A DNA stretch of 64,000 bases from an uncultured Coriobacteriia bacterium (lineage in GTDB: Bacteria > Actinomycetota > Coriobacteriia > Coriobacteriales > QAMH01). Both the position numbers and the translations under genes were made by a program. This document shows, piece after piece, positions 1 to 64,000 of the stretch (positions within the stretch are counted from its first letter, which is position 1; every line of letters begins with the position of its first letter). Under the pieces are notes generated by a model that was given only the letters and a program-made list of their open reading frames with translations, had not been told where the DNA came from and did not search any database. The DNA is taken from assembly GCA_948466335.1 (NCBI GenBank), contig CAOKAE010000006.1, forward strand, positions 11,171-75,170, given 5' to 3'.

Positions 1-747
1 CTTCGCGAGTTTGAGGATGGTATCCATAACGGGCTTGACACCGGCACAGTCAATGAAGACATCGATGTCGACTGCAGGGCCGAAAGGTGTCATCGTCGTG
101 CCGAAGACCTCCTCGACGTTCTCCATGAACTTGGGGTCTGCTGAATTGAGTATGATGGCGCCCATGGCTTCCGCGTCCTTGAGTCTGTCGTCACGCACGT
201 CGGCCACGGCGACCTTCTTGACACCCTGGCCAATCAGAGCGTTGAGGCAGCACAGGCCAATGGGACCGGCGCCAAAGATGAGGACCTTATCGCTCTTCTT
301 TGTGTGTACTGCATTCTTGCCGTGGATACCCACGCAGAACGGCTCGATAAGCGCGGCCTCCTTGAAATCGACGCTATCGGGCAGTTTATAGACGTTGTAA
401 TTGACCTTGGCGTTCTCGATGAGCACTTTCTCCGAGAAGCCACCGCACTCGCAGCAGGCAACCTTTCCAGCCAGCTTGCAAGTTTCGGGATTGACCCAAA
501 CGCGATCTCCAACCTTGACGTCTTTCACCTTGGAACCAACTTCGGTGATGACACCGGCAAATTCGTGTCCGAATTCATTGCCGGCATGAATGCCCACGGC
601 AGATCCGTCATAGGTCCATGCCGTAACATCGCTTCCGCAGACGCCTGCATACTTGATCTCGATAACGGCATCATTGGGACCTGCCTTCGGCTCCTCTACA
701 TCCTCGAAGGCAAAATCTCGAGGTCCATTATAAATCGCGCGTTTCAT
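1..747 (-). CDS. Zn-dependent alcohol/polyol dehydrogenase (medium-chain dehydrogenase/reductase family); C-terminus cut by window edge
   Basis: Not in the ORF track because there is no stop inside the window. Own translation of the minus strand from ATG at 747-745 gives MKRAIYNGPRDFAFEDVEEPKAGPNDAVIEIKYAGVCGSDV...GNEFGHEFAGVITEVGSKV...VLIFGAGPIGLCCL. It has the GHE catalytic-Zn motif and a GxGxxG Rossmann motif. RBS AAGGAAAGGA lies 8 nt upstream. The + ORF 304..849 is its antisense shadow. Confidence 0.8.
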   Translation of the reverse strand, partial: MKRAIYNGPRDFAFEDVEEPKAGPNDAVIEIKYAGVCGSDVTAWTYDGSAVGIHAGNEFGHEFAGVITEVGSKVKDVKVGDRVWVNPETCKLAGKVACCECGGFSEKVLIENAKVNYNVYKLPDSVDFKEAALIEPFCVGIHGKNAVHTKKSDKVLIFGAGPIGLCCLNALIGQGVKKVAVADVRDDRLKDAEAMGAIILNSADPKFMENVEEVFGTTMTPFGPAVDIDVFIDCAGVKPVMDTILKLAK

Positions 748-880
748 TGGCTTAATCCTTTCCTTACTGGAATGAGGCATACGACTTGCCAGCCATCCGG
801 TCAGATCCGAACGGATGAAGAAACACTTATTGGGTTTTTGATGTGCTAGCGAGTGATTACATCTAGTTCAGGGCGTTCGC

Positions 881-1156
881 TTACTTGGGCGCATTCGGAG
901 CTTGCGGGGCACCCGGGACCGTCGGGGCACCGGGAGCCGTGGGGGCGGGAGCACCCGTTGCGGCGGCACCAGCGGCATTAGCCTCGGCCATGAACTGGGC
1001 TTGCTGGGCTGCAAAGTCAACCTTCTCGTCGGGGAGCTCTTCGCCACATTCCTTGCACACCTTCGCTACGGGTGTGTTGTTCGTGCCGCATTTGGGGCAC
1101 TTCTTCATCTGAATCTCTGCTGGCCTAAAACACATGTCTCTCTCGTCCTTTCCCAT
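881..1156 (-). CDS. small Cys4 zinc-ribbon protein with Pro/Ala-rich tail
   Basis: CPKCG...x13...CKECG zinc-ribbon pair followed by AAGAAATGAPAPTAPGAPTVPGAPQAPNAPK. GC3-rich codons. The start is uncertain: ATG at 1156, 1135 or 1108, none with a well-placed RBS. Confidence 0.5.
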   Translation of the reverse strand: MGKDERDMCFRPAEIQMKKCPKCGTNNTPVAKVCKECGEELPDEKVDFAAQQAQFMAEANAAGAAATGAPAPTAPGAPTVPGAPQAPNAPK

Positions 1157-1192
1157 GCCAAAAGAATGAACAGGTCTCGTTTTCCTCCAATT

Positions 1193-1228
1193 AAAAGAAT
1201 CGGTCGAGGCTCTAATGGAACCTCGACC
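1193..1228 (-). terminator. intrinsic terminator after the FeS subunit gene
   Basis: Minus-strand RNA reads GGUCGAGG-(11 nt loop)-CCUCGACC followed by GAUUCUUUUAAUU. It starts 15 nt after the stop at 1243. Confidence 0.5.
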
Positions 1229-1242
1229 GACCGAATGCTGGA

Positions 1243-2043
1243 CTAGGTTAGCGGGATGTCACCAAGTCCTATGTCCTTCTCCACCGTGCTAACGGGGATT
1301 TCCTTGACCTTCCCCGCATTGTTGATGGTGAGGGTAAACTCTCCATCGGGTAGGTCGTTGAACCAGAAGTCACCGAAGTGATCAGTCTCTTCCACAAAGC
1401 GGCCAGCGGGACCATCGAGCGTGCAGATGGCACCTATGACGACTTCATTCTTGCTCGGGTCATAAACCGTGCCTGCGACGAACTTCTTCGGCAGGTTCTT
1501 GTACCAGACGTTGGGCTGCGTGCCATATTCAGTATGGAGTTTCACGGCACCTTCGAGGTCGAGGTCTTCCTCCTCGCCAAACTGGAGCGTGCCAACGTGG
1601 CAGTTATTCACGCAGCGCGGCTCGCTGATCGGCCAACCGCGATCCAGGAGGTGAGCACAACCCGTGCACTTCTGCGCGAGATTGAATTCCTCGTTAAAGA
1701 AGATGCAGTCATAGGGGCATGCGGCAACACACTTGCGGCAACCCTGGCACTTCGCCGGATCAATCCAGATGATGCCATCATCGCGGCGCTTGATTGCACC
1801 GTTCGGGCATGCTGCCATGCAGGAGGCGTTGGAGCACTGCTGGCACATCTTCGCCATATACGAAACTTTGACCTGCGGAATCGTGCCGCGTTCCTTTTGC
1901 TCGAGCTTCAGCCAGAACTGACCGGTGTCGGGCTGGGGCTTTGCATAGGGCATCCAGTCGTTACCGCAGTGCTCGTCCTTGCATGCAACCTGGCAGTTAT
2001 GGCAACCGACGCACTTCTTCAAATCAACAACGAATGTTTTCAT
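1243..2043 (-). CDS. 4Fe-4S ferredoxin-type electron-transfer (beta) subunit of a molybdopterin oxidoreductase, with C-terminal beta-rich extension
   Basis: Four Cys groups: CVGCHNCQVAC, CQQCSNASCMAACP, CQGCRKCVAACP and CTGC...CVNNC (DmsB/BthL-like). Residues ~188-266 (FVAGTVYD...VIGAICTL...DHFGDFWFNDLPDGEFTLTINNAGK) resemble a carboxypeptidase-regulatory/Ig-like beta domain. RBS GGGAGGAG lies upstream. Confidence 0.9.
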   Translation of the reverse strand: MKTFVVDLKKCVGCHNCQVACKDEHCGNDWMPYAKPQPDTGQFWLKLEQKERGTIPQVKVSYMAKMCQQCSNASCMAACPNGAIKRRDDGIIWIDPAKCQGCRKCVAACPYDCIFFNEEFNLAQKCTGCAHLLDRGWPISEPRCVNNCHVGTLQFGEEEDLDLEGAVKLHTEYGTQPNVWYKNLPKKFVAGTVYDPSKNEVVIGAICTLDGPAGRFVEETDHFGDFWFNDLPDGEFTLTINNAGKVKEIPVSTVEKDIGLGDIPLT

Positions 2044-2062
2044 AATGAGGGCTCCTCCCTTC

Positions 2063-4714
2063 TTATTCCACTACCCACGACTCGTACGTCAGACCCGTAT
2101 CGGGATCGTACGGGCGCTCGAACGCGTCCGGGTAATCCTTCTTCCACTGCTCCATCTCGGCGTCCTCGACCTTCGAGCACTCGACGAGATAGCCGCTGAC
2201 GACGAAACCATGGCACTTGCTCGAAATCGGCGCATCCGGCGAAATGAGGTTCACCGAGCCACCGCGATCGAGATGCGGGGCAATGGGATCAGAATGTGAA
2301 CCCTTGGAGACCATGATGCTCTGCGGCATGACGCGCTCAGTAACGTAGGCGGCGCAGAGAATCGTGCCGCGCTCGTTCTCGACCTTGACGATGTCACCAT
2401 ACTCGATACCGCGCGCCGCGGCATCTTCCGGATGAATCCAGCATGGCTCATACTGGTAGCCGTCCTTGCCGCGAATCTTGCACGTGTCGACCTCACGGAA
2501 CCAGGTGATGTCATCGCACTGGGCGTGCAGACGCCAGTGGCTCGTGTTCGCGCACATGAGCAGCGGATACTTCTTGGCGCGCTCGCCAGCGAGCGTCTCG
2601 TCATGCGTCCAACCCTCGCTTGTGGGACCACCGGGGACCCACCTAGCGATGCCAGCGCGTTCCTTGTCACCGGGGAAGTGCTCCTCGAGCTCTGCGGCGT
2701 AGAACTGAATCTTGCCGCTTGGCGTGTCAAGGGGATTGGCGATGGGATCCTCGTAGAAGGCACGCATGCCAGGGTACCGCTCGTTATTCCAGTCCGGGGC
2801 GAGCTTCGGGACGTAGAAGCCCTTCTCCTTCAGTTCCTCGAAGCTGATCTCCTCCTGGATTTGCGAGTTGTCGTAGGCGTAGCGGAACCACTCCTCCTCG
2901 TTCATGCCGAGGTTGATGCCCTCTGCCACACCAAAGTCCTCGCCGATGCGGCAGCCTATCTGGAAGTCGCTCATCGACTCGCCGCGTGGCTCGCAGGACT
3001 TCTTCTGGATGCAGGCAACGTCAACGTTGACGTTCTGGCTGGAGCCGACGATGTCATTTTCCTCGAGACAGGTGGTAACGGGGAGGACGAGGTCGCAGAA
3101 CAAGGAGTCATTCTCGAGCCACTGATGGTTGCTGACGAAAAACTCGACAGACGGGTCGCGCATGGCGTCCTGGAACTTGAAGCCGTTGTTCCAGCAGGTC
3201 TGGTTGCAGGGCTTCTCGGACCACAGCATGTGAACTTCGGTGCCGTTGTTTTCCGGCGAAGCGGGATAATGATGCTCGACAAACTGGTCGGCGGCGTTCA
3301 CGTACACGATCTGCGGGCTACCCCACCACGTGATGTCTTTGTCGAGAATGGCCCTGGCAATGCGCGTACGCGGAATGTCCTGCGGCATCGGCACGTATTG
3401 GCGGAACTGATTGATCATGAGGGGAGCCGCCGAGGGACCGCCCGGAACCTGCATGGCCTGCTTCGCGGGAGCAAGGCAGCCAAGGTGCAGCTGCTGCACG
3501 CCCGGCTTGCCAAGGCCCTGCATGGCGAGCTTGTAGGCTTCGGTACGACCAATCTCATGGGAATACGGTCCACGGTTGTGACCTGCGGAGAAGTGGGCGA
3601 TGGACGTTCGCTGACGTGCCCATTCGCGAGCGACGGCACGAATCGTCCACGGCTTGACACCGCAGATTTCGGACGCCCACTCGGGCGTCTTGGGAACACC
3701 GTCCTCCTCGCCGAGAGCGTAGGCGCGAACTTTCTCGAAACCCACCGTATGGGTCTTGACGTATTCGCGGTCGTAGAGGCCTTCGGTCATCCAGACGTAC
3801 ATGATCGCGTAGTCGAACGCCGCATCCGTGTTGGGCAGAATCGGAATCCACTTCATCTCGTCATGGGCGACGGCAGTATAGTTGCAGAAGGGGTCGATGA
3901 CGACGAACTTCTTACCGATGTCCAGCCAATAGCGCATAATCTGGCTCATGTGCTGACCGGCATAGTTCTGCGTGGTCTCGAGGTCGCAGGCCTGGAAGAT
4001 GAGCAGGTCGGTGTACTTCGTGATGTCCTGGACGACGCCCCAGGCCTGATTCATGGGAGGGGGTGCGGCAAAGCCAAGACCAAAGGTTGCGCCCGTGCCC
4101 CAAACGTGCTTGGCGCCCCAGTAGAAACCCTCGACGGAGTCCGGCGTGCGAACCTCTCGGGTGTAACCCTTCAGATGGCCGAGTAGCTGCATGTGGATGC
4201 CGCCACCGGCATGGAGCATCTTGGATTCCTTATGACCATTCTCGCCGATGCACAAGATGGAGTTGGGGCCGTACGTATCGTACATACGGTTAATTTCCGA
4301 CTCGATGATCTTGATGGCCTCGTCCCAGCTGATCCTCTTGAACTTCGACTTGCCGCGATTCTGCGCGTTGATCTTGTCCGGATCACCACCTGGCTCCCAG
4401 TCTACACGCTTCAGGGGGTACAAAACGCGGTTCTTCGAGTAAACGCGCTTCTTGTACGCCATTGCGTGATAGGGCGGGGCAGCCTTCGTCGGGCACTTGA
4501 GCGTCTTGCCGCGAGCGGTGATCTCCCACAGGCTGTCCTTGAGCTCATCCATCGTGTACTTGGTGGTGTACTCAAGCGGCCTGATGCGAACGATCTTGCC
4601 ATCCTTACTGTCGATGGCGGAGATCTCACCACCGAAACCGCCGCATGCGATCCCTCGGTAGTTTGTCTCCTCGGGGGTCTTGCACGGCTCCGTGACTTGC
4701 TTTTGATCACTCAT
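2063..4714 (-). CDS. molybdopterin (bis-MGD, DMSO-reductase superfamily) oxidoreductase catalytic subunit, pyrogallol-hydroxytransferase-like, cytoplasmic
   Basis: 883 aa from ATG 4714 (RBS GAGGAAGGAG); the track ORF runs up to 4780. It sits 19 nt upstream of the FeS subunit gene. The length and layout fit large Mo-oxidoreductase alpha subunits. The N-terminus MSDQKQVTEPCKTPEETNYRGIACGGFGGEISAIDSKDGKIVRIRP has no RR Tat motif and no CxxCxxxC cluster motif. Confidence 0.88.
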   Translation of the reverse strand: MSDQKQVTEPCKTPEETNYRGIACGGFGGEISAIDSKDGKIVRIRPLEYTTKYTMDELKDSLWEITARGKTLKCPTKAAPPYHAMAYKKRVYSKNRVLYPLKRVDWEPGGDPDKINAQNRGKSKFKRISWDEAIKIIESEINRMYDTYGPNSILCIGENGHKESKMLHAGGGIHMQLLGHLKGYTREVRTPDSVEGFYWGAKHVWGTGATFGLGFAAPPPMNQAWGVVQDITKYTDLLIFQACDLETTQNYAGQHMSQIMRYWLDIGKKFVVIDPFCNYTAVAHDEMKWIPILPNTDAAFDYAIMYVWMTEGLYDREYVKTHTVGFEKVRAYALGEEDGVPKTPEWASEICGVKPWTIRAVAREWARQRTSIAHFSAGHNRGPYSHEIGRTEAYKLAMQGLGKPGVQQLHLGCLAPAKQAMQVPGGPSAAPLMINQFRQYVPMPQDIPRTRIARAILDKDITWWGSPQIVYVNAADQFVEHHYPASPENNGTEVHMLWSEKPCNQTCWNNGFKFQDAMRDPSVEFFVSNHQWLENDSLFCDLVLPVTTCLEENDIVGSSQNVNVDVACIQKKSCEPRGESMSDFQIGCRIGEDFGVAEGINLGMNEEEWFRYAYDNSQIQEEISFEELKEKGFYVPKLAPDWNNERYPGMRAFYEDPIANPLDTPSGKIQFYAAELEEHFPGDKERAGIARWVPGGPTSEGWTHDETLAGERAKKYPLLMCANTSHWRLHAQCDDITWFREVDTCKIRGKDGYQYEPCWIHPEDAAARGIEYGDIVKVENERGTILCAAYVTERVMPQSIMVSKGSHSDPIAPHLDRGGSVNLISPDAPISSKCHGFVVSGYLVECSKVEDAEMEQWKKDYPDAFERPYDPDTGLTYESWVVE

Positions 4715-4936
4715 ACAGACTCCTTCCTCACTTCTCTCCACATCCAACACGTACAAAGCCGAAAGACTCTCCACCAGCATCTTTTCCTAAGGTTGTGTTT
4801 AAGGACGCGTTTGGGACAGTCTTCTCGACGCTTCGGTTAGATGATGTCAAAGCGAGGCGATACGGCGATAGCCGCCTAGGGGTACCAAAGAGTAGCCTTT
4901 AGTACATTATTCACTGGCGAGATTGTAAGAAAGGAA

Positions 4937-5875
4937 CTATCGAAAGACCCTGTCATCAAGCAAGCGCATCTCGATGGCATGCGTCGCAATCTGGACACGA
5001 TTATCCACGTCGAGCTTGCGCATGAGACTCGCCACGTACTTCTTGACCGTGCTGTTGCTCAGGAAGAGCTGGTTGGCAATTTCCTGATTTGAAAAACCGT
5101 CGGCGATGAGCTCCATGAGCTCACGCTCGCGTTTTGAAAGAAGCCTGTCTTTTTCAAAAAGCTCCTCGCGCGCTTTCATCGAGATATGCACCGACACCGA
5201 GTTTGGATTAACATGAATCGTCTCTGCCGGAATGGGAAGGGCGGACATGGCGGAAGAGGCAGAATCGGGCACTCCGTCCCATCGGGGTCGCCAATTGATA
5301 TTATTGGCAAGGGGGCCGACTACTTGGCCAAGCATGAGAGCGTAATCCATGTCCTGGCTCGTCACTGGAAGCATGTCCTCGTACATCGCACAGTATATGC
5401 CGACGGATTCTGATCCAGCGATAAGCGGCGTGACAAGCAGCATGCGGCATCCGAGGTCGAATAGTTCGTCTGTCACGCAATCGTCTATGCGCGGATGCAG
5501 GCAATCAACGACTTCCGGTGCACCTCCCATGATGATTTCGGTGCGTCCCATATCTTTTGCTATGCGCGACATGCCCCCAACGGATACCGCATTCATGTCC
5601 ATGAGGGATGCGCACTCGACCATATGGTTGCCATATGTGTCCATGAGATATAGGCAGAATCGATCACTGCGTAAAGCATCGGACATTGCCTTATAGAGAT
5701 TTCTGATAAATGTGGGGGGATTCGAGCAATGCCGTGCCGTCATGGCTACATTCGCGATGCATTGCGCACGCTCGCGCCAGTTCAGGGATGTGAGCAGCTT
5801 CTGCTTGGTCGAGCTTTCGCCATCACCTGAAAGGAAGATACTCTCCGCAATCGTCCAGTCTAGAACTTCCTGCAT
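4937..5875 (-). CDS. LuxR/GerE-family transcriptional regulator with N-terminal GAF-like sensor domain (soluble)
   Basis: C-terminal HTH: SKRERELMELIADGFSNQEIANQLFLSNSTVKKYVASLMRKLDVDNRVQ. The N-terminal ~200 aa has a GAF-like pattern (DRFCLYLMD...MLLVTPLIAGSESVGIYCAMY) and no hydrophobic TM segments. The ATG at 5875 with RBS GGGGGAG is preferred over the TTG at 5893. Confidence 0.8.
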   Translation of the reverse strand: MQEVLDWTIAESIFLSGDGESSTKQKLLTSLNWRERAQCIANVAMTARHCSNPPTFIRNLYKAMSDALRSDRFCLYLMDTYGNHMVECASLMDMNAVSVGGMSRIAKDMGRTEIIMGGAPEVVDCLHPRIDDCVTDELFDLGCRMLLVTPLIAGSESVGIYCAMYEDMLPVTSQDMDYALMLGQVVGPLANNINWRPRWDGVPDSASSAMSALPIPAETIHVNPNSVSVHISMKAREELFEKDRLLSKRERELMELIADGFSNQEIANQLFLSNSTVKKYVASLMRKLDVDNRVQIATHAIEMRLLDDRVFR

Positions 5876-5980
5876 CTTCGCTCCCCCCGCCAACTCGCGG
5901 CAGGGCGATTATAGCAAGACTATTCTCTGTCGCAAATGGTGAATTAACCTTCCCTAAAACTCACCTAAACTGCGTGCAGG

Positions 5981-6092
5981 GAAGCCGTGAAGCGGAGGTC
6001 CAAGGGAGCGCAGCATCAAGTAACCTAACATCGGGCAGGTCGTCGAACCGAGGTCCAAGGGAGCGACCATCGAGGCGAGACGGCCTGCCCGA
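5981..6092. repeat. structured intergenic repeat, copy A
   Basis: A 16-nt direct repeat GAGGTCCAAGGGAGCG occurs at 5995-6010 and 6050-6065. A 14-bp stem pairs TCGGGCAGGTCGTC (6031-6044) with GACGGCCTGCCCGA (6079-6092). The module AAGTAACC..CATCGGGCAGGYCGTCGARCCGAGGTYMAAGGGAGCGA recurs inverted at 58460-58575. Confidence 0.75.
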
Positions 6093-6097
6093 CGCAT

Positions 6098-7390
6098 TTA
6101 TTCGTCTAGCGTCGTGATGATGGCGTTGTCGACGAGGTAGCGACTGGCGGCATAGCGAGCGGCGACCTCGCGCAGCGCGAACCCGCGCCCGCTACTCTCC
6201 ATCTCGCTTCGCACGAGCTCCGGATTCATCGGGTTGAGTTCGGTGCAGGCGCCCATGATGTCGTCGTCGGTCACGACGAGCCCTTCGTGCTCGAAGAGCG
6301 CGTCGAGGGCGTAGTCGCAGGCCAGCGTCTGCTTCGCCTGCATCATGATGCCGATCTTGTAGTTCTGCTCGCCGCCTTGCTCCTCGATGAACTCCGCCAT
6401 CGTGACGCCCTGCTGTGAGAGCTGGTTGCGCAGCGTCGCCTCGATGGAAGTGGCGGTCGCGTCGAAGGCGGCATCGGGGATTTCGCCCTCGAGGCGTTTG
6501 GCGAGCTCGGTCTGCGCGATGGTGATGAGCTGCATGTCATAGTCGTGCAGCGCCTGGGTCTCGAAGGAGAGGCGTATCTCCTCGCGCAGCTTGTCGATGG
6601 AATCATAGCTCGGCATGACGCGTTTGACCCATTCGTCGGTGAGCTCGGGCAGCACCTCTTCCTTCATCTCCTTGATAGTGACCGTGCAATCGTAGGTGCG
6701 CATGACGCGCAGGCCGTTGCTGTCATAGCCCTCGCCCTCGAACTCGAAGGTCTTGGTCTCGCCCACGTCCATGCCCAGCAGCTGCTCGTCGAAGCTCTCG
6801 GGCATGAATCCGCGGCCCATGGAGTAGACACGACTGTCGGTGCTGATGCCGCTCAGCCGCTCGCCGTCAAGGCGCACCTCGATGGCGATGAGGAAGCTGT
6901 CGTCAGGTCCGACCGGATGGGGGTCGGCGGTCACGAAATCGGAGTACATGTTCATGTTCGCGCGTATCTCGGCGTCGACGTCGACCTCGACGGGCTTGAA
7001 GGCGGGAACCGTGATCTCGACGGGATCGTACGAGCTCAAGGTGAACCGGGGCTTGGGCTCGACATCGATCTGGAAGGTAAACGCGTGGTCGCGGTGGAAA
7101 TTGGGGGAGGGTTGAATCTTGGGCTGCGCAAGCGGTGTGATGCCGCGCTGGTCGAGCGCATAGGGCACGAGCATGTTGATGGCCTGCGACTGCAGGACGG
7201 AATCGGCATCGTTGATCTTGAGATGTTCAGCCAGCGCCTCGGACACGGTCTTCTCCGGGTCGGGACGAAGACCGAACCTGCTCGCGATCGCTCCCTGTGC
7301 GCGGTCGAGCGCCGCGTTGACCTCTTGGGCGCTTGCCGTGATGCTCAGGCGAATCATGCCGTTGTCGAGTTGCTTTTCCTTGACCTTCAT
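6098..7390 (-). CDS. tig: trigger factor
   Basis: 430 aa. The pattern along the length matches trigger factor: an N-terminal ribosome-binding region, F.F..DVEPKP...YDPVEITVP...VDVDAEI, a PPIase-like core (GRGFMPESFDEQLLGMDVGETKTFEF), then IKEMKEEVLPELTDEWVK and a C-terminal arm domain. Confidence 0.85.
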   Translation of the reverse strand: MKVKEKQLDNGMIRLSITASAQEVNAALDRAQGAIASRFGLRPDPEKTVSEALAEHLKINDADSVLQSQAINMLVPYALDQRGITPLAQPKIQPSPNFHRDHAFTFQIDVEPKPRFTLSSYDPVEITVPAFKPVEVDVDAEIRANMNMYSDFVTADPHPVGPDDSFLIAIEVRLDGERLSGISTDSRVYSMGRGFMPESFDEQLLGMDVGETKTFEFEGEGYDSNGLRVMRTYDCTVTIKEMKEEVLPELTDEWVKRVMPSYDSIDKLREEIRLSFETQALHDYDMQLITIAQTELAKRLEGEIPDAAFDATATSIEATLRNQLSQQGVTMAEFIEEQGGEQNYKIGIMMQAKQTLACDYALDALFEHEGLVVTDDDIMGACTELNPMNPELVRSEMESSGRGFALREVAARYAASRYLVDNAIITTLDE

Positions 7391-7401
7391 GTCATGCCTT
7401 T

Positions 7402-9522
7402 CTAGTCCGAAAGCCCCATTTGGAGCAGGTATATCTCCTCGCGCATCTCCCGGGCGAGCGATTGGGTTATCTTGCCCGATTCGTACATCTCCTGAATCTC
7501 GTCAAGCTCGAGGCGAAGGCCCTCGGCCTGGACATCGGCAAAGCCGGGGAGGTCATCCGGGTCGGCTTCCGATTCCTCGACGCGCAGGCTTCCCGTGTCC
7601 GATCGCACGATGCTGTGCTGGCCCGCGCTCTCGGGAACGGACGAGATGATGCCCTGGGCGTTGTCGAGGGCACGGAGCTGGGCGCGCAGAGCAGATAGTA
7701 GGGCCTTGTGCTCGCTCAGGAGGGCAAGAGCGGCCTGCACGCGGTTGTCATCGGGCTCGTGGCTCACGACCTCGAGGTAATCCACCGCGACGCGTTCGAC
7801 GTCAATCTTGAATTCGAGTCTCTTGCGCGTCTCGTTCGTGCTCGCCACCTGGTTCTGAATCTTGCCCATGGCCGATGTGGTACCTGCAAGGGGTTTTGCC
7901 TGGCGCTTCGAGGTCAGCAACGTCTTCTTGCGCGTGAGCAGCTTGAGCATGCGGTCGACGCGCTTGAGGTATGTCGCCCCAAGGCGCCTGTCGACATTGT
8001 CATGGGCGATGGCATCCTTGATGAAATCCCGTTGATGCAGGAGCACCTCCTGACGCAGGAAGCGCAGTTGTCGGCTCGAGACGGAGCGACGGCGGGCTGC
8101 GGTGAGCCTGCGGTGGTACATGCGCATGACACGTCCCGTGGCCTGCTTGTTCTCCACTGTCTGCTGGCGTTTGAGGCCCGAGATGACGTTCTGGATCATC
8201 TCGATCTCGTGCTCGGGGTCGAGCTCGTCGGTTTCCTCGTCATCGGACTTGGGGGCTAGCACCGGCACGACGAAGTTGGCTAGCAGCAGCGTGACGACGA
8301 TGACGCCGCAGACGAGGAAGAGCAGCAGGTCGCGCTGGGGAAAGACGGCACCCGAGGCGACGGTGAAGGGTATGGTCGAGGCGATGGAGAGCGACACGGC
8401 TCCCTTGGGACCGCACAGCGTGGTCACCATCGCCTTGCGTACGGACGAACGTCCGAGCTTGAGGCGTTGGCCCGTCTCGGGATGGTTCGAGAGCAGGTCG
8501 GCGACGAGGATCCAGGCGAAGCGCACGCCGACGAGCACGGCGGTGAGTATGAACACGAGGCCGAAGATCCAGGCGAGGTCACCGGAATTCTCCTGAAGCG
8601 CGGGCGCGAGCGTGGAGGAGAGCACGATACCGAGGTTGGTGAATATGACGCCATTGAGCACGAACGAGAAGAGGCTCCAGACGTTCTGGGATGCGATGGA
8701 CAAGCGTGAGGAAAAGGTCGAGAACGAGCGGGAACGGGGCGTCATGAGTTGCGAGGCGTAGGAGAGGAACAGGCCCGCGGCCACGACCGCGAGAATGCCG
8801 CTCACATGGACCTGGGTCGCGACCAGGTAGATGAAGAAGGGGAGGAAGAGCTCGAAGCACACGTGGACGGTGGCGCTCTCGACGCCCGTGCGCCTCAGGT
8901 GGCGCATGATGAAGAAGGCGACCACGGCAAGCGCGAGGCCGAGGACGATACCGCCGAAGAACTCGACGAAGAAGGTCCAGCCGGCATCGGCGATCGAGAA
9001 ATAGCCCGTGACCGCCGCCGCGATGGCGAACTGGAACGAGACGATACCCGAGGCGTCGTTGAGCAACGCCTCGCCCAGAAGCGAGGCCTTCTGGCGGGTA
9101 CCGAGCTTGATGGTCTTGCCGAGCGAGGCGACCGCGACAGCGTCGGTGGGGCCGAGGGCGGCTCCGAGGGCGAACGCGGCGGCAAGCGAGATGGATGGGA
9201 CGAGCCAGTGCAGCACGAAGCCGACGATGAGGACGGAGACGACGACGAGCCCGATGGCGAGCGAAAGGACCGTGTTGCGGTTTTCCCACAGTATACGGTT
9301 GCTGATGTTTCGGGATTCGTCGAAGAGCAATGGCGCGATGAACATGACGAGGAACAGCTCGGAGTTGATGGTGACGTCGATGGGGAGGTCGACGAAGAGG
9401 TAGATGGCGACGCCGACGGCCATCTGTACCAGCGGCAGTGACACGCCGCGCAGGAACTGGTCGAGAACGGACGACACGAGAACGGCGCCGATGTAGAGCA
9501 ACGCTATGACCAGATATTCCAT
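7402..9522 (-). CDS. Na+/H+ (cation/proton) antiporter, CPA1 family, with long cytoplasmic C-terminal domain
   Basis: 706 aa. About 12 hydrophobic segments, with motifs such as FIAPLLFDES and GAALGPTDAVAV. The ~290-aa hydrophilic tail looks coiled-coil. Confidence 0.8.
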   Translation of the reverse strand: MEYLVIALLYIGAVLVSSVLDQFLRGVSLPLVQMAVGVAIYLFVDLPIDVTINSELFLVMFIAPLLFDESRNISNRILWENRNTVLSLAIGLVVVSVLIVGFVLHWLVPSISLAAAFALGAALGPTDAVAVASLGKTIKLGTRQKASLLGEALLNDASGIVSFQFAIAAAVTGYFSIADAGWTFFVEFFGGIVLGLALAVVAFFIMRHLRRTGVESATVHVCFELFLPFFIYLVATQVHVSGILAVVAAGLFLSYASQLMTPRSRSFSTFSSRLSIASQNVWSLFSFVLNGVIFTNLGIVLSSTLAPALQENSGDLAWIFGLVFILTAVLVGVRFAWILVADLLSNHPETGQRLKLGRSSVRKAMVTTLCGPKGAVSLSIASTIPFTVASGAVFPQRDLLLFLVCGVIVVTLLLANFVVPVLAPKSDDEETDELDPEHEIEMIQNVISGLKRQQTVENKQATGRVMRMYHRRLTAARRRSVSSRQLRFLRQEVLLHQRDFIKDAIAHDNVDRRLGATYLKRVDRMLKLLTRKKTLLTSKRQAKPLAGTTSAMGKIQNQVASTNETRKRLEFKIDVERVAVDYLEVVSHEPDDNRVQAALALLSEHKALLSALRAQLRALDNAQGIISSVPESAGQHSIVRSDTGSLRVEESEADPDDLPGFADVQAEGLRLELDEIQEMYESGKITQSLAREMREEIYLLQMGLSD

Positions 9523-9698
9523 GAGGCCTCTCGGATCCTTTCAGTCAACGGATTCTCGTACGTTAAGATAACTTTAAGGTATCGCATATCGTTCGTCTAT
9601 GGAGACGCGGACGTGAAAATTCCCCCATATTCCCGTTAAACGTCGCTTGTATTACAATGTCGCATTTACATGTAGGAAAGCGAGCGAGGATTTAGCAC

Positions 9699-10598
9699 AT
9701 GTTCATCGAGGCACTCAAGGCGTTTCTCATCGGTCTTGTCGAGGGTCTGACCGAATGGCTGCCCATTTCGTCGACTGGCCACATGATCCTCGTCGACGAG
9801 TTCGTCAAGCTCGACGTCTCCGACACCTTCCTCGAGCTCTTCCTCGTCGTGATCCAAATCGGCGCCATCATGGCCGTCATCATCTTGTACTTCACCAAGC
9901 TCAACCCCTTTTCGCGCAAGAAGACGCCCGTGCAGCGCAAGGAGACCTGGCACCTGTGGGGCATGGTGGTCATCGGCTGCATACCGGCCGCCATCGTCGG
10001 CCTGCTCTTCGATGACTGGGTGACGGAGCATCTTCACAATGCCTGGGTCGTGGCCGCCATGCTCATACTCTACGGTATCGTCTTCATCGTGCTCGAACGT
10101 CGCAATCGCCATCGCTACGTGCAGTTCGTCCACGATTCCGGTCAGCTCGAGCACAAGCCGAGCCCCGACGAGATGTTCCCGATCAAGACCGTCGACGAAA
10201 TTGGTCCCGCCGCCGCCATCAAGATCGGCCTGTTCCAGTGCCTGGCGATCATTCCCGGCACGAGTCGCAGCGGCGCGACCATTATCGGCGGCATGCTCAC
10301 CGGCTGCTCGCGCACGGCATCGGCCGAGTTCACCTTCTTCCTCGCCATCCCCATCATGTTCGGCTGGGGCATCGTCAAGGCCTTCAAGGCCTTTGTCACG
10401 GCGGGACTCGTCATGACGGCGACCGAGGTCGTCGTGCTCGTCGTCGGCATCGTCACGGCATTCGTCGTCTCGGTTCTCTCGATCAAGTTCCTCATGGGCT
10501 ACATCAAGAACAACGACTTCACCGCGTTCGGCGTCTATCGCATCATCATCGGCATCGTCGTCCTGGGCTACTTCGGCGTCAAGCTGATACTCGCCTAG
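9699..10598 (+). CDS. uppP: undecaprenyl-diphosphate phosphatase
   Basis: MFIEALKAFLIGLVEGLTEWLPISSTGHMILV and PGTSRSGATIIGG are BacA/UppP signatures. Confidence 0.93.
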   Translation: MFIEALKAFLIGLVEGLTEWLPISSTGHMILVDEFVKLDVSDTFLELFLVVIQIGAIMAVIILYFTKLNPFSRKKTPVQRKETWHLWGMVVIGCIPAAIVGLLFDDWVTEHLHNAWVVAAMLILYGIVFIVLERRNRHRYVQFVHDSGQLEHKPSPDEMFPIKTVDEIGPAAAIKIGLFQCLAIIPGTSRSGATIIGGMLTGCSRTASAEFTFFLAIPIMFGWGIVKAFKAFVTAGLVMTATEVVVLVVGIVTAFVVSVLSIKFLMGYIKNNDFTAFGVYRIIIGIVVLGYFGVKLILA

Positions 10599-10623
10599 GG
10601 ACGAGGGAGAAGAAGGGTCACAG

Positions 10624-11223
10624 ATGGAAGCGACCATACTCCTCGCCCTGCAGTCGTTGCGCCTGCCCGTGCTCACGCAGCTAGCCGCGCTTGTCTCTGC
10701 CCTTGGCAACTACGGCTTCATCTGGATCGTGCTCGGCATCGTGCTCATCATCTTCGTCGGCAGAAACGACGTTGGCGTTACGCTGCTCTTCACGGTGGTG
10801 CTTGCCGGCATCCTCGTCGGCTTCATACTCCAGCCCATCTTCGCCCACGTGCGTCCCTACGATGCGGGCATAGGCGTGAGCGCGGTCATGGGCGTGAGCC
10901 GCACCGGATACTCGTTCCCGAGCTTTCACGCGGCCACGTCATTTGCGGCGGCGACCGTCATCGCCATGATCGCCGGACGCCGCTGGGGAACCTGGGCCTT
11001 CGTCGGAGCGGTTCTCATTTCCCTGTCCCGCATCTACCTTGGCGTCGAGTGGCCATCTGACATCGTCGTCGGTGCCCTTGTCGGCGTTCTCGTCGGCGTT
11101 GTCTCAGCATGGGTTTACAATCAGTTCCTGCACGATCTCATCCGGGATTATCCCGGCATGAACCGTGCGAAGGGCGGGCGCAAGTCCGTCAGCACCACAT
11201 CCGCATCCCGTCGCAGGAAGTAA
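10624..11223 (+). CDS. PAP2-family membrane phosphatase
   Basis: PAP2 motifs are present: SFPSFHAATSF and SRIYLGVEWPSDIVVGALVG. Several TM segments. Confidence 0.8.
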   Translation: MEATILLALQSLRLPVLTQLAALVSALGNYGFIWIVLGIVLIIFVGRNDVGVTLLFTVVLAGILVGFILQPIFAHVRPYDAGIGVSAVMGVSRTGYSFPSFHAATSFAAATVIAMIAGRRWGTWAFVGAVLISLSRIYLGVEWPSDIVVGALVGVLVGVVSAWVYNQFLHDLIRDYPGMNRAKGGRKSVSTTSASRRRK

Positions 11224-11259
11224 TGTCCGTTTGCGTTGCCCAAGATGAAGGGAAGAAAC

Positions 11260-11534
11260 ATGACAGAGGACCAGAATGCCGAAATCGAGATCGGGAAACA
11301 TCGTGCCGTGATCGACTCGCTTGACGAGCAGATCGTCGCGCTCCTCAACAAGCGCGCCACCGAGTCGCTTGCCATCCGCATGCTCAAGCCGCAGGCGCAG
11401 ATGGGTCTCTACGACCCCAAGCGCGAGGAGGAGATCTTCACCCGCCTCGAGGCTCTCAACGATGGTCCCATGTACAACGACGACGTTCGCGAAATCTACG
11501 CGACCATCCTCAAGGTCATGAAGGAGATCCGCGC

Positions 11535-11538
<4 letters not shown>
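11260..11538 (+). CDS. chorismate mutase (AroQ type)
   Basis: IDSLDEQIVALLNKRATESLAIRMLK...YDPKREEEIFTRL. The ATG at 11260 follows RBS GAAGGGAAG; the track ORF begins at TTG 11236. The stop overlaps the next start (ATGA). Confidence 0.8.
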
Positions 11539-12319
<781 letters not shown>

Positions 12320-12320
<1 letters not shown>

Positions 12321-14617
12321 TGGTCGACCTCTCAACGCTCAACGACGCTCAGAGGGAGGCGGTCCTTACATGCGAGGGGCCGCTTCTCGTTTTGGCGGGC
12401 GCGGGAAGCGGCAAGACGCGCGTGCTCACCTACCGCATCGCGCACCTGGTCGAAGACTGCGACATCGCGCCGTGGAACATCCTTGCCGTCACCTTCACCA
12501 ACAAGGCGGCACGGGAGATGCGCGATAGGCTTTCCGCACTCGTGCCCGGCCGGCTGCGCGGCATGTGGATCTACACCTTCCATAGCATGTGCGTGCGCAT
12601 ATTGCGCGCCAACGCCACGGTGTTGGGCTATGGCGAGGACTTCACGATATACGATTCCGACGATTCCAAGCGCCTCATCAAGGACATCATGGCCGATTAC
12701 GGCTATACGGGACGCAGTTTCTCGGAAAACGCGATACGTTCGCGCATATCTGCATGCAAAAACGAGCTCGTGGGTGCGCAGGACTACAAGCCACGCGCAA
12801 ACGACCCGCTCGACAAGGCGACGGCCGAGGTGTTCAAGGCCTACCAGCAGCGCCTCAAGCGTGCCAACGCGATGGACTTCGACGACCTGCTCGTCAACGT
12901 CTACACGCTGCTTTCGCAGCACCCGGACGTATGTCGGGAGTACGGTCAGCGTTTCCGCTACATCCTCGTCGACGAGTACCAGGACACGAACCGTGCCCAG
13001 TACGAGATAACCAAGCTCCTCGCCGCAGAACACGGCAACCTCATGGTCGTTGGCGATGATGACCAGTCGATCTATTCATGGCGCGGAGCCGACATTCGCA
13101 ACATCCTCGACTTCGAGAGAGATTGGCCCGAGGTCAAGATCGTGAAGCTCGAGGAGAACTACCGTTCCACCGCCACGATTCTCTCATGCGCCAACGCCGT
13201 CATCGCGCACAACCAGTCACGCAAGAGCAAGGAGCTCTACACCCGCGGCGAGCAGGGCGAGAAGGTTGCCGTCTTTCTGGCGGCAGACGAGCGCGACGAG
13301 GGCCGCTGGATTGCCGCGATGGCAGACGACCTGCATGGGAAGGGAAGCCGTTACGGCGACATTGCCGTCTTCTATCGCACGAATGCGCAATCGCGCATAC
13401 TCGAGGACATGTTCCTACGTGCCGGCGTGCCCTATCGCATCGTCGGGGGCACGCGCTTCTTCGACCGTGCCGAGATCCGCGATGTCATGGCCTACCTCAA
13501 GGTCACCGTCAATCCGGCCGATGACGTGAGTTGCATGCGCATCATCAACACGCCCCGGCGCGGCATCGGCAAAACGAGCGTCGAGCAAATCTCGCTCACG
13601 GCCATGCAGCGCGACATGACCTTTCTCGAAGCCGCGCGCGAGGAGGCCCTTGACCCGGCCTGCCGTCCGGCCACGCGGCGCGCCCTCGAGGGATTCCTCG
13701 CCCTCATCGACGAGGCGAGCTCGTATACGGGCGACCTCTATGCCGTCGTCGACATGATTGTCGAGAAGACCGGCCTCATCGAGGCCCTTGAGGCGCAGAA
13801 CACGGACGAGGCGCGCGGGCGCATCGAGAACATCCGCGAGTTTCTGGGCGTCGTGCGCGATTACATGGACGAACACGAGCTCGTCCCCGATCGTGGTCTG
13901 CATGACGCGATGGACGGAGAGGTGGGCTATCGCGAACCGCGTCTCGGTGACTTCATGGAGTGGCTGAGCCTGAGAACCGACCTCGACTCCCTGGATGGCG
14001 ACGAGCACGACGCCGTCACCTTCATGACGGTGCATTCGGCCAAGGGCCTCGAGTTCGACAACGTTTTCGTCGCCGGTATGGAGGAGTCCATCTTCCCGCA
14101 CACGGCATCGATGCTCGAAAACGGCGTCGAGGAAGAGCGGCGTCTTGCCTATGTGGCCATCACGCGCGCCCGCAAACGGCTCTTCCTCACCTGCGCCGCC
14201 CGCAGGCGCATCTTCAACGACCTGCAGGCCAACGCCCGCAGCCGCTTCATCTCCGAAATGCCCGAGGAACTACTGACCTCCGAAGGCGTGGGTTCGCTCG
14301 GGTACTCGGGCACCGGTTGGGAGAAGCGCGGCGATCGTCGGGGCATATCCGGCAGCGGCCAGGGCGAGGAGATGTACGGTGGTCGCGTGTATGGAAGCGG
14401 TGGTTACGCGGCGGCCCACGATACGTCACGTGACGAAGCGGCCAAACCCGCAGCGGCATCTTCCGATTTCGCCGAAGGCGATCGCGTCGAGCACAAGACG
14501 TTCGGTCCCGGCGTCGTGGTTGGAATCGAGGGTGACAAGGTCTCGGTCTACTTCAAGAAGAGCGGCAAGACCAAGACGCTTCTCAAGGGATATGCCCCCA
14601 TCGTGAAGCTGGGGTAA
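12320..14617 (+). CDS. pcrA: ATP-dependent DNA helicase PcrA/UvrD family
   Basis: LNDAQREAVL..GPLLVLAGAGSGKTRVLTYRIAHL, ILVDEYQDTN and TVHSAKGLEF..VF helicase motifs. GTG start overlaps the aroF stop. Confidence 0.92.
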
Positions 14618-14657
14618 AGGTATAATCGCTATAACTCGATCTCAAGGAGAGGCACTT

Positions 14658-15584
14658 ATGGCACAGATTTACGTAGTTGGACACAAGAATCCCGATAACG
14701 ACTCGATCATGGCGGCATATGCCTACGCCAACCTCAAGAACATGACCGATGCCGATAACCAGTACGTCCCCGTGCGCCTGGGCGACTTGCCCGCAGAAAG
14801 CGCGATGATTTTCGAGGAGTACGGTATCGAGCCGCCCGCGCTCATCGAGCGCGTGGGGGAGGGCGACGTGCTCGTGCTCGTCGACCATAACGAGATGGGC
14901 CAGGCCGTCGATGGCATCGAGGATGCCGAGGTCGCCGAAATCATCGACCATCACCGCATCGCCGATGTCTCCACCTCGGCGCCCATCACCTTCATCAACC
15001 TGCCCTGGGGCTCGACCACTTCGATCATCACGAAGCTCTACGAGTACTTCGGCATCGACACCGACAAGCAGATCGCGGCATGCCTGCTCTCTGCCATACT
15101 CACCGACACTGTCATCCTCAAGTCGCCCACGGCGACGAAGACCGATGCCAAGCACGTCGAGAAGCTCGCCAAGGTGCTCGACGTCGACCCGGTCGAGTTC
15201 GGCATGAAGATCTTCAAGTCCCGCGGGGGCGACGATGACGTTGCCGTCGAGGACATCTGCGGCCGCGATTCCAAGGAGTTCAACTTCGGCGGCAAGAAGT
15301 GCTGGATTGCCCAGTACGAGACCGTCGACCTCGATGGTCTGCGCGCCCGCACGGCAGATATCGCCGCACAGGTTGCCAAGATCCAGGAAGAGGGCGGCTA
15401 TGACGCGGCTCTCATGCTCCTGACCGACATCATCGTCGAGGGCAGCGACTTCATCGCGGCCGGCGACACCGACTTCATCGCCGACGCCTTCGAGATTTCC
15501 TTCGACGATGGCCCCGTCTGGATGCCCGGCGTGCTTTCGCGCAAGAAGCAGGTGGCCGCCAAGCTCATCGACTATGCTGGCTAG
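14658..15584 (+). CDS. ppaC: manganese-dependent inorganic pyrophosphatase (family II, DHH)
   Basis: VVGHKNPDNDSIMAAYAYANL and DHHRIADV motifs. 308 aa. RBS AAGGAGAGG. Confidence 0.92.
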   Translation: MAQIYVVGHKNPDNDSIMAAYAYANLKNMTDADNQYVPVRLGDLPAESAMIFEEYGIEPPALIERVGEGDVLVLVDHNEMGQAVDGIEDAEVAEIIDHHRIADVSTSAPITFINLPWGSTTSIITKLYEYFGIDTDKQIAACLLSAILTDTVILKSPTATKTDAKHVEKLAKVLDVDPVEFGMKIFKSRGGDDDVAVEDICGRDSKEFNFGGKKCWIAQYETVDLDGLRARTADIAAQVAKIQEEGGYDAALMLLTDIIVEGSDFIAAGDTDFIADAFEISFDDGPVWMPGVLSRKKQVAAKLIDYAG

Positions 15585-15602
15585 ATAGCGTTGCAATAGG
15601 GC

Positions 15603-16397
15603 ATGGAGGCCATCCAGAACACATACCTGTATCACCACGGCGGCTATCTGCTCGTTGCCGCCGTGGGCGTGCTCACGATCGTCGCCTCCATCATCCTCGC
15701 CCACATCCTCGTGAAGGTGATGTACAAGGCTCTCAAGAAGACGACGGGCGGCGAAGTGGGCGGTTCCATCGTCGCCAACATCATCCGCATCGCCGTTTTC
15801 TTCGTATGTGTCTCCTGCATCCTCAAGTGGTGCTTCAACTACAACACCTCCGTGCTCTGGGGCGCGCTCGGCGTTGGCGGCATCGCGCTCTCGCTCGGCC
15901 TGCAAAACACCGTATCGAATCTCATAGGCGGCCTTCAGATGTCGCTGTCCCGCGACTTCGCCTTTGGGGACTGGATCAAGGTCGGAAACATCACTGGCCA
16001 GATCAACGACATCACCTGGCGTGTCGTGAAGATGCGCGATTCCGACGAGAACAGCTACATCATTCCCAACTCGGTCTTCAACACGAACGCCATCGTCGTC
16101 CTGCCGCCCTTCCAGACCACCGACCTGCCCGTCGAGTTCTCGAACACGGCCGACCTCGACGCCATCACGAGGGATTTGCCCGAGCTCGCCTACGAGGCAC
16201 TCAAGAAGGCCGGCTACCTCTACCAGGATATGAAGCCCGAGCTTTCCCTCGATGGGGCGGGCCTCAACTCGATCAACGCGACGCTCGAGGTCTACACCGA
16301 CTACAAGTACGAGTCGATCGACATCAGGGAATGCGTCATGGCATCCGTCCTCGATTACCTCAAGTCAAACAAGGCACTCGCATCCTATACCGAATAA
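15603..16397 (+). CDS. mechanosensitive ion channel (MscS family)
   Basis: TM segments, then LSLGLQNTVSNLIGGLQMSLSRDFAFGDWIKVGNITGQINDITWRVVKMRD..NSYIIPNS. Confidence 0.85.
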   Translation: MEAIQNTYLYHHGGYLLVAAVGVLTIVASIILAHILVKVMYKALKKTTGGEVGGSIVANIIRIAVFFVCVSCILKWCFNYNTSVLWGALGVGGIALSLGLQNTVSNLIGGLQMSLSRDFAFGDWIKVGNITGQINDITWRVVKMRDSDENSYIIPNSVFNTNAIVVLPPFQTTDLPVEFSNTADLDAITRDLPELAYEALKKAGYLYQDMKPELSLDGAGLNSINATLEVYTDYKYESIDIRECVMASVLDYLKSNKALASYTE

Positions 16398-16492
16398 CGC
16401 GACCTACCCCGTTCTTCTCGCGCATCACGCATTCCCGTTCGGCTAAAATAGTTGCTTCGTATGCAATCTGCCTGAAAGGAATCGGATTTCCC

Positions 16493-18262
16493 GTGCGCGC
16501 GCTAGTAGAAGACATCATCACCTCCGCCATCGAATCGGCCATCAAGTCCGGTGAGCTTCCTCTCGAGGAAACCCCCGCCGCCGAAGTGGAAAGGCCCCGT
16601 GACCTTGCCCATGGCGACTGGGCCAGTTCGGTCGCCCTGCGTTGCGCCAAGCAGGCACATATGAACCCCCGCGACATCGCGCAGGTCATCGTCACGCATA
16701 TCGCCGCGTCCCCCGAGGTTGACTCCGTCGAGATCGCGGGGCCGGGCTTCATCAACATCAAGCTCTCCGATGCCGCGCTGCAAAGCATATTCCGCGCCGT
16801 GCGCAGCGAGGACAGGCGTTACGGTTCGAGTTACGCCGGTGATGGCGTCAAGGTTGACCTCGAGTTCATCTCCGCCAACCCTACCGGTCCCATGCACCTG
16901 GGCCATGGCCGCTGGGCTGCGCTGGGCGATGCCATGGCAAACGTACTGGCCTTCGCCGGCTATGACGTGACCCGCGAGTTCTACATCAACGACGCGGGCA
17001 ACCAGATGGACATCTTTGCCGAATCGGTCGCCTTGCGCTATCTGCAGGTCGCGCGCCTCATCGCCGATGGTGCCGCGACAGATGTCGAGGGTGCCTACAA
17101 GGTCATCATCGATAACATGGAATCCTATCGCGCCGAACTTCCCGAGAACTGCTACGCCGGCGCCTACGTTATCGACATTGCCGGCATCATCTACGACGCC
17201 GAAGGCGACGCCTGGGTCAATGCCGATGCTCACGAGCGCGCCGCCTATTTCAAGGAGCTTGCGTACAAGACGGTCTTCGAGCATACGAAGGAGCTGCTCG
17301 CCGGCTTCGGTCTCGAGTTCGACGTCTGGTATTCCGAGCGTAGCACCTACGCAAAGGACGAGGATGGCTCCTCGCGCCTCACCCGTGCGCTCGACGCGCT
17401 GCGCGAGAGGGGATACCTCTACGACAAGGACGATGCCGTATGGTTCAGGACCACGGACTTTGGCGACGACAAGGACCGCGTGCTCGTCAAGGCCGATGGC
17501 AGCTACACGTACTTCGCGCCCGATATCGCCTACCACAAGAACAAGTTCGACCGCGGCTTCGATCGTTGCATCGACATACTCGGCGCCGACCATCACGGCT
17601 ACATCAAGCGCATCCAATCCGTTGGCCATGTTTTTGACCATCCTGGTCAGCCCGAGGTCGTCATCGGCCAGATGGTCAACCTCTTCCGTGATGGCGAGCC
17701 CGTACGCATGTCCAAGCGTACGGGCGAGATGGTGAGCTTCGAGGAGGTCCTTGACGAGGTGGGGGCCGACGCTACGCGTTTCCTCATGCTCGCACGTTCG
17801 ACCGACCAGGCAATCGACTTCGATATCGAACAGGCCAAGAAGCAGGACTCGACCAATCCGGTCTACTACGTCCAATATGCGCATGCGCGCATATGCTCGA
17901 TCCTGCGCAAGGCCGCGAACGTCGAGGACGCAAAGGCCGATCCCGATGCGATCGCCGCCTCGCTCATACCGCAAGACGCCGACCTCTCGCCGCTCACGCA
18001 CGAGGCGGAGCTCGCGCTTGCGCGCCGCATCGACGAGTTCGGAGAGCTCGTCGCAGGTTGCGCACGCGACCTCGCGCCCTTCAGGCTCACGCACTACGCG
18101 ACGAGCCTTGCGAGCGAGTTCCACCAGTTCTACACGCAATGCCATGTCATCGGCGATGACGAGAAGCTCACGACGGCACGTCTCTATGTCTGCGACGCGA
18201 CGCGACGCGTTCTGCGAAACGCCCTCGCCCTTCTGGGCGTGTCCGCACCCACGAGTATGTAA
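16493..18262 (+). CDS. argS: arginine--tRNA ligase
   Basis: FISANPTGPMHLGHGR (HIGH region), MSKRTG (KMSKS) and a C-terminal DALR-type anticodon domain ending in ...SM. The GTG at 16493 (RBS AAAGGA) is in frame with track ORF 15806..18262. The upstream 229 codons of that ORF overlap mscS and are Arg/His-rich noise. Confidence 0.9.
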   Translation: MRALVEDIITSAIESAIKSGELPLEETPAAEVERPRDLAHGDWASSVALRCAKQAHMNPRDIAQVIVTHIAASPEVDSVEIAGPGFINIKLSDAALQSIFRAVRSEDRRYGSSYAGDGVKVDLEFISANPTGPMHLGHGRWAALGDAMANVLAFAGYDVTREFYINDAGNQMDIFAESVALRYLQVARLIADGAATDVEGAYKVIIDNMESYRAELPENCYAGAYVIDIAGIIYDAEGDAWVNADAHERAAYFKELAYKTVFEHTKELLAGFGLEFDVWYSERSTYAKDEDGSSRLTRALDALRERGYLYDKDDAVWFRTTDFGDDKDRVLVKADGSYTYFAPDIAYHKNKFDRGFDRCIDILGADHHGYIKRIQSVGHVFDHPGQPEVVIGQMVNLFRDGEPVRMSKRTGEMVSFEEVLDEVGADATRFLMLARSTDQAIDFDIEQAKKQDSTNPVYYVQYAHARICSILRKAANVEDAKADPDAIAASLIPQDADLSPLTHEAELALARRIDEFGELVAGCARDLAPFRLTHYATSLASEFHQFYTQCHVIGDDEKLTTARLYVCDATRRVLRNALALLGVSAPTSM

Positions 18263-18279
18263 CGAAGGAGAAGCCCACC

Positions 18280-19641
18280 ATGTCCATTGCACCCATACGC
18301 GAGCACGTCCTGCCCGACTACATGAAAGCGGCAGACCTTCTCAAGGTCGCGCCCATGAACATGGAGGTCAACGCGGGCAAGGTGACGCTCGATGGCATAG
18401 ACCTGCGCGATATCGCCGACGAGTTCGGCACCGCGCTCTATGTCTACGACGAGGGGCATATCCGCAACCAGCTCGCGAGCTATCGCGACGAGTTTCGCAC
18501 CTGCTACCCGCAAAGCGATATCGTCTATGCCGCCAAGGCCTTCTGCTGCGTCGCCATGGACAAGATCGTCGCCGATGAGGATTGCTACATCGACGTGGCA
18601 AGCGGGGGAGAGCTCGCCATCGCGCTGGCCGCCGGTTTTCCCGCCGACCGCATCTTCGCCCAGGGTAACAACAAGACCCAGCGCGAGATCGAGGAGTGCA
18701 TTGACGCCGGCGTCGCGTGTTTCGTGGTCGACACCCACGAGGAAATCGAGCGCATCTCGAGCTATGCGAGCAAAAGGGGAGTCACCCAGAGAATCATCAT
18801 CCGCGTCTGTCCCGGCATCGAAGCCGATACGCACGCCTACATCCAGACGGCCAACGAGGATTCCAAGTTCGGATTCAACATCCGCAACGGTGCGGCTGAG
18901 GAAGCGCTCGTCTACGCTCTGACGCTACCCGGCATCGAGGTCGCCGGGTTCCATTGCCACATCGGATCCCAGATCTTCGAGCTCACCTCCTATGTCGAGG
19001 CCATCAACACGATGTTCTGCTTCATGAACGACATGCGTCAGGCCCATGGCTTCGTTGCGCGGGTCTTCGACATGGGCGGCGGTCTGGGCATTCCCTACAC
19101 CATCTACGACCGCCCCTCGACCATCGCTCAGTTTGCCCAGATCGCGACGGGCGCCATCCATGCCAACTGCAGCGAATACGACTATCCGTATCCGCACATC
19201 TTCGTGGAGCCGGGCCGTTCCATCGTCGCGAACGCCGGTATCACCCTCTATACCGTCGGCTCGGTCAAGACGGTCCCGGGCATTTGCACCTACATCGCCG
19301 TCGACGGTGGCATGACCGATAACATCCGCACGGCTCTCTACGGATCCAAATACGAGGCGTTCGTCGTCGAACGCGCCGACAAGCCCCGCGACGTCATCTG
19401 CGATATCGTCGGCAAGCATTGTGAGTCGGGCGATGTCGTCGTCAAGAACTCGCCGCTGCAGGCCTGCGAGGCAGGCGACCACATCTGCGTGCTGGGCACG
19501 GGTGCGTACTGCAACGAAATGGCAAGCAACTACAACAAGCAGGTGCGTCCCGGAGTCGTCTTCGTGCGCGATGGCGTTGCGCGCGAGGTCGTGCGCCGCG
19601 AGACCTATGAAGACCTGCTCGCACGTGACATATGCTCGTAG
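18280..19641 (+). CDS. lysA: diaminopimelate decarboxylase
   Basis: 453 aa group IV PLP decarboxylase pattern: YAAKAF, GFHCHIGSQI, DMGGGLGIPY, EPGRSIVA, CESGD. RBS GAAGGAG. Confidence 0.9.
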   Translation: MSIAPIREHVLPDYMKAADLLKVAPMNMEVNAGKVTLDGIDLRDIADEFGTALYVYDEGHIRNQLASYRDEFRTCYPQSDIVYAAKAFCCVAMDKIVADEDCYIDVASGGELAIALAAGFPADRIFAQGNNKTQREIEECIDAGVACFVVDTHEEIERISSYASKRGVTQRIIIRVCPGIEADTHAYIQTANEDSKFGFNIRNGAAEEALVYALTLPGIEVAGFHCHIGSQIFELTSYVEAINTMFCFMNDMRQAHGFVARVFDMGGGLGIPYTIYDRPSTIAQFAQIATGAIHANCSEYDYPYPHIFVEPGRSIVANAGITLYTVGSVKTVPGICTYIAVDGGMTDNIRTALYGSKYEAFVVERADKPRDVICDIVGKHCESGDVVVKNSPLQACEAGDHICVLGTGAYCNEMASNYNKQVRPGVVFVRDGVAREVVRRETYEDLLARDICS

Positions 19642-19671
19642 ATGCATAGGTTTTCCAAGAAGGAGATGCAC

Positions 19672-20958
19672 ATGAGGCAAGTAAGGATCGGATTGGTGGG
19701 CTGCGGAACCGTCGGCGGGGGGTTCGTGCGCATACTCCAGGAGCATCATGATGATTTCATGAACCACGCCGGCGTCGACCTCGTCTTGGCGAAGGCTACG
19801 ACCCGTACGCTTTCCAAACTGCGTGACCTGGGAATTCCCGATGATGTCATCGTCGATTCCTATACTGACATCATCTCCGACCCGGACATCGACATCGTCG
19901 TCGAACTCATCGGTGGCACGGGATTGGCGGCCGATGTCGTGCTCGACGCGCTCGCCGCCGGCAAGAACGTCATCACCGCGAACAAGGCCCTCATGGCGAC
20001 ACGTGGCGAGGAGATCTTCCACGTCGCAGATTCCTGCGGTGTCGAGGTCGCCTTCGAGGCTTCGGTAGGTGGCGGCATCCCCATCATCCAGCCTCTCAAG
20101 CATGCGCTCATCAGCAACGAGATCACTGCCGTCCTCGGCATCGTCAACGGGACCACCAACTACATGCTCACCGAAATGCAGCAGGGCCTGGACTACGAGA
20201 CCGTCCTCAAGCGCGCCCAGGAGCTCGGCTATGCCGAAGCCGACCCGACGGCCGACGTCGACGGCTTTGACGCCGCCGCCAAGATCGCCATCCTCGCCTC
20301 CATCGCCTTCAATTCCCGCGTGACCCTCGACGATGTCTTCACGCAGGGCATCCGTTCCATAGAGCCCGCCGACTTCAAGCATGCGGCCGACATGGGCTAC
20401 ACCATCAAGCTACTCGCCATCGCCCACAAGATCGACGGCGAGATCGACGTGCGCGTCCATCCGGCCATGATTCCCACGAACCACCAGCTCGCCAACGTGA
20501 ATGGGGTCTACAACGCCATTTACGTCACGGGCGACGCCGTGGGCGATGGCATGTTCTTCGGCGAGGGAGCCGGTGCCGGTCCCGCGGCCTCCGCCGTCAT
20601 GGGCGACACCATCGAGGTCGCCCGTCGCGTAGCCAACGGCATCAAGCCCATCGTCGGATGCACCTGTACCGATAACCTGCCATTGCGTGGCATCGGCAAG
20701 CTCGAGACCAAGTTCTACCTGCGCCTTCTCGTGAAGGACGAGCCGGGCGTGCTGGCTGCCATCAGCGAGATCTTCAGCCAGTACGAGGTCTCGATTCGCA
20801 GCATGGTGCAACCCACGACTCACGGAGACGGTACCGCCGAGCTCATCTTCATGACCCATACGGCCAAGGAGGCCCACTTCGAGGATGCCCTCAAGGAAGT
20901 CGCGGCCCTGTCCTGCGTGGTCAAGATCGGAACCATGATTCGCATCGAGGAGGACTAA
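19672..20958 (+). CDS. hom: homoserine dehydrogenase
   Basis: RIGLVGCGTVGGG, ANKAL, a G.PII..L type core and a C-terminal ACT domain. The ATG at 19672 follows AAGGAG. Confidence 0.9.
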   Translation: MRQVRIGLVGCGTVGGGFVRILQEHHDDFMNHAGVDLVLAKATTRTLSKLRDLGIPDDVIVDSYTDIISDPDIDIVVELIGGTGLAADVVLDALAAGKNVITANKALMATRGEEIFHVADSCGVEVAFEASVGGGIPIIQPLKHALISNEITAVLGIVNGTTNYMLTEMQQGLDYETVLKRAQELGYAEADPTADVDGFDAAAKIAILASIAFNSRVTLDDVFTQGIRSIEPADFKHAADMGYTIKLLAIAHKIDGEIDVRVHPAMIPTNHQLANVNGVYNAIYVTGDAVGDGMFFGEGAGAGPAASAVMGDTIEVARRVANGIKPIVGCTCTDNLPLRGIGKLETKFYLRLLVKDEPGVLAAISEIFSQYEVSIRSMVQPTTHGDGTAELIFMTHTAKEAHFEDALKEVAALSCVVKIGTMIRIEED

Positions 20959-20959
20959 G

Positions 20960-21265
20960 GTGACCCTGACCGAAAAGGACGTCCGCGATATCGCCGAATA
21001 CGCGCGCATCGGGCTCACGGACGAGGAGCTGTCAACCATGACGGTCGACCTCAACAACATCATCGAGACCCTGCGGCCCATCACGGAATACGAGCTCGAG
21101 GGCGTCGAACCCACCTTCCACCCCATCGGCAGCCTCTCCAACGTCATGCGTGAAGACGAGGTGGGAGAGTCCTTCGAGCGTGAGGTCGCCCTGTCCAACA
21201 GCGACTCGACGAGCGAGGGCTGCTTCGAGATTCCTTCGATCCTCGGTGAGGGAGGGGACCGCTGA
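20960..21265 (+). CDS. gatC: Asp-tRNA(Asn)/Glu-tRNA(Gln) amidotransferase subunit C
   Basis: VRDIAEYARIGLTDEELSTMTVDLNNIIE. GTG start with RBS GAGGAGG, directly upstream of gatA. Confidence 0.9.
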   Translation: MTLTEKDVRDIAEYARIGLTDEELSTMTVDLNNIIETLRPITEYELEGVEPTFHPIGSLSNVMREDEVGESFEREVALSNSDSTSEGCFEIPSILGEGGDR

Positions 21266-22740
21266 TGAACGAGTATTCCCAGCTTGGCGTCCGCCAGATT
21301 CACGAGGGCCTGCGCGCCGGCAACTTCAGCGCGCGAGAACTTGCGGCATCGGCATTCGACGCCATCGACAGGCTCGACTCCCAGGTGCATGCCTTTCTCG
21401 AACTCACGCCCGAGCTTGCCTACGAGCAAGCCGATGCCGTCGATGCGGCCATCGCTGCAGGCGAGCCCCTTGGCATTCTGGCTGGCGTCCCCATCGCGTT
21501 CAAGGACAACATGAACCTCGAGGGCACGCACACGACCTGCGCCTCGCGCATGCTCGAGACCTACGTGAGCCCGTTCACGGCGACCTGCGTGGCCAAGGCC
21601 CTCGATGCCGGTAGCATCTGCCTGGGCAAGACGAACATGGACGAGTTCGCCTTCGGTTCCTCCACCGAGACCTCGTTCTTCGGCAAGACCCACAATCCCT
21701 GGGACCTCGACCGCGTACCCGGCGGTTCCTCCGGTGGTTCTGCGGCAGCAGTCGCCGCTGGCATGGCGACGCTCTCGCTCGGAAGCGATACGGGCGGCTC
21801 CATCCGCCAGCCGGGAAGCTTCACCGGCACGGTCGCCCTCAAGCCCAGCTACGGCGTCGTGAGCCGCTACGGCGTCGTCGCCTTCGGCAGTTCCCTTGAC
21901 CAGGTCGGGCCCTTCGCCCGCAGCGTCGAGGATGCGGCCTTCGCGCTCAACGCGATTTCCGGCCGCGATCCGCTCGATTGCACGAGCCAGCCCCGTGACA
22001 TCGACTACACCGCGAACCTCGATGCGGGCATCAACGGCATGCGCATCGGTGTCGTTCCCTCCCTGCTCGAGCTCGATGGCCTCACGAACGAGGTCAAGCA
22101 TGCCTTCGAGCAAAGCGTCGCGAAGCTCGAGGGGCTTGGCGCCGAAATCGTCGAGGTCGAGTTGCCCAACGCGGCGGCCGCCATTAGCGCGTATTACGTA
22201 CTCGGCCCCTGCGAGGCCTTCTCGAACCTCTCGCGCTTCGATTCGGTGCGCTACGGACACCATGCCCACGGCAAGAACCTCGAGCAGCGCTACGAAGATA
22301 GCCGTGCCCAGGGGTTCGGGCCCGAAGCCAAGCGCCGCATCATGCTCGGTGCCTGGCTGCTTGCCAGCGGCGTCTACGACGAGTACTACATCCCCGCTCA
22401 GAAGGTACGTACGCTTATCACGGCCGACTACACGAAGGCATTCGAGAAGGTCGATGCGATCGTGCTACCCACGAGTCCGCGTACCGCGTTCAAGTTCGGC
22501 GAGGTGAGCGACCCGGCATCGATGTACCTCTCCGACATCTACACGATTAGCATCAACATCGCGGGCAACGGTGGCATGAACCTGCCCGTTGCGCTCGGCG
22601 AGGACTCCGGCCTGCCCATCGGCCTGCAAATCGTCGGCCCGCAGTTCAAGGACGAGAACATCCTGCGCGTCGGCGCGGCACTCGAGACGCTCATCGACAT
22701 CCCACGCGTCGCACCGCTCGAGAAAGGGGGTCGCTCGTGA
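21265..22740 (+). CDS. gatA: Asp-tRNA(Asn)/Glu-tRNA(Gln) amidotransferase subunit A
   Basis: Amidase signature GGSSGGSAAAVAAG..LSLGSDTGGSIRQP. TGATG overlap with gatC. Confidence 0.95.
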   Translation: MNEYSQLGVRQIHEGLRAGNFSARELAASAFDAIDRLDSQVHAFLELTPELAYEQADAVDAAIAAGEPLGILAGVPIAFKDNMNLEGTHTTCASRMLETYVSPFTATCVAKALDAGSICLGKTNMDEFAFGSSTETSFFGKTHNPWDLDRVPGGSSGGSAAAVAAGMATLSLGSDTGGSIRQPGSFTGTVALKPSYGVVSRYGVVAFGSSLDQVGPFARSVEDAAFALNAISGRDPLDCTSQPRDIDYTANLDAGINGMRIGVVPSLLELDGLTNEVKHAFEQSVAKLEGLGAEIVEVELPNAAAAISAYYVLGPCEAFSNLSRFDSVRYGHHAHGKNLEQRYEDSRAQGFGPEAKRRIMLGAWLLASGVYDEYYIPAQKVRTLITADYTKAFEKVDAIVLPTSPRTAFKFGEVSDPASMYLSDIYTISINIAGNGGMNLPVALGEDSGLPIGLQIVGPQFKDENILRVGAALETLIDIPRVAPLEKGGRS

Positions 22741-24269
22741 AGGAACTGACCGAGGTCCTCGAGGATTGGGAGGCCGTCATCGGCCTTGAGGTCCATGCCG
22801 AGCTCACGACACTCAAGACCAAGATGTTCTGCTCGTGCCCCATCGAGTTTGGCGCCGATCCCAACACGCACACCTGCCCGGTATGCCTTGGCATGCCCGG
22901 TGCGCTGCCCGTGCCCAACAAGGCGGCCATCGAGTCCATCGTACTCGCCGGTCTCGCGACCAACTGTGACATCGAGAAGCACACGATGTTCTACCGCAAG
23001 GGCTACTTCTATCCGGACATGGCCAAGAACTTCCAGACGACGCAGGGCCCGCTCGCGTTCTGCATGCGCGGTCATCTCGACCTGGAGCTTTCCGCCAAGG
23101 GGGCGGCCGAGCGCGTCGACATCCCCAAGGGCGAAGATGGCGGCTACACGACCCGCATCGGCATCACGCGCATCCACATGGAGGAGGATGCGGGCAAGAT
23201 GACGCATCTGGGTGGTTCCGAGGGTCGCATCGATGGCGCCGAGCGTTCGCTCGTTGACTATAACCGCGCGGGCACGCCGCTCATCGAGCTCGTCACCGAG
23301 CCCGACCTGCGCACGCCCGAGGAGGCGCGTGCCTTCATGCAGAAGCTGCGCCAGATCTACCTCACGCTCGGCATCTCGGATTGTTCCATGGAGGAGGGTT
23401 CGCTGCGTGCCGATGGCAACGTGTCGTTGCGCCGCCGCGGCTCGACGGAGCTGGGCACGAAGACCGAGCTCAAGAACATCAACTCCTTCAAGAACCTCCA
23501 CGACGGCCTCGCCTACGAGATTTGCCGCCAGGCCGAGGTGCTCGAGAGCGGCGGCGTCATCCGCCAGGAGACGCGTCACTGGGAACCCGGTGCCAAGCGC
23601 ACCATCGTCATGCGCGTCAAGGAGACGGCTGATGACTACCGCATGTTCCCCGATCCGGATCTCGCGCCCTTCGACCTGACCGACGAGTTCATCGAGAACG
23701 TGCGCGCCAAGCTACCCGAGCTACCCGACGTCAAGAAGGCGCGCTTCATGGAGACCTACGGCCTGCCCGCCTACGATGCCGGCGAACTTGCCGGTGATGT
23801 CGAGGTGGCCGAGTTCTTCGAGGAAGCGGCCCAGGATACCGATGCGGCCGTGGCCAAGAAGATCGCGAACCTCATCATCAACGACGTGAGCGCTTGGGCA
23901 AACGAGAACGCGACGAGCATCTCCGCGTCCCAGATCACCCCGGCGGCGCTCGCGAAGCTCGCAAAGCTGCTGGCAGACGACACGATCAGCTCCAAGCAGG
24001 GCAAGGAAGTGCTCGCCGCACTCATCGGCGAGGGCATCGACCCCGAAGAGTACGTGAAGTCACACGGCATGGAGCAGACGACCGACACGGGAGCTATCGA
24101 GGCCATCGTCGAGGAGCTCATGGCGGCCAACCCCGACAAGGTCGAAGCGTATCGCGGTGGCAAGACGGGCCTGCAGGGCTTCTTCATGGGACAGGTCATG
24201 AAGCAACTCGGTGGCCAGGGTAACCCCAAGGTTATCTCGGCAATCGTGACCGAAAAGCTCGAGGGCTAA
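22737..24269 (+). CDS. gatB: Asp-tRNA(Asn)/Glu-tRNA(Gln) amidotransferase subunit B
   Basis: WEAVIGLEVHAEL.T.TKMFC.C...FGA.PNT..CPVCLG.PGALPV and a C-terminal GatB/YqeY domain. Confidence 0.95.
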   Translation: MKELTEVLEDWEAVIGLEVHAELTTLKTKMFCSCPIEFGADPNTHTCPVCLGMPGALPVPNKAAIESIVLAGLATNCDIEKHTMFYRKGYFYPDMAKNFQTTQGPLAFCMRGHLDLELSAKGAAERVDIPKGEDGGYTTRIGITRIHMEEDAGKMTHLGGSEGRIDGAERSLVDYNRAGTPLIELVTEPDLRTPEEARAFMQKLRQIYLTLGISDCSMEEGSLRADGNVSLRRRGSTELGTKTELKNINSFKNLHDGLAYEICRQAEVLESGGVIRQETRHWEPGAKRTIVMRVKETADDYRMFPDPDLAPFDLTDEFIENVRAKLPELPDVKKARFMETYGLPAYDAGELAGDVEVAEFFEEAAQDTDAAVAKKIANLIINDVSAWANENATSISASQITPAALAKLAKLLADDTISSKQGKEVLAALIGEGIDPEEYVKSHGMEQTTDTGAIEAIVEELMAANPDKVEAYRGGKTGLQGFFMGQVMKQLGGQGNPKVISAIVTEKLEG

Positions 24270-24276
24270 CCCAGCG

Positions 24277-25200
24277 GTGGACGCGTCCGCCTGCACGCTA
24301 TGCCCGCGCTGCTGTGCCGTTGACAGGGCGCGGGAGCGCGGCGTATGCGGTGAGGGCGATACGGTGCGCCTCGCCCGTGCCGCGCTGCACTTCTGGGAGG
24401 AGCCACCCGTCAGCGGCGAAGCCGGCAGCGGCACGGTGTTCTTCAGCGGCTGTCCGCTGCGCTGCGTCTACTGCCAGAACAAAGACATCGCACGCGGCGA
24501 GATTGGCCGTGAGATCTCCATCGAGAGGCTTGCGCGCATCTTTCTCGAGCAGCAGGAGCGCGGGGCGCTCAACATCAACCTCGTGACGCCCACGCACTTC
24601 GCACCGCAGATCAAGGCTGCCCTCGACCTCGCCCGTTCCTATGAGTTCTCGAGCACGCCGCTTGCTCTGCCCGTCGTCTACAACACGAGCGGCTACGAGA
24701 CAGTCGAGGCCATCACGAACCTCGCCGGCTACGTCGACGTGTTCCTCACCGATTTCAAGTACGCCTCGCCCGAGCTTGCGCGTCGCTATTCCGCCGCTCC
24801 CGACTATCCCGAGGTGGCGTCGAAGGCACTCGATGCCATGTTCGAGCTCGTGGGCCCGCTCGCCTACGACGAGACGGAGAGGGGAGAGGAACGCCTCGCG
24901 TGCGGCGTCATCGTGCGCCATCTGCTGCTGCCCGGCTGCCTCGACGATTCCAAGCACGTCATGGAGCTCCTTGCCGCAAAGCCCTACATCGATGACATCA
25001 TCGTGAGCATCATGAACCAGTTCACACCTGCTTCAAATATCGCGCGGGACTATCCCGAACTTGCCCGTGGCGTGAGTGATGGGGAATATGACGAGCTCAT
25101 TGACCATGCGCTTGAATTGTGCATCGTGAATAGTTTCATGCAGGAAGGTGGAGCTGCGAGCGAGTCCTTCATTCCCGCCTTCGATTACGAGGGAGTCTAG
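24277..25200 (+). CDS. radical SAM protein, PflX-like (pyruvate formate-lyase-activase-like, COG1313 type)
   Basis: An N-terminal CTLCPRCC Cys cluster, then GTVFFSGCPLRCVYCQNKDI (CxxxCxxC radical SAM motif). GTG start lies 7 nt after the gatB stop. Confidence 0.8.
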   Translation: MDASACTLCPRCCAVDRARERGVCGEGDTVRLARAALHFWEEPPVSGEAGSGTVFFSGCPLRCVYCQNKDIARGEIGREISIERLARIFLEQQERGALNINLVTPTHFAPQIKAALDLARSYEFSSTPLALPVVYNTSGYETVEAITNLAGYVDVFLTDFKYASPELARRYSAAPDYPEVASKALDAMFELVGPLAYDETERGEERLACGVIVRHLLLPGCLDDSKHVMELLAAKPYIDDIIVSIMNQFTPASNIARDYPELARGVSDGEYDELIDHALELCIVNSFMQEGGAASESFIPAFDYEGV

Positions 25201-25201
25201 C

Positions 25202-26239
25202 ATGGACCATGCCGATTACCTCATCGTCGGAGCGGGACTTGCGGGCTCTACCTGCGCATATCTGCTGAGGCAGGCCGGCTGTGACGTCCTGCTCGTCGAA
25301 CGCCTCGACATCGAGGCAAAGTCCAAGCTCTGCGCCGGCCTCGTCACGCCCCGTGCGCTGCACGAGCTACACAACATCTTCGACACGGTACCTCATAGCC
25401 TCTTCAAGTCCCAATTCGGCGTCATGCGCTGTATCGCGGCAGGCATCACCGTTGACTTGCACGACATCCAGATGCGCAGCGTCGAGCGCCGCGAGCTCGA
25501 CCGCTTCGTTCTCGACGCGTATCGTGCGGATGGGGGAGAGCTCCTCGATCGTTTTCACGTGCGCTCAATTGACCTTGACGCCAAGCGCATTGCGGGAACG
25601 CGTGATGGGGAAGGACGTGAGATTTCCTTTGACACACTCGTCGCGGCCGATGGCGCGCTTTCCTTCGTGCGCAAGGAACTTACGGGCAGCAGTCCCAACG
25701 CCATTCTCTCGCTCGAGACGACGGTTGCCAATACGGGCGCACCGCTCACCATGGACTACGAAGATGGCTTCATCGGTTACAGCTGGTACGCCCCCTGTGG
25801 TGATGAGGCTAAAATTGGATGCTGTGCCTATATAGGTGAGCCCGACCTTGACCAACGGCTTCGGAGCTTTGCGCAGCATATGAACGTTGGGTACAAACGT
25901 TGCCGCGGCGCTTTCATCCCCACGGGAAGCGATGTGCTGCTCGAGCGCGATGGCGTCTACTTCGTCGGCGATGCGGCAAGCCTCATTGCGCCGCCCTCCG
26001 GCGAGGGCATCTATCACGCGCTGCATTCCGCCCGCATGCTCGCGCGTGCACTCGTCAACAAGGCGAGCTATCGCGCCCTCATGCGGCCCGTTGTTGCAGA
26101 GATACGGCGCCAGTACAAGCTGCGCAGCCTCTTCTTCGACACGCGTTTCATGCGCTGCGGCATCAAGCTCGCAGATGCCACGCCCTATGGCGCCGAGCGC
26201 GCCGTCAAGTTTGCCTTGCGGCACTTCGCGGGATACTAG
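25202..26239 (+). CDS. FAD-dependent oxidoreductase (geranylgeranyl-reductase-like flavoprotein family)
   Basis: DYLIVGAGLAGSTCAYLL dinucleotide-binding motif and GDAASLIAPPSGEGIYHA. The ATG at 25202 lies 1 nt after the radical-SAM stop. Confidence 0.75.
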   Translation: MDHADYLIVGAGLAGSTCAYLLRQAGCDVLLVERLDIEAKSKLCAGLVTPRALHELHNIFDTVPHSLFKSQFGVMRCIAAGITVDLHDIQMRSVERRELDRFVLDAYRADGGELLDRFHVRSIDLDAKRIAGTRDGEGREISFDTLVAADGALSFVRKELTGSSPNAILSLETTVANTGAPLTMDYEDGFIGYSWYAPCGDEAKIGCCAYIGEPDLDQRLRSFAQHMNVGYKRCRGAFIPTGSDVLLERDGVYFVGDAASLIAPPSGEGIYHALHSARMLARALVNKASYRALMRPVVAEIRRQYKLRSLFFDTRFMRCGIKLADATPYGAERAVKFALRHFAGY

Positions 26240-26242
26240 AAA

Positions 26243-26265
26243 GGGGCCCGGACAGCCCGGACCCC
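26243..26265. terminator. hairpin between convergent genes
   Basis: GGGGCCCGG-ACAG-CCCGGACCCC (one mismatch), between the flavoprotein stop (26239) and the symporter stop (26296). Confidence 0.45.
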
Positions 26266-26295
26266 TTCGCTTGCGCAATGCATGCCGCGTGGATG

Positions 26296-27936
26296 CTATT
26301 CGCGTCTCTCCTCGTCTTGCTCCTGGTCGAGAAGCTCGATTTCCTCGACGTTGGCACCGGCGACAATCTCGCGACGTTTGCTTGCCTTGTCGTCGGGCAT
26401 CGTCTCCAGTTCGGCGGCAAGCTCGCGGTCGGTACCGGATTCGGGGCTCGGCGGGTTGACCTCGAAGGGCACGGCCTTCGTGAACAGGCTCACGACCGGC
26501 ACGATGATAATCGAGAGGATCATCGCGATGGCACCGGCGTTGATGGGCGACGCGATGAGCGGTGTGCCGACGAACCCCATGATCATGTTCACGGTCGTGA
26601 GGCCCACGCCGACGACGAAGCTCGCCCAGACGGCCGCCTTGCTGATGCGCTTGCTATACAGGCCCCAGAGCATGGGACCGAGGAAGGCGCCGGCCAGGGC
26701 TCCCCAGGAAATACCCATGAGCTGCGCGATCCAGGTGACGGAACTCTGGTACTGGAATACGGCGATGAGCGCGGAGATGGCAACGAAGACCACGAGCAGT
26801 GCGCGAATCCAGACGATCTGCTTCTTCTCGTTCATGTCCTTCACGATGTTGCCCTTGATGAGGTCGAGCGTGAGAACGGAGCTCGACGTGAGCACGAGGG
26901 AGGACAGCGTGCTCATGGATGCCGAGAGCACGAGAACGATGACGAGGCCGATGAGAAACTCGGGCAGGTTCGAGAGCATCGTCGGAATGATGGAGTCGTA
27001 GACGGGGGTTCCGTTGGCGGCGTAGGCTATCTGGTCGCCGAAGAGCTGACCGAAACCGCCGAGGAAGTAGCTTCCTCCGGCGATGACGAACGCGAACAGG
27101 GTGGAGATGATGGCGCCCTGCTTGATGGCGGGACCGGACTTGATGGCGTAGAACTTCTGGACCATCTGCGGCAGGCCCCAGGTACCGAGCGAGGTCAATA
27201 TGACGACGCCCATCAAGTTGAGGAAGTCCGGGCCGAGGAAGCTCGTGAACGCACCAAGCTGTTCGGTGCCAGGCGCCTGGATTTGCGAAAGCTGCACGAC
27301 GGCTTCGGAAAGCCCTCCCTGGGTTTGCAGCACCGCGATGATGACCGCCGTAATGCCGACGAGCATGACGATACCCTGCAGGAAGTCGTTGACGACCGTG
27401 GCCATGTAGCCACCCAACACGACATAGATGCACGTGACGACGGCCATGCCGATGACACACCACTCATAGGGTATGCCGAAGGCCATCGTGAACAGGCGCG
27501 ACAGGCCGTTGTAGACCGAGGCGGTGTAGGGGATGAGGAAGACGAAGATGATGGCCGCCGACGCGATGCGCAACCCCTTGCTCTGGTAGCGCTTGCCGAA
27601 GAACTCGGGCATCGTGGACGCCTTGAGACGCTGCGTCACCTCGCGCGTGCGCGGGCCGAGCACCCACCAGGCAAGCAGGCTGCCGATCACCGCATTGCCG
27701 ATACCGGCCCAGGTCGCGGCCATGCCGTATTTCCAGCCGAACTGGCCCGCGTAGCCGATGAACACGACTGCGCTGAAGTAGGCCGTACCATAGGCGAATG
27801 CGGAGAGCCAGGGTCCAACGTTACGCCCGCCCAGGATAAAGCCGTCGACGTCGCGCGAGGCCGCACGACGGGTGTAGATGCCGACGCCGACCGCGATGGC
27901 TATGAATATGACGATGAGTAGAATCTTGACGAACAT
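26296..27936 (-). CDS. sodium:solute symporter family (SSF) transporter
   Basis: 546 aa, ~13 TM segments. The N-terminal pattern DGFILGGRNVGPWLSAFAYGTAYFSAVVFIGYAGQ.GW is typical of PutP/PanF-like SSF. Short acidic C-terminal tail. Confidence 0.85.
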   Translation of the reverse strand: MFVKILLIVIFIAIAVGVGIYTRRAASRDVDGFILGGRNVGPWLSAFAYGTAYFSAVVFIGYAGQFGWKYGMAATWAGIGNAVIGSLLAWWVLGPRTREVTQRLKASTMPEFFGKRYQSKGLRIASAAIIFVFLIPYTASVYNGLSRLFTMAFGIPYEWCVIGMAVVTCIYVVLGGYMATVVNDFLQGIVMLVGITAVIIAVLQTQGGLSEAVVQLSQIQAPGTEQLGAFTSFLGPDFLNLMGVVILTSLGTWGLPQMVQKFYAIKSGPAIKQGAIISTLFAFVIAGGSYFLGGFGQLFGDQIAYAANGTPVYDSIIPTMLSNLPEFLIGLVIVLVLSASMSTLSSLVLTSSSVLTLDLIKGNIVKDMNEKKQIVWIRALLVVFVAISALIAVFQYQSSVTWIAQLMGISWGALAGAFLGPMLWGLYSKRISKAAVWASFVVGVGLTTVNMIMGFVGTPLIASPINAGAIAMILSIIIVPVVSLFTKAVPFEVNPPSPESGTDRELAAELETMPDDKASKRREIVAGANVEEIELLDQEQDEERRE

Positions 27937-28060
27937 GCTCTTTCTTTCTCACGGATACATTACGAACGGGCGGAGGCGCACACGACAAGGACTTCAGCGC
28001 ACGCAAGGACAGGGAGTGTCGGCACGTGCATCCCGCCGTGTGCTAGAGGTATCGATAATA

Positions 28061-28150
28061 GGAAAAAGAGGAGGCGAACGAGAGCGCACCGACATGCGCG
28101 GCTGTGCCGTGATGCCTTGACATGTTTGCTCGATCGTTCAACGGTCCTCC
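28061..28150 (-). promoter_or_regulatory. terminator-like long hairpin plus U-run inside the symporter 5' leader (candidate attenuator)
   Basis: Minus-strand RNA reads GGAGGaccguuGAACGAucGAGC...(~40 nt)...GCgCUCuCGUUCgCCUCC followed by UCUUUUUCC. It ends ~125 nt upstream of the ATG at 27936. Confidence 0.35.
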
Positions 28151-28214
28151 AAATCAGATTGCGAACACTATAGACCACTTTTGCACACTGTAGTAGTAAA
28201 TTATTCGATTTTTT

Positions 28215-28242
28215 TGCATATCTTCTTTCAAACGATAAGATG
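28215..28242 (+). promoter_or_regulatory. sigma-70-type promoter for vanZ-like gene
   Basis: TTGCAT - 16 nt - TAAGAT, ~40 nt upstream of ATG 28283. Confidence 0.45.
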
Positions 28243-28282
28243 GGAAGTCCGAACACGCCTTGTGCCAGGAGAGGAGGAAACC

Positions 28283-28807
28283 ATGCGCGTCGTCAAAGTC
28301 ATGGCGAGCTCATGTATCACGATTGCGATCATGGTGGCGATATTTCTCTTCTCGGCTCAAAGCGGCGGGGAGTCCGGCTCGTTGAGCGAGTCCGTCGCGC
28401 GTGTGCTCGCGTCTATCTTCGTGGGTGGATTCGATGGGATGGCCCCGGACGTCCAGGCATCGATCATTGCCCAGATGTCATGGCCCATACGCAAGACCGC
28501 CCACGCGACGGAATACGCCATACTCGCGGCATCACTAGTCATTACCTGCTGGCAAGTCATCGCCTGGCGGCGCGAGAGAAAGGCGAGGGACTATTCGCCT
28601 GAACAACGTGTCACGCGTGTTGGCGCCATTGCGTTCGCCATCGCCGTTTTCTATGCCTGCACCGACGAGATACATCAGCTCTTCATCGATGGACGCGCAG
28701 GGCAGGTCACTGACGTGCTCGTAGACGCCTCGGGAGCCGCCGTGGGGTGCGTACTGTGCTGCGTGGTCATATACGCGTTTCTGAGAAGGCGCAGAGTGCA
28801 CGCGTAG
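28283..28807 (+). CDS. VanZ-family membrane protein
   Basis: RKTAHATEYAILAASLV...ACTDEIHQLFIDGRAGQVTDVLVDASGAAVG. The ATG at 28283 follows GAGGAGGAAACC. Confidence 0.75.
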   Translation: MRVVKVMASSCITIAIMVAIFLFSAQSGGESGSLSESVARVLASIFVGGFDGMAPDVQASIIAQMSWPIRKTAHATEYAILAASLVITCWQVIAWRRERKARDYSPEQRVTRVGAIAFAIAVFYACTDEIHQLFIDGRAGQVTDVLVDASGAAVGCVLCCVVIYAFLRRRRVHA

Positions 28808-28872
28808 GCATGCCTTCAAGCGCTGCGCATCAAAAGCCAACGCAACTAATCTGAAATTGTCGCCAGTCAAAA

Positions 28873-28899
28873 ACGAGGACGCCTTTGAGGCGTCCTCGT
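28873..28899. terminator. bidirectional hairpin terminator
   Basis: Perfect 11-bp stem ACGAGGACGCC-TTTGA-GGCGTCCTCGT between vanZ-like (+) and dut (-), with an A-run upstream. Confidence 0.6.
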
Positions 28900-29004
28900 G
28901 TCATGGGTGTCCTTGTATCAGATGGAAAGGAATGTGGGAGGAGAGCATACGCTAGATAATCGCAAATGCTTTAGTTCCCATAAGATACATTATCAGACAA
29001 TAGG

Positions 29005-29448
29005 CTATTTTCCCGTGGACCCGAATCCGCCCGTCGAACGTTGAGTTTCGTCGAGTTCGGTGACCTCCAGCAACTCGACGACGGGAACTTCCTGGATGAC
29101 GAGCTGTGCCACGCGGTCGCCGCGCTTGAGGGAAATCTCGTTCTGCGTGTCCGTATTGAGTCCGATCACCTTGAGCTCGCCGCGATAACCGCTGTCGATG
29201 AGTCCCGGCGTGTTGACGATGGAGAAACCCTGCTTGGCGGCAAGGCCACTACGTGGCTGCACGAACCCTGCGAAGCCCTCGGGAATGGCGACGGCTATGC
29301 CCGTGGGTATCAAGGCGCGCTCTCCGGGCTGCAGCGTGACGTCCTCGGCCGCGTAGAGGTCGAGTCCGGCATCTCCCGGATTTGCATAGGCGGGCGTAGG
29401 CAGCCCCTCATCAAGCTTCTTGAGCTTGAGCGTGATGTTCTTACTCAT
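29005..29448 (-). CDS. dut: dUTP diphosphatase
   Basis: 147 aa with AGLDLYA, RSGLA.K.G, IDSGYRGE and a GGFGSTG C-terminal motif. Confidence 0.93.
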   Translation of the reverse strand: MSKNITLKLKKLDEGLPTPAYANPGDAGLDLYAAEDVTLQPGERALIPTGIAVAIPEGFAGFVQPRSGLAAKQGFSIVNTPGLIDSGYRGELKVIGLNTDTQNEISLKRGDRVAQLVIQEVPVVELLEVTELDETQRSTGGFGSTGK

Positions 29449-29941
29449 CTTCCAGCTCCTGCATGTCGGCGGTCACTGTGGCGTCCGCGGCGGTTTCGGT
29501 CAAATGCTCAAGCTCCTCGCGCAGCTCGTCGATGTCCTTGAAGTCCTTGTAGACCGAAGCGAACCTGATATAAGCCACCTTGTCTAAATCTCCCAATCTT
29601 ATGAGAACCTGATCACCGAGCGAGGAAGAGGGTATGGGTCCCCTATAGGTGTTGCGGATATCATTTTCGACCATGTCGACGAACGCTTCGAGCGTATGGA
29701 GCGAAACGTTGCGCTTGGCAGTCGCGGAAAGCAGGCTCTTAAGCAACTTGGAGCGGTCAAAGGGCTCGACATGACCGTCGCGCTTGAGGACCATGATCGG
29801 CTCCTCTTCCCTTCTCTCGAAGGTCGTAAAGCGCGCGCCGCACTCGAGGCACTCGCGCCTACGCTTTATGCTTGCTCCGTCGTCAAATGAACGCGAATCG
29901 ATTACCCGGGATTCTTTACAGCTGCAATTTGGGCAAAGCAT
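29441..29941 (-). CDS. nrdR: transcriptional repressor NrdR
   Basis: MLCPNCSCKESRVIDSR...RRRECLECGARFTTFER zinc ribbon plus an ATP-cone. RBS GAGGAG. 8-nt overlap with dut. Confidence 0.93.
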   Translation of the reverse strand: MLCPNCSCKESRVIDSRSFDDGASIKRRRECLECGARFTTFERREEEPIMVLKRDGHVEPFDRSKLLKSLLSATAKRNVSLHTLEAFVDMVENDIRNTYRGPIPSSSLGDQVLIRLGDLDKVAYIRFASVYKDFKDIDELREELEHLTETAADATVTADMQELEDE

Positions 29942-30043
29942 CCGTTCTCCTCACCTTACATTGAATTTTCAAGTACGGTGATTCTAACAGAGAACGATGC
30001 CGTCGAGGCTGACCCTACGACAACGTAATTTGCATGTGTGCTC

Positions 30044-30328
30044 CTACATGAAGGAAAGGGCAAAGAGCGCAGCCGTGGCCAGGGCACTTGTGAAGACGGC
30101 GAAAGCGCGTTGGCGCGTTCCGTCGAAAAAGACATGACGCACGCGCATGTCGAGAACGTCGTGAACCGCCGAAGAGAAATCGCCGCCGTGCAGGTGACCA
30201 AACGCAAGCGTGATGAAGTCTTCGAACAGCGACGTGCGCTCACGCGGCAATGCCCGTATGACGGTAAGGTGCGGCCTCGAAGCAACGGAGATGGGCGCGA
30301 CGGCCGCCTGCGTCTTGCGAAGGGTCAT
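30044..30328 (-). CDS. small hypothetical protein with C-terminal hydrophobic helix, SOS-box controlled (candidate SOS cell-division inhibitor)
   Basis: 94 aa. RBS AAGGAGG lies 7 nt before ATG 30328. GC3-rich codons. C-terminus AFAVFTSALATAALFALSFM. Divergent from lexA and 102 nt upstream of nrdR. Confidence 0.6.
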   Translation of the reverse strand: MTLRKTQAAVAPISVASRPHLTVIRALPRERTSLFEDFITLAFGHLHGGDFSSAVHDVLDMRVRHVFFDGTRQRAFAVFTSALATAALFALSFM

Positions 30329-30397
30329 GATGTACCTCCTTGTGCTGCGTTTGCGTACGGTCCCGTTATACGCGATGCCTGTGACACGATTACGAAC

Positions 30398-30410
30398 CGA
30401 ACATGTGTTC
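30398..30410. promoter_or_regulatory. LexA (SOS/Cheo-type) box 1
   Basis: CGAACATGTGTTC, a perfect GAAC-N4-GTTC palindrome just downstream of the minus-strand -10. Confidence 0.8.
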
Positions 30411-30417
30411 TAGGTAC

Positions 30418-30445
30418 ATAATAGACGAACATTTGTTTGTTTCAA
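30418..30445 (-). promoter_or_regulatory. promoter of the small SOS gene (and possibly nrdR-dut)
   Basis: On the minus strand: TTGAAA - 16 nt - TATTAT. Box 2 lies in the spacer and box 1 at about +1. Confidence 0.55.
30426..30438. promoter_or_regulatory. LexA box 2
   Basis: CGAACATTTGTTT, inside the spacer of the minus-strand promoter. Confidence 0.7.
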
Positions 30446-30453
30446 GAGGAAAA

Positions 30454-30466
30454 CGAACATATGTTT
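30454..30466. promoter_or_regulatory. LexA box 3
   Basis: CGAACATATGTTT, ~55 nt upstream of the lexA ATG. Same core as the recA box. Confidence 0.7.
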
Positions 30467-30520
30467 GTAATTTTTCCTCAGTTCGTCTAAACTCTTGTGC
30501 AACGAGTCCAGGAGGATGGT

Positions 30521-31171
30521 ATGGATAACGAGAAGCTCACCAAGCGCCAACAGCAGATACTCGACTACATTCGCAAGTGCATCGAGGTCAAGCACTATCC
30601 CCCATCCGTACGCGAGATCGGCCAGGCCATCGGTCTGTCCTCCCCTTCCACGGTGCACGCGCACCTCAACGCGCTCGAGGCCAAGGGCTATATCAAGCGC
30701 GATGGGGCAAAGTCTCGTTCCATGGTCATTACGGGTTCGCAGCAGGAACAACGCCGCCCTGCCTCCAGCGCATCACACGATGAGTTCAACGGTCACTCCC
30801 TCGTCGAGCTTCCCCTCGTCGGCCGCGTCGCCGCCGGCACGCCCATACTCGCAGAGCAAAACATCGAAGAGGAAGTTCCCTTGCCCACCTCGCTCTTCGG
30901 CGATCGCAACTCCTTCTTGCTCACCGTGCACGGCGACTCCATGATCAACGCCGGCATCTATGACGGTGACACGCTGCTCGTTCGCGAGCAGAGCACGGCG
31001 GACAACGGCGACATCGTCGTTGCCATGATTGACGACGGCGCCACGGTCAAGACCTATTACAAGGAGAAGGACTGCGTGCGCCTACAGCCGCACAACGATG
31101 CCATGGAGCCCATCTTCACCCGTGATGCGCAGATTCTCGGCGTCGTGACCGGCTTGTTCAGGAGCTACTAG
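30521..31171 (+). CDS. lexA: LexA repressor
   Basis: LTKRQQQILDYIRKCIEVKHYPPSVREIGQAIGLSSPSTVHAHLNALEAKGYI, VAAG cleavage site, S24 peptidase GDSM...K. The ATG at 30521 follows AGGAGG. Confidence 0.95.
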   Translation: MDNEKLTKRQQQILDYIRKCIEVKHYPPSVREIGQAIGLSSPSTVHAHLNALEAKGYIKRDGAKSRSMVITGSQQEQRRPASSASHDEFNGHSLVELPLVGRVAAGTPILAEQNIEEEVPLPTSLFGDRNSFLLTVHGDSMINAGIYDGDTLLVREQSTADNGDIVVAMIDDGATVKTYYKEKDCVRLQPHNDAMEPIFTRDAQILGVVTGLFRSY

Positions 31172-32480
31172 TCCCCGGGTTCTCTATTTCGAACTGCCGG
31201 AACTGCTTCGCGAGCGACACGGGCAGGCACACCTTCAGGTAGATGCCGTCGGCTTCATAGTTCTCGGAGCTCACGGTCGCCTGTTCATGGGCAATGGTCA
31301 CGAAGCGCCCCTGGTCGTAGGGTATGCATATGTTCATGGGCACGTATCTGCTTTCGACCTCGGCCACGAGCCTGGCAAGCAATCCATCTACGTTGGCCCC
31401 GGTCCTCGCCGAGAGAAACACCGCCTCGGGATAGAGGCTCCTCAGGCGCTCGAGCTCTTCGGGTGCGTCCACTTCGAGCAAATCGACCTTGTTGAACACC
31501 GTGAGACATGGGATGTCAGATGCACCGATTTGGCCGAGCACATCCTGGACGGCCTTGAGCTGGGCGGCGCGCTGGACGGAGGCGGCATCCACCACGAGCA
31601 AGACGAGGTCCGCCTCGCGTATCTCGTCAAGGGTCGAATGAAATGCCTCGACGAGGTTATGCGGGAGTTTCTGGATGAAGCCGACGGTGTCCGTGAGCGT
31701 GACCATGCTGGCATCAGGTAGCTCAAGGGCACGCGTCGTCGAATCAAGCGTCGCGAAGAGCTTGTCATATGCAAGAACGTTCGAATGAGTGAGCCTGTTC
31801 ATGAGGCTCGACTTGCCCGCGTTCGTATAGCCGGCAAGGGCAATGCGAAACACGCCGGACTGGTTGCGATGCTTGCGCTGGGTCTTCCTGCTGTTCTCGA
31901 GATTCGCGAGTTCGCGGCGTATGCGTCCGATGCGTTTGCGTACGAGGCGCCGGTCGACCTCGAGCTGGGACTCGCCCTCGCCAAAGCGAGAACCGACGCC
32001 GCCACCCATGCGATGCGCGGCCAGATGGCTCCACATGCCGCGTAGCCGTGGGTATAGGTACTGGTTCTGGGCGAGCTTGACCTGCAGGCGTCCTTCGCGG
32101 CTCGTCGCATGCAGGGCGAAGATGTCGAGAATGAGGGCCGTGCGATCGATGACCTTCACGGGCTTGCCCACAACCCGCTCGAGGTTGCTCTGCTGGGAAG
32201 GAGACAACTCGTCGTCGAGTATGACCACGTCGGCACGAAGGTCGCGCACGCAAGCCGCGAGCTCGTCGGCCTTACCCGCCCCGATGAAGGTACGTGGATT
32301 GGGAGCGTCGAGCTTCTGCGACATCGTGTGGACTACCTCGGCACCTGCCGTGTTGGCAAGCCTTTCGAGCTCTGCCATGGACTCGGCCAGGGGCCAATCC
32401 GCGTTTCCGCGGTCGATGCCGACGAGTATGGCGCGCTCGGGCACTTCCTCGGTGACGACCTCGAACTTCTGCCGTGGCAT
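31158..32480 (-). CDS. hflX: GTPase HflX
   Basis: DELSPSQQSNLERVVG.KVIDRTALILDIFA.HA.S.EG.LQV.LAQ and GYTNAGKSSLMNRL. 14-nt convergent overlap with lexA. Confidence 0.92.
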   Translation of the reverse strand: MPRQKFEVVTEEVPERAILVGIDRGNADWPLAESMAELERLANTAGAEVVHTMSQKLDAPNPRTFIGAGKADELAACVRDLRADVVILDDELSPSQQSNLERVVGKPVKVIDRTALILDIFALHATSREGRLQVKLAQNQYLYPRLRGMWSHLAAHRMGGGVGSRFGEGESQLEVDRRLVRKRIGRIRRELANLENSRKTQRKHRNQSGVFRIALAGYTNAGKSSLMNRLTHSNVLAYDKLFATLDSTTRALELPDASMVTLTDTVGFIQKLPHNLVEAFHSTLDEIREADLVLLVVDAASVQRAAQLKAVQDVLGQIGASDIPCLTVFNKVDLLEVDAPEELERLRSLYPEAVFLSARTGANVDGLLARLVAEVESRYVPMNICIPYDQGRFVTIAHEQATVSSENYEADGIYLKVCLPVSLAKQFRQFEIENPGTSSS

Positions 32481-32492
32481 AGGCGGCGGGAC

Positions 32493-33362
32493 CTAGACCT
32501 CGACCGTACCGGTAAAGCTTTCGGCGGCCGGGCCCGTCATGAGAACGTGCCCATCGCTCTCACGCCATTCGATGTGCAAGGTACCGCCGATGAGCTCGAG
32601 CGCGACCTTGCGGGGAGCATGGCCACCGATATGGGCGGCGACGGCCGTTGCGCAGGCTCCCGTGCCGCAGGCAAGCGTCTCGCCGCATCCGCGTTCCCAC
32701 ACGCGCATGTGGATGACGTCGCCATCGACCCAGGCAAACTCGACGTTCGTGCCCTCGGGGAAGGCCTCGCATGTCTCGACGAGCGGGCCGAGCGAATCGA
32801 CAAGCTCGAGGCCCTTTTTGTCGACGAAGGTCACGGCATGGGGGTTTCCCATGGAGACGCAGGTGAAGCGCAGCATGCGGCCGTCGATGTAGAACTCGGC
32901 GTCGAGGGCCACGCGCCCGTAGGGTGTCTCGGTGCCCCCGAAGGTCGTCGGCACTTCGAGCGGCTCGAGTATGGGAGCGCCCATGTCGACGGTGGCCTGC
33001 GCGAGCTTCCCCTCGTCATCGAGGGTGAAGCTGATGGGTTTGGGACCGGAGAGCGTATCGGCGACGAAGCGCCCCGCATCCGGATCGATGATGCCGCGAT
33101 CGACGAGGAACTTCGCGAAGCAGCGCACGCCGTTTCCGCACATCTGGGCCTTGGTACCATCGGAATTGTAGTAGTCCATGTAGGCGGCGCATTCGGGACG
33201 CGGTGATGGCTTGACGATAATGACGCCATCCGCGCCGATGCCGAAGTGCCTGTCGCAAAGGGCGGCGACCTGATCTGGCGTAAGGGCTATCGCATCGTCC
33301 AGATCCTCGATCATGACAAAGTCATTGCCAATGCCGTTGAGCTTCGCGAAATCGTATCTCAT
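32493..33362 (-). CDS. dapF: diaminopimelate epimerase
   Basis: F.K..G.GNDFV, the MCGNG and ACGTG catalytic Cys motifs. 289 aa. Confidence 0.93.
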   Translation of the reverse strand: MRYDFAKLNGIGNDFVMIEDLDDAIALTPDQVAALCDRHFGIGADGVIIVKPSPRPECAAYMDYYNSDGTKAQMCGNGVRCFAKFLVDRGIIDPDAGRFVADTLSGPKPISFTLDDEGKLAQATVDMGAPILEPLEVPTTFGGTETPYGRVALDAEFYIDGRMLRFTCVSMGNPHAVTFVDKKGLELVDSLGPLVETCEAFPEGTNVEFAWVDGDVIHMRVWERGCGETLACGTGACATAVAAHIGGHAPRKVALELIGGTLHIEWRESDGHVLMTGPAAESFTGTVEV

Positions 33363-34300
33363 GTTCGAACAGCCCCTTCAATCTCGTCCATCGAACGTTG
33401 TACCAGTGTATCAGTAATGCCCTCATCGGCGTGTAACCATATGATTTCGGAATCGCGGCGTAGCCACGAAAGCTGTCGCTTGGCATAGCGACGGGTTGCC
33501 TGCTTGATCTGGGCAATGGCCTCCTCGAGCGTGACGTCGCCTTCCAGATGCGCGACGATCTCCTTGTATCCAATGGCCTGGGGCGCTGTCAGGCCATCGC
33601 GAAATCCGCTGTCCAGAAGCCGCTTCACCTCGTCGACGAGACCGGTGGAGACCATGACGTCGACACGTTCGTCGATACGTTCGTAGAGAAGCTGCCTATC
33701 TACGTCGAGCGCGAGCTTGACGCTCGGCATATGGGCGGGAAGCGTGGCAAACGCACGCTTGCGCGCGGCGTAGCTCTCCCCCTCCTCGAGCATCTCGAGG
33801 GCACGTACGACACGACGGACGTTATGGGGATGAATGAGCGCGGCGCTTTCCGCGTCTCTTTGCGCCAGCAGCGCGTGGAGTCCATCGTCTCCCAGCTCCT
33901 CGGCAAGCTGTTCGTACTTCTGCCGCACCGTGCTGCTTTCGTCCCCCGGCGCAAAGTCCATGTCATCGAGGGCAGCCCGCACGTAGAGTCCCGTTCCCCC
34001 GCAGATGATGGGAAGCTTGTTTCGTGCGCGAATGTCATCGATGGCGGCGCGGGCGTCGCGCTGGAACAGGGCGGCCGAATAGGGCTGTCCGGGATCGAGT
34101 ATGTCGATGCAGTGATATGGGACGCGTCGCTCGTCAGGGGGCACCTTTGCCGTGCCAATATCCATACCACGGTAGATTTGCATTGAATCGGCCGAGATGA
34201 TCTCACCGTCAAGGCGCGCAGCCATGAGCTCTGCCAGCGCAGACTTACCCGAAGCGGTCGGTCCCTGAATACATAGGAGCGTATCGACGGATGTTGCCAT
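33359..34300 (-). CDS. miaA: tRNA dimethylallyltransferase
   Basis: GPTASGKSALAELMA and IISADSMQIYRGMDIGTAK. Confidence 0.93.
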   Translation of the reverse strand: MATSVDTLLCIQGPTASGKSALAELMAARLDGEIISADSMQIYRGMDIGTAKVPPDERRVPYHCIDILDPGQPYSAALFQRDARAAIDDIRARNKLPIICGGTGLYVRAALDDMDFAPGDESSTVRQKYEQLAEELGDDGLHALLAQRDAESAALIHPHNVRRVVRALEMLEEGESYAARKRAFATLPAHMPSVKLALDVDRQLLYERIDERVDVMVSTGLVDEVKRLLDSGFRDGLTAPQAIGYKEIVAHLEGDVTLEEAIAQIKQATRRYAKRQLSWLRRDSEIIWLHADEGITDTLVQRSMDEIEGAVRT

Positions 34301-35667
34301 CAGACGAGCGTTCCCTGCAGGTAGTTTGTCGTCGCACTGTCGACATGCACGGCCATGATGCTGCCGATCACGTCATCGATGCGCATACCGTCCGCAAGTT
34401 GCGCATGCACGGTTTGCAGCTTGGGGCTCTTGCCGGCCAAGATGCCCGCATCGCGCTTCGAGACGCCCTCGACGAGCACGGGAATCGTCTTGCCGATCTC
34501 ATGCTCGTTTTCGGCAAGCGAGCTTTCCTGCGCAAGGCACTCGAGACGTTCGAAACGCTCCTGCAGCACCTCCCGAGGCATGTCATCGACAATCGTCGCG
34601 GCTGGCGTGCCGGGACGCTTCGAGTAGATGAAGCGAAACATCTGCCCATAGCCCACCTCCTTGACGACGTCGAGCGTTCCCTGGAAGTCCTCCTCGGTCT
34701 CGCCGGGAAAGCCGATGATGATGTCGGTGGAAAGGGAGATGTCCGGTATCGCCTCGCGCACGTCATGGACGAGCCCGAGGTAGCGCTCAACGGTGTAGGA
34801 GCGGTTCATCGCACGCAGGATGCGGTCAGATCCCGACTGTAGCGGCAGATGCAGTTGGGGCATGATATTGGGATACTCCGCCATGGCCTCGATGGTCTCG
34901 GGAAGCAGGTCCTTAGGATGGCTCGTCACGAATCGCACGCGGTCGACGCCCGATTTGCCCGCAAGCGCGAGAACCTGCGCGAAGCGCGGTTCACCGTAGA
35001 GGTCGCGTCCGTAGGAGTTCACGTTTTGCCCCAGCAAGGTGATCTCGCGTATGCCGGCATCGGCAAGCGTCGCAAGCTCGTTTTCTATGTCATCGATGGA
35101 ACGCGACATCTCGCGGCCTCGCACGTACGGCACGATGCAGTAGGTGCAGAAGTTGTCACAGCCGGTCATGATGGGGACCCAGGCGTGCCACGGTTTCGCG
35201 CGACGCACGGGCAGGTCGCTTGCAAAGCCATCGTTGACCTCGATGGTCTCGACCTGGGGTTCGCCCGTGACAATCCGTCGTTCGATCAGGTCGACCAGAT
35301 GCCCGAGATTGTGCGTGCCGAAGACCACGTCGACGTGGCTAAGCTCCTCACGCAAATCCGGTCCGTCAAGCTGCCCGATGCAGCCACCTACGGCGATGAT
35401 GCGTTTGGCGCCGTGAACATCGGGGACGTTCTTGATCGAGGCAACCTGTCCCATGAGGCGCAGTTCGGCCTTCTCGCGCACGCAGCAGGTCAGGAAGATG
35501 GCGATGTCGGCATCTTCGATGGTGAGTACGGGCAGTGCGCCCGCCTCCTCGAGCATGCCGGCAACGCGCTCGGCATCGTTCTCATTCATCTGGCAGCCGA
35601 AGGTGCGCTGCCAATATGTCATGCCGGCAAGGGGCCTGTCCTCAGATGCGATGTTCGTCTGTTGCAC
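34300..35667 (-). CDS. miaB: tRNA-2-methylthio-N6-dimethylallyladenosine synthase
   Basis: TFGCQMNENDAE, CDNFCTYCIVPYVRGRE and a C-terminal TRAM domain. Start is either GTG 35667 (RBS GGAG) or ATG 35622. Confidence 0.9.
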   Translation of the reverse strand: MQQTNIASEDRPLAGMTYWQRTFGCQMNENDAERVAGMLEEAGALPVLTIEDADIAIFLTCCVREKAELRLMGQVASIKNVPDVHGAKRIIAVGGCIGQLDGPDLREELSHVDVVFGTHNLGHLVDLIERRIVTGEPQVETIEVNDGFASDLPVRRAKPWHAWVPIMTGCDNFCTYCIVPYVRGREMSRSIDDIENELATLADAGIREITLLGQNVNSYGRDLYGEPRFAQVLALAGKSGVDRVRFVTSHPKDLLPETIEAMAEYPNIMPQLHLPLQSGSDRILRAMNRSYTVERYLGLVHDVREAIPDISLSTDIIIGFPGETEEDFQGTLDVVKEVGYGQMFRFIYSKRPGTPAATIVDDMPREVLQERFERLECLAQESSLAENEHEIGKTIPVLVEGVSKRDAGILAGKSPKLQTVHAQLADGMRIDDVIGSIMAVHVDSATTNYLQGTLV

Positions 35668-35685
35668 GTCCTACTCCGTCATTTC

Positions 35686-36504
35686 CTACAAGCGTCCGCA
35701 TGCCGCGAGAAACGCATGGTACTGCCTCTCATCCAGGCCGACGCCTCCCAACCGTGCCCGGTGCACGTCGTCACCGTGCCAATCCGACCCGCCGCTCACG
35801 CCCAGGTGAAGGTCACGGGCAATCTCGAACAGCTCGGCACTTTGCGATGGCGTCTGCAGCGTATGGTATGCCTCGAGCCCCGTCATGCCCTCGCGGGCGA
35901 AGCGGGAAATGAGGTCAACGACACGATAGCGCGCGGGATGGGCGACAAAGGAACAGCCGCCGGCTTCGGAGATCAGGCGCATGGCCTCGATGGTGTCGGG
36001 ATAGACCGCATCGACATAGCAAGGAGACGAGGCCCCGAGCAAGCGCGCGAACGCATCGTCGACACTTGTGGCGCAACCTCGTTCGACGAGTAGGCGCGCG
36101 AGGAGGGGTCGATTGGGGGTCTCCCCCGTTGCCCGCAGGTCATCAGCGCATATGGGATAACCGTGTTGCTGCAGCAAGTCCGCCATGGCGTAGACGCGTC
36201 TGGCCCGTCTCTGGCGATTGGCGTCAAGGTAGTCACCGAGGACGGGACTTTGGGGATCGATGAAGTAGCCGAGCATGTGCACGGTGCGCTGGTCGTATCT
36301 GGTCGTGATCTCGACGCCGCAGACGAAATCGACGCCATGGGCGTCGCATGACAAAGCGGCCGCCCCAAGAGCGGCCAGACTGTCATGATCGGTAATGGAG
36401 ATGACGCGAAGGCCATCGGTGCGAGCGGCGAGACGGGCTATGTGGTCGGGCCCGTAGGTACCGTCAGATGCGGAAGAATGCGTATGCAGGTCCGCAAAGG
36501 GCAC
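35686..36504 (-). CDS. PHP-domain phosphoesterase (TrpH/YciV-like)
   Basis: FADLHTHSSASDGT, ITDHDS and GGSDWHG metal-binding motifs. GTG start with RBS AGGAG. Confidence 0.8.
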   Translation of the reverse strand: MPFADLHTHSSASDGTYGPDHIARLAARTDGLRVISITDHDSLAALGAAALSCDAHGVDFVCGVEITTRYDQRTVHMLGYFIDPQSPVLGDYLDANRQRRARRVYAMADLLQQHGYPICADDLRATGETPNRPLLARLLVERGCATSVDDAFARLLGASSPCYVDAVYPDTIEAMRLISEAGGCSFVAHPARYRVVDLISRFAREGMTGLEAYHTLQTPSQSAELFEIARDLHLGVSGGSDWHGDDVHRARLGGVGLDERQYHAFLAACGRL

Positions 36505-36513
36505 GCGACGCTC

Positions 36514-36828
36514 CTACACGAGCGTCGGCTCGTCCACGGTCTCCTCTATCTCGACGATGTCATCGGAGTAATGCGGGTGCACAGCAAAACGAATGCCCGT
36601 GCGCGTGTCACCGTTTATCTCGAGTTCGACGAAGGAGGGCACGCAGGCGACGTCGATGCCGCTGGGCGCGAGATATCCACGGGCGATGGCAATGGCCTTG
36701 ACGGCCTGGTTGACGGCGCCAGCGCCAATTGACTGTATGCGTACGGGGTTCCCGTCCTTGATGAGACCGGCAATGGCGCCGGCAACGGATGCGGGGGAAG
36801 ACTTGCTTGAAACCTTCAGAAAATCCAT
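36514..36828 (-). CDS. spoVS: SpoVS-family protein
   Basis: LKVSSKSSPASVAGAIAGLIKDGNPVRIQSIGAGAVNQAVKAIAIARGYLAPSGIDV is near-canonical SpoVS. An ~18-aa acidic C-terminal extension follows. Confidence 0.88.
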   Translation of the reverse strand: MDFLKVSSKSSPASVAGAIAGLIKDGNPVRIQSIGAGAVNQAVKAIAIARGYLAPSGIDVACVPSFVELEINGDTRTGIRFAVHPHYSDDIVEIEETVDEPTLV

Positions 36829-37054
36829 GGCGTGTCCCTAGTGCGTGTGTTCTTCATTAGTACGGTGTTTAAGCTTTCAGCGAGAGGATTATAAACCATA
36901 GGACACATGAGATTGACTAGGATTGCAGAAATAAGTGACTAGAAAATATAACGTTTTTGTGCATCAATTTATCTTAGTCAATTGAGGGATATATGTCGGT
37001 TGTACATATCCCTCCCATTTCAAGCTCCAAGCCCATCGTACGCTCGATATTAGA

Positions 37055-38767
37055 CTAGTCCAAAAGCTTCTGGGCGGCTTCAGAAAGCTCCGAAAGAAGC
37101 TGTTCTGCCTGCTCACGGGTATTTGCTTTACTAAAGACATAGGCCTTTATCTTTGGCTCGGTTCCACTGGGACGTATGATGATACGCACCCCGTCGCCCA
37201 AATCGAAGGAGATGACGTTTGCCTCTGGCAAGGTCTGATGTTCGTCAGGATTTCCGTTTATCTTGGTCATGGGAGCGCCTTCCGCATAGTCCAAGATACT
37301 CGCCACGGATAAACCGGCGATAACTTGTGGAGGATTTGTGCGCAGACCCTCCATGATCGCCCCCATCTTCTCCGCTCCCGAGCTTCCGGGATAGGACACG
37401 TTGAGGGTCTTGTTGAGGTAGTAACCGTATCGCTCGTAAAGGGACTCCATGGCCTCGACCAAATCGACGCCCTCATCCTTGTACATTTGCGCCATCTCGC
37501 ATATGAGCATGGAGGCGCTGATGGCGTCCTTGTCACGCACGTACGTGCCCGACATGTAGCCGTAGGACTCCTCGAAACCGAACATGAACTCGTCGGCGCG
37601 TTCGTCTCCCAGCAACGCGATCTGCCCGCCAATGTACTTGAAGCCGGTCAGCACGCGCCTGAGCTCGAACCCGTAATAGGCCGCCTGCGCATCGGGCATG
37701 AGTGTCGAGACGATCGTCGTGACGACGAGCTTCGAGGAGAGGTCCACTCCCCGCTCGCCCAGACGCCTCGCGATGTAGTCGACGAGCAGAACGCCGACCT
37801 CGTTACCGGTCAAGAGCTCATATGCGCCATCGTGCAGGACGGCGATGCCCACACGGTCGGCATCCGGGTCGGTGGCGAGCAGGATGTCGGGCTTGACGCG
37901 CTCGCAGAGCTTGAGGCCGAGCTCGAGCGCGGCACGATCTTCCGGATTGGGGTACGGGCACGTCGTGAAGTTGCCGTCCGGATACCGCTGCTCCTCCACG
38001 ACAGACAGGTCCTCGAGGCCGATGCGCTCCAGTATTCGCGTCACGCATTCGAGACCGGTGCCGTTGAGCGGCGTATACACGACACGAAGTCCGTCTTTGA
38101 CCTTTTCGCCGTCCGGCCTGACGGACTGCGCGGCCACCTCGTCGAGAAAGCGCTCGATGACGTCATCGTCGACCCACCTGATCAGTCCCGAGGCCAGGGC
38201 TTCGTCGAAGTCGACATGCTTGACGTCATCGAAGAAGTCGAGGCCGTCGATATTTGCCTGGATTTCGACCGCCGCCTGCGAGGCAATCTGGCAGCCGTCC
38301 TCGCCATAGACCTTGTAGCCATTGTAGGCAGCCGGATTATGGCTTGCCGTCACGTTGATGCCGGCGCTGCATCGCAAGTCGCGCACCGTGAACGAGAGCA
38401 CGGGCGTGGGTTGAATCGCACGATACACGTGGGCGACGACACCATTGGCCGCGAGCACGCTGGCAGCGGCACGCACGAACTCATCACCCTTGTTGCGGCT
38501 GTCGCGCGCGATGGCGACACTGGGATTCTCGTAATGCGCGTTAAGGTAATCGGCAAGCCCCTGCGTCGCCTTGCCGACGGTATGGACGTTCATGCGGTTG
38601 GGCCCAAGGCCGATGATGCCGCGCAAGCCCGCCGTGCCGAAGGAAAGCTCGCGATAGAACGCGTCATGAAGTTCCTCGATTGACTCTGCCTGCTCGCGCA
38701 ATTGCTCGGCTTCCTGCGCCGACACGTGCTCGAGCCACTGTTCGTACTGCTCTTTCTCGGTACTCAT
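37055..38767 (-). CDS. phospho-sugar mutase (phosphoglucomutase/phosphomannomutase family)
   Basis: FGTAGLRG, active-site TASHNPAAYNGYK, DPDADR and GFEESYGY. The ATG at 38767 is the first start not overlapping the upstream gene. Confidence 0.9.
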   Translation of the reverse strand: MSTEKEQYEQWLEHVSAQEAEQLREQAESIEELHDAFYRELSFGTAGLRGIIGLGPNRMNVHTVGKATQGLADYLNAHYENPSVAIARDSRNKGDEFVRAAASVLAANGVVAHVYRAIQPTPVLSFTVRDLRCSAGINVTASHNPAAYNGYKVYGEDGCQIASQAAVEIQANIDGLDFFDDVKHVDFDEALASGLIRWVDDDVIERFLDEVAAQSVRPDGEKVKDGLRVVYTPLNGTGLECVTRILERIGLEDLSVVEEQRYPDGNFTTCPYPNPEDRAALELGLKLCERVKPDILLATDPDADRVGIAVLHDGAYELLTGNEVGVLLVDYIARRLGERGVDLSSKLVVTTIVSTLMPDAQAAYYGFELRRVLTGFKYIGGQIALLGDERADEFMFGFEESYGYMSGTYVRDKDAISASMLICEMAQMYKDEGVDLVEAMESLYERYGYYLNKTLNVSYPGSSGAEKMGAIMEGLRTNPPQVIAGLSVASILDYAEGAPMTKINGNPDEHQTLPEANVISFDLGDGVRIIIRPSGTEPKIKAYVFSKANTREQAEQLLSELSEAAQKLLD

Positions 38768-38771
38768 GGAA

Positions 38772-39854
38772 CTACAGCTCCTTGTCGAAGGGGAACTTGA
38801 CGGTAACGGCGTCCTTGCCAACGCGAATTATAGGCTCCTCGGCGAGCTCTATGTAGTAGCGATCCGACATCGTGGCAAAGGCTTCCTCGAGCGCACGGGA
38901 GAACGCCGAGAGGTCGTCTGCAGAGATCTTGAGACCGCGACGGTCCTTGTACAGGTCGACCTCGCGTGCCTGTGGCCGATCGTCATGGCCATGGTCGACG
39001 AGCTGGTCGAGCAATGGCACGAGCGGCTCAATCTGACCCGACAGGATGCGATGGGCGGTACGTTCCGACATCTCGAGACCGAGGTTCCCGCATGCCGTGG
39101 CGAGCTCCGCGGCATCTCCCGCGACGGCCGGTCGCAACACGACGGGCAGCTTCCCGATGTCATCGCAGAAGAGCAGCTGCACGTCCGTGAGGCGCACAGC
39201 ACCACGATTGACGAGCGTTGTCGCTATTTCGGCGGGAGAGCCGACGAAGACGTCGACCGATCCCATGACGTCCAGCGCGAACTCGGTCACGGTACGGTTG
39301 ACGTTATGGGGTCCCGAGGTAACGACGGGATTTCCCTCCTCGTCGCGTCCGATGACGGGCAGGGAGGACTGGTCCGTCCTCTCGCCAAGCGCGTCGAGAT
39401 CCACGCGAATGGCAAGGGATGAGCCCATGGAGGGAGCCGACGTGCACACCCTGGCATCGTCTGCGTTTGACCTGATCGAATACAGCGCCATGCCACGACC
39501 GTGGACGCCCCAGTTATCCATGACCATGGTCTCGAGCTTGGAGGTGACGCGCGGCTCGAAGATGCGGTCATGCATCTCGTTCGGTATGCCGTCGCCGTCA
39601 TCGATGAAGACCAGGGTCTTGAGACTGCCCTCGCGGCTCACGGCAAGGTATATGCTTTTCGCATGAGCGTCGCGTGCGTTTCTGAGCATCTCGATGACGA
39701 CGTCCTCGACGCAGCGTATATCATGCTTTGCCTGGCGGCGTTCGGCCTCGGCAGTCTTGAGGCGCACGAACCCATCACCGAGGTTCTCCTCGATGGCAAG
39801 GTGGTCATCTCCCGAGACGGAAGCTATGAAGCCGAGCAGGTCATCATCTGGCAT
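38772..39854 (-). CDS. orphan GHKL (histidine-kinase-like) ATPase-domain protein, no TM/HisKA/receiver
   Basis: N box EMLRNARDAH, G1 box DDGDGIP, DRIFEPRVTSK, and a G2-like GVHGRGMALYSI. The C-terminal ~170 aa has no motif I recognise. The ATG at 39854 follows GGAGG. Confidence 0.7.
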   Translation of the reverse strand: MPDDDLLGFIASVSGDDHLAIEENLGDGFVRLKTAEAERRQAKHDIRCVEDVVIEMLRNARDAHAKSIYLAVSREGSLKTLVFIDDGDGIPNEMHDRIFEPRVTSKLETMVMDNWGVHGRGMALYSIRSNADDARVCTSAPSMGSSLAIRVDLDALGERTDQSSLPVIGRDEEGNPVVTSGPHNVNRTVTEFALDVMGSVDVFVGSPAEIATTLVNRGAVRLTDVQLLFCDDIGKLPVVLRPAVAGDAAELATACGNLGLEMSERTAHRILSGQIEPLVPLLDQLVDHGHDDRPQAREVDLYKDRRGLKISADDLSAFSRALEEAFATMSDRYYIELAEEPIIRVGKDAVTVKFPFDKEL

Positions 39855-39871
39855 GGGGCCTCCATATACAT

Positions 39872-39905
39872 GATGGACCATGAAGCACATGCTCCATGGT
39901 CCATC
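39872..39905 (-). other. near-perfect palindromic hairpin between rny and the GHKL gene
   Basis: GATGGACCATG-a-AGC-ACAT-GCT-c-CATGGTCCATC. 11+3 bp stem, 4-nt loop, no U-run. Confidence 0.5.
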
Positions 39906-39928
39906 CTAACTACAAGCATGTCCGTGCG

Positions 39929-41479
39929 TTACTTGGCGAGGGCTTCGGAGCGGGACTCGCGGATGACGACGACGTGAATCTGGCCGGGATATTGCATCTC
40001 GTCCTCGATTTGCTTGGCGATGTCATGGGCGAGCACGGTCGACTTGGCGTCATCGATGGAATCGGGCTGCACCATGACACGGACCTCGCGGCCCGCCTGC
40101 ATGGCGTAGGTGCGCTCGACACCCTCGTGGGAATTGGCGATTTCCTCGAGCTTCTCGAGGCGCTTGATGTAATTCTCGTAGCTCTCTCGACGGGCACCCG
40201 GACGGGCGGCGCTCACTGCATCGGCCGCTTGGATGATGACGGCGAGGACGGTGGAGGGCTCGACGTCGGCATGGTGTGCCTCGATCGCATGGACGATGGC
40301 GGGGTTCTCGCCGTAGCGGCGGGCAAGATCGGCGCCGATGACGGCGTGAGAGCCCTCGACCTCATGGTCGACGGCCTTGCCGAGGTCATGCAGCAATCCG
40401 GCGCGCTTGGCGGTGATCGGATCGAGGCCGAGCTCGCTTGCGATGGCTCCGGAGAGCGTCGCGACCTCGAGCGAATGCTGGAGGACGTTTTGCCCATAGG
40501 AGGTACGGTATTTGAGGCGTCCCAGCGTCTTCACGATGTCGGGATGCAGGTCATGGATGCCCATGTCGAAGGTGGCCTGCTCTCCGGCCTCCTGAACCTG
40601 CTGGTCCACGTAGCGCGTGGCCTTCTCGAACATCTCCTCGACGCGGGCCGGATGGATGCGGCCGTCGGCTATGAGGTTCTCGAGCGTGATGCGCGCGGTC
40701 TCGCGACGCACCGGATCGAAGCAGGAAAGCGTGACCGTCTCGGGCGTGTCGTCGATGATGAGGTTGACGCCCGTGATTTGCTCGAAGGAGCGGATGTTGC
40801 GTCCCTCGCGACCGATGATGCGGCCCTTGATGTCATCGGAGGGAATCTGTACGGAGGTGACGGTGCGCTCGGCCGTGTAATCGGCTGCCATGCGCTGGAT
40901 GGCGACGGAGAGGATTTCGCGCGACTTGCGGTTTGCCTCCGCCTTGGTACGCGATTCGATGTCGCGAATGATGCCGGCGGCCTCGGCCGTGCAGTCCTCG
41001 CGAATCTCGTCGAGGACGATGTCACGGGCCTCGTCCTTGGTCAGGGAGGCGATGTCGAGTAGACGGCGATCGGCTTCCTCGAGCTTCGTCTCGAGCTTCT
41101 TGTTCAGACTCTCGGTACGAGATTGCAGGCTGTTGAGCTGCTGCTCGCGCTTGTCAAGCCCGGAGCTGCGCTTGTCGAGGGAGTTCTCGCGCTGCTCGAG
41201 ACGGTCGGAGCGGGCCTGGATGTCCTTGGACTGCTGACGGACCTCCTCGGTCTGCCTGCGGGCCTCCTCCTCGGCCTGCTGCTTGATTTTGAGTGCCTCG
41301 TCCTTGGCCTCGATGGTGGCTTCGCGTCGAATGCTCTCAGCCGATTTCTCGGCATCGGCGAGCTTGCGCTCGGCTTCCGCGGAGGCGTTCTTGGCGCTGT
41401 TGCCCGAAATGACGCGAGACACCACGAAACCCACGGCGAGGCAGATGATTGCGACGACCACGGTGATGGCGATTTCCAT
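39929..41479 (-). CDS. rny: ribonuclease Y
   Basis: N-terminal TM helix ([20 protein letters not shown]), a long coiled coil, a KH domain ([12 protein letters not shown]), and an HD domain (HSLEVA...LLHDLGKA). ATG at 41479. Confidence 0.93.
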
Positions 41480-41530
41480 TTTTGCTGGTACCTTTCCTAT
41501 ATCATGTAAGCATGTTCTGGATGCACCGGC

Positions 41531-41556
41531 AAAAAAGATGCCGGACGCATCCGGCA
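41531..41556 (-). terminator. intrinsic terminator 52 nt upstream of rny and 216 nt downstream of recX
   Basis: Minus-strand RNA reads UGCCGGA-UGCG-UCCGGCA followed by UCUUUUUU. Confidence 0.65.
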
Positions 41557-41772
41557 CTCATCGCAATCTACGTACGAATGACCCGGCCCTGTGCCGGGAA
41601 AACGCGATATAGACTTTGCAACCCGCATATATGACTCGCATACATGCGAGGGATAAATGAATGCACCCTCTATCCTAGCACATGAGGGCGGCAGCGAAGG
41701 CTTCATCTTCGTGCAATACCCGTATCGGCACGATGTCGGGAAGAGCGGATGACGAGTTGAAGACCATGCATC

Positions 41773-42228
41773 CTAGGCGGAGAGAAAGTCGCGTACGACG
41801 CGCGTGGAAAGTTCGTAGGAGAAGCCCCTACCCATGAGGCGGCGCATGTACGTCGCGTAGGGATTTTTGGAATGTGCCTGGCGCTTGGAGAGCTCGGCCA
41901 TGGCCACGCGATATTCCTCATCGGTCGAGCTGAATTCGTCGGCACAGCGGGCGATGGTTTCCTCGTCGACGCCGTTTGCGACAAGGCGCTGGGTGATCTT
42001 GACCCTTCCCCATCCCGAATGGACCTTACCGCGAATGAAGGCGCGCGCGTAGCGTTCCTCGTTGATGAGATTGACGCGCAGGGCGGTTTCGACGGCGTCG
42101 TCGACCTCTTCGGAAGTGAAGCCGCAGGAGGCAAGACGCTGCCTTGCCTCCTTGGCGGTGCGTTCGCGCACGGCGATGAGCGAGTTTATCTTCTCCATCG
42201 CCTCGCGATGTCTTTGGGGCGTGACCAT
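41773..42228 (-). CDS. recX: recombination regulator RecX
   Basis: 151 aa of three-helix repeats (RYARAFIRGK..GWG...I.QRL...GV). Located 12 nt after recA. The start could instead be ATG 42198. Confidence 0.85.
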   Translation of the reverse strand: MVTPQRHREAMEKINSLIAVRERTAKEARQRLASCGFTSEEVDDAVETALRVNLINEERYARAFIRGKVHSGWGRVKITQRLVANGVDEETIARCADEFSSTDEEYRVAMAELSKRQAHSKNPYATYMRRLMGRGFSYELSTRVVRDFLSA

Positions 42229-42240
42229 GGCGGAAACCGC

Positions 42241-43374
42241 TTACTCGGCAGCCGAGCCTTCGGTTACCGCGGAATCGACGAGGTTTTCCGAGCCGCTGAA
42301 GCCGCCCGGAACGTCGACGAGCGTGAAGGCGTCGTCATCGTCGTATTCGACGGGCAGGCCTGTGGCGGCGCGCACCTTGTTCTCAACCTCGTGGCGCAGC
42401 TCTGGGCTTTCCACCAGGGCGTTCTTCGCCGCTTCGCGACCTTGTCCCAGGCGCTCGTCACCGTAGGTATACCAAGAACCGGACTTGGTGACTATTTTCT
42501 CGTCCACGGCCATGTCGAGGATGTTGCCCTCACGCGAGATGCCCGTGCCGTACATGATGTCGAACTCGGCCTGCCTGAAAGGCGCGGAGCACTTGTTCTT
42601 GACTACCTTGACGCGCACGCGATTGCCCACGGCGCCGCCATCGACCTTGATGGTCTCGATGCGCCTGATGTCGAGGCGCACGGACGAGAAGAACTTGAGC
42701 GCGCGACCGCCCGTGGTGGTCTCCGGGCTGCCGAACATGACGCCGATCTTCTCGCGCAGCTGGTTGATGAAGATGCAGCAGGTATTTGACTTGGAGAGCG
42801 ATCCGGCCAGCTTGCGCAGGGCTTGGCTCATGAGTCGCGCCTGCAGGCCGACGCTGGCATCGCCGATCTCTCCCTCGATCTCTGCACGGGGGACGAGTGC
42901 GGCGACGGAGTCGATGACGATGCAGGACACGGCATTGGAGCGCACGAGCATGTCGCAGATCTCGAGTGCCTGCTCGCCCGTATCTGGTTGGGAGATGAGG
43001 AGCTCGTCGATGTCGACGCCGATCTTGGCGGCGTAGACGGGATCGAGGGCATGCTCGGCGTCGATGAAGGCCGCGACGCCGCCGAGCGCCTGGGCCTCTG
43101 CGACGATCTGCAGCGAGAGCGTGGTCTTGCCACTTGACTCCGGCCCGTAGATCTCGACGATGCGGCCGCGCGGCACGCCGCCGATGCCGAGGGCTGCGTC
43201 GAGCGCGAGGGCGCCCGTGGGGATGACCTCGACGTCAAGCGCCGAATCCTCATCGCCGAGGCGCATGATGGAGCCATCGCCGTACTTCTTCCTGATTTGC
43301 TCCTTGGTAATCTTGAGCGCCTCTTCCTTGGAGGCGTCCGAGGGAATCTTTGCCTTGCTTGCTGTGCGGGCCAT
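42241..43374 (-). CDS. recA: recombinase RecA
   Basis: [10 protein letters not shown]...[36 protein letters not shown]. The ATG at 43374 lies downstream of the promoter/SOS box. The track ORF extension to 44007 is Arg/Gly-rich noise overlapping cinA. About 30-aa acidic C-terminal tail. Confidence 0.95.
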
Positions 43375-43419
43375 AGGTCGAGCTCCGTTCCTCTTCTGCA
43401 TATGCACCACTTTGCGCAT

Positions 43420-43448
43420 ATGGTAATCGAACATATGTACGGTGTCAA
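43420..43448 (-). promoter_or_regulatory. recA promoter
   Basis: On the minus strand: TTGACA - 17 nt - TACCAT. Confidence 0.65.
43428..43440. promoter_or_regulatory. LexA box in recA promoter spacer
   Basis: CGAACATATGTAC (plus-strand reading), with the same CGAACAT.TGT core as the three lexA-region boxes. Confidence 0.75.
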
Positions 43449-43595
43449 CAAAGGGGGCGCCCAAACACCGCGGCATCACTCTAGAACAGCCGTGACCGGG
43501 ACTTCCACCCCGAGAATCTGGATGAAACACGACCCATGTCGGAGCAAGTTCGGGACGAAATGCGAATGAAATCGGATACCCGTAGCGCCACGATG

Positions 43596-44138
43596 CTAGG
43601 AAAGCGCCTCGAGCAAGGCGGTGAGTGCCGTGGTGACGGCCTGGGCACGCACCTCGTCGCGCGAATCCCCCGCGCATCGCATGAAGCCGTCGCAGCCATG
43701 GGGAGTGGCGATGCCGTAGCACACGGTGCCGACCGGCTTTCCCGGCTGTGCGCCCGTCGGACCGGCGATGCCCGTGGTGGCCACGGCGTAATCGCACGAG
43801 AGCACTTCGCGCGCACCCGATGCCATGGCCATGGCCGTCTCGACGCTTACGACGCCATGTTCCCCGATGATATCCGCATCGACGCCGAGCACCGCTTCCT
43901 TGACCTCGACCCAATAGCTTACGATGCCGCCGACGAAGCTCTCCGATGAACCGGGGACGGCCGTGAGCGCGGCCGCGATCATCCCGCCCGTGCAGGATTC
44001 GGCGCACCCAAGTGTGACGCCGTGTTCGCGCGCTCGCTCGAGCACGCGGATGGCGAGCTGGCGGTTTTCCTCGCTGATGCTATCGAGCGCTTCGTTTGCC
44101 AAAGCCAAGCACCTCGCGAGACTTGTAGAAATAGTCAA
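43596..44138 (-). CDS. CinA-family nicotinamide-nucleotide amidohydrolase (PncC domain)
   Basis: [32 protein letters not shown]. The track start is TTG 44138, which overlaps pgsA by 59 nt. The in-frame TTG at 44108 or 44102 is more likely. Confidence 0.85.
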
Positions 44139-44715
44139 CCATGGAGACGATGGTCATGACGACGGCGGCAAGCAGGACGAGCCACGAGAAGATCGTGAAG
44201 CACATCGCGAAACCATCGCCCATGAGCGTGATCTGGAGCGAGTCCTTGACGGTGAAGAGCAAGATGGCGCAAATCTGCAGCACGGTCTTGAACTTGCCGT
44301 ACATGCTCGCGGCAATGACCGTGCCCTGGGCTGCGGCGACCATGCGCAGACCCGACACGATGAACTCGCGGGCGATGATGATGAGCGCCACCCACGACGG
44401 AAAGGCCTGGAGCTCCACGAGCGCGAGCAAGGCGGCGCAGACGAGAATCTTGTCGGCGAGCGGATCGAGGAACTTGCCCAGGTCGGTGATCTCGTCCCTG
44501 CTACGTGCCAGATGCCCGTCGATGGCATCGGTTGCCGAGATGATGATGAAGACGGCAGCGGCGATCCATGGCTGCCAGGCCGCCCAGAACTCGGGCTCGG
44601 GTAGCCAAGAAGGCCACGGTGAGAGCAGCGCCGCGACGAAGACGGGAATGAGCAGGATGCGCATGAGCGTGACGATGTTGGCCGGTGTCCAGATGCGCGC
44701 GGTATCGTCAGACAT
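44080..44715 (-). CDS. pgsA: CDP-diacylglycerol--glycerol-3-phosphate 3-phosphatidyltransferase
   Basis: NIVTLMRILLIPVF and CDP-alcohol motif DAIDGHLAR......GKFLDPLADK. Confidence 0.92.
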   Translation of the reverse strand: MSDDTARIWTPANIVTLMRILLIPVFVAALLSPWPSWLPEPEFWAAWQPWIAAAVFIIISATDAIDGHLARSRDEITDLGKFLDPLADKILVCAALLALVELQAFPSWVALIIIAREFIVSGLRMVAAAQGTVIAASMYGKFKTVLQICAILLFTVKDSLQITLMGDGFAMCFTIFSWLVLLAAVVMTIVSMVDYFYKSREVLGFGKRSAR

Positions 44716-46051
44716 GGTCTACAACCTCTCCCTCGACCTCGTAGAAGAAACTCCCCGTGAGCTCAACCTGCGCAAACTGCCCAATCGCAAGCTCGTCAGC
44801 ACGGGCGACGGGAACGTGCACCTGCCCGTCAACCTCGGGAGCCTGACCTTGCGTGCGGCACAGGGCCTCGAGCCCCGCGTCCGTCTCCTCGTAGCCCTCG
44901 ACAAGCACCGTGGCACGCGTGCCCACAAGCTCGGCGACGCGCGCGGTGCCGATGGCCTCGCAGGCATCGAGCAGGCGCTGGGCGCGCTCCATGCGCTCCT
45001 CCTCGTCGAGCAGGCCATCGAACTCGTAGGCGGCACTCCCCTCTTCGGGTGAGAACGCGAAGACGCCGGCGTAGTCGAATTGCGCCTCGTCCACGAAGTC
45101 AAGCAGCTCCTCGAACTGTTCCTCGGTCTCGCCGGGAAAGCCGGCCATGAGCGTCGTGCGTATCATGACGCCCGGTACGCGCTCGCGCACGCGCTCGATG
45201 AGTGCGAGTATGCTGCGCGCGTCACCGCTGCGGTTCATGCGCGCCAGGACCTCGGCGTTCACATGCTGGAGCGGCATGTCCAAGTACGAGCATACGTTGG
45301 GATACGCGGCCATGACGTCGAGCAGCTCGTCGCTGATGCCTTCGGGCTGCACGTAGAGCAACCTGAACCACGTGTTCGAATAGCGACATGCGAGCGTTTC
45401 GACGAGCTGGGCCGTCGTGGTGGGCTCGTCGAGGTCGCGGCCCCATATGCCCGTGTCCTGGCCGATGAGGACGATCTCACGCACGCCGTTGCACACGAGC
45501 TCGGCGACCTCGTCGTCAATGGCGTCGAGCGAATAGCTGTGGTAGCGGCCGCGTATATGCGGAATCATGCAGTACGAGCAGAAGCGATCGCAGCCATCGG
45601 ATATCTTGACGTAGGCGCTCGTCGGATGCGCATGACGCAGGAGCATCTGCCCGGAGCCCATGGGGGGTTCGTCCATGTCGAGGAGCTGTTCGACCTTTGC
45701 GACGACGAGGTCCTCCTCGCCTGCCGCGAGAAACCCTGCCGCCTCGACGAGCTCGTCTGCCAGGGCATCGCCATAGCGCGAGGGCATGCAACCGGCGACG
45801 AGCACCTTGAGCTCTTCGCCTGCGGCGTTTTCGCGCCCCACGAGGTCGAAGATGACCTCGAGTCCTTCTTCGACGGCACTGGCGAGAAAGGCGCAGGTGT
45901 TGACGATGACGAGATCGGCATCGCTTGCGTCATCGACAAGGGAGAAGCCGGCAGCCACGAGACGCGCCTGCATCTTGTCGGTGTCGACCTCGTTCTTTGC
46001 ACATCCGAGCGTGACGAACGCGATTCGGGGACTACGATCCACGCGTCGCAC
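44708..46051 (-). CDS. rimO: ribosomal protein S12 methylthiotransferase
   Basis: IAFVTLGCAKNEVD, CDRFCSYCMIPHIRG and a C-terminal TRAM domain. GTG start. Confidence 0.88.
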   Translation of the reverse strand: MRRVDRSPRIAFVTLGCAKNEVDTDKMQARLVAAGFSLVDDASDADLVIVNTCAFLASAVEEGLEVIFDLVGRENAAGEELKVLVAGCMPSRYGDALADELVEAAGFLAAGEEDLVVAKVEQLLDMDEPPMGSGQMLLRHAHPTSAYVKISDGCDRFCSYCMIPHIRGRYHSYSLDAIDDEVAELVCNGVREIVLIGQDTGIWGRDLDEPTTTAQLVETLACRYSNTWFRLLYVQPEGISDELLDVMAAYPNVCSYLDMPLQHVNAEVLARMNRSGDARSILALIERVRERVPGVMIRTTLMAGFPGETEEQFEELLDFVDEAQFDYAGVFAFSPEEGSAAYEFDGLLDEEERMERAQRLLDACEAIGTARVAELVGTRATVLVEGYEETDAGLEALCRTQGQAPEVDGQVHVPVARADELAIGQFAQVELTGSFFYEVEGEVVDHV

Positions 46052-46054
46052 GCC

Positions 46055-46552
46055 CTAACGGTAGTTGGTGAACTGCAGCGGAATGCCGTAGTCCTGCTCG
46101 CGCAGGAAGGTGATGACCTCTTGCAGGTCATCGCGCTTGGGGCCGCTCACGCGCAGCTTGTCGCTCTCGATCTGCACCTTGACCTTGAATTTCTGGGCCT
46201 TGATGTCCTTGGAGATGCGCTTGGCGACATCTTGCTCGATACCCTGCTGGATGACGCCCACGGTGCGAATCATGCCACCGGATGCGTCCTGGGGCGTCCC
46301 CCAGCTGACGGCCTTGAGGTCGACCTTGCGCTTGATGAGGTTCGTGTTGAGCACGTCGATGACCTGGCCGCTCACGAAGTCGCTCGGGGCGAGCACGGTG
46401 ATGGTCTTCGCACCCTTGTCGAAGTCGACCTTCGACCCGGAGTCCTTGAGGTCGTAGCGTTGCTTGAGACCCTTCTCGGTGTTGTTGAAGGCGTTCTCGA
46501 CCTCTTGCATGTCGGTCTCGGAGACGATGTCGAAGCTGTTGTCCTTAGCCAT
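46055..46552 (-). CDS. yajQ: YajQ-family nucleotide-binding protein (UPF0234)
   Basis: NSFDIVSETDMQEVENAFNNTEKGLKQRYDLKDS....DFD. 165 aa. RBS AAGGAAG. Confidence 0.88.
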   Translation of the reverse strand: MAKDNSFDIVSETDMQEVENAFNNTEKGLKQRYDLKDSGSKVDFDKGAKTITVLAPSDFVSGQVIDVLNTNLIKRKVDLKAVSWGTPQDASGGMIRTVGVIQQGIEQDVAKRISKDIKAQKFKVKVQIESDKLRVSGPKRDDLQEVITFLREQDYGIPLQFTNYR

Positions 46553-46562
46553 GCTCTTCCTT

Positions 46563-47891
46563 TCACGCTTTGCTTGCCTGGGGCGCCGATTGGATGTTGA
46601 TGTAGAGGCTTCCCGACCCGTCGTCGTTCTTGGCGATCTCGATGGGGTTGCCGTTCTCGGTGATGGTGATCGCGGCCGGATTGCTGAATGTCGCCGAGAA
46701 CGACTCGGTCACGGGGAACTCCCGTGAGAACTGGGGACCCATGGCAGTGCCCTTGTAGGCATTGGCGCCGTCATAGGTCACCTCGACAAGCGAGGTCTCT
46801 CCCGAGGCGACTTCTATCTTGATGATGACGGGGTTGCCGTTGGCCGTGGTGATGGTCTTGTGCGCGGCGTTCTCGCCATCGGTCGTCATCGTGTCGTTGG
46901 TGGCGCCGCCCTGCACGGGAATGATGCCGCCGTTGGCGTTTCCGGCCGTGCTGATGAGCACGGAGGCGGCGATGACGATGGCGATGACGATCGTGATGAC
47001 CGCAATGGCTATGAGGCGCGTACGGCGCTCGCTAAAGACCGCGGAAAGCACGCGGCGCAGCCTGCCGATGATGCTGTCATCGGCGTTCTGGGCGCTGTCC
47101 CCGCGGTCGGGACGCTCGCTTCGGGTGCTCGAGCGTCGGCGCGTGCTGTGACGCACCGTCGTCTCGCCCGTATCGACGTCGATGCCGAAGAAGTTGGGCG
47201 CGCGATCTTCTGCGCTACGCGAAAGGTCCTCGGTGGGACGGGCCGTGAAGGTGTCCACCGTCGAGGAACGGCGCGTGGAAGCGCCACTGCGCCGCGTGGC
47301 CCCCGAGCGTGGCGAGGGAGCGGAGCGGGTGGTGGGCTCGAAGCGACCCGTATCCTCGCGCGAGGGCCGCACGGAACGAAACGACCCGGTCTGACGCGTG
47401 CCGACGACGCGGACGCTGCCGCTGCGATAGCGCTCGTCGTCCTTTGCCATGGCCTCGTCCTTGAGGTTGCGGCTCAACTTGGATGCGCTCTCCCCTTCCC
47501 CATCGCCGCGCTTGCGCTGGGCGCGGCGCTCACGGGACGACTCGCGGCTGGTGGGACGGGACTTCTCCGTGGCGACACGTTCGCCGAAGCGGCCGACGCC
47601 CCGGCGCGTGTTGCTGGCGCTCTTGGCAATCTCGCGGTTTGCGCTGAAGGTCTCGTACTCGCTATCGAAGATCTCGACGATGGCAGCCGAATCCAGGTCG
47701 AGATAGCGCGCGTAGGAGCTGAGCATGCCGATGGCATGGCCGCGCGGTGGATACTGGGAGTAGTCACCCGATTCGAGGGCCTCGAGCATGCGCGCCCGTA
47801 TGTTCGTGTCGCGGGCGGCCTGCTCGAGCGATATGCCGAGCTCGATACGGCGGCTCATGAGTGCCGGCCCTATGCGAGATTCGGATTTCAC
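46563..47891 (-). CDS. RodZ-like HTH membrane protein
   Basis: N-terminal XRE-type HTH (LGISLEQAARDTNIRARMLEALESGDY), a long Arg/Ser-rich disordered linker, one TM (LIAIAVITIVIAIVIAASVLI), and a C-terminal beta-rich domain. The GTGA start overlaps the ftsK stop. Confidence 0.75.
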   Translation of the reverse strand: MKSESRIGPALMSRRIELGISLEQAARDTNIRARMLEALESGDYSQYPPRGHAIGMLSSYARYLDLDSAAIVEIFDSEYETFSANREIAKSASNTRRGVGRFGERVATEKSRPTSRESSRERRAQRKRGDGEGESASKLSRNLKDEAMAKDDERYRSGSVRVVGTRQTGSFRSVRPSREDTGRFEPTTRSAPSPRSGATRRSGASTRRSSTVDTFTARPTEDLSRSAEDRAPNFFGIDVDTGETTVRHSTRRRSSTRSERPDRGDSAQNADDSIIGRLRRVLSAVFSERRTRLIAIAVITIVIAIVIAASVLISTAGNANGGIIPVQGGATNDTMTTDGENAAHKTITTANGNPVIIKIEVASGETSLVEVTYDGANAYKGTAMGPQFSREFPVTESFSATFSNPAAITITENGNPIEIAKNDDGSGSLYINIQSAPQASKA

Positions 47892-50416
47892 CTGGCTTCC
47901 TCCTGGTCCTGTTCGTCGAAGGCCCTCAAGGCCTCGAGGTCCTCGACGCTGTCGATGAGAACGTCACGGGCGCGCGATCCTTCCTGCGGTCCGACGACGC
48001 CCTTGCTTTCGAGCATGTCCATGATACGCCCCGCGCGCGCATATCCGACCTTCAAACGCCGCTGAAGCATGGAAGTGGAGCCTAACCCGGCGGCAACGAC
48101 CGCCTCGGCGGCCTCCCAAATGAGCGGGTCGTCATCGTCATCCGCCGTCGAGGCAGACCCGGATGCCGAGCCCGACCCGGTCGCGACCTGCTGCTGGAGT
48201 ATCTCGCGATGGTATTCGGGCTCTCCCTGCGCCTTGAGGTGGGCGACGGTCGAGGCGATTTCCTCCTCGCTCACGAAGCAGCCCTGGATGCGCTTGGGCT
48301 TGCCCCATTCCGGCTTGGAGAAGAGCATGTCGCCATTGCCGACGAGCTTCTCGGCGCCGGCCTGGTCGAGGATGACGCGGGAGTCGACGTTGGTGGCGAC
48401 GAGCAGGCCGATGCGATTGGTGATGTTCGCCTTGATCATGCCGGTGACGACGTTGCTCGACGGACGCTGCGTGGCGATGATGAGGTGGATGCCGGCCGCG
48501 CGTGCGAGCTGGGCGATGCGCACGATGGAGTCCTCGACGTCCTTGCCCGCGACCATCATGAGGTCGGAGAGCTCGTCGACGACGATGACGATGAAGGGCA
48601 TCTCGTCGGGATGGTTTCCGTCCTCGTCGGTGAGCTCGCCCTTCTGGATCATCTGGTTGTAGAAGCCGATGTTCTTGGCCCCCACGCCCTCGAAAACCTT
48701 GAGCCTGCGCTCCATCTCGGCGACGGCCCACTTGAGCGCGCTTGCCGCTTCCTTGGGCTCGGTGACCGGCGGGACGAAGAGATGCGGGATGCCGTTGTAG
48801 AGCGACATCTCGACGCGCTTGGGGTCGATGAGAATCATGCGAACCTCGGCGGGCGTGGCACGCATAAGTATGGTCATGATCATGGCGTTGAGGCACACCG
48901 ACTTGCCCGAACCCGTCGTGCCGGCGATGAGCAGGTGCGGCATCTTGGCAAGGTCGACGCATATCTTCTCGCCGTCGACGTCCTCGCCTATGGCAACCTG
49001 GAGCGGACCGGGCTTGCAACTCGGCAGGATATCGCCGAGCAGCACGCTCGAGCGCACCTTGTTGGGAATCTCGACGCCCACGAGCGAGGTGCCGGGGATC
49101 TGGGCGATGCGCACGGCCGACGCCGCAAGGGCGAGCGCGATGTCGTCGGCGAGATTGGTGAGCTTGGCCAGGCGCACGCCGCTGGGAAGCTCGACCTTGA
49201 ACATCGTGACCGTGGGACCGGCGAGCCATCCCACCACCTTTGCCGGCAGGCTGAACTCCTCGAGGGTCTGCTGCAGGATGTTGGCCGTTTGGCGCAGCTC
49301 GTTGGTCATGTTCGAGCGCTTGGCCTTGGTGACGCCGAGCATGCGGGCATCGGGCAAGGTGAAGCCCTCGAGTGCCGACGGAGTCGACCCGTCGGGGATC
49401 ATCTGGGTCTTCTTGAGGACGGGCACGGTCGCGGACGGGTCGGCCGAATCCTGCGCCGCGCCATGGTCGACGTCCTTCTTCCTGCGCTTCCGGGGCTTGG
49501 GATGCGCAGGCTCGTCCAGCGCGACGGTGCGGGCGGGATCGTCATCGAAGACGACGGTTATATCGGAGTCATCACCATCGAAGGCGACCGTGGAGAGCGG
49601 ATCGGCGGAAATCTCGTCGTATTCGTCGATGGCCGCGGAGCCGTCCATGCCGAGCTTGTCCTTGAAACGCGCGAAGGGCGATTTCGCCTCGTCGCCATAG
49701 CCTCCGTCATCCGCCTCGTCATCTGCGGACTGCGGCTGGCCGGCCGTGTAGATGGTGCGCTGGTAGCGCGTCTGCGCGTGGTCCTCCTTCTTGCGCGAGA
49801 CGAAGTTCTTGAGCGCGAGGAAGGGGGTGGATATGGAGACTCCCGCTATGACGAGGCCGGCGACGAGAACGCCGACGAGCACGATCGCGCTGATAACACG
49901 ACCGAACAGCGTCATGAGGGCCCAGGAGATGCCGCTTCCGATGTAGCCGCCGCCACCGACGAGCACCTCGTCGTAAAAGAGGCTGTAGGGCAGCGCCTCG
50001 ATGGTACCCGGCGAGAACAGGGAGAGCAGCGCCATGAGGGCGACGAGCATGATGGCAAGCCCGATGACGAGCCGTCCCACCTTGACGCCCTCGGTCTTGA
50101 AGAAGAAGGTCGCGCCCCAGAACACGAGCACGAAGGGCACGACGTAGGCACCGAGGCCGAGCACGTGCTTGAGGCCGTCCGAGATGGCGACCGTGAGCAT
50201 GGCGTTGCCGGGCACGGTGACGGCGACGAAGAGCGCGATACCGACGACGGCCAGCGCGATGCCGATGAGATCCTCGCGCATCGAGCCGTCAACGAAGCTC
50301 TTGCGGGGAGTCTGCTCTTTGGTTGGAAGACCCTGGGTCCTTCCGGCACCCTTCTTGGCGGCGCTGGAAGATGACCTCGAGTTGCCCTGGTTTGATGCTG
50401 CGTTTCTCGAGCCCAC
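47888..50416 (-). CDS. ftsK: DNA translocase FtsK
   Basis: N-terminal TM segments, a linker, a motor domain (PHLLIAGTTGSGKSV, IVVDELSDLMM) and a C-terminal gamma wHTH. GTG start with RBS GGAGG. Confidence 0.95.
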   Translation of the reverse strand: MGSRNAASNQGNSRSSSSAAKKGAGRTQGLPTKEQTPRKSFVDGSMREDLIGIALAVVGIALFVAVTVPGNAMLTVAISDGLKHVLGLGAYVVPFVLVFWGATFFFKTEGVKVGRLVIGLAIMLVALMALLSLFSPGTIEALPYSLFYDEVLVGGGGYIGSGISWALMTLFGRVISAIVLVGVLVAGLVIAGVSISTPFLALKNFVSRKKEDHAQTRYQRTIYTAGQPQSADDEADDGGYGDEAKSPFARFKDKLGMDGSAAIDEYDEISADPLSTVAFDGDDSDITVVFDDDPARTVALDEPAHPKPRKRRKKDVDHGAAQDSADPSATVPVLKKTQMIPDGSTPSALEGFTLPDARMLGVTKAKRSNMTNELRQTANILQQTLEEFSLPAKVVGWLAGPTVTMFKVELPSGVRLAKLTNLADDIALALAASAVRIAQIPGTSLVGVEIPNKVRSSVLLGDILPSCKPGPLQVAIGEDVDGEKICVDLAKMPHLLIAGTTGSGKSVCLNAMIMTILMRATPAEVRMILIDPKRVEMSLYNGIPHLFVPPVTEPKEAASALKWAVAEMERRLKVFEGVGAKNIGFYNQMIQKGELTDEDGNHPDEMPFIVIVVDELSDLMMVAGKDVEDSIVRIAQLARAAGIHLIIATQRPSSNVVTGMIKANITNRIGLLVATNVDSRVILDQAGAEKLVGNGDMLFSKPEWGKPKRIQGCFVSEEEIASTVAHLKAQGEPEYHREILQQQVATGSGSASGSASTADDDDDPLIWEAAEAVVAAGLGSTSMLQRRLKVGYARAGRIMDMLESKGVVGPQEGSRARDVLIDSVEDLEALRAFDEQDQEEAR

Positions 50417-50457
50417 TGCTACCTCCGGTTGCTACGAGCGAAGTAATTGTATCGCAT

Positions 50458-52248
50458 CTAGATTTCGATGACGATGGGCATGATGATGGGCCTGCGGTGG
50501 GCGCGTTTCCATATGAAGCTCGAGAGCGCGTCGCGTTCCTGCTTCTTGATGCGGTTCGCGTCGGGCTTGTGGTTGTCGAGCGATTCGCGCACGACCTTGG
50601 CCACCTTGTCACGGGCCTCGACGATGAAATCGTCGTTGTCGAAACCGGGGATGCCGCGCATCGTGATGACGGGGTCGGAGACGAGCTTGCCGCGCTTGGA
50701 GTCGATGACGACGGCGACGCTCGCCGCCCCCTCGTTGCTCATGGACTGGCGGTCTCGCAGCACGTTGGCGCCGATATCACCCACCGACGAACCGTCCACG
50801 TAGACGATGCCGCTCTCGACGCCCTCGCCGCGCTTGACCACGCCATCGCTCATGACGAGGGAATCGCCGTTGTCGAGGATGAAGATGTTGTTCGTGTCGA
50901 CGCCGACGGCCTCGGCCAGACGCGCATGGGCGCGCAGGTGGGTCGCCTCGCCATGCACGGGCAGGAAGTGCCTGGGCTTGACGAGCGAGAGCACGAGCTT
51001 GAGCTCCTCGGCGCCCGCATGTCCCGAGACGTGCACGAGGGCGCGGTTCTTGTCCCAGACGTCCGCGCCGACCTTGGAGAGCTGGTTGACGATGCGCGTG
51101 ACCGACTTCTCGTTGCCGGGAACGGGCGTGGCCGAGATGATGACGGTATCGCCCCGCTCGATGTCGATGGTCTTGTGCTCTCCCACCGACATGCGCGCGA
51201 GCGCCGAAAGCGGCTCTCCCTGGCTGCCCGTGCACAACACGACGGTCTTCTCCGGCGGGTAGTTGCCCACGTCGTAGGCGTCGATGATGAGGTCGTCCGG
51301 GACGTTGAGGTAGCCCAGGTCACGGGCGATGCGCGTGTTGGTGAGCATGGAACGGCCCGTCACCGCGACCTTGCGGCCCGCGAGTTGCGCGGCATCGCAG
51401 ATCTGCTGGACGCGATGGATGTGCGAAGAGAAGGCCGCGACCACGACCCGCTGCTTGGCGGCGCCGATGACGCTGCGCAGGGTCACGCCGACCTCGGCTT
51501 CGGACTTGGTGAACTGCCTGCTCGTGGCATTGGTCGAATCGCTCATAAGCAGGTCGACGCCCTGGGCCGCGAAGCGCGCGAGGGCCGCGAAGTCGGTGAG
51601 CTCGCCGTCGATGGGCGTCTCGTCGAGCTTGAAGTCACCGGTATGCAGGACGTTTCCCGCCGGCGTGTGCATGAAGACGCCCATGGCGCCGGGAATCGAG
51701 TGATTGACCGTGAAGAACTCGAGCTCGAAGCAACCGAGCTTCGTGCTGCCACCGCGATGCACCTCGACGAGCTTGGGCTGCTTGGAGAGACGATGTTCCT
51801 CGAGCTTGCCCTCGATGAGCCCCAGGGTGAGCTTGGTGCCGAGAATGGGAATCGACCGGTCGATGTCCTTGAGCAGGTAGGGAAGCGCCCCCGTATGGTC
51901 TTCGTGACCATGGGTGATGACGATGCCCCGCAGGCGGTCGGCGTTCTCGAGGATGTAGGTGTAATCCGGCAAGATCAGGTCGACGCCGGTGTGCTCGTCG
52001 TCGGGAAACATGAGACCGGCATCGATGAGGATGATGTCACCGTTGCACTCGAAGGCGGTCATGTTCTTGCCGATGGCGTCCAGGCCACCGAGCGGGATGA
52101 TGCGCAGCGTGGGCGATGCCTTCTTCTTGCGGCCCTGGTTGCCCCTGCTGCGCCTCCGCGGGCGCTTGGGCTTCGGCGCCGTTTTCGCGAGCGCCTTGGA
52201 AGAGGCCTTCGCGAGGCCCTTTTCGTTCGTATTCTTTTTTTCTGGCAT
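50458..52248 (-). CDS. rnj: ribonuclease J
   Basis: Metallo-beta-lactamase/beta-CASP: LRIIPLGGLDAIGKNMTAFE and THGHEDHTGALPYLL. Carries a ~45-aa Lys/Arg-rich N-terminal extension. Confidence 0.93.
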   Translation of the reverse strand: MPEKKNTNEKGLAKASSKALAKTAPKPKRPRRRSRGNQGRKKKASPTLRIIPLGGLDAIGKNMTAFECNGDIILIDAGLMFPDDEHTGVDLILPDYTYILENADRLRGIVITHGHEDHTGALPYLLKDIDRSIPILGTKLTLGLIEGKLEEHRLSKQPKLVEVHRGGSTKLGCFELEFFTVNHSIPGAMGVFMHTPAGNVLHTGDFKLDETPIDGELTDFAALARFAAQGVDLLMSDSTNATSRQFTKSEAEVGVTLRSVIGAAKQRVVVAAFSSHIHRVQQICDAAQLAGRKVAVTGRSMLTNTRIARDLGYLNVPDDLIIDAYDVGNYPPEKTVVLCTGSQGEPLSALARMSVGEHKTIDIERGDTVIISATPVPGNEKSVTRIVNQLSKVGADVWDKNRALVHVSGHAGAEELKLVLSLVKPRHFLPVHGEATHLRAHARLAEAVGVDTNNIFILDNGDSLVMSDGVVKRGEGVESGIVYVDGSSVGDIGANVLRDRQSMSNEGAASVAVVIDSKRGKLVSDPVITMRGIPGFDNDDFIVEARDKVAKVVRESLDNHKPDANRIKKQERDALSSFIWKRAHRRPIIMPIVIEI

Positions 52249-52303
52249 GAGAAAAGCTCCTCAGCCTGTGATCATGTACAGGTGTTCTTCGTTTTCGGAT
52301 TCT

Positions 52304-53197
52304 TTATTCTACGGGTGCACAGGCACGCATGACCTCGGCGAGCTGGGCCGACTGCTCCGGCGTCGCCTCGATGAGCGGGAGGCGCAGGCCACCCACGGGA
52401 AAGCCCACAATCTTGAGGGCCTCCTTCACCATGATGGGGTTCGAGGTGACGAAGAGCTCGTTCATGAGGGGCAGCAGCGCGGCATGGGCGGCGAGCGCCT
52501 CCTCGTGCTTGCCGGCTGCCTCGAGCTCGACGATTTCCTTCATGCGTTTCGGTGCAACATTGGCGATGGTCGAAACCACGCCCACGCCGCCCAAGCCCAT
52601 GATCTCAAGCGTGTCGGCGTCGTCTCCGGAATATACGGAGAAGCCGGCCGGGGCACCCTTGGCTATGGCGGCAATCTGGTCCATCTTTCCGCTCGCTTCC
52701 TTGATCGCGATGATGTTCTCGTGATCGTGCGCGAGCCTCAAGGTCGTCTCGGCCGTCATGTTGATGACCGAGCGACCGGGGATGTTATAGAGCATGATGG
52801 GGAGGTCCACCGCATTGGCGATGGCGCTGTAGTGCTGGTAGATGCCCTCCTGCGGGGGCTTGTTGTAATAGGGCACGACGCAGAGGTAGCCGTCAAAGCC
52901 CATGGGCTCGACCTTGCGCGCGAAGTCCACCGTGTCCTGGGTGCAGTTGTCACCCACGTAGGCGATGGTCTTGCAGCGGCCGTCGACGGCCTCGAGCACG
53001 GCCTCGAAGAGGCGGATCTTGTCATCGTAGAAGACGGTCGGACACTCGCCCGTGGTGGGGCAGACGGCGATCGTGTCGACGCCGGCCTCGACGAAGCGCT
53101 CGGCAAGCTCCTGGGCGCGCTTGAGGTCAAGGTCGAGGTTCTCGTCGAACGGGGTCACGCTCGCGACGATGGTGCGTCCGAAAAACGGCTCTGTCAT
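52304..53197 (-). CDS. dapA: 4-hydroxy-tetrahydrodipicolinate synthase
   Basis: ASVTPF, TTGE and YNIPGRS motifs, IAIKEASG (catalytic Lys). 297 aa. Confidence 0.93.
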   Translation of the reverse strand: MTEPFFGRTIVASVTPFDENLDLDLKRAQELAERFVEAGVDTIAVCPTTGECPTVFYDDKIRLFEAVLEAVDGRCKTIAYVGDNCTQDTVDFARKVEPMGFDGYLCVVPYYNKPPQEGIYQHYSAIANAVDLPIMLYNIPGRSVINMTAETTLRLAHDHENIIAIKEASGKMDQIAAIAKGAPAGFSVYSGDDADTLEIMGLGGVGVVSTIANVAPKRMKEIVELEAAGKHEEALAAHAALLPLMNELFVTSNPIMVKEALKIVGFPVGGLRLPLIEATPEQSAQLAEVMRACAPVE

Positions 53198-53267
53198 GCT
53201 CGGCTCCTCATCTTTACGGTACGTTTGAACAAAGCGTCACGCGAGATTATACAGGCAAGTGCGCCCG

Positions 53268-54053
53268 CTAATCCATGAGCTTTTCGAGGCCCACGGTCAC
53301 GCCCTGCATATCGACGACGGCGCGCGTCGCCATGAGTATGCCGGGCATGTAGGAGGCGCGGTCGATGGAATCGTGGCGTATGGTGAGCGTCTGGCCCATG
53401 CTGCCGAAGATGACCTCCTGGTGCGCGACGTAACCCGCCGTACGCACGGCATGCACCGGCACGCCATCGACCAGCGCGCCACGGGCGCCTTCGAATCCGG
53501 CAAGCTCGGTTTCCTTGCCCGGCGCGTCACTTGCGCCGTCGCGCGCCTCGGCGATGAGACGGGCCGTGCGGATGGCCGTGCCCGAAGGCGCGTCCTTCTT
53601 GCCGTCATGATGGAACTCGATGACCTCGATGTCGGGGAAGTACTTGGCCGCCTGCTGCGCGAAGAGCATCATGAGCACGGCGCCCGTCGTGAAGTTGGGT
53701 GCGTGAAACAGCGCGGCGTCGCCCGTCGCGGACTCGTCGTAGATCTGCTGGAGTCGCTCTTCGGAAAGGCCCGTCGTGCCGAGCACGCAGTTGACGCCCA
53801 GGCCGAGGGCGCAGCGCAGGTTTGCCTCGGCGACGTCGGGGCGCGTGAAGTCGATGACCACATCGGGGCGCGTGACCTCGATGGCCTCCTTGAGCGTCGC
53901 GAACACGGGGGCGTTGTCTGCGCCAACGGTGGTATCGTCGGTCGCTGCCGGGTCCACGCCCGCGACGAGCTTCATGTCGCCGGCGCCGTCGACGGCCTTG
54001 CAGATTTCCGTACCCATGCGACCGAGCGCTCCGCTTACCAGCACCTGAATCAT
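53268..54053 (-). CDS. dapB: 4-hydroxy-tetrahydrodipicolinate reductase
   Basis: VLVSGALGRMGTEI, DFTRP, EFHHDGKKDAPSGTA. The ATGA overlaps the upstream M16 gene stop. Confidence 0.93.
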   Translation of the reverse strand: MIQVLVSGALGRMGTEICKAVDGAGDMKLVAGVDPAATDDTTVGADNAPVFATLKEAIEVTRPDVVIDFTRPDVAEANLRCALGLGVNCVLGTTGLSEERLQQIYDESATGDAALFHAPNFTTGAVLMMLFAQQAAKYFPDIEVIEFHHDGKKDAPSGTAIRTARLIAEARDGASDAPGKETELAGFEGARGALVDGVPVHAVRTAGYVAHQEVIFGSMGQTLTIRHDSIDRASYMPGILMATRAVVDMQGVTVGLEKLMD

Positions 54054-55303
54054 CTGAGCATCCTTTCGACTTTCTCTTGCTTATAGGGACTCACGACCGC
54101 GAGCGTCATCTCCCGGGAGAACAGCTCGCGTGCCGCCTCGTTTACTTCGTCGAGCGTCACGACACGGTACTTCTCGATGATGTCGTCAATGGAATCCATG
54201 GGCAGGTCGAGTGCCGCCAGACGACCCAGGCGCGACATGCGCGTGCGCGTGGACTCGGTGCCGAGCACGAAGCTGCCGGCGGCGAGCTCCTTGGCGCGGG
54301 CGAGCTCCTCTTCGCTCACGCCGTCTTGCGCCGCCAGGGCAAACTGCTCGGTAGCAACCTTGACGACCTCGGCGATGTTCTCCGGGCGCGTGCCGGCGTA
54401 CATCTCGAAGATGCCCGCCCCCTCGTAGAGTTGAGACGACGCGTAGACGGAGTAGACGAGCCCGCGCTTCTCGCGTATCTCCTGGAAGAGACGGGAGCTC
54501 ATGCCGCCGCCGATGATGATGTCGAGCAGCGAATAGACGAAGCGACGCGGGTCGTTGTTGACGATGGTGGGTGCACCGAGGACGATGTTCGCCTGCTCGG
54601 AGTCCTTCTTGACGCAGGAGAGCATGACGCGGTCCTGGGGTTGCACCGCATCGCGTTCGAGGCGAGGGCCCGTGACGAGACCTCCCAGGCAACGCACGGC
54701 CATCTCGACGATAGATTCGTGGTCGACGCTGCCACAGGCGACGACGGTGACGTTGCCGGTGGTGTAATGTGCCTGATGATATCGCAGCATCTCTTCGGTA
54801 TCGAAGGATGAGACAGTGTCGGACGTGCCGAGAACGGGGCACCCGAGCGCATCTTGCGGAAACATGGCCTTGGAGAAGACGTCGTAGACGTAGTCCTCGG
54901 GCGTGTCCTGGCTGCGGGCGATTTCCTCGAGCACGACCTCGCGCTCGGTGACGATGTCCTTGTGGGCGAAGGTCGAGTTCACGAGCATGTCGGCGAGAAT
55001 CTCGAACCCGAGCTTGAGGCGCTCGTCGATGAGGCGGGTGTAGAAGCAGGTGTACTCGCGAGAGGTGAAGGCGTTGAACTCGGCGCCGAGGGCGTCGAAG
55101 GCCGTCGAGATGTCGAGGGCGCTGCGCGTCTTCGTGCCCTTGAAGAGCATGTGTTCCATGAAATGCGACATGCCGTATTCCGCAGGCGCCTCGTCACGGC
55201 CGCCAACGCGCACCCAGAAGCCAAGCGCCACGGAACGCACGCCCTCCATGGACTCGGTTATCACCGTTATGCCATTGTCGAGTACGGTTTTCTCGTAAAA
55301 CAT
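54050..55303 (-). CDS. M16-family (insulinase/pitrilysin-like) zinc metallopeptidase
   Basis: HFMEHMLFKGT (HxxEH) motif. 417 aa from ATG 55303 (RBS GGAGAA). Confidence 0.88.
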   Translation of the reverse strand: MFYEKTVLDNGITVITESMEGVRSVALGFWVRVGGRDEAPAEYGMSHFMEHMLFKGTKTRSALDISTAFDALGAEFNAFTSREYTCFYTRLIDERLKLGFEILADMLVNSTFAHKDIVTEREVVLEEIARSQDTPEDYVYDVFSKAMFPQDALGCPVLGTSDTVSSFDTEEMLRYHQAHYTTGNVTVVACGSVDHESIVEMAVRCLGGLVTGPRLERDAVQPQDRVMLSCVKKDSEQANIVLGAPTIVNNDPRRFVYSLLDIIIGGGMSSRLFQEIREKRGLVYSVYASSQLYEGAGIFEMYAGTRPENIAEVVKVATEQFALAAQDGVSEEELARAKELAAGSFVLGTESTRTRMSRLGRLAALDLPMDSIDDIIEKYRVVTLDEVNEAARELFSREMTLAVVSPYKQEKVERMLR

Positions 55304-55356
55304 GAATTTCTCCGAACGAGCATACGAAGTTCTATTGTAGCCCAAGGAACATGTGA

Positions 55357-56574
55357 CTAGAAATAATTCTTGTAGCGCACTTCCCCATTGAGGGGATCGT
55401 CCGGGAACAGGAACGCGTATAGGTCGACGAAGTAGTCATCGGTCATGGAGGCGATGTAGTCCACCGCGATGTCCTCGGGGCGGGACTCGAGCTCGAAGCT
55501 GTAGGGATAGCGCAACATAGGCTGGTCGAGATAGTGCCTGAATATGGGTGACTCCTCGCGTCCCGCGCGAATGTCGTCGACGAAGGTCGCGAACATGCGC
55601 TCCATCATGGGCTGCACAAAGGTGATGCGACCGGAGACCTCGTCGCTCTTGTAGATCTTCTCGTAGTTCTCCTTGCGCATGGCGTCGACAGCCGCGAAGA
55701 CCTCCTCGTCCATGGCAAGGTAGTCGTGGTCGAGCGAGTTCTTAATGATGTTGCGCGTGAGATTCTGGATGATCTGGTGGTTGAGCGTGCCGACGATGGG
55801 ACTCTCCTCGTAATCGCCCGTGTCAAGCAGCTTGATGCGGGCGGCGTCCTGACGGTCCTTGCCCAGGTAGGCGATGATGTCGCTGATGCGCACGACGCAG
55901 CCCTCGAGGGTGGAGGGACGCAGGTCGCGGATGTTGCTCTGGTCGACGTAGCAGCTCTCGATGAGGCTGTTGAGCGCAGGGAAGTCCGGACATGGTGCCG
56001 GGCGATATTCGAGGAAGGTCTTCTCGCCGCAGTGCGTGAGGATACCGTTGTAGGTTTGCAGGCACAGGTTGGTGCGCGCGATAATCTTGAGCAGGCGCAC
56101 GCTGTGCACGTTGTGGTTGAAGTAGCGCCCGGTGCTCGCATGGTAGAGATCCGAGAGGTAGTCCTCGCCCTGGTGGCCGAAAGGCGTGTGCCCGAGGTCA
56201 TGCCCCACGGCGATGGCCTCGATGAGGTCGAGGTTGAGGCCGAGCGCCATGCCGATGGTGCGCCCTACCCTGCTCACCACCTGCAGATGGAAGGAACGAC
56301 GCGTAATGTCGTCGTTGCGCACGAGGGAGAAGACCTGCGTCTTGTCGGCGCAACGCGAGTAGAACGGGTTGTGGACGATCTTCTCGACGTCGACGACGAA
56401 GCACGGACGCCCCAGGTAGACGTCCGGGTCTTCGTAGCGCTTGGTGAACTCGCGTATGCCGTCCGCATCGCGGCAGGCATGGGGCGAGAGCATGGCCTGG
56501 GCCGCGTCGTGACGTGCGCGCAGCTCCGCCTTCTCGTCCTCGGTAAATTCAAATAGCCTGCTGTCGAATTCCAC
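55357..56574 (-). CDS. dGTPase-like HD-domain triphosphohydrolase
   Basis: SFHLQVVSRVGRTIG...AIAVGHDLGHTPFGHQGE and ISDIIAYLGKD. GTG start with RBS AAGGAAA. Confidence 0.8.
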   Translation of the reverse strand: MEFDSRLFEFTEDEKAELRARHDAAQAMLSPHACRDADGIREFTKRYEDPDVYLGRPCFVVDVEKIVHNPFYSRCADKTQVFSLVRNDDITRRSFHLQVVSRVGRTIGMALGLNLDLIEAIAVGHDLGHTPFGHQGEDYLSDLYHASTGRYFNHNVHSVRLLKIIARTNLCLQTYNGILTHCGEKTFLEYRPAPCPDFPALNSLIESCYVDQSNIRDLRPSTLEGCVVRISDIIAYLGKDRQDAARIKLLDTGDYEESPIVGTLNHQIIQNLTRNIIKNSLDHDYLAMDEEVFAAVDAMRKENYEKIYKSDEVSGRITFVQPMMERMFATFVDDIRAGREESPIFRHYLDQPMLRYPYSFELESRPEDIAVDYIASMTDDYFVDLYAFLFPDDPLNGEVRYKNYF

Positions 56575-56625
56575 GGTGTTTCCTTGTCGTAGCCACTAGG
56601 TACGCGCATAGCTTAGCGCAGAGGT

Positions 56626-56791
56626 GTGACACGCATCCGATTGCAAGCTAGCTCTCGCATCCAATTTGCGATATGCGAGACGCCGCGAAAGAACTCGCGT
56701 GCAAAACCCGCACGCTCAAACACCTTTCGCTAAACCCGCATCTCCCATATCGCGAATCTGCTCGAGATGCTTGCAATCGGATGCGTGTCAC
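56626..56791. repeat. 166-bp element bounded by perfect 23-bp inverted repeats
   Basis: GTGACACGCATCCGATTGCAAGC (56626-56648) is the exact reverse complement of 56769-56791. The interior carries further hairpins: TCTCGCAT..ATGCGAGA and GCGTGC-aaaaccc-GCACGC. Confidence 0.85.
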
Positions 56792-56803
56792 CCGCTCTCG
56801 TTA

Positions 56804-58321
56804 TTAGCGGAAGCTCGCGGACTGCGCCGACGCCGAATCCTTGAGCAGGACGTCATGGGCGCCGCCTTCGACGATCGACACGCTCGACACGCGCGTGATC
56901 TTGGCCCTCTCGCGCAGTTCGGGCAAGTCGAGCGCACCGACGTTGCACATGGTGTGCTTGACCTTGGAAAGCGACAGGGTCACGTTGTCGTGCAACGAGC
57001 CGGCATAGGGCACGTAGCTGTCGACGCCCTCCTCGAAGGCGAGCTTGCCGCCCTCGCCGTCGTCGTAGCGCTGCCAGTTGCGGGCGCGAGCCGAGCCCTC
57101 GCCCCAGTATTCCTTCATGTAGTTGCCGTTCACGCTCACGCGCTTGGTCGGGCTCTCATCGAAGCGGGCGAAGTAGCGACCGAGCATCATGAAGTCGGAA
57201 CCCATGGCAAGCGCCAGGGTCATGTGATAGTCCTGCACGATGCCGCCATCGGAGCAGATGGGGATGTAGATGCCCGTCTCGGCGAAGTACTGGTCACGCG
57301 CCTTGGCGACCTCGATGACGGCCGTGGCCTGACCGCGGCCGATGCCCTTCTGCTCGCGGGTGATGCAGATGGAGCCGCCGCCGATGCCGATCTTGATGAA
57401 GTCGGCACCCGCCTCGGCCAAAAAGCGGAAGCCCTCGGCGTCGACGACGTTGCCAGCACCGACCTTGACCTCGTCGCCATACTGCTTGCGCACCCACTCC
57501 AGGGTGAAGCGCTGCCAGTCCGAATAGCCTTCGGACGAGTCGATGCACAAAACATCGGCGCCTGCGTCGAGGAGCATGGGAACGCGCGTCTCGTAGTCGC
57601 GGCTGTTAATGCCGGCACCCACGACGTAGCGCTTCTGGCTGTCGAGCAGCTCGAGGGGATTGGCCTTGTGCGAATCGTAGTCCTTGCGGAAGACGAGCGA
57701 GGCGAGATGGCCGTCCTTGGTGACGATGGGAAGCGTGTTGAGCTTGTGATCCCAGATGATGTCGTTGGCCTGCGAGAGCGTGATGCCGTCATCGCCGGTG
57801 ACGAGGCGGTCGCGCGGCGTCATGAAATCGGCGACCTTGGTGGACGGATCCATGCGGCTGGGACGGTAGTCGCGGCTCGTCACGATGCCGAGCAGCACGC
57901 CGGTCGAGGAGCCGTCCTCGGTGACGGGCATGGTGGAGTGGCCCGTCTTGTGCTTGAGGTCCATGACCTCCTTCATGGTCATGTCGGGCGTGACGTTGGT
58001 GTCGCTGGGCACGAAGCCGGCCTTGTAGGACTTGACCTCACGGATCATCTCGGCCTCGGCCTCGGCCGACTGCGAACCGTAGATGAACGAGCAGCCGCCC
58101 TCGCGGGCAAGCGCCTCGGCCATGCGCGGACCGGAGACGGACTGCATGATGGCGGACACCATGGGGATGTTGAGGGAAAGCGGGCACTCCTCGCCGCGCT
58201 TGTACTTGACGAGGGGGGTGCGCAAGCTGACGTCTGACGGGATGTTCTTCGCCGTCGTGTATCCGGGAACCAGCAGATACTCGCTAAAGGTATGAGATGG
58301 TTCGTCATAGTAAAACGCCAT
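56804..58321 (-). CDS. guaB: IMP dehydrogenase
   Basis: 505 aa with a CBS pair. The catalytic loop [20 protein letters not shown] and [16 protein letters not shown] fit IMPDH. Confidence 0.9.
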
Positions 58322-58459
58322 GCCTGGGGCCTCCTCTATCGCTCGATGGTTTCCCAGCAGTGTACTACACGAGCGATGCCCACGGCACCTCTATTTCCTG
58401 TGGTCGCGCAAAGGAATCGTTAGCGGGAATGCGGATAATCGCGCTCGGGCATGACCATG

Positions 58460-58575
58460 CCGCCCAGGCAAGCCGCCTCGCCTTGACGGTCGCTCCCCGA
58501 CAGCCCGCTTCGCGGTCTTTACGGCTCGCTCCCTTAACCTCGGCTCGACGGCCTGCCCGATGCCGGGTTACTTAA
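58460..58575. repeat. structured intergenic repeat, copy B (inverted relative to copy A)
   Basis: The reverse complement reads AAGTAACCCGGCATCGGGCAGGCCGTCGAGCCGAGGTTAAGGGAGCGA...GGGGAGCGACCGTCAAGGCGAGGCGGCTTGCCTGGGCGG. It aligns with 6018-6092 apart from a ~34-nt internal insertion. Confidence 0.7.
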
Positions 58576-58674
58576 TGGTGCGCCCATCGTCACATTCTCA
58601 AGATGCTCCGCCCACTCGCCGCTTTCCCATTCTGCAGCCATGCTCTCCAAATCATCGTCAGACAGAACGGTGCC

Positions 58675-59667
58675 CTACTGCAATTCCCACTTCCCCCTGC
58701 GATCAGAGCCAACGTGTTCGACAAATCCACCTTCGCGAAGCTCGCGAAGGATGCGTTGAACCTGACGGCTCGATAGTCCCATGACTTGCGCGAGCGAAGC
58801 AGCAGTGCTCGCCGGTTGATGACACAGGATGCCGAGCGTTTCCTCTCCTCGCTTGATGTCGTAAGGGTAGAACCCCTCATCGCTTGTATCTTGAAGCAAG
58901 AAAGCGATACGTCTCTCAAGCTCCTCACACAGACAATCCAGAAAGAGGCTCACGAACATCGACGCCTCCCCATCCACTTGCCATGTCTCGAGAGCATGTT
59001 TGTACTCAGCGCCGTGGTCGACCTTGATGCTGATGGATGGATATGCGCTTTCGCGCAGCTGTACATTCATCCAGAGGCGACCCGTCCTGCCGTTTCCATC
59101 GGCAAAGGGATGAATGTTCTCGAGCGCTGCATGAAACCAGGGAATAAGAAGGACGGGATGCTGTTCCTTTTGCAATTCTCCATAACGGTAGAAGAGGGTC
59201 GCAATCTCGTCGCGAATCTTGAGTGGATCGACCGGGACGGTACGCGATGCCCTGATGACTGCAGGTGCACTGCGATACATCCCGCGTGCGCTAGGCTGCA
59301 AGTCAAGCGCGCAGCGCTCGTGAAGGTCGCGTAGCTGCGATTCGCCCAGCTGGGCGCCGTTCATAATGAGCTCATCGATGTATGCGGCTCCCTCGAAGAT
59401 ACCGCGCGCGGCAACCTGTTCACGTCCTGGTTTTCCGGCGACAAACTCGCCCTCGTATATGACTTCGGTATCTGCAAGCGTGAGCGTGGAGCCCTCGATA
59501 GCGTTGGAGTTATACGCCATGCGCACGAGAAAGTCCTCGTCGTAGTTTTGCTGAGCAAGACGCATCGCATCATTCTTGGGGTACAGACAGCGCCACTGCC
59601 GCGCGAGAGCATCAAGCTCGGAGAGCTGATCGTCATAGATATGAGTATCGCGCACGGGCTCTAACAT
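58675..59667 (-). CDS. Fic-family protein (class II, N-terminal inhibitory motif) with C-terminal winged-HTH
   Basis: Fic motif HPFADGNGRTGRLW. Inhibitory-helix motif SNAIEG (SxxxEG) lies upstream of it. The C-terminal LAQVMGLSSRQVQRILRELREGGFVEHVG resembles a wHTH. Confidence 0.88.
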   Translation of the reverse strand: MLEPVRDTHIYDDQLSELDALARQWRCLYPKNDAMRLAQQNYDEDFLVRMAYNSNAIEGSTLTLADTEVIYEGEFVAGKPGREQVAARGIFEGAAYIDELIMNGAQLGESQLRDLHERCALDLQPSARGMYRSAPAVIRASRTVPVDPLKIRDEIATLFYRYGELQKEQHPVLLIPWFHAALENIHPFADGNGRTGRLWMNVQLRESAYPSISIKVDHGAEYKHALETWQVDGEASMFVSLFLDCLCEELERRIAFLLQDTSDEGFYPYDIKRGEETLGILCHQPASTAASLAQVMGLSSRQVQRILRELREGGFVEHVGSDRRGKWELQ

Positions 59668-59680
59668 GATGAATCAACCC

Positions 59681-59716
59681 ATAATGTCGTAGTAATTTAA
59701 TTTACTACGACATTAT
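59681..59716. promoter_or_regulatory. perfect 15-bp inverted repeat (candidate operator) overlapping the fic -10
   Basis: ATAATGTCGTAGTAA-TTTAAT-TTACTACGACATTAT. The minus-strand TATAAT (59712-59717) overlaps one arm. The repeat ends 14 nt upstream of the fic ATG. Confidence 0.6.
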
Positions 59717-59762
59717 ATCATTGAGACCTACATCGACAGCATCGTCACTTCCAAATTACCTC

Positions 59763-59790
59763 TTGCACCCGCATTTCGTATTGGTATAAT
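59763..59790 (+). promoter_or_regulatory. promoter of tRNA-Ala
   Basis: TTGCAC - 16 nt - TATAAT, ~27 nt upstream of the tRNA 5' end. Confidence 0.6.
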
Positions 59791-59817
59791 TGCCCTCGCG
59801 TCTTTTCGACGACCCAC

Positions 59818-59893
59818 GGGGATATAGCTCAGCTGGGAGAGCGCATGACTGGCAGTCATGAGGTCAGGGGTTCGAACCCCCTTATCTCCACCA
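59818..59893 (+). tRNA. tRNA-Ala (anticodon GGC)
   Basis: Folded by hand into a 76-nt cloverleaf. Acceptor GGGGATA/TATCTCC with the G3:U70 Ala identity pair. D arm GCTC/GAGC. Anticodon stem CATGA/TCATG with loop CTGGCAG. T arm AGGGG-TTCGAAC-CCCCT. Encoded CCA. Confidence 0.95.
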
Positions 59894-59901
59894 AAACCAT
59901 C

Positions 59902-59927
59902 AGGGGCCACTCGGCCCCTTTTTGTTT
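59902..59927 (+). terminator. intrinsic terminator after tRNA-Ala
   Basis: AGGGGCC-ACTC-GGCCCCT followed by TTTTGTTT. Confidence 0.8.
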
Positions 59928-59941
59928 GCTCTGTTTACAGC

Positions 59942-60652
59942 CTATTGGGTGGTGATTCCGCCGAGCACGAGCTCGCGCACGAACTCCTCGAGCGACGAGT
60001 ACGACAAATTCGGCTTGCATGCCACGAGCGTTTCGGCGGGAAACATCCCCCAAAGCGCGGCGACGCTTGTGCATCCGGCAGCATTGGCCGCCTGCATATC
60101 GAAGGGGCTATCGCCTATGTAGACGCACTCCTCTGGCGAGCAGTCGAGCAATTCGCATGCATGGAGAATAGGGCCGGGCTTGGGTTTGGAGTCGGGCCAG
60201 TCGTCAGCGCCTATCAAGATATCGAAGAAACTTGCGATACCGGTCTTCTCGAGACCGCGTTCGGCGAGCCAATGGCGCTTCGAGGTGACGACGCCCATGC
60301 GATAACCTGCATCTGCGAGCTTCTCGAGTGCTTCTCTCGTACCAGGAAAGGCGCCCACCCTCTCGTCATGGATAGCATCGTTGTAGGCGCGGTATATGGT
60401 CACAAGCTCTTCGGCGCGGACAGTATCGCCGTTCGTGAAGTCGAGCATTTGGTCATATAAGGGTGTGCCCACTCCCGCCATCAGCTCTTCGTCAGTGTGA
60501 TTCTTCCCCTCTACCTCATTGATGGTGTAGCGCATCGACACGAGGATCATCTCATAGGTGTCGAGCAGCGTTCCGTCGAGGTCGAACAGTATGGTGCGTA
60601 TTGCGCTCAAAATGGCTCTTTCTAACCGCTGACAAGTTCTAGTCAGAATCAT
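59942..60652 (-). CDS. HAD-superfamily hydrolase (phosphoglycolate phosphatase/PpaX-like)
   Basis: ILFDLDGTLLDT (motif I), VTSK (motif II), GDSPFDMQAANAAG (motif IV). The start may be TTG 60610 (RBS GAAAGAG) rather than ATG 60652. Confidence 0.85.
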   Translation of the reverse strand: MILTRTCQRLERAILSAIRTILFDLDGTLLDTYEMILVSMRYTINEVEGKNHTDEELMAGVGTPLYDQMLDFTNGDTVRAEELVTIYRAYNDAIHDERVGAFPGTREALEKLADAGYRMGVVTSKRHWLAERGLEKTGIASFFDILIGADDWPDSKPKPGPILHACELLDCSPEECVYIGDSPFDMQAANAAGCTSVAALWGMFPAETLVACKPNLSYSSLEEFVRELVLGGITTQ

Positions 60653-60810
60653 GCCACTTTTACGCCCTCAGAAATGGCATACGTGCCAAAAATCAGAACG
60701 AACTTCTCTAGCGTTCTTTATTTATGTTCCTTATTTATCAAAGCGTGGATGGCGCCTCGAACCGGAATCTAAGGAAGCGCGTATAATTCACGCCATCGAA
60801 GGAGCACTCT

Positions 60811-61584
60811 ATGACCCGATTCGTCGACATGCACATGCACGCGGGCTTCGCGCCCGACCCTGCTGCTCTTGCAGCCGAGCTTGCCAGCGCCGGCATCGCC
60901 TCCTTCGCCAACACCGTGACCCCGCAGGAGTACGCCCACCTCTCCCCCACGCTCACAAGCGCGCCGAACATGCGACTCGGCCTCGGTCTGCACCCGTGGT
61001 GGATTGGCACGCCCGAACTCGGCAGCCTCGATGACGCCCTTGCTGCCTTCGAGCGCGAGTTTGGCACCACGGGCTTCGTCGGCGAGGTGGGCCTCGACTT
61101 CTGGCCGAGCCGCGCATCCACGAAAGATGAGCAGCTTGAAGTGTTCACATCCATCGCACAGCTGTGCGCGGCGAAGGGCAATGTACTCGTATCGTTGCAT
61201 TCCGTGAAGGCCGAGCACGAGCTGCTCGACATACTCGAAGCATCCAATTGCCTCGAGCACTGCACCTGCATCCTGCATTCCTATGGCGGTCCGTCGGACC
61301 AGCTCGCCCGTGCCGTCGAGGACGGCTGCCTCTTTTCTATCGGGAGGCGCATGCTCTCGTCCAAGCGCGGGCGCGAGTACGCGCGCATTCTGCTCGATGA
61401 CCGCTTGCTCATCGAAAGCGACCTGCCCGCATCGCAGGGAGCGTCCCTGAGCGCCGAAGAGCTCGCCGCCGAGCTCGCCTGGGTCATCGATGAGCTCGCG
61501 CGCATACGCGGCGTTGGGGCCGAAAGCCTACGCGAGGCAATCAACGCGCGCAGCAAGGCGCTTCTAGGCCTCCAGACAGCTTAG
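60811..61584 (+). CDS. TatD-family metal-dependent hydrolase
   Basis: FVDMHMHAGF, GEVGLDFW, SLHSV, LHSYGG, ESDLP. A TATAAT box lies ~25 nt upstream. Confidence 0.8.
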   Translation: MTRFVDMHMHAGFAPDPAALAAELASAGIASFANTVTPQEYAHLSPTLTSAPNMRLGLGLHPWWIGTPELGSLDDALAAFEREFGTTGFVGEVGLDFWPSRASTKDEQLEVFTSIAQLCAAKGNVLVSLHSVKAEHELLDILEASNCLEHCTCILHSYGGPSDQLARAVEDGCLFSIGRRMLSSKRGREYARILLDDRLLIESDLPASQGASLSAEELAAELAWVIDELARIRGVGAESLREAINARSKALLGLQTA

Positions 61585-62502
61585 GTCGACCGTCATATCC
61601 CGTGTCGGGATCTTGCTCGCATCGAAGATGCCGGCGAGCTCCCGTGCGCTCATGGGCTCGGCTTCCTCGGCCTGCCCGGCAAGCTGCGCGAGATAGCCGA
61701 TGACAGTCTCGGGTGTGATGCCGCGCTCGCGCATCGAGGCAATGGTGCTGTCGCCATCGCGCTTGGACAGGCGCCTGCCATCGGCGGCAAGCAAGAGCGG
61801 ATGATGCGCGAATTCGGGTATGGACGCGTCAAGCAGCTCGTAGAGCAGGATCTGGCGCGGCGTCGAGGAGAGCAGGTCGCTTCCGCGCACCACCTGCGTG
61901 ACGCCGCTGGCAATGTCGTCGACCACGCACACGAGCTGGTAGGCGAACACCCCGTCGCTGCGGCGCAGGACGAAGTCACCGCATTCACGGGCGAGGTTCT
62001 GCTCGTAGGGCCCCTGTATCGCGTCGACGAAGCCTATCGTCTCGTCGGACACATGCAAGCGCAGCGCATGGCGTTGCCCGGCGGCGCGAGTCTCACGCTC
62101 GTCCGCATCCATGGAATAGCAGGTCCCGGCGTAGAGCGGCGTGCCGTCCGAGGCATGGGGAGCCGAGGCGGCGTGCAGGTCGGCACGGGAGCAGAAGCAC
62201 GGGTAGATCTCGGCGCGGCTCGCGATGCGCTCAAGCGCCTCCTCGTAGGCAGGCACCCGATTGGCTTGCACGACGGGTTCCCCGTCCCAATCGATACCGA
62301 GCCAGCTCAGGTCATCGAGCAGGCCCTTCGCATAGACGGGATTCTGACAGCGCTCGTCGAGGTCTTCGAGGCGCAGCACGAAACTGCCGCCAGCCGAGCG
62401 TGCAAACGCCCAGGCGAGCAGCGCGGAAAAGGCGTTGCCCAGGTGCATGTAGCCGCTGGGACTCGGGGCAATGCGACCTCTGACCTGCGTATCCGCTTTC
62501 AT
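61564..62502 (-). CDS. gluQ: tRNA glutamyl-Q(34) synthetase (GluQRS)
   Basis: RIAPSPSGYMHLGNAFSALLAW...VLRLEDLD. A truncated GluRS catalytic core of ~312 aa with no anticodon-binding domain. ATG at 62502. 21-nt convergent overlap with tatD. Confidence 0.85.
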   Translation of the reverse strand: MKADTQVRGRIAPSPSGYMHLGNAFSALLAWAFARSAGGSFVLRLEDLDERCQNPVYAKGLLDDLSWLGIDWDGEPVVQANRVPAYEEALERIASRAEIYPCFCSRADLHAASAPHASDGTPLYAGTCYSMDADERETRAAGQRHALRLHVSDETIGFVDAIQGPYEQNLARECGDFVLRRSDGVFAYQLVCVVDDIASGVTQVVRGSDLLSSTPRQILLYELLDASIPEFAHHPLLLAADGRRLSKRDGDSTIASMRERGITPETVIGYLAQLAGQAEEAEPMSARELAGIFDASKIPTRDMTVDLSCLEA

Positions 62503-62510
62503 GTACGCCC

Positions 62511-63572
62511 CTACTCGACGTAGGTCGAGCTCACGTTGTACGGCAGACCCGCAGGCATGGGCTCGATCACGATGTCCGATTCGGATGCGAGGCCATGCAG
62601 CCATTCGTTGAAGAGCTGGTCGGCCTTGACCTCAGTGGCGTCCGCGACGATCTGCTCGTAGATCTCGGGAGGAATGGTGCGGAGCACGACGGACTCGCCA
62701 CCGGCGCCGACGTTGAAGGACGCGTCGCAGTAGATGAGCATCCAGACACCGTCCACGAAGACGGGTTCGGAAACGGTATCGACCTCGAGCGAACCCACGG
62801 CCTGCTGGTACTCGGTGCCCATGGCGTCGCGGTTCGCCGGCAGCGAGTTCCATCCGGCGTGCACGGCGTCACCCAATCGCTCGAATTCGCCGAGCGTGAC
62901 GCGCTCGCCTGACGCCGCGAGACGGTCGCGCGCGGACTGGGCGTCTTGCTGGGAGGAAAACTGGATGTAGTACGAGTCCTTGCCGTTGTACATGGACGCG
63001 GACTCGTTTGCCTGGGCCTGGATCTCTGCCTCGGTGGGCGCGACGGCGTCGATGACCATGTTGCGCAGCTGCTCCTCGAGCAGGCGGTTGAGTTCGTTCT
63101 CGCGCCAGGACTCCTCGTCATAGCCATAGGAAGCAAGCACGCTGTCCCAGGAGTTCTCGCCGTAGCGCTGCTCGTAATACGCCTTCTCCTGGCTGATGAC
63201 CTCGTCCAGATCGGTATCGCCGATCTGGATGCCGAGCTTGGCGCACTCCTGGCGGATGAGTTCCTGCGGAATGAAGACGGTGTCGAGGACGTAGGTGCGC
63301 AGGGACTCCGAGGTGTAGCCATTGGACTTGAGGAACTCGGCCCAGCCGGAATCGGTCTCGTACTGCGCGTTCTTGCTGCGGAAGCTCTCGATGAACTCGG
63401 TAACGTCGTCTTCCTTGATGGAAGCGCCGTTGACATGGGCAGCGACCTGGGGCGGCTGCGTCATGCCAAAGCAGCCCGCAAGCGCGAACAGCGAGACCAG
63501 GGCAAGCGAGAACGCAACGAGCGCGAGGAAGGGCGAAGCCGGTATGGAACGACCCCCCGTCACGCCACGCAT
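62511..63572 (-). CDS. lipoprotein with SurA-N/PrsA-like chaperone domain
   Basis: Signal peptide with lipobox FALAGC, then a helical SurA-N-like region (VNGASIKEDDVTEFIES...). I could not see a parvulin PPIase signature. The start could be GTG 63563 (GTGA overlap). Confidence 0.65.
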   Translation of the reverse strand: MRGVTGGRSIPASPFLALVAFSLALVSLFALAGCFGMTQPPQVAAHVNGASIKEDDVTEFIESFRSKNAQYETDSGWAEFLKSNGYTSESLRTYVLDTVFIPQELIRQECAKLGIQIGDTDLDEVISQEKAYYEQRYGENSWDSVLASYGYDEESWRENELNRLLEEQLRNMVIDAVAPTEAEIQAQANESASMYNGKDSYYIQFSSQQDAQSARDRLAASGERVTLGEFERLGDAVHAGWNSLPANRDAMGTEYQQAVGSLEVDTVSEPVFVDGVWMLIYCDASFNVGAGGESVVLRTIPPEIYEQIVADATEVKADQLFNEWLHGLASESDIVIEPMPAGLPYNVSSTYVE

Positions 63573-64000
63573 CCGCGGCCCGCGTCGAAGGCGGTCAGGT
63601 TGGCGTCCACGGTCCGGGGCGGCACGCGCTTCGCGATGACCTCACGCCAGGTGTCTGCCGCAAACGGCAGCGCCGTGGAAAGCGCGCCCATGAGCACGAC
63701 GTTGGTCGACTTGGGGCTGCCTGCCTCGCGTGCGATGCGACCGGCGGGGACCTTCACGGCATCAAGCTGGGCGAGCGCGCCGTCGATGTCCGTCGGCATG
63801 CTGCCGGTGCCAATGGCGACGCTCACCGGTTCGATGACCTCGTCGTTGACGAAGAGGCGACCGCCATCGGTGGCGAGGAACTGGCGTGCGCGCAGCGCCT
63901 CGATGGCCTCGAAGCTCACGATGACGTCAGCGCAGCCCTCGTCGCAGATCATGGAGGCCACGTCGCGACCGAAGCGCACCACCGTGGAAACGGAGCCACC
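63560..64000 (-). CDS. indolepyruvate/2-oxoacid:ferredoxin oxidoreductase beta (gamma-domain) subunit; N-terminus beyond window
   Basis: VRFG..V.S..I..G.ADV.VSFE..EALR...FL and VVLMGALS fit the IorB / POR-gamma pattern. The reading frame stays open to position 64000. Confidence 0.6.
   Translation of the reverse strand, partial: GGSVSTVVRFGRDVASMICDEGCADVIVSFEAIEALRARQFLATDGGRLFVNDEVIEPVSVAIGTGSMPTDIDGALAQLDAVKVPAGRIAREAGSPKSTNVVLMGALSTALPFAADTWREVIAKRVPPRTVDANLTAFDAGRGCVA

Follow-up and report, generated by a model that had tools for sequence, protein, structure and literature searches.

A portable AthL/BthL-type molybdoenzyme cassette from an uncultured Coriobacteriia bacterium and its possible role in transforming polyhydroxylated plant compounds

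The present study analyzes a gene cassette at the start of a 64,000-nucleotide stretch of DNA (the window) from an uncultured gut Coriobacteriia bacterium. An ORF check bore out the coordinates that an earlier note, made from the sequence alone, had claimed for five minus-strand genes (Table 1), which run in the order regulator, catalytic (alpha) subunit, FeS (beta) subunit, zinc-ribbon protein and MDR dehydrogenase. Genes on the same strand continue past position 1, and extending the contig there, as the note had proposed in order to find the rest of the operon, revealed genes for an SDR, for two MFS transporters similar to monocarboxylate/oxalate-formate carriers, for PntAB (a proton-translocating transhydrogenase) and, last in the cassette, for a SlyD-like FKBP. 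With these genes the MDR no longer stands as a lone side-chain enzyme. The claim that no membrane anchor is present still holds: neither the window nor the 8 kb past position 1 contains an NrfD/DmsC-type gene, there is likewise none on the 120-kb contig within 8 kb on the downstream side and 6 kb on the upstream side, and none occurs in orthologous cassettes or in about 80 loci of the wider family. The parallel claim of no chaperone is only partly true, in that the window and the 8 kb beyond position 1 hold no TorD/DmsD-type gene but the cassette closes with the FKBP. No gene for an electron donor or acceptor of the beta subunit was found in the cassette and no haem subunit is encoded on the extended contig. 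The cassette also lacks an enzyme for ring cleavage, whether cyclase-type hydrolase, aldolase or lyase, so a complete degradation pathway is not encoded in it.

The lower GC noted by eye for this block is real (56.4% at 1-5893 versus 61.7% in the remaining window), and the block behaves as a portable module. The unit from regulator through alpha, beta, zinc ribbon, MDR and SDR to MFS is kept in two further MAG species (L010 and L009), in L010 with PntA as well, while the flanks differ and DNA homology stops near position 5800. The structured repeat reported at the junction with tig exists but is modest: the two copies of the direct repeat occupy 5979-6010 and 6034-6065 and share a 16-nt exact core that occurs nowhere else, the arms of an inverted repeat lie at 6031-6044 and 6079-6092, and the fold z-score is -1.8. 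This element is probably the tig terminator, outside the portable cassette.

Table 1. Features of the cassette and its border, in window coordinates.
Feature	Position	Strand	Details
Zn-dependent MDR dehydrogenase, polyol-dehydrogenase type	1..747	-	N-terminal 249 codons; runs off window
Small Cys4 zinc-ribbon (or rubredoxin-like) protein, Pro/Ala-rich tail	881..1156	-	91 aa
Conserved stem-loop and T-run between beta and zinc-ribbon genes	1198..1232	-	15-bp stem
FeS subunit (beta), BthL-like, C-terminal beta-barrel domain	1243..2043	-	266 aa
Catalytic bis-MGD molybdopterin subunit (alpha), AthL-like	2063..4714	-	883 aa
Regulator-alpha intergenic region	4715..4936	-	Conserved blocks aligned with L010 and L009; includes alpha ribosome-binding site
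Soluble GAF-like/LuxR (GerE) one-component regulator	4937..5875	-	312 aa from ATG 5875
Sigma-70-like promoter candidate, regulator gene	5908..5935	-	TTGCGA, 16 nt, TG-TATAAT
tig junction element	5979..6092	.	32-nt direct repeat and long hairpin, after tig stop codon

The regulator, whose ORF reaches a TTG at 5893, matches GerE clearly (4e-21) and GAF weakly (1e-3), but its N-terminal domain is homologous to that GAF domain which a family-linked Gordonibacter histidine kinase carries (E 2e-11), Adlercreutzia encodes a 311-aa regulator of clear GAF-GerE type, and orthologues with 87% and 60% identity occur in the two related cassettes. The dedicated GAF-LuxR regulator of the earlier note is thus a soluble, conserved member of the cassette. 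Its promoter candidate has an extended -10 and agrees with the consensus at 10 of 12 positions, as a consensus match only. Between regulator and alpha, the block GGAGAGAAGTGAGGAAGGAGTCTGTATG is identical across the window cassette, L010 and L009, and the ribosome-binding site GGAAGGAG of the alpha start at 4714, together with 25 nt upstream, is identical in the two orthologous cassettes; this region is likely, from its conservation, a regulated promoter and operator. The hairpin described 3′ of beta is also real, with 8 GC pairs, a T-rich tail and a stem kept in L010 and L009 around a varying loop, and could act as a terminator, an attenuator or an mRNA-stabilising element. The gene that follows has Zn_ribbon Pfam matches and a conserved start, MCFRPAE, at 1135 that would give 84 aa. 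Its product is 49% identical to the protein in the same position in Gordonibacter, and the motif MCFRPAE..CPxCG..CxxCG..DFDADQ with a PA-rich tail was found by tblastn in 49 family loci. Candidate roles for this protein are those of a third subunit and of an assembly factor.

For the alpha subunit, of which a longer ORF up to 4780 is not conserved, several lines of comparison agree on the nearest relative. Its Pfam domains are PF00384, PF01568 and PF21423, the last (AhtL-like first domain) scoring 33.6 bits where the cut-off is 27. The top match in a PDB sequence search was 4v4c_A, i.e. AthL of pyrogallol-phloroglucinol transhydroxylase, at 313 bits, compared with about 215 bits for DMSO/TMAO reductases, 41 for acetylene hydratase and 38 for the ethylbenzene-dehydrogenase branch; a family profile gave 437, 265 and 79 bits for the first three. 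Foldseek with an AlphaFold model (pLDDT 82.8) again ranked 4v4c_A first (TM 0.83), ahead of DMSO/TMAO/MtsZ reductases (0.74-0.76), the ethylbenzene-dehydrogenase branch (0.62) and acetylene hydratase (0.57). By sequence and predicted fold, AthL/BthL are thus the nearest solved relatives of the alpha/beta pair. The Mo-ligand loop reads TPDSVEG in alpha, NPDSWEG in AthL and GDYSTGA in DMSO/TMAO reductases, so that the ligand residue, a point the earlier note had left to be checked, is predicted to be Ser193, preceded by Asp192 and aligned with AthL Asp174-Ser175. Alpha has no Tat motif, as the note had observed, and no FS0 Cys motif, and the enzyme is predicted to be cytoplasmic and free of a membrane anchor. 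However, over its full length alpha shares 33% identity with the transhydroxylase clade, barely more than the 27% with TorA, and the chemistry is therefore not safely transferable. The surroundings of AthL His144 and Arg153 differ, being replaced by a family-invariant set (E158, H161, S164, K165, G171 and G172), and the segment of Tyr404 is unaligned; the roles of these three AthL residues we take to be those given in the 2004 structure paper.

Given such scores, an alternative explanation could be a cytoplasmic S- or N-oxide reductase of the BisC/DorA/TorA type, acting for example on dietary sulfoxides or N-oxides with NADPH, via PntAB, as ultimate reductant. DMSO/TMAO/MtsZ reductases are the second-best relatives, bisC_fam is the best NCBIfam model (306 bits, but far under its cut-off of 1017), PntAB is in the operon, and the biotin sulfoxide reductase of Rhodobacter takes NADPH directly. 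This would not account for the AthL-type first domain and P-D-S rather than G-D-Y-S loop, for the obligate BthL-type beta with its C-terminal domain, when BisC, DorA and TorA work without an FeS subunit, or for dehydrogenase and VOC companions that would have no role there, and we consider it improbable.

The beta subunit matches Fer4_11, with a C-terminal CarboxypepD_reg-like domain under cut-off, and aligns over residues 4-264 with 4v4c_B (5e-52, 180 bits, about 40% identity). Together with the P-D-S loop and missing FS0 of alpha, this additional domain upholds the AthL/BthL architecture proposed previously, and the locus is predicted to encode a soluble molybdoenzyme of that type with a Ser-ligated bis-MGD alpha and a multi-cluster beta ending in a barrel. 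One correction is needed, since beta is not a three-cluster subunit like BthL: its 16 Cys fall in four ferredoxin motifs, predicting four [4Fe-4S] clusters. Cys79, 99, 102 and 105 of the distal cluster are missing from BthL and from 68 of 80 family members, whereas 12 sequences from four phyla retain all four; because these residues are kept or lost together, the cluster is arguably functional where retained. A full four-cluster set is typical of DmsB/PsrB-type subunits, which would suit a conventional respiratory, membrane-bound reductase with its anchor outside the window, but the missing Tat signal and the lack of an anchor gene across the extended contig, the orthologous cassettes and the family loci effectively refute this.

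Alpha and beta belong, by sequence, to a large uncharacterised sister family of the transhydroxylase, found mainly in Eggerthellaceae, with hosts that include Gordonibacter, Adlercreutzia, Ellagibacter, Raoultibacter, many gut MAGs, Anaerolineae and Moorellaceae, and whose members are 55-95% identical to alpha. Recurrent companions are a GAF-type regulator, as in the window cassette, a small zinc-ribbon protein, a SlyD-like FKBP, SDR/MDR enzymes, usually VOC and sometimes PntAB, and the order is that of the window: regulator, alpha, beta, zinc ribbon, then dehydrogenases, MFS and FKBP. In 46 family loci with good flanking sequence, genes for dehydrogenases, VOC and FKBP are recurrent neighbours of alpha-beta, and 40 of these loci carry one or two VOC/glyoxalase-type genes; PntAB is linked, as here, in some Gordonibacter and MAG loci. 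The SDR of typical loci comes closest to borneol dehydrogenase (213 bits), with further matches to cyclohexanol dehydrogenase and to levodione reductase. The window group differs from these typical loci in having a four-cluster beta, no VOC and its own rare SDR (few close relatives, at 93, 80 and 56%; all others at most 46% identity) plus MDR. On this sequence comparison the cassette is an atypical subtype of the family, characterized by a four-cluster beta, no VOC, and an NAD-type MDR, NADP-type SDR and PntAB.

True transhydroxylases form a tight clade, with N-terminal halves that mostly share 76-96% identity with AthL, and this clade spans Desulfobacterota, Acidobacteria, Firmicutes (among them Eubacterium oxidoreducens DSM 3217) and Actinomycetota; the enzyme of Holophaga is also a member. 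Alpha falls in a separate clade. The label pyrogallol-hydroxytransferase-like therefore stands for architecture and best match but not for orthology, which 33% identity rules out. It is quite improbable that the cassette nevertheless encodes a true transhydroxylase (EC 1.97.1.2) in a Coriobacteriia host with the SDR as phloroglucinol reductase. The shared architecture and best database match would be explained, and the NADP-type SDR and PntAB would fit the NADPH-dependent SDR step of the pyrogallol pathway, but alpha is only 33-36% identical to the clade, the active-site neighbourhood differs, and beta has four clusters rather than three. Moreover, the zinc-ribbon gene is absent from 80 true transhydroxylase loci, and such loci are also without the FKBP and VOC companions, so that the biology of the family differs.

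The full MDR gene on the contig encodes 339 aa with ADH_N and ADH_zinc_N domains and is closest in the PDB to sorbitol (best match), butanediol, arabinitol and xylitol dehydrogenases. It retains the Zn ligands and an Asp of the NAD type (VAVAD vs VVVTD), and is predicted to use NAD(H). The SDR carries an NADP-type Ser-Arg motif and best matches MupS/FabG. Neither enzyme has specific similarity to phloroglucinol reductase, a point that counts against the reading favoured below, as do the low identity to the transhydroxylase, the divergent AthL-site region, the lack of a redox partner gene for beta and the lack of ring cleavage. The borneol-dehydrogenase-like SDR of the typical family counts likewise, fitting alicyclic alcohols as well as reduced phenols.

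Patterns detected are tentatively consistent, at a probability of roughly 0.4, with a cytoplasmic module, induced by its substrate, for the catabolism or transformation of a polyhydroxylated plant compound that is probably aromatic and possibly carboxylated. This reading draws on AthL/BthL as nearest relatives, the AthL-type first domain and P-D-S loop, the absence of Tat signal and anchor, conservation as a unit between different flanks in two MAG species, the recurrence of dehydrogenases, VOC, FKBP and, in Gordonibacter and other loci, PntAB, the retention or loss of the distal-cluster Cys as a set, and the pairing of NAD-type MDR with NADP-type SDR, and on the known pyrogallol pathway, in which the transhydroxylase is followed by phloroglucinol reductase, an NADPH-dependent SDR (PMC10470551). 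An aromatic substrate with hydroxyl transfer or dehydroxylation, as suggested earlier, is plausible. Our best guess is that a polyhydroxylated aromatic has a hydroxyl relocated or removed and that its ring then undergoes NAD(P)H-linked redox. An MFS transporter would import the substrate and the GAF domain would sense it, switching on the operon. The Mo enzyme, carrying out oxygen/hydroxyl chemistry at a ring carbon like its nearest relative, would move or remove a hydroxyl to give a resorcinol- or phloroglucinol-like meta-dihydroxy ring, whose keto tautomer the NADPH-dependent SDR could reduce. The alicyclic intermediate so formed would carry a secondary alcohol or ketone that the NAD-dependent MDR might then oxidise or reduce, with PntAB keeping the two steps in balance by passing hydride between the pools of NADH and NADPH, and the FKBP and zinc-ribbon protein may aid maturation or form part of the enzyme. 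Because the fourth, distal cluster is kept here and lost in the redox-neutral transhydroxylase, we lean very slightly toward a Mo step that exchanges electrons with an outside partner over a strictly redox-neutral transfer, and this would mean net reductive dehydroxylation, or hydroxylation.

Alternatively, the enzyme could be a water-dependent anaerobic hydroxylase or dehydrogenase of a non-aromatic (alicyclic, terpenoid, steroid or cyclitol) substrate, adding or removing oxygen at C-H or C-OH while MDR and SDR interconvert alcohol and ketone, on the pattern in which an alcohol dehydrogenase acts after ethylbenzene dehydrogenase. The polyol-dehydrogenase type of the MDR and the alicyclic matches of the usual family SDR would fit, a four-cluster beta could carry electrons off, and the NAD-MDR, NADPH-SDR and PntAB resemble an oxidise-then-reduce (epimerisation) set. 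Nonetheless this is unlikely, as the Mo enzymes known to hydroxylate C-H positions fall in the remote ethylbenzene-dehydrogenase branch, neither haem subunit nor other electron acceptor is encoded, and phenols are the substrates of the nearest characterised relative.

Among known systems, AthL/BthL of Pelobacter acidigallici (PDB 4V4C) is thus closest to the module proposed here, a soluble pair of about 880 and 270 aa that shares the alpha without N-terminal FeS cluster, the first domain and the P-D-S loop, and whose BthL aligns end to end with beta, C-terminal barrel included. It differs in identity (33% for alpha, about 40% for beta), clade and cluster number, and true transhydroxylase loci are without the GAF regulator, zinc-ribbon, FKBP, MDR, SDR and PntAB of the window cassette. 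DorA, TorA, MtsZ and BisC, which are periplasmic or cytoplasmic DMSO/TMAO/biotin-sulfoxide reductases, resemble alpha in their type III DMSO-reductase fold, in having Ser-ligated Mo and in lacking FS0, but are single-subunit enzymes, mostly with Tat signals, without a BthL-type beta and with a G-D-Y-S loop. The gut Actinobacteria catechol dehydroxylases (Dadh, Cldh, Dodh, Hcdh, Cadh, Eadh), to which the earlier note had compared the cassette, cluster with acetylene hydratase, away from transhydroxylase (PMC7028382). Membership in that class is very improbable, with acetylene hydratase at 41-79 bits and AthL at 313-437, a separation made through acetylene hydratase and by published description. 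The Gordonibacter members are, by that description, smaller and paired with a small FeS protein (PMC7028382), whereas the window cassette has an 883-aa alpha and a 266-aa multi-cluster beta, and the E. lenta regulators of the class are 12-TM LuxRs (PMC9734109) where that of the window cassette is soluble. What remains of the comparison is genomic context: Gordonibacter-type Cldh, Dodh, Gp Hcdh and Eadh1-3 are, as here, cytoplasmic bis-MGD enzymes without Tat signal, with an FeS partner and adjacent MFS and LuxR-type regulator genes, in the same bacterial class (PMC12771579, PMC7028382). The likeness is one of genomic style rather than homology, the enzymes being from another branch of the superfamily, but the two probably share a niche in polyphenol transformation.

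The five co-oriented minus-strand genes claimed in the earlier note are present in the window as described, and they are listed with their continuation in the table below. Twenty-three metagenome contigs encode this exact beta protein, and one of them, 120 kb long (L001), contains the window. Extension of the contig past position 1, for which the earlier note had called, reveals that the operon goes on in the same strand with a second half that its reader could not have seen. Both MFS transporters come nearest to carriers of the monocarboxylate, bile-salt and oxalate-formate types, all far below the cut-off. Absence of a membrane anchor was borne out, with no NrfD/DmsC-type gene in the window, in the extended contig or in the family loci. 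The companion claim that no chaperone is encoded holds for TorD/DmsD/NarJ-type genes in the window and extended contig, but the cassette is closed by a SlyD-like FKBP with a predicted C-terminal metal-binding tail (GGGCGCGHGHGHGH), which may be a dedicated maturation factor in place of TorD/DmsD-type chaperones. The other genes of the window are housekeeping genes, including tig, a Na/H exchanger, uppP, aro genes, gatCAB, lexA, nrdR, miaA/B, recA, RNase Y and J, ftsK and dapAB. A single tRNA gene (59818-59890, plus strand) was the sole Rfam match at the gathering threshold in the 64-kb window, and an Rfam search of positions 1-6400 gave no match.

Genes of the cassette in the window and on the extended contig (L001)
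Feature	Position	Strand	Basis or remark
Regulator	4937-5875/5893	-	GerE and weak GAF match (Pfam)
Alpha	2063-4714	-	Molybdopterin, Molydop_binding, AhtL-like first domain above cut-off (Pfam)
Beta	1243-2043	-	Fer4_11 and C-terminal CarboxypepD_reg-like stretch (Pfam)
Zinc-ribbon protein	881-1156	-	Zinc-ribbon models (Pfam)
MDR alcohol dehydrogenase, truncated in window	1-747	-	ADH_N, ADH_zinc_N (Pfam)
MDR, complete, 339 aa	beyond window position 1	window minus strand	Extended contig
SDR, 244 aa, then MFS transporter	beyond window position 1	same strand	Extended contig
PntA, PntB (proton-translocating NAD(P) transhydrogenase)	beyond position 1	same strand	734 and 651 bits
Second MFS	beyond PntAB	same strand	Extended contig
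SlyD-like FKBP, 171 aa, Cys/His-rich tail	L001 18876-19391, about 7 kb beyond window position 1	same strand	
Orphan, 144 aa	beyond FKBP	same strand	Extended contig
AbiEii gene (abortive-infection/toxin)	cassette far end, L001 20089-20801	opposite orientation	

The cassette behaves as a portable module. Its stretch from the regulator to the MFS gene, taking in alpha, beta, the zinc-ribbon gene, MDR and SDR, recurs at 77–87% DNA identity in two other MAG species (orthologous cassettes L009 and L010, reaching PntA on L010), and the flanks of these two cassettes are unrelated and lack tig. It also looks mosaic, because PntAB has 66% GC compared with 53–59% in the other genes. Lower GC had been noted by eye for the whole block, and it amounts to 56.4% (1-5893) versus 61.7% in the remaining window. 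The structured repeat reported at the tig junction is a 32-nt direct repeat with a long hairpin, at 5979-6092 directly 3′ of the tig stop codon; it is present in a single copy in the window, is not dispersed, and is modestly more stable than shuffled sequence. It is probably the tig terminator, and it lies outside the cassette, since DNA homology with the orthologous cassettes ends at about 5800. The hairpin 3′ of beta was likewise recovered, with a 15-bp stem that is kept in orthologues and a T-run, and a putative sigma-70-like promoter, a good match to consensus, lies 5′ of the regulator gene. On sequence conservation the start of alpha is at 4714, giving 883 aa, because the GGAAGGAG ribosome-binding site and the 25 nt 5′ of this start are identical in the two orthologous cassettes, in which the ATG at 4780 is unconserved. 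Gene callers in public assemblies begin alpha at ATG 4780, for 905 aa, and the length they give the regulator is either 235 or 312 aa, depending on the assembly.

The closest relative of known structure is AthL, the large subunit of pyrogallol-phloroglucinol transhydroxylase from Pelobacter acidigallici, an enzyme that uses 1,2,3,5-tetrahydroxybenzene as cosubstrate. Searched against the PDB, alpha matched AthL (4v4c_A) with 313 bits, DMSO/TMAO reductases with about 180–217 and acetylene hydratase (2e7z) with 41, and a profile built from 31 members of the AthL-like family gave 437 bits for AthL, 242–265 for TMAO/DMSO reductases and 79 for acetylene hydratase. An AlphaFold2 model of alpha (pLDDT 82.8) points the same way, with 4v4c_A as the top Foldseek match (E 5e-67, TM 0.83) and predicted similarity of TM 0.74–0.76 to DMSO/TMAO/MtsZ reductases and 0.57 to acetylene hydratase. 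Alpha also matched PF21423 at 33.6 bits (cut-off 27). No FS0 [4Fe-4S] motif was detected in alpha, with no Molybdop_Fe4S4 match in Pfam and just two Cys in residues 1-30, and the earlier statement that it has no Tat leader agrees with our finding no twin-arginine motif. Identification of the Mo-ligating residue had been proposed as a check, and Ser is predicted: in the ligand loop (TPDSVEGFYWGA in alpha, NPDSWEGWHWGG in AthL, GDYSTGAAQV in DorA/TorA-type enzymes) alpha Asp192-Ser193 align with AthL Asp174-Ser175, and both residues are invariant in the 31 family members. We take Asp174 of AthL to be catalytic, Ser175 to be the Mo ligand, and His144, Arg153 and Tyr404 to line the substrate/cosubstrate pocket. 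In the stretch of AthL that holds His144 and Arg153 the family has its own invariant set instead (E158, H161, S164, K165, G171, G172); the invariant His161 aligns one position off His144, Arg153 aligns with Ala/Gly, and the AthL segment 387-442, which includes Tyr404, had no alignment to the family even by profile. It is possible to read the window enzyme as an S- or N-oxide reductase, since the DMSO and TMAO reductases rank next after AthL in these comparisons, but we regard this as quite improbable.

The beta subunit aligned with 4v4c_B (5e-52) over its full length including the C-terminal domain, as far as residue 264 of 266. BthL, the small subunit of the transhydroxylase, has no equivalents of Cys79, 99, 102 and 105 of the window beta. 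In an alignment of 80 beta subunits (window 1243-2043 and loci L009-L103) these four Cys were absent in 68 and retained in 12, the retainers being the window and its two orthologues, Anaerolineae, Moorellaceae, Oscillospiraceae, Adlercreutzia ZJ176 and two MAGs. The four Cys are always lost as a set, and at least two lineages have lost them, namely the true transhydroxylases and an Eggerthellaceae subclade. By the four-cluster ligand scheme of NarH (NarGHI) the four Cys are presumably ligands of the distal, partner-facing cluster. All-or-none loss, together with strict retention in four phyla, suggests that the fourth cluster is functional where present, and because the distal cluster is retained we lean slightly toward a net-redox Mo step in the window's subtype. 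The split between three- and four-cluster beta subunits provides a natural experiment on whether the FeS chain in the transhydroxylase scaffold still carries electrons or is a vestige.

Relatives of alpha are numerous. A search of 5.8 billion proteins found orthologue-level matches at 89% identity and then a dense series at 55–71% from Coriobacteriales, Eggerthellaceae, Adlercreutzia, Gordonibacter, Anaerolineae, Chloroflexota and Moorellaceae, all annotated generically. Among the best 77 family loci from genome scans were Gordonibacter faecis, Gordonibacter sp. 28C, Marseille-P2775, five Adlercreutzia strains, Ellagibacter and Raoultibacter; the 77 also take in gut MAGs of human, mouse, chicken, goat, sheep and roe deer origin, and Coriobacteriales MAGs labelled Gx, Md and Nt, which, going by their labels, may come from termite-gut sets. 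Several genomes carry two or three paralogues. Companion genes were counted from precomputed Pfam neighborhoods and tblastn in the 46 loci with enough flank: near alpha-beta were VOC/Glyoxalase_4 (40/46), FKBP (33/46), SDR (27/46), MDR (5/46) and PntA (4/46), with regulation by a GAF-HisKA_3 kinase and GerE response regulator in 20 of the 46 and by a one-component GAF-GerE regulator in four. No VOC gene was found in the window's cassette. The zinc-ribbon gene, near alpha-beta in 20 of these 46 loci and present in 49 loci overall, lies directly 3′ of beta in the window (881-1135, minus strand), in L024 (12728-12946), in L010 (9220-9486) and in 46 other loci. Its product has the pattern MCFRPAE..MKKCPxCG..(12)..CxxCGAEL..DFDADQ followed by a Pro/Ala-rich low-complexity tail, and its two CxxCG knuckles make it a candidate binder of Zn or, in rubredoxin fashion, Fe. 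PntAB adjoins AthL-like alpha-beta genes in Gordonibacter and in a paralogous locus of MAG MGG04558, the carrier of the 95% orthologue (L047 and L057, from Gordonibacter sp. 28C and Marseille-P2775; L083 and L086); the transhydrogenase link is thus recurrent rather than specific to the window. In an Anaerolinea MAG (L028; 1-4382 and 18430-20658) three Mo enzymes of about 716–743 aa with N-terminal Molybdop_Fe4S4 flank the AthL-like genes, two of them followed by Fer4 proteins of 111–112 aa. These flanking genes have an acetylene-hydratase/Gordonibacter-catechol-dehydroxylase-like format, beside the AthL-like format, in a non-gut Chloroflexi. Full-text search of the searchable literature found no description of an AthL-like family member and no characterized AthL-like enzyme from Coriobacteriia. 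New here is a transhydroxylase scaffold in a separate, much larger clade with its own accessory genes, of which the window is a four-cluster subtype linked to dehydrogenases and PntAB.

When a single genome from each species was scanned, the N-terminal half of AthL picked out 80 loci (L106-L185) of the clade of AthL itself, which are 62–96% identical to that half, most of them 76–96%. They include Geopsychrobacteraceae (96%), Holophaga foetida DSM 6591 (84%) and Eubacterium oxidoreducens DSM 3217 (78%), the last a classical rumen organism of pyrogallol-phloroglucinol isomerase, along with Parasporobacterium and gut Lachnospiraceae, Eubacterium and Flavonifractor MAGs. Conservation of the N-terminal half spans Desulfobacterota, Acidobacteriota, Thermoleophilia/Actinomycetota and Firmicutes, and identity of mostly 76–96% across phyla suggests recent horizontal spread of the true transhydroxylase. 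Several genomes have divergent paralogues beside it (Holophaga; Actinomycetes MAG L108). It is possible that the window enzyme is itself a true pyrogallol-phloroglucinol transhydroxylase, with which it shares the DMSO-reductase fold, an AthL-type N-terminal domain and a large subunit without FS0. Against this, BthL has exactly three [4Fe-4S] clusters, whereas four are predicted for the window beta from 16 Cys in four motifs, and window alpha is only 36% identical to AthL in the N-terminal half (27% in the C-terminal half). Full-length identity of alpha is 33% with the true transhydroxylase clade and 27% with E. coli TorA. With TorA as root, an NJ tree, read without the mis-extracted sequences Oscillo_L020, Oscillo_L022 and Actino_L108_c, separates true transhydroxylases from the window's family as its sister clade, with an Oscillospiraceae/Actinomycetes group on the side of the window's family (Oscillospiraceae being placed by L019 and BLAST identities). 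All 80 true transhydroxylase loci have alpha and beta, one has VOC, and none has a zinc-ribbon or FKBP gene. Judged by sequence, window alpha is a non-orthologue of the true transhydroxylase, and we consider identity with that enzyme a slim prospect.

The MDR belongs to the polyol-dehydrogenase type and has kept its Zn ligands, and its VAVAD aligns with VVVTD of sorbitol dehydrogenases, in which the Asp marks a predicted NAD dependence. The SDR has a Ser-Arg motif after beta-strand 2, common to MupS and Thermotoga gluconate 5-dehydrogenase, and on account of this motif NADP(H) use is predicted by SDR cofactor rules. It is a rare protein, with few close relatives in the 5.8-billion-protein search (93, 80 and 56% identity) and others at 46% or less, all matches being unnamed generic SDRs. 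Identity of the SDRs as phloroglucinol reductase was considered and rejected, the window SDR being nearest to MupS/FabG and the NCBIfam matches being to generic SDR models alone. That a single operon combines PntAB with one NAD and one NADPH enzyme suggests that hydride is passed between NAD and NADP pools within the pathway. The SDR typical of three-cluster loci (L024 12989-13801 and equivalents) matches Pseudomonas borneol dehydrogenase 6m5n (213 bits, E 4e-62), a sequence likeness that hints at alicyclic secondary alcohols or ketones as intermediates in the pathways of those loci. An alicyclic or terpenoid-type hydroxylase pathway would accommodate such intermediates; as an explanation of the window's cassette we think it unlikely.

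For the architecture, cytoplasmic location, conserved operon, regulator type and family relationships observed here, the best explanation is a four-step scheme acting on a polyphenol hydroxyl, of which we infer the chemistry and to which we would assign a probability of roughly 0.4. It is proposed because the sole characterized relative on this scaffold transfers a hydroxyl from one polyphenol ring to another at a Mo with a Ser ligand, and because in the pyrogallol pathway the transhydroxylase product is reduced by an NADPH-dependent SDR (PMC10470551). The substrate would be imported by MFS and sensed by the GAF-LuxR regulator, and the Mo enzyme would then shift or remove a ring hydroxyl to leave a meta-dihydroxy ring. 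With NADPH, the keto tautomer of that ring would be reduced by the SDR, and the MDR would carry out an NAD-linked step on an alicyclic intermediate. PntAB would balance the cofactors, and FKBP and the zinc-ribbon protein would serve in maturation or as a third subunit. Several points count against this explanation: the reference enzyme is just 33% identical, neither an electron partner nor a ring-cleavage enzyme is encoded in the cassette, and nothing specific links the dehydrogenases to phloroglucinol reductase. Some probability is also kept back for explanations beyond those named here.

To our knowledge, most polyphenol-dehydroxylating molybdoenzymes come from gut Coriobacteriia, all characterized ones are of the acetylene-hydratase-related catechol dehydroxylase class, and the transhydroxylase is the sole Mo enzyme that shifts hydroxyls between phenols. 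We know of no enzyme that removes the 4′-hydroxyl from gallocatechin-type rings or converts pyrogallol to resorcinol. It is possible, although we would bet against it, that the AthL-like family is a second, independent class of polyphenol-transforming molybdoenzyme in gut Coriobacteriia, with a chemistry for which there is no known enzyme and a net-redox, reductive step in the window's subtype. Its reactions may include removal or migration of non-catechol hydroxyls, such as the central one of the three hydroxyls on the pyrogallol-type rings of gallocatechin and gallate metabolites, or loss of a resorcinol-type hydroxyl, as from dihydroresveratrol to lunularin. The lunularin-forming dehydroxylase is listed as unknown in a 2026 review (PMC13515148). 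If true, a scaffold known solely as a redox-neutral transhydroxylase would have a reductive counterpart in the four-cluster subtype. Gordonibacter, Adlercreutzia, Ellagibacter and many animal-gut MAGs have a large, multi-paralogue transhydroxylase-related family with a distinctive conserved neighborhood and its own sensors; its members are concrete and inducible candidates for diet-relevant orphan reactions, and the GAF-based regulators could be used as reporters for finding substrates.

Comparison with other enzyme classes bears on two further alternatives. A respiratory enzyme of the DmsABC/Psr/Ttr type would be expected to have a Tat signal, FS0 and an anchor, but the window has the four-cluster beta alone and none of these, an anchor being absent from the extended contig and family loci as well, and this is the least probable of the readings named. 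The earlier note's view of an AthL-like, non-respiratory and regulated system stands, but its link to catechol dehydroxylases was too generous (acetylene hydratase 41 versus AthL 313 bits). Catechol dehydroxylases are nearest to acetylene hydratase, in a clade apart from the transhydroxylase (eLife 2020, PMC7028382). With acetylene hydratase as a stand-in for that class, window alpha appears to fall outside it. The gene order and accessory genes of the steroid 21-dehydroxylase cluster Elen_2451-2454 (FdhD, 4Fe-4S, Mo enzyme, SPFH) also differ from those of the window, and the cluster was set aside as a possible relative. E. lenta was absent among the best 77 family loci. Its catechol dehydroxylases have Tat signals and membrane anchors (PMC7028382) and are regulated by 12-TM LuxRs (PMC9734109), whereas the window has none of these and its regulator is a soluble GAF-LuxR. 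Those of Gordonibacter are smaller and soluble, with a small 4Fe-4S protein as partner and adjoining MFS genes (PMC7028382), and LuxR regulators occur in the Gordonibacter-type neighborhood also (PNAS 2025 urolithin paper, PMC12771579). Set against this description, the window is alike in its soluble enzyme and adjoining MFS but differs in having an 883-aa alpha and a 266-aa multi-cluster beta with an extra domain. That the cassette encodes a catechol dehydroxylase is accordingly very improbable in our estimation; what it shares with that class is a genomic style, cytoplasmic and with an FeS partner, MFS and LuxR, and not homology.
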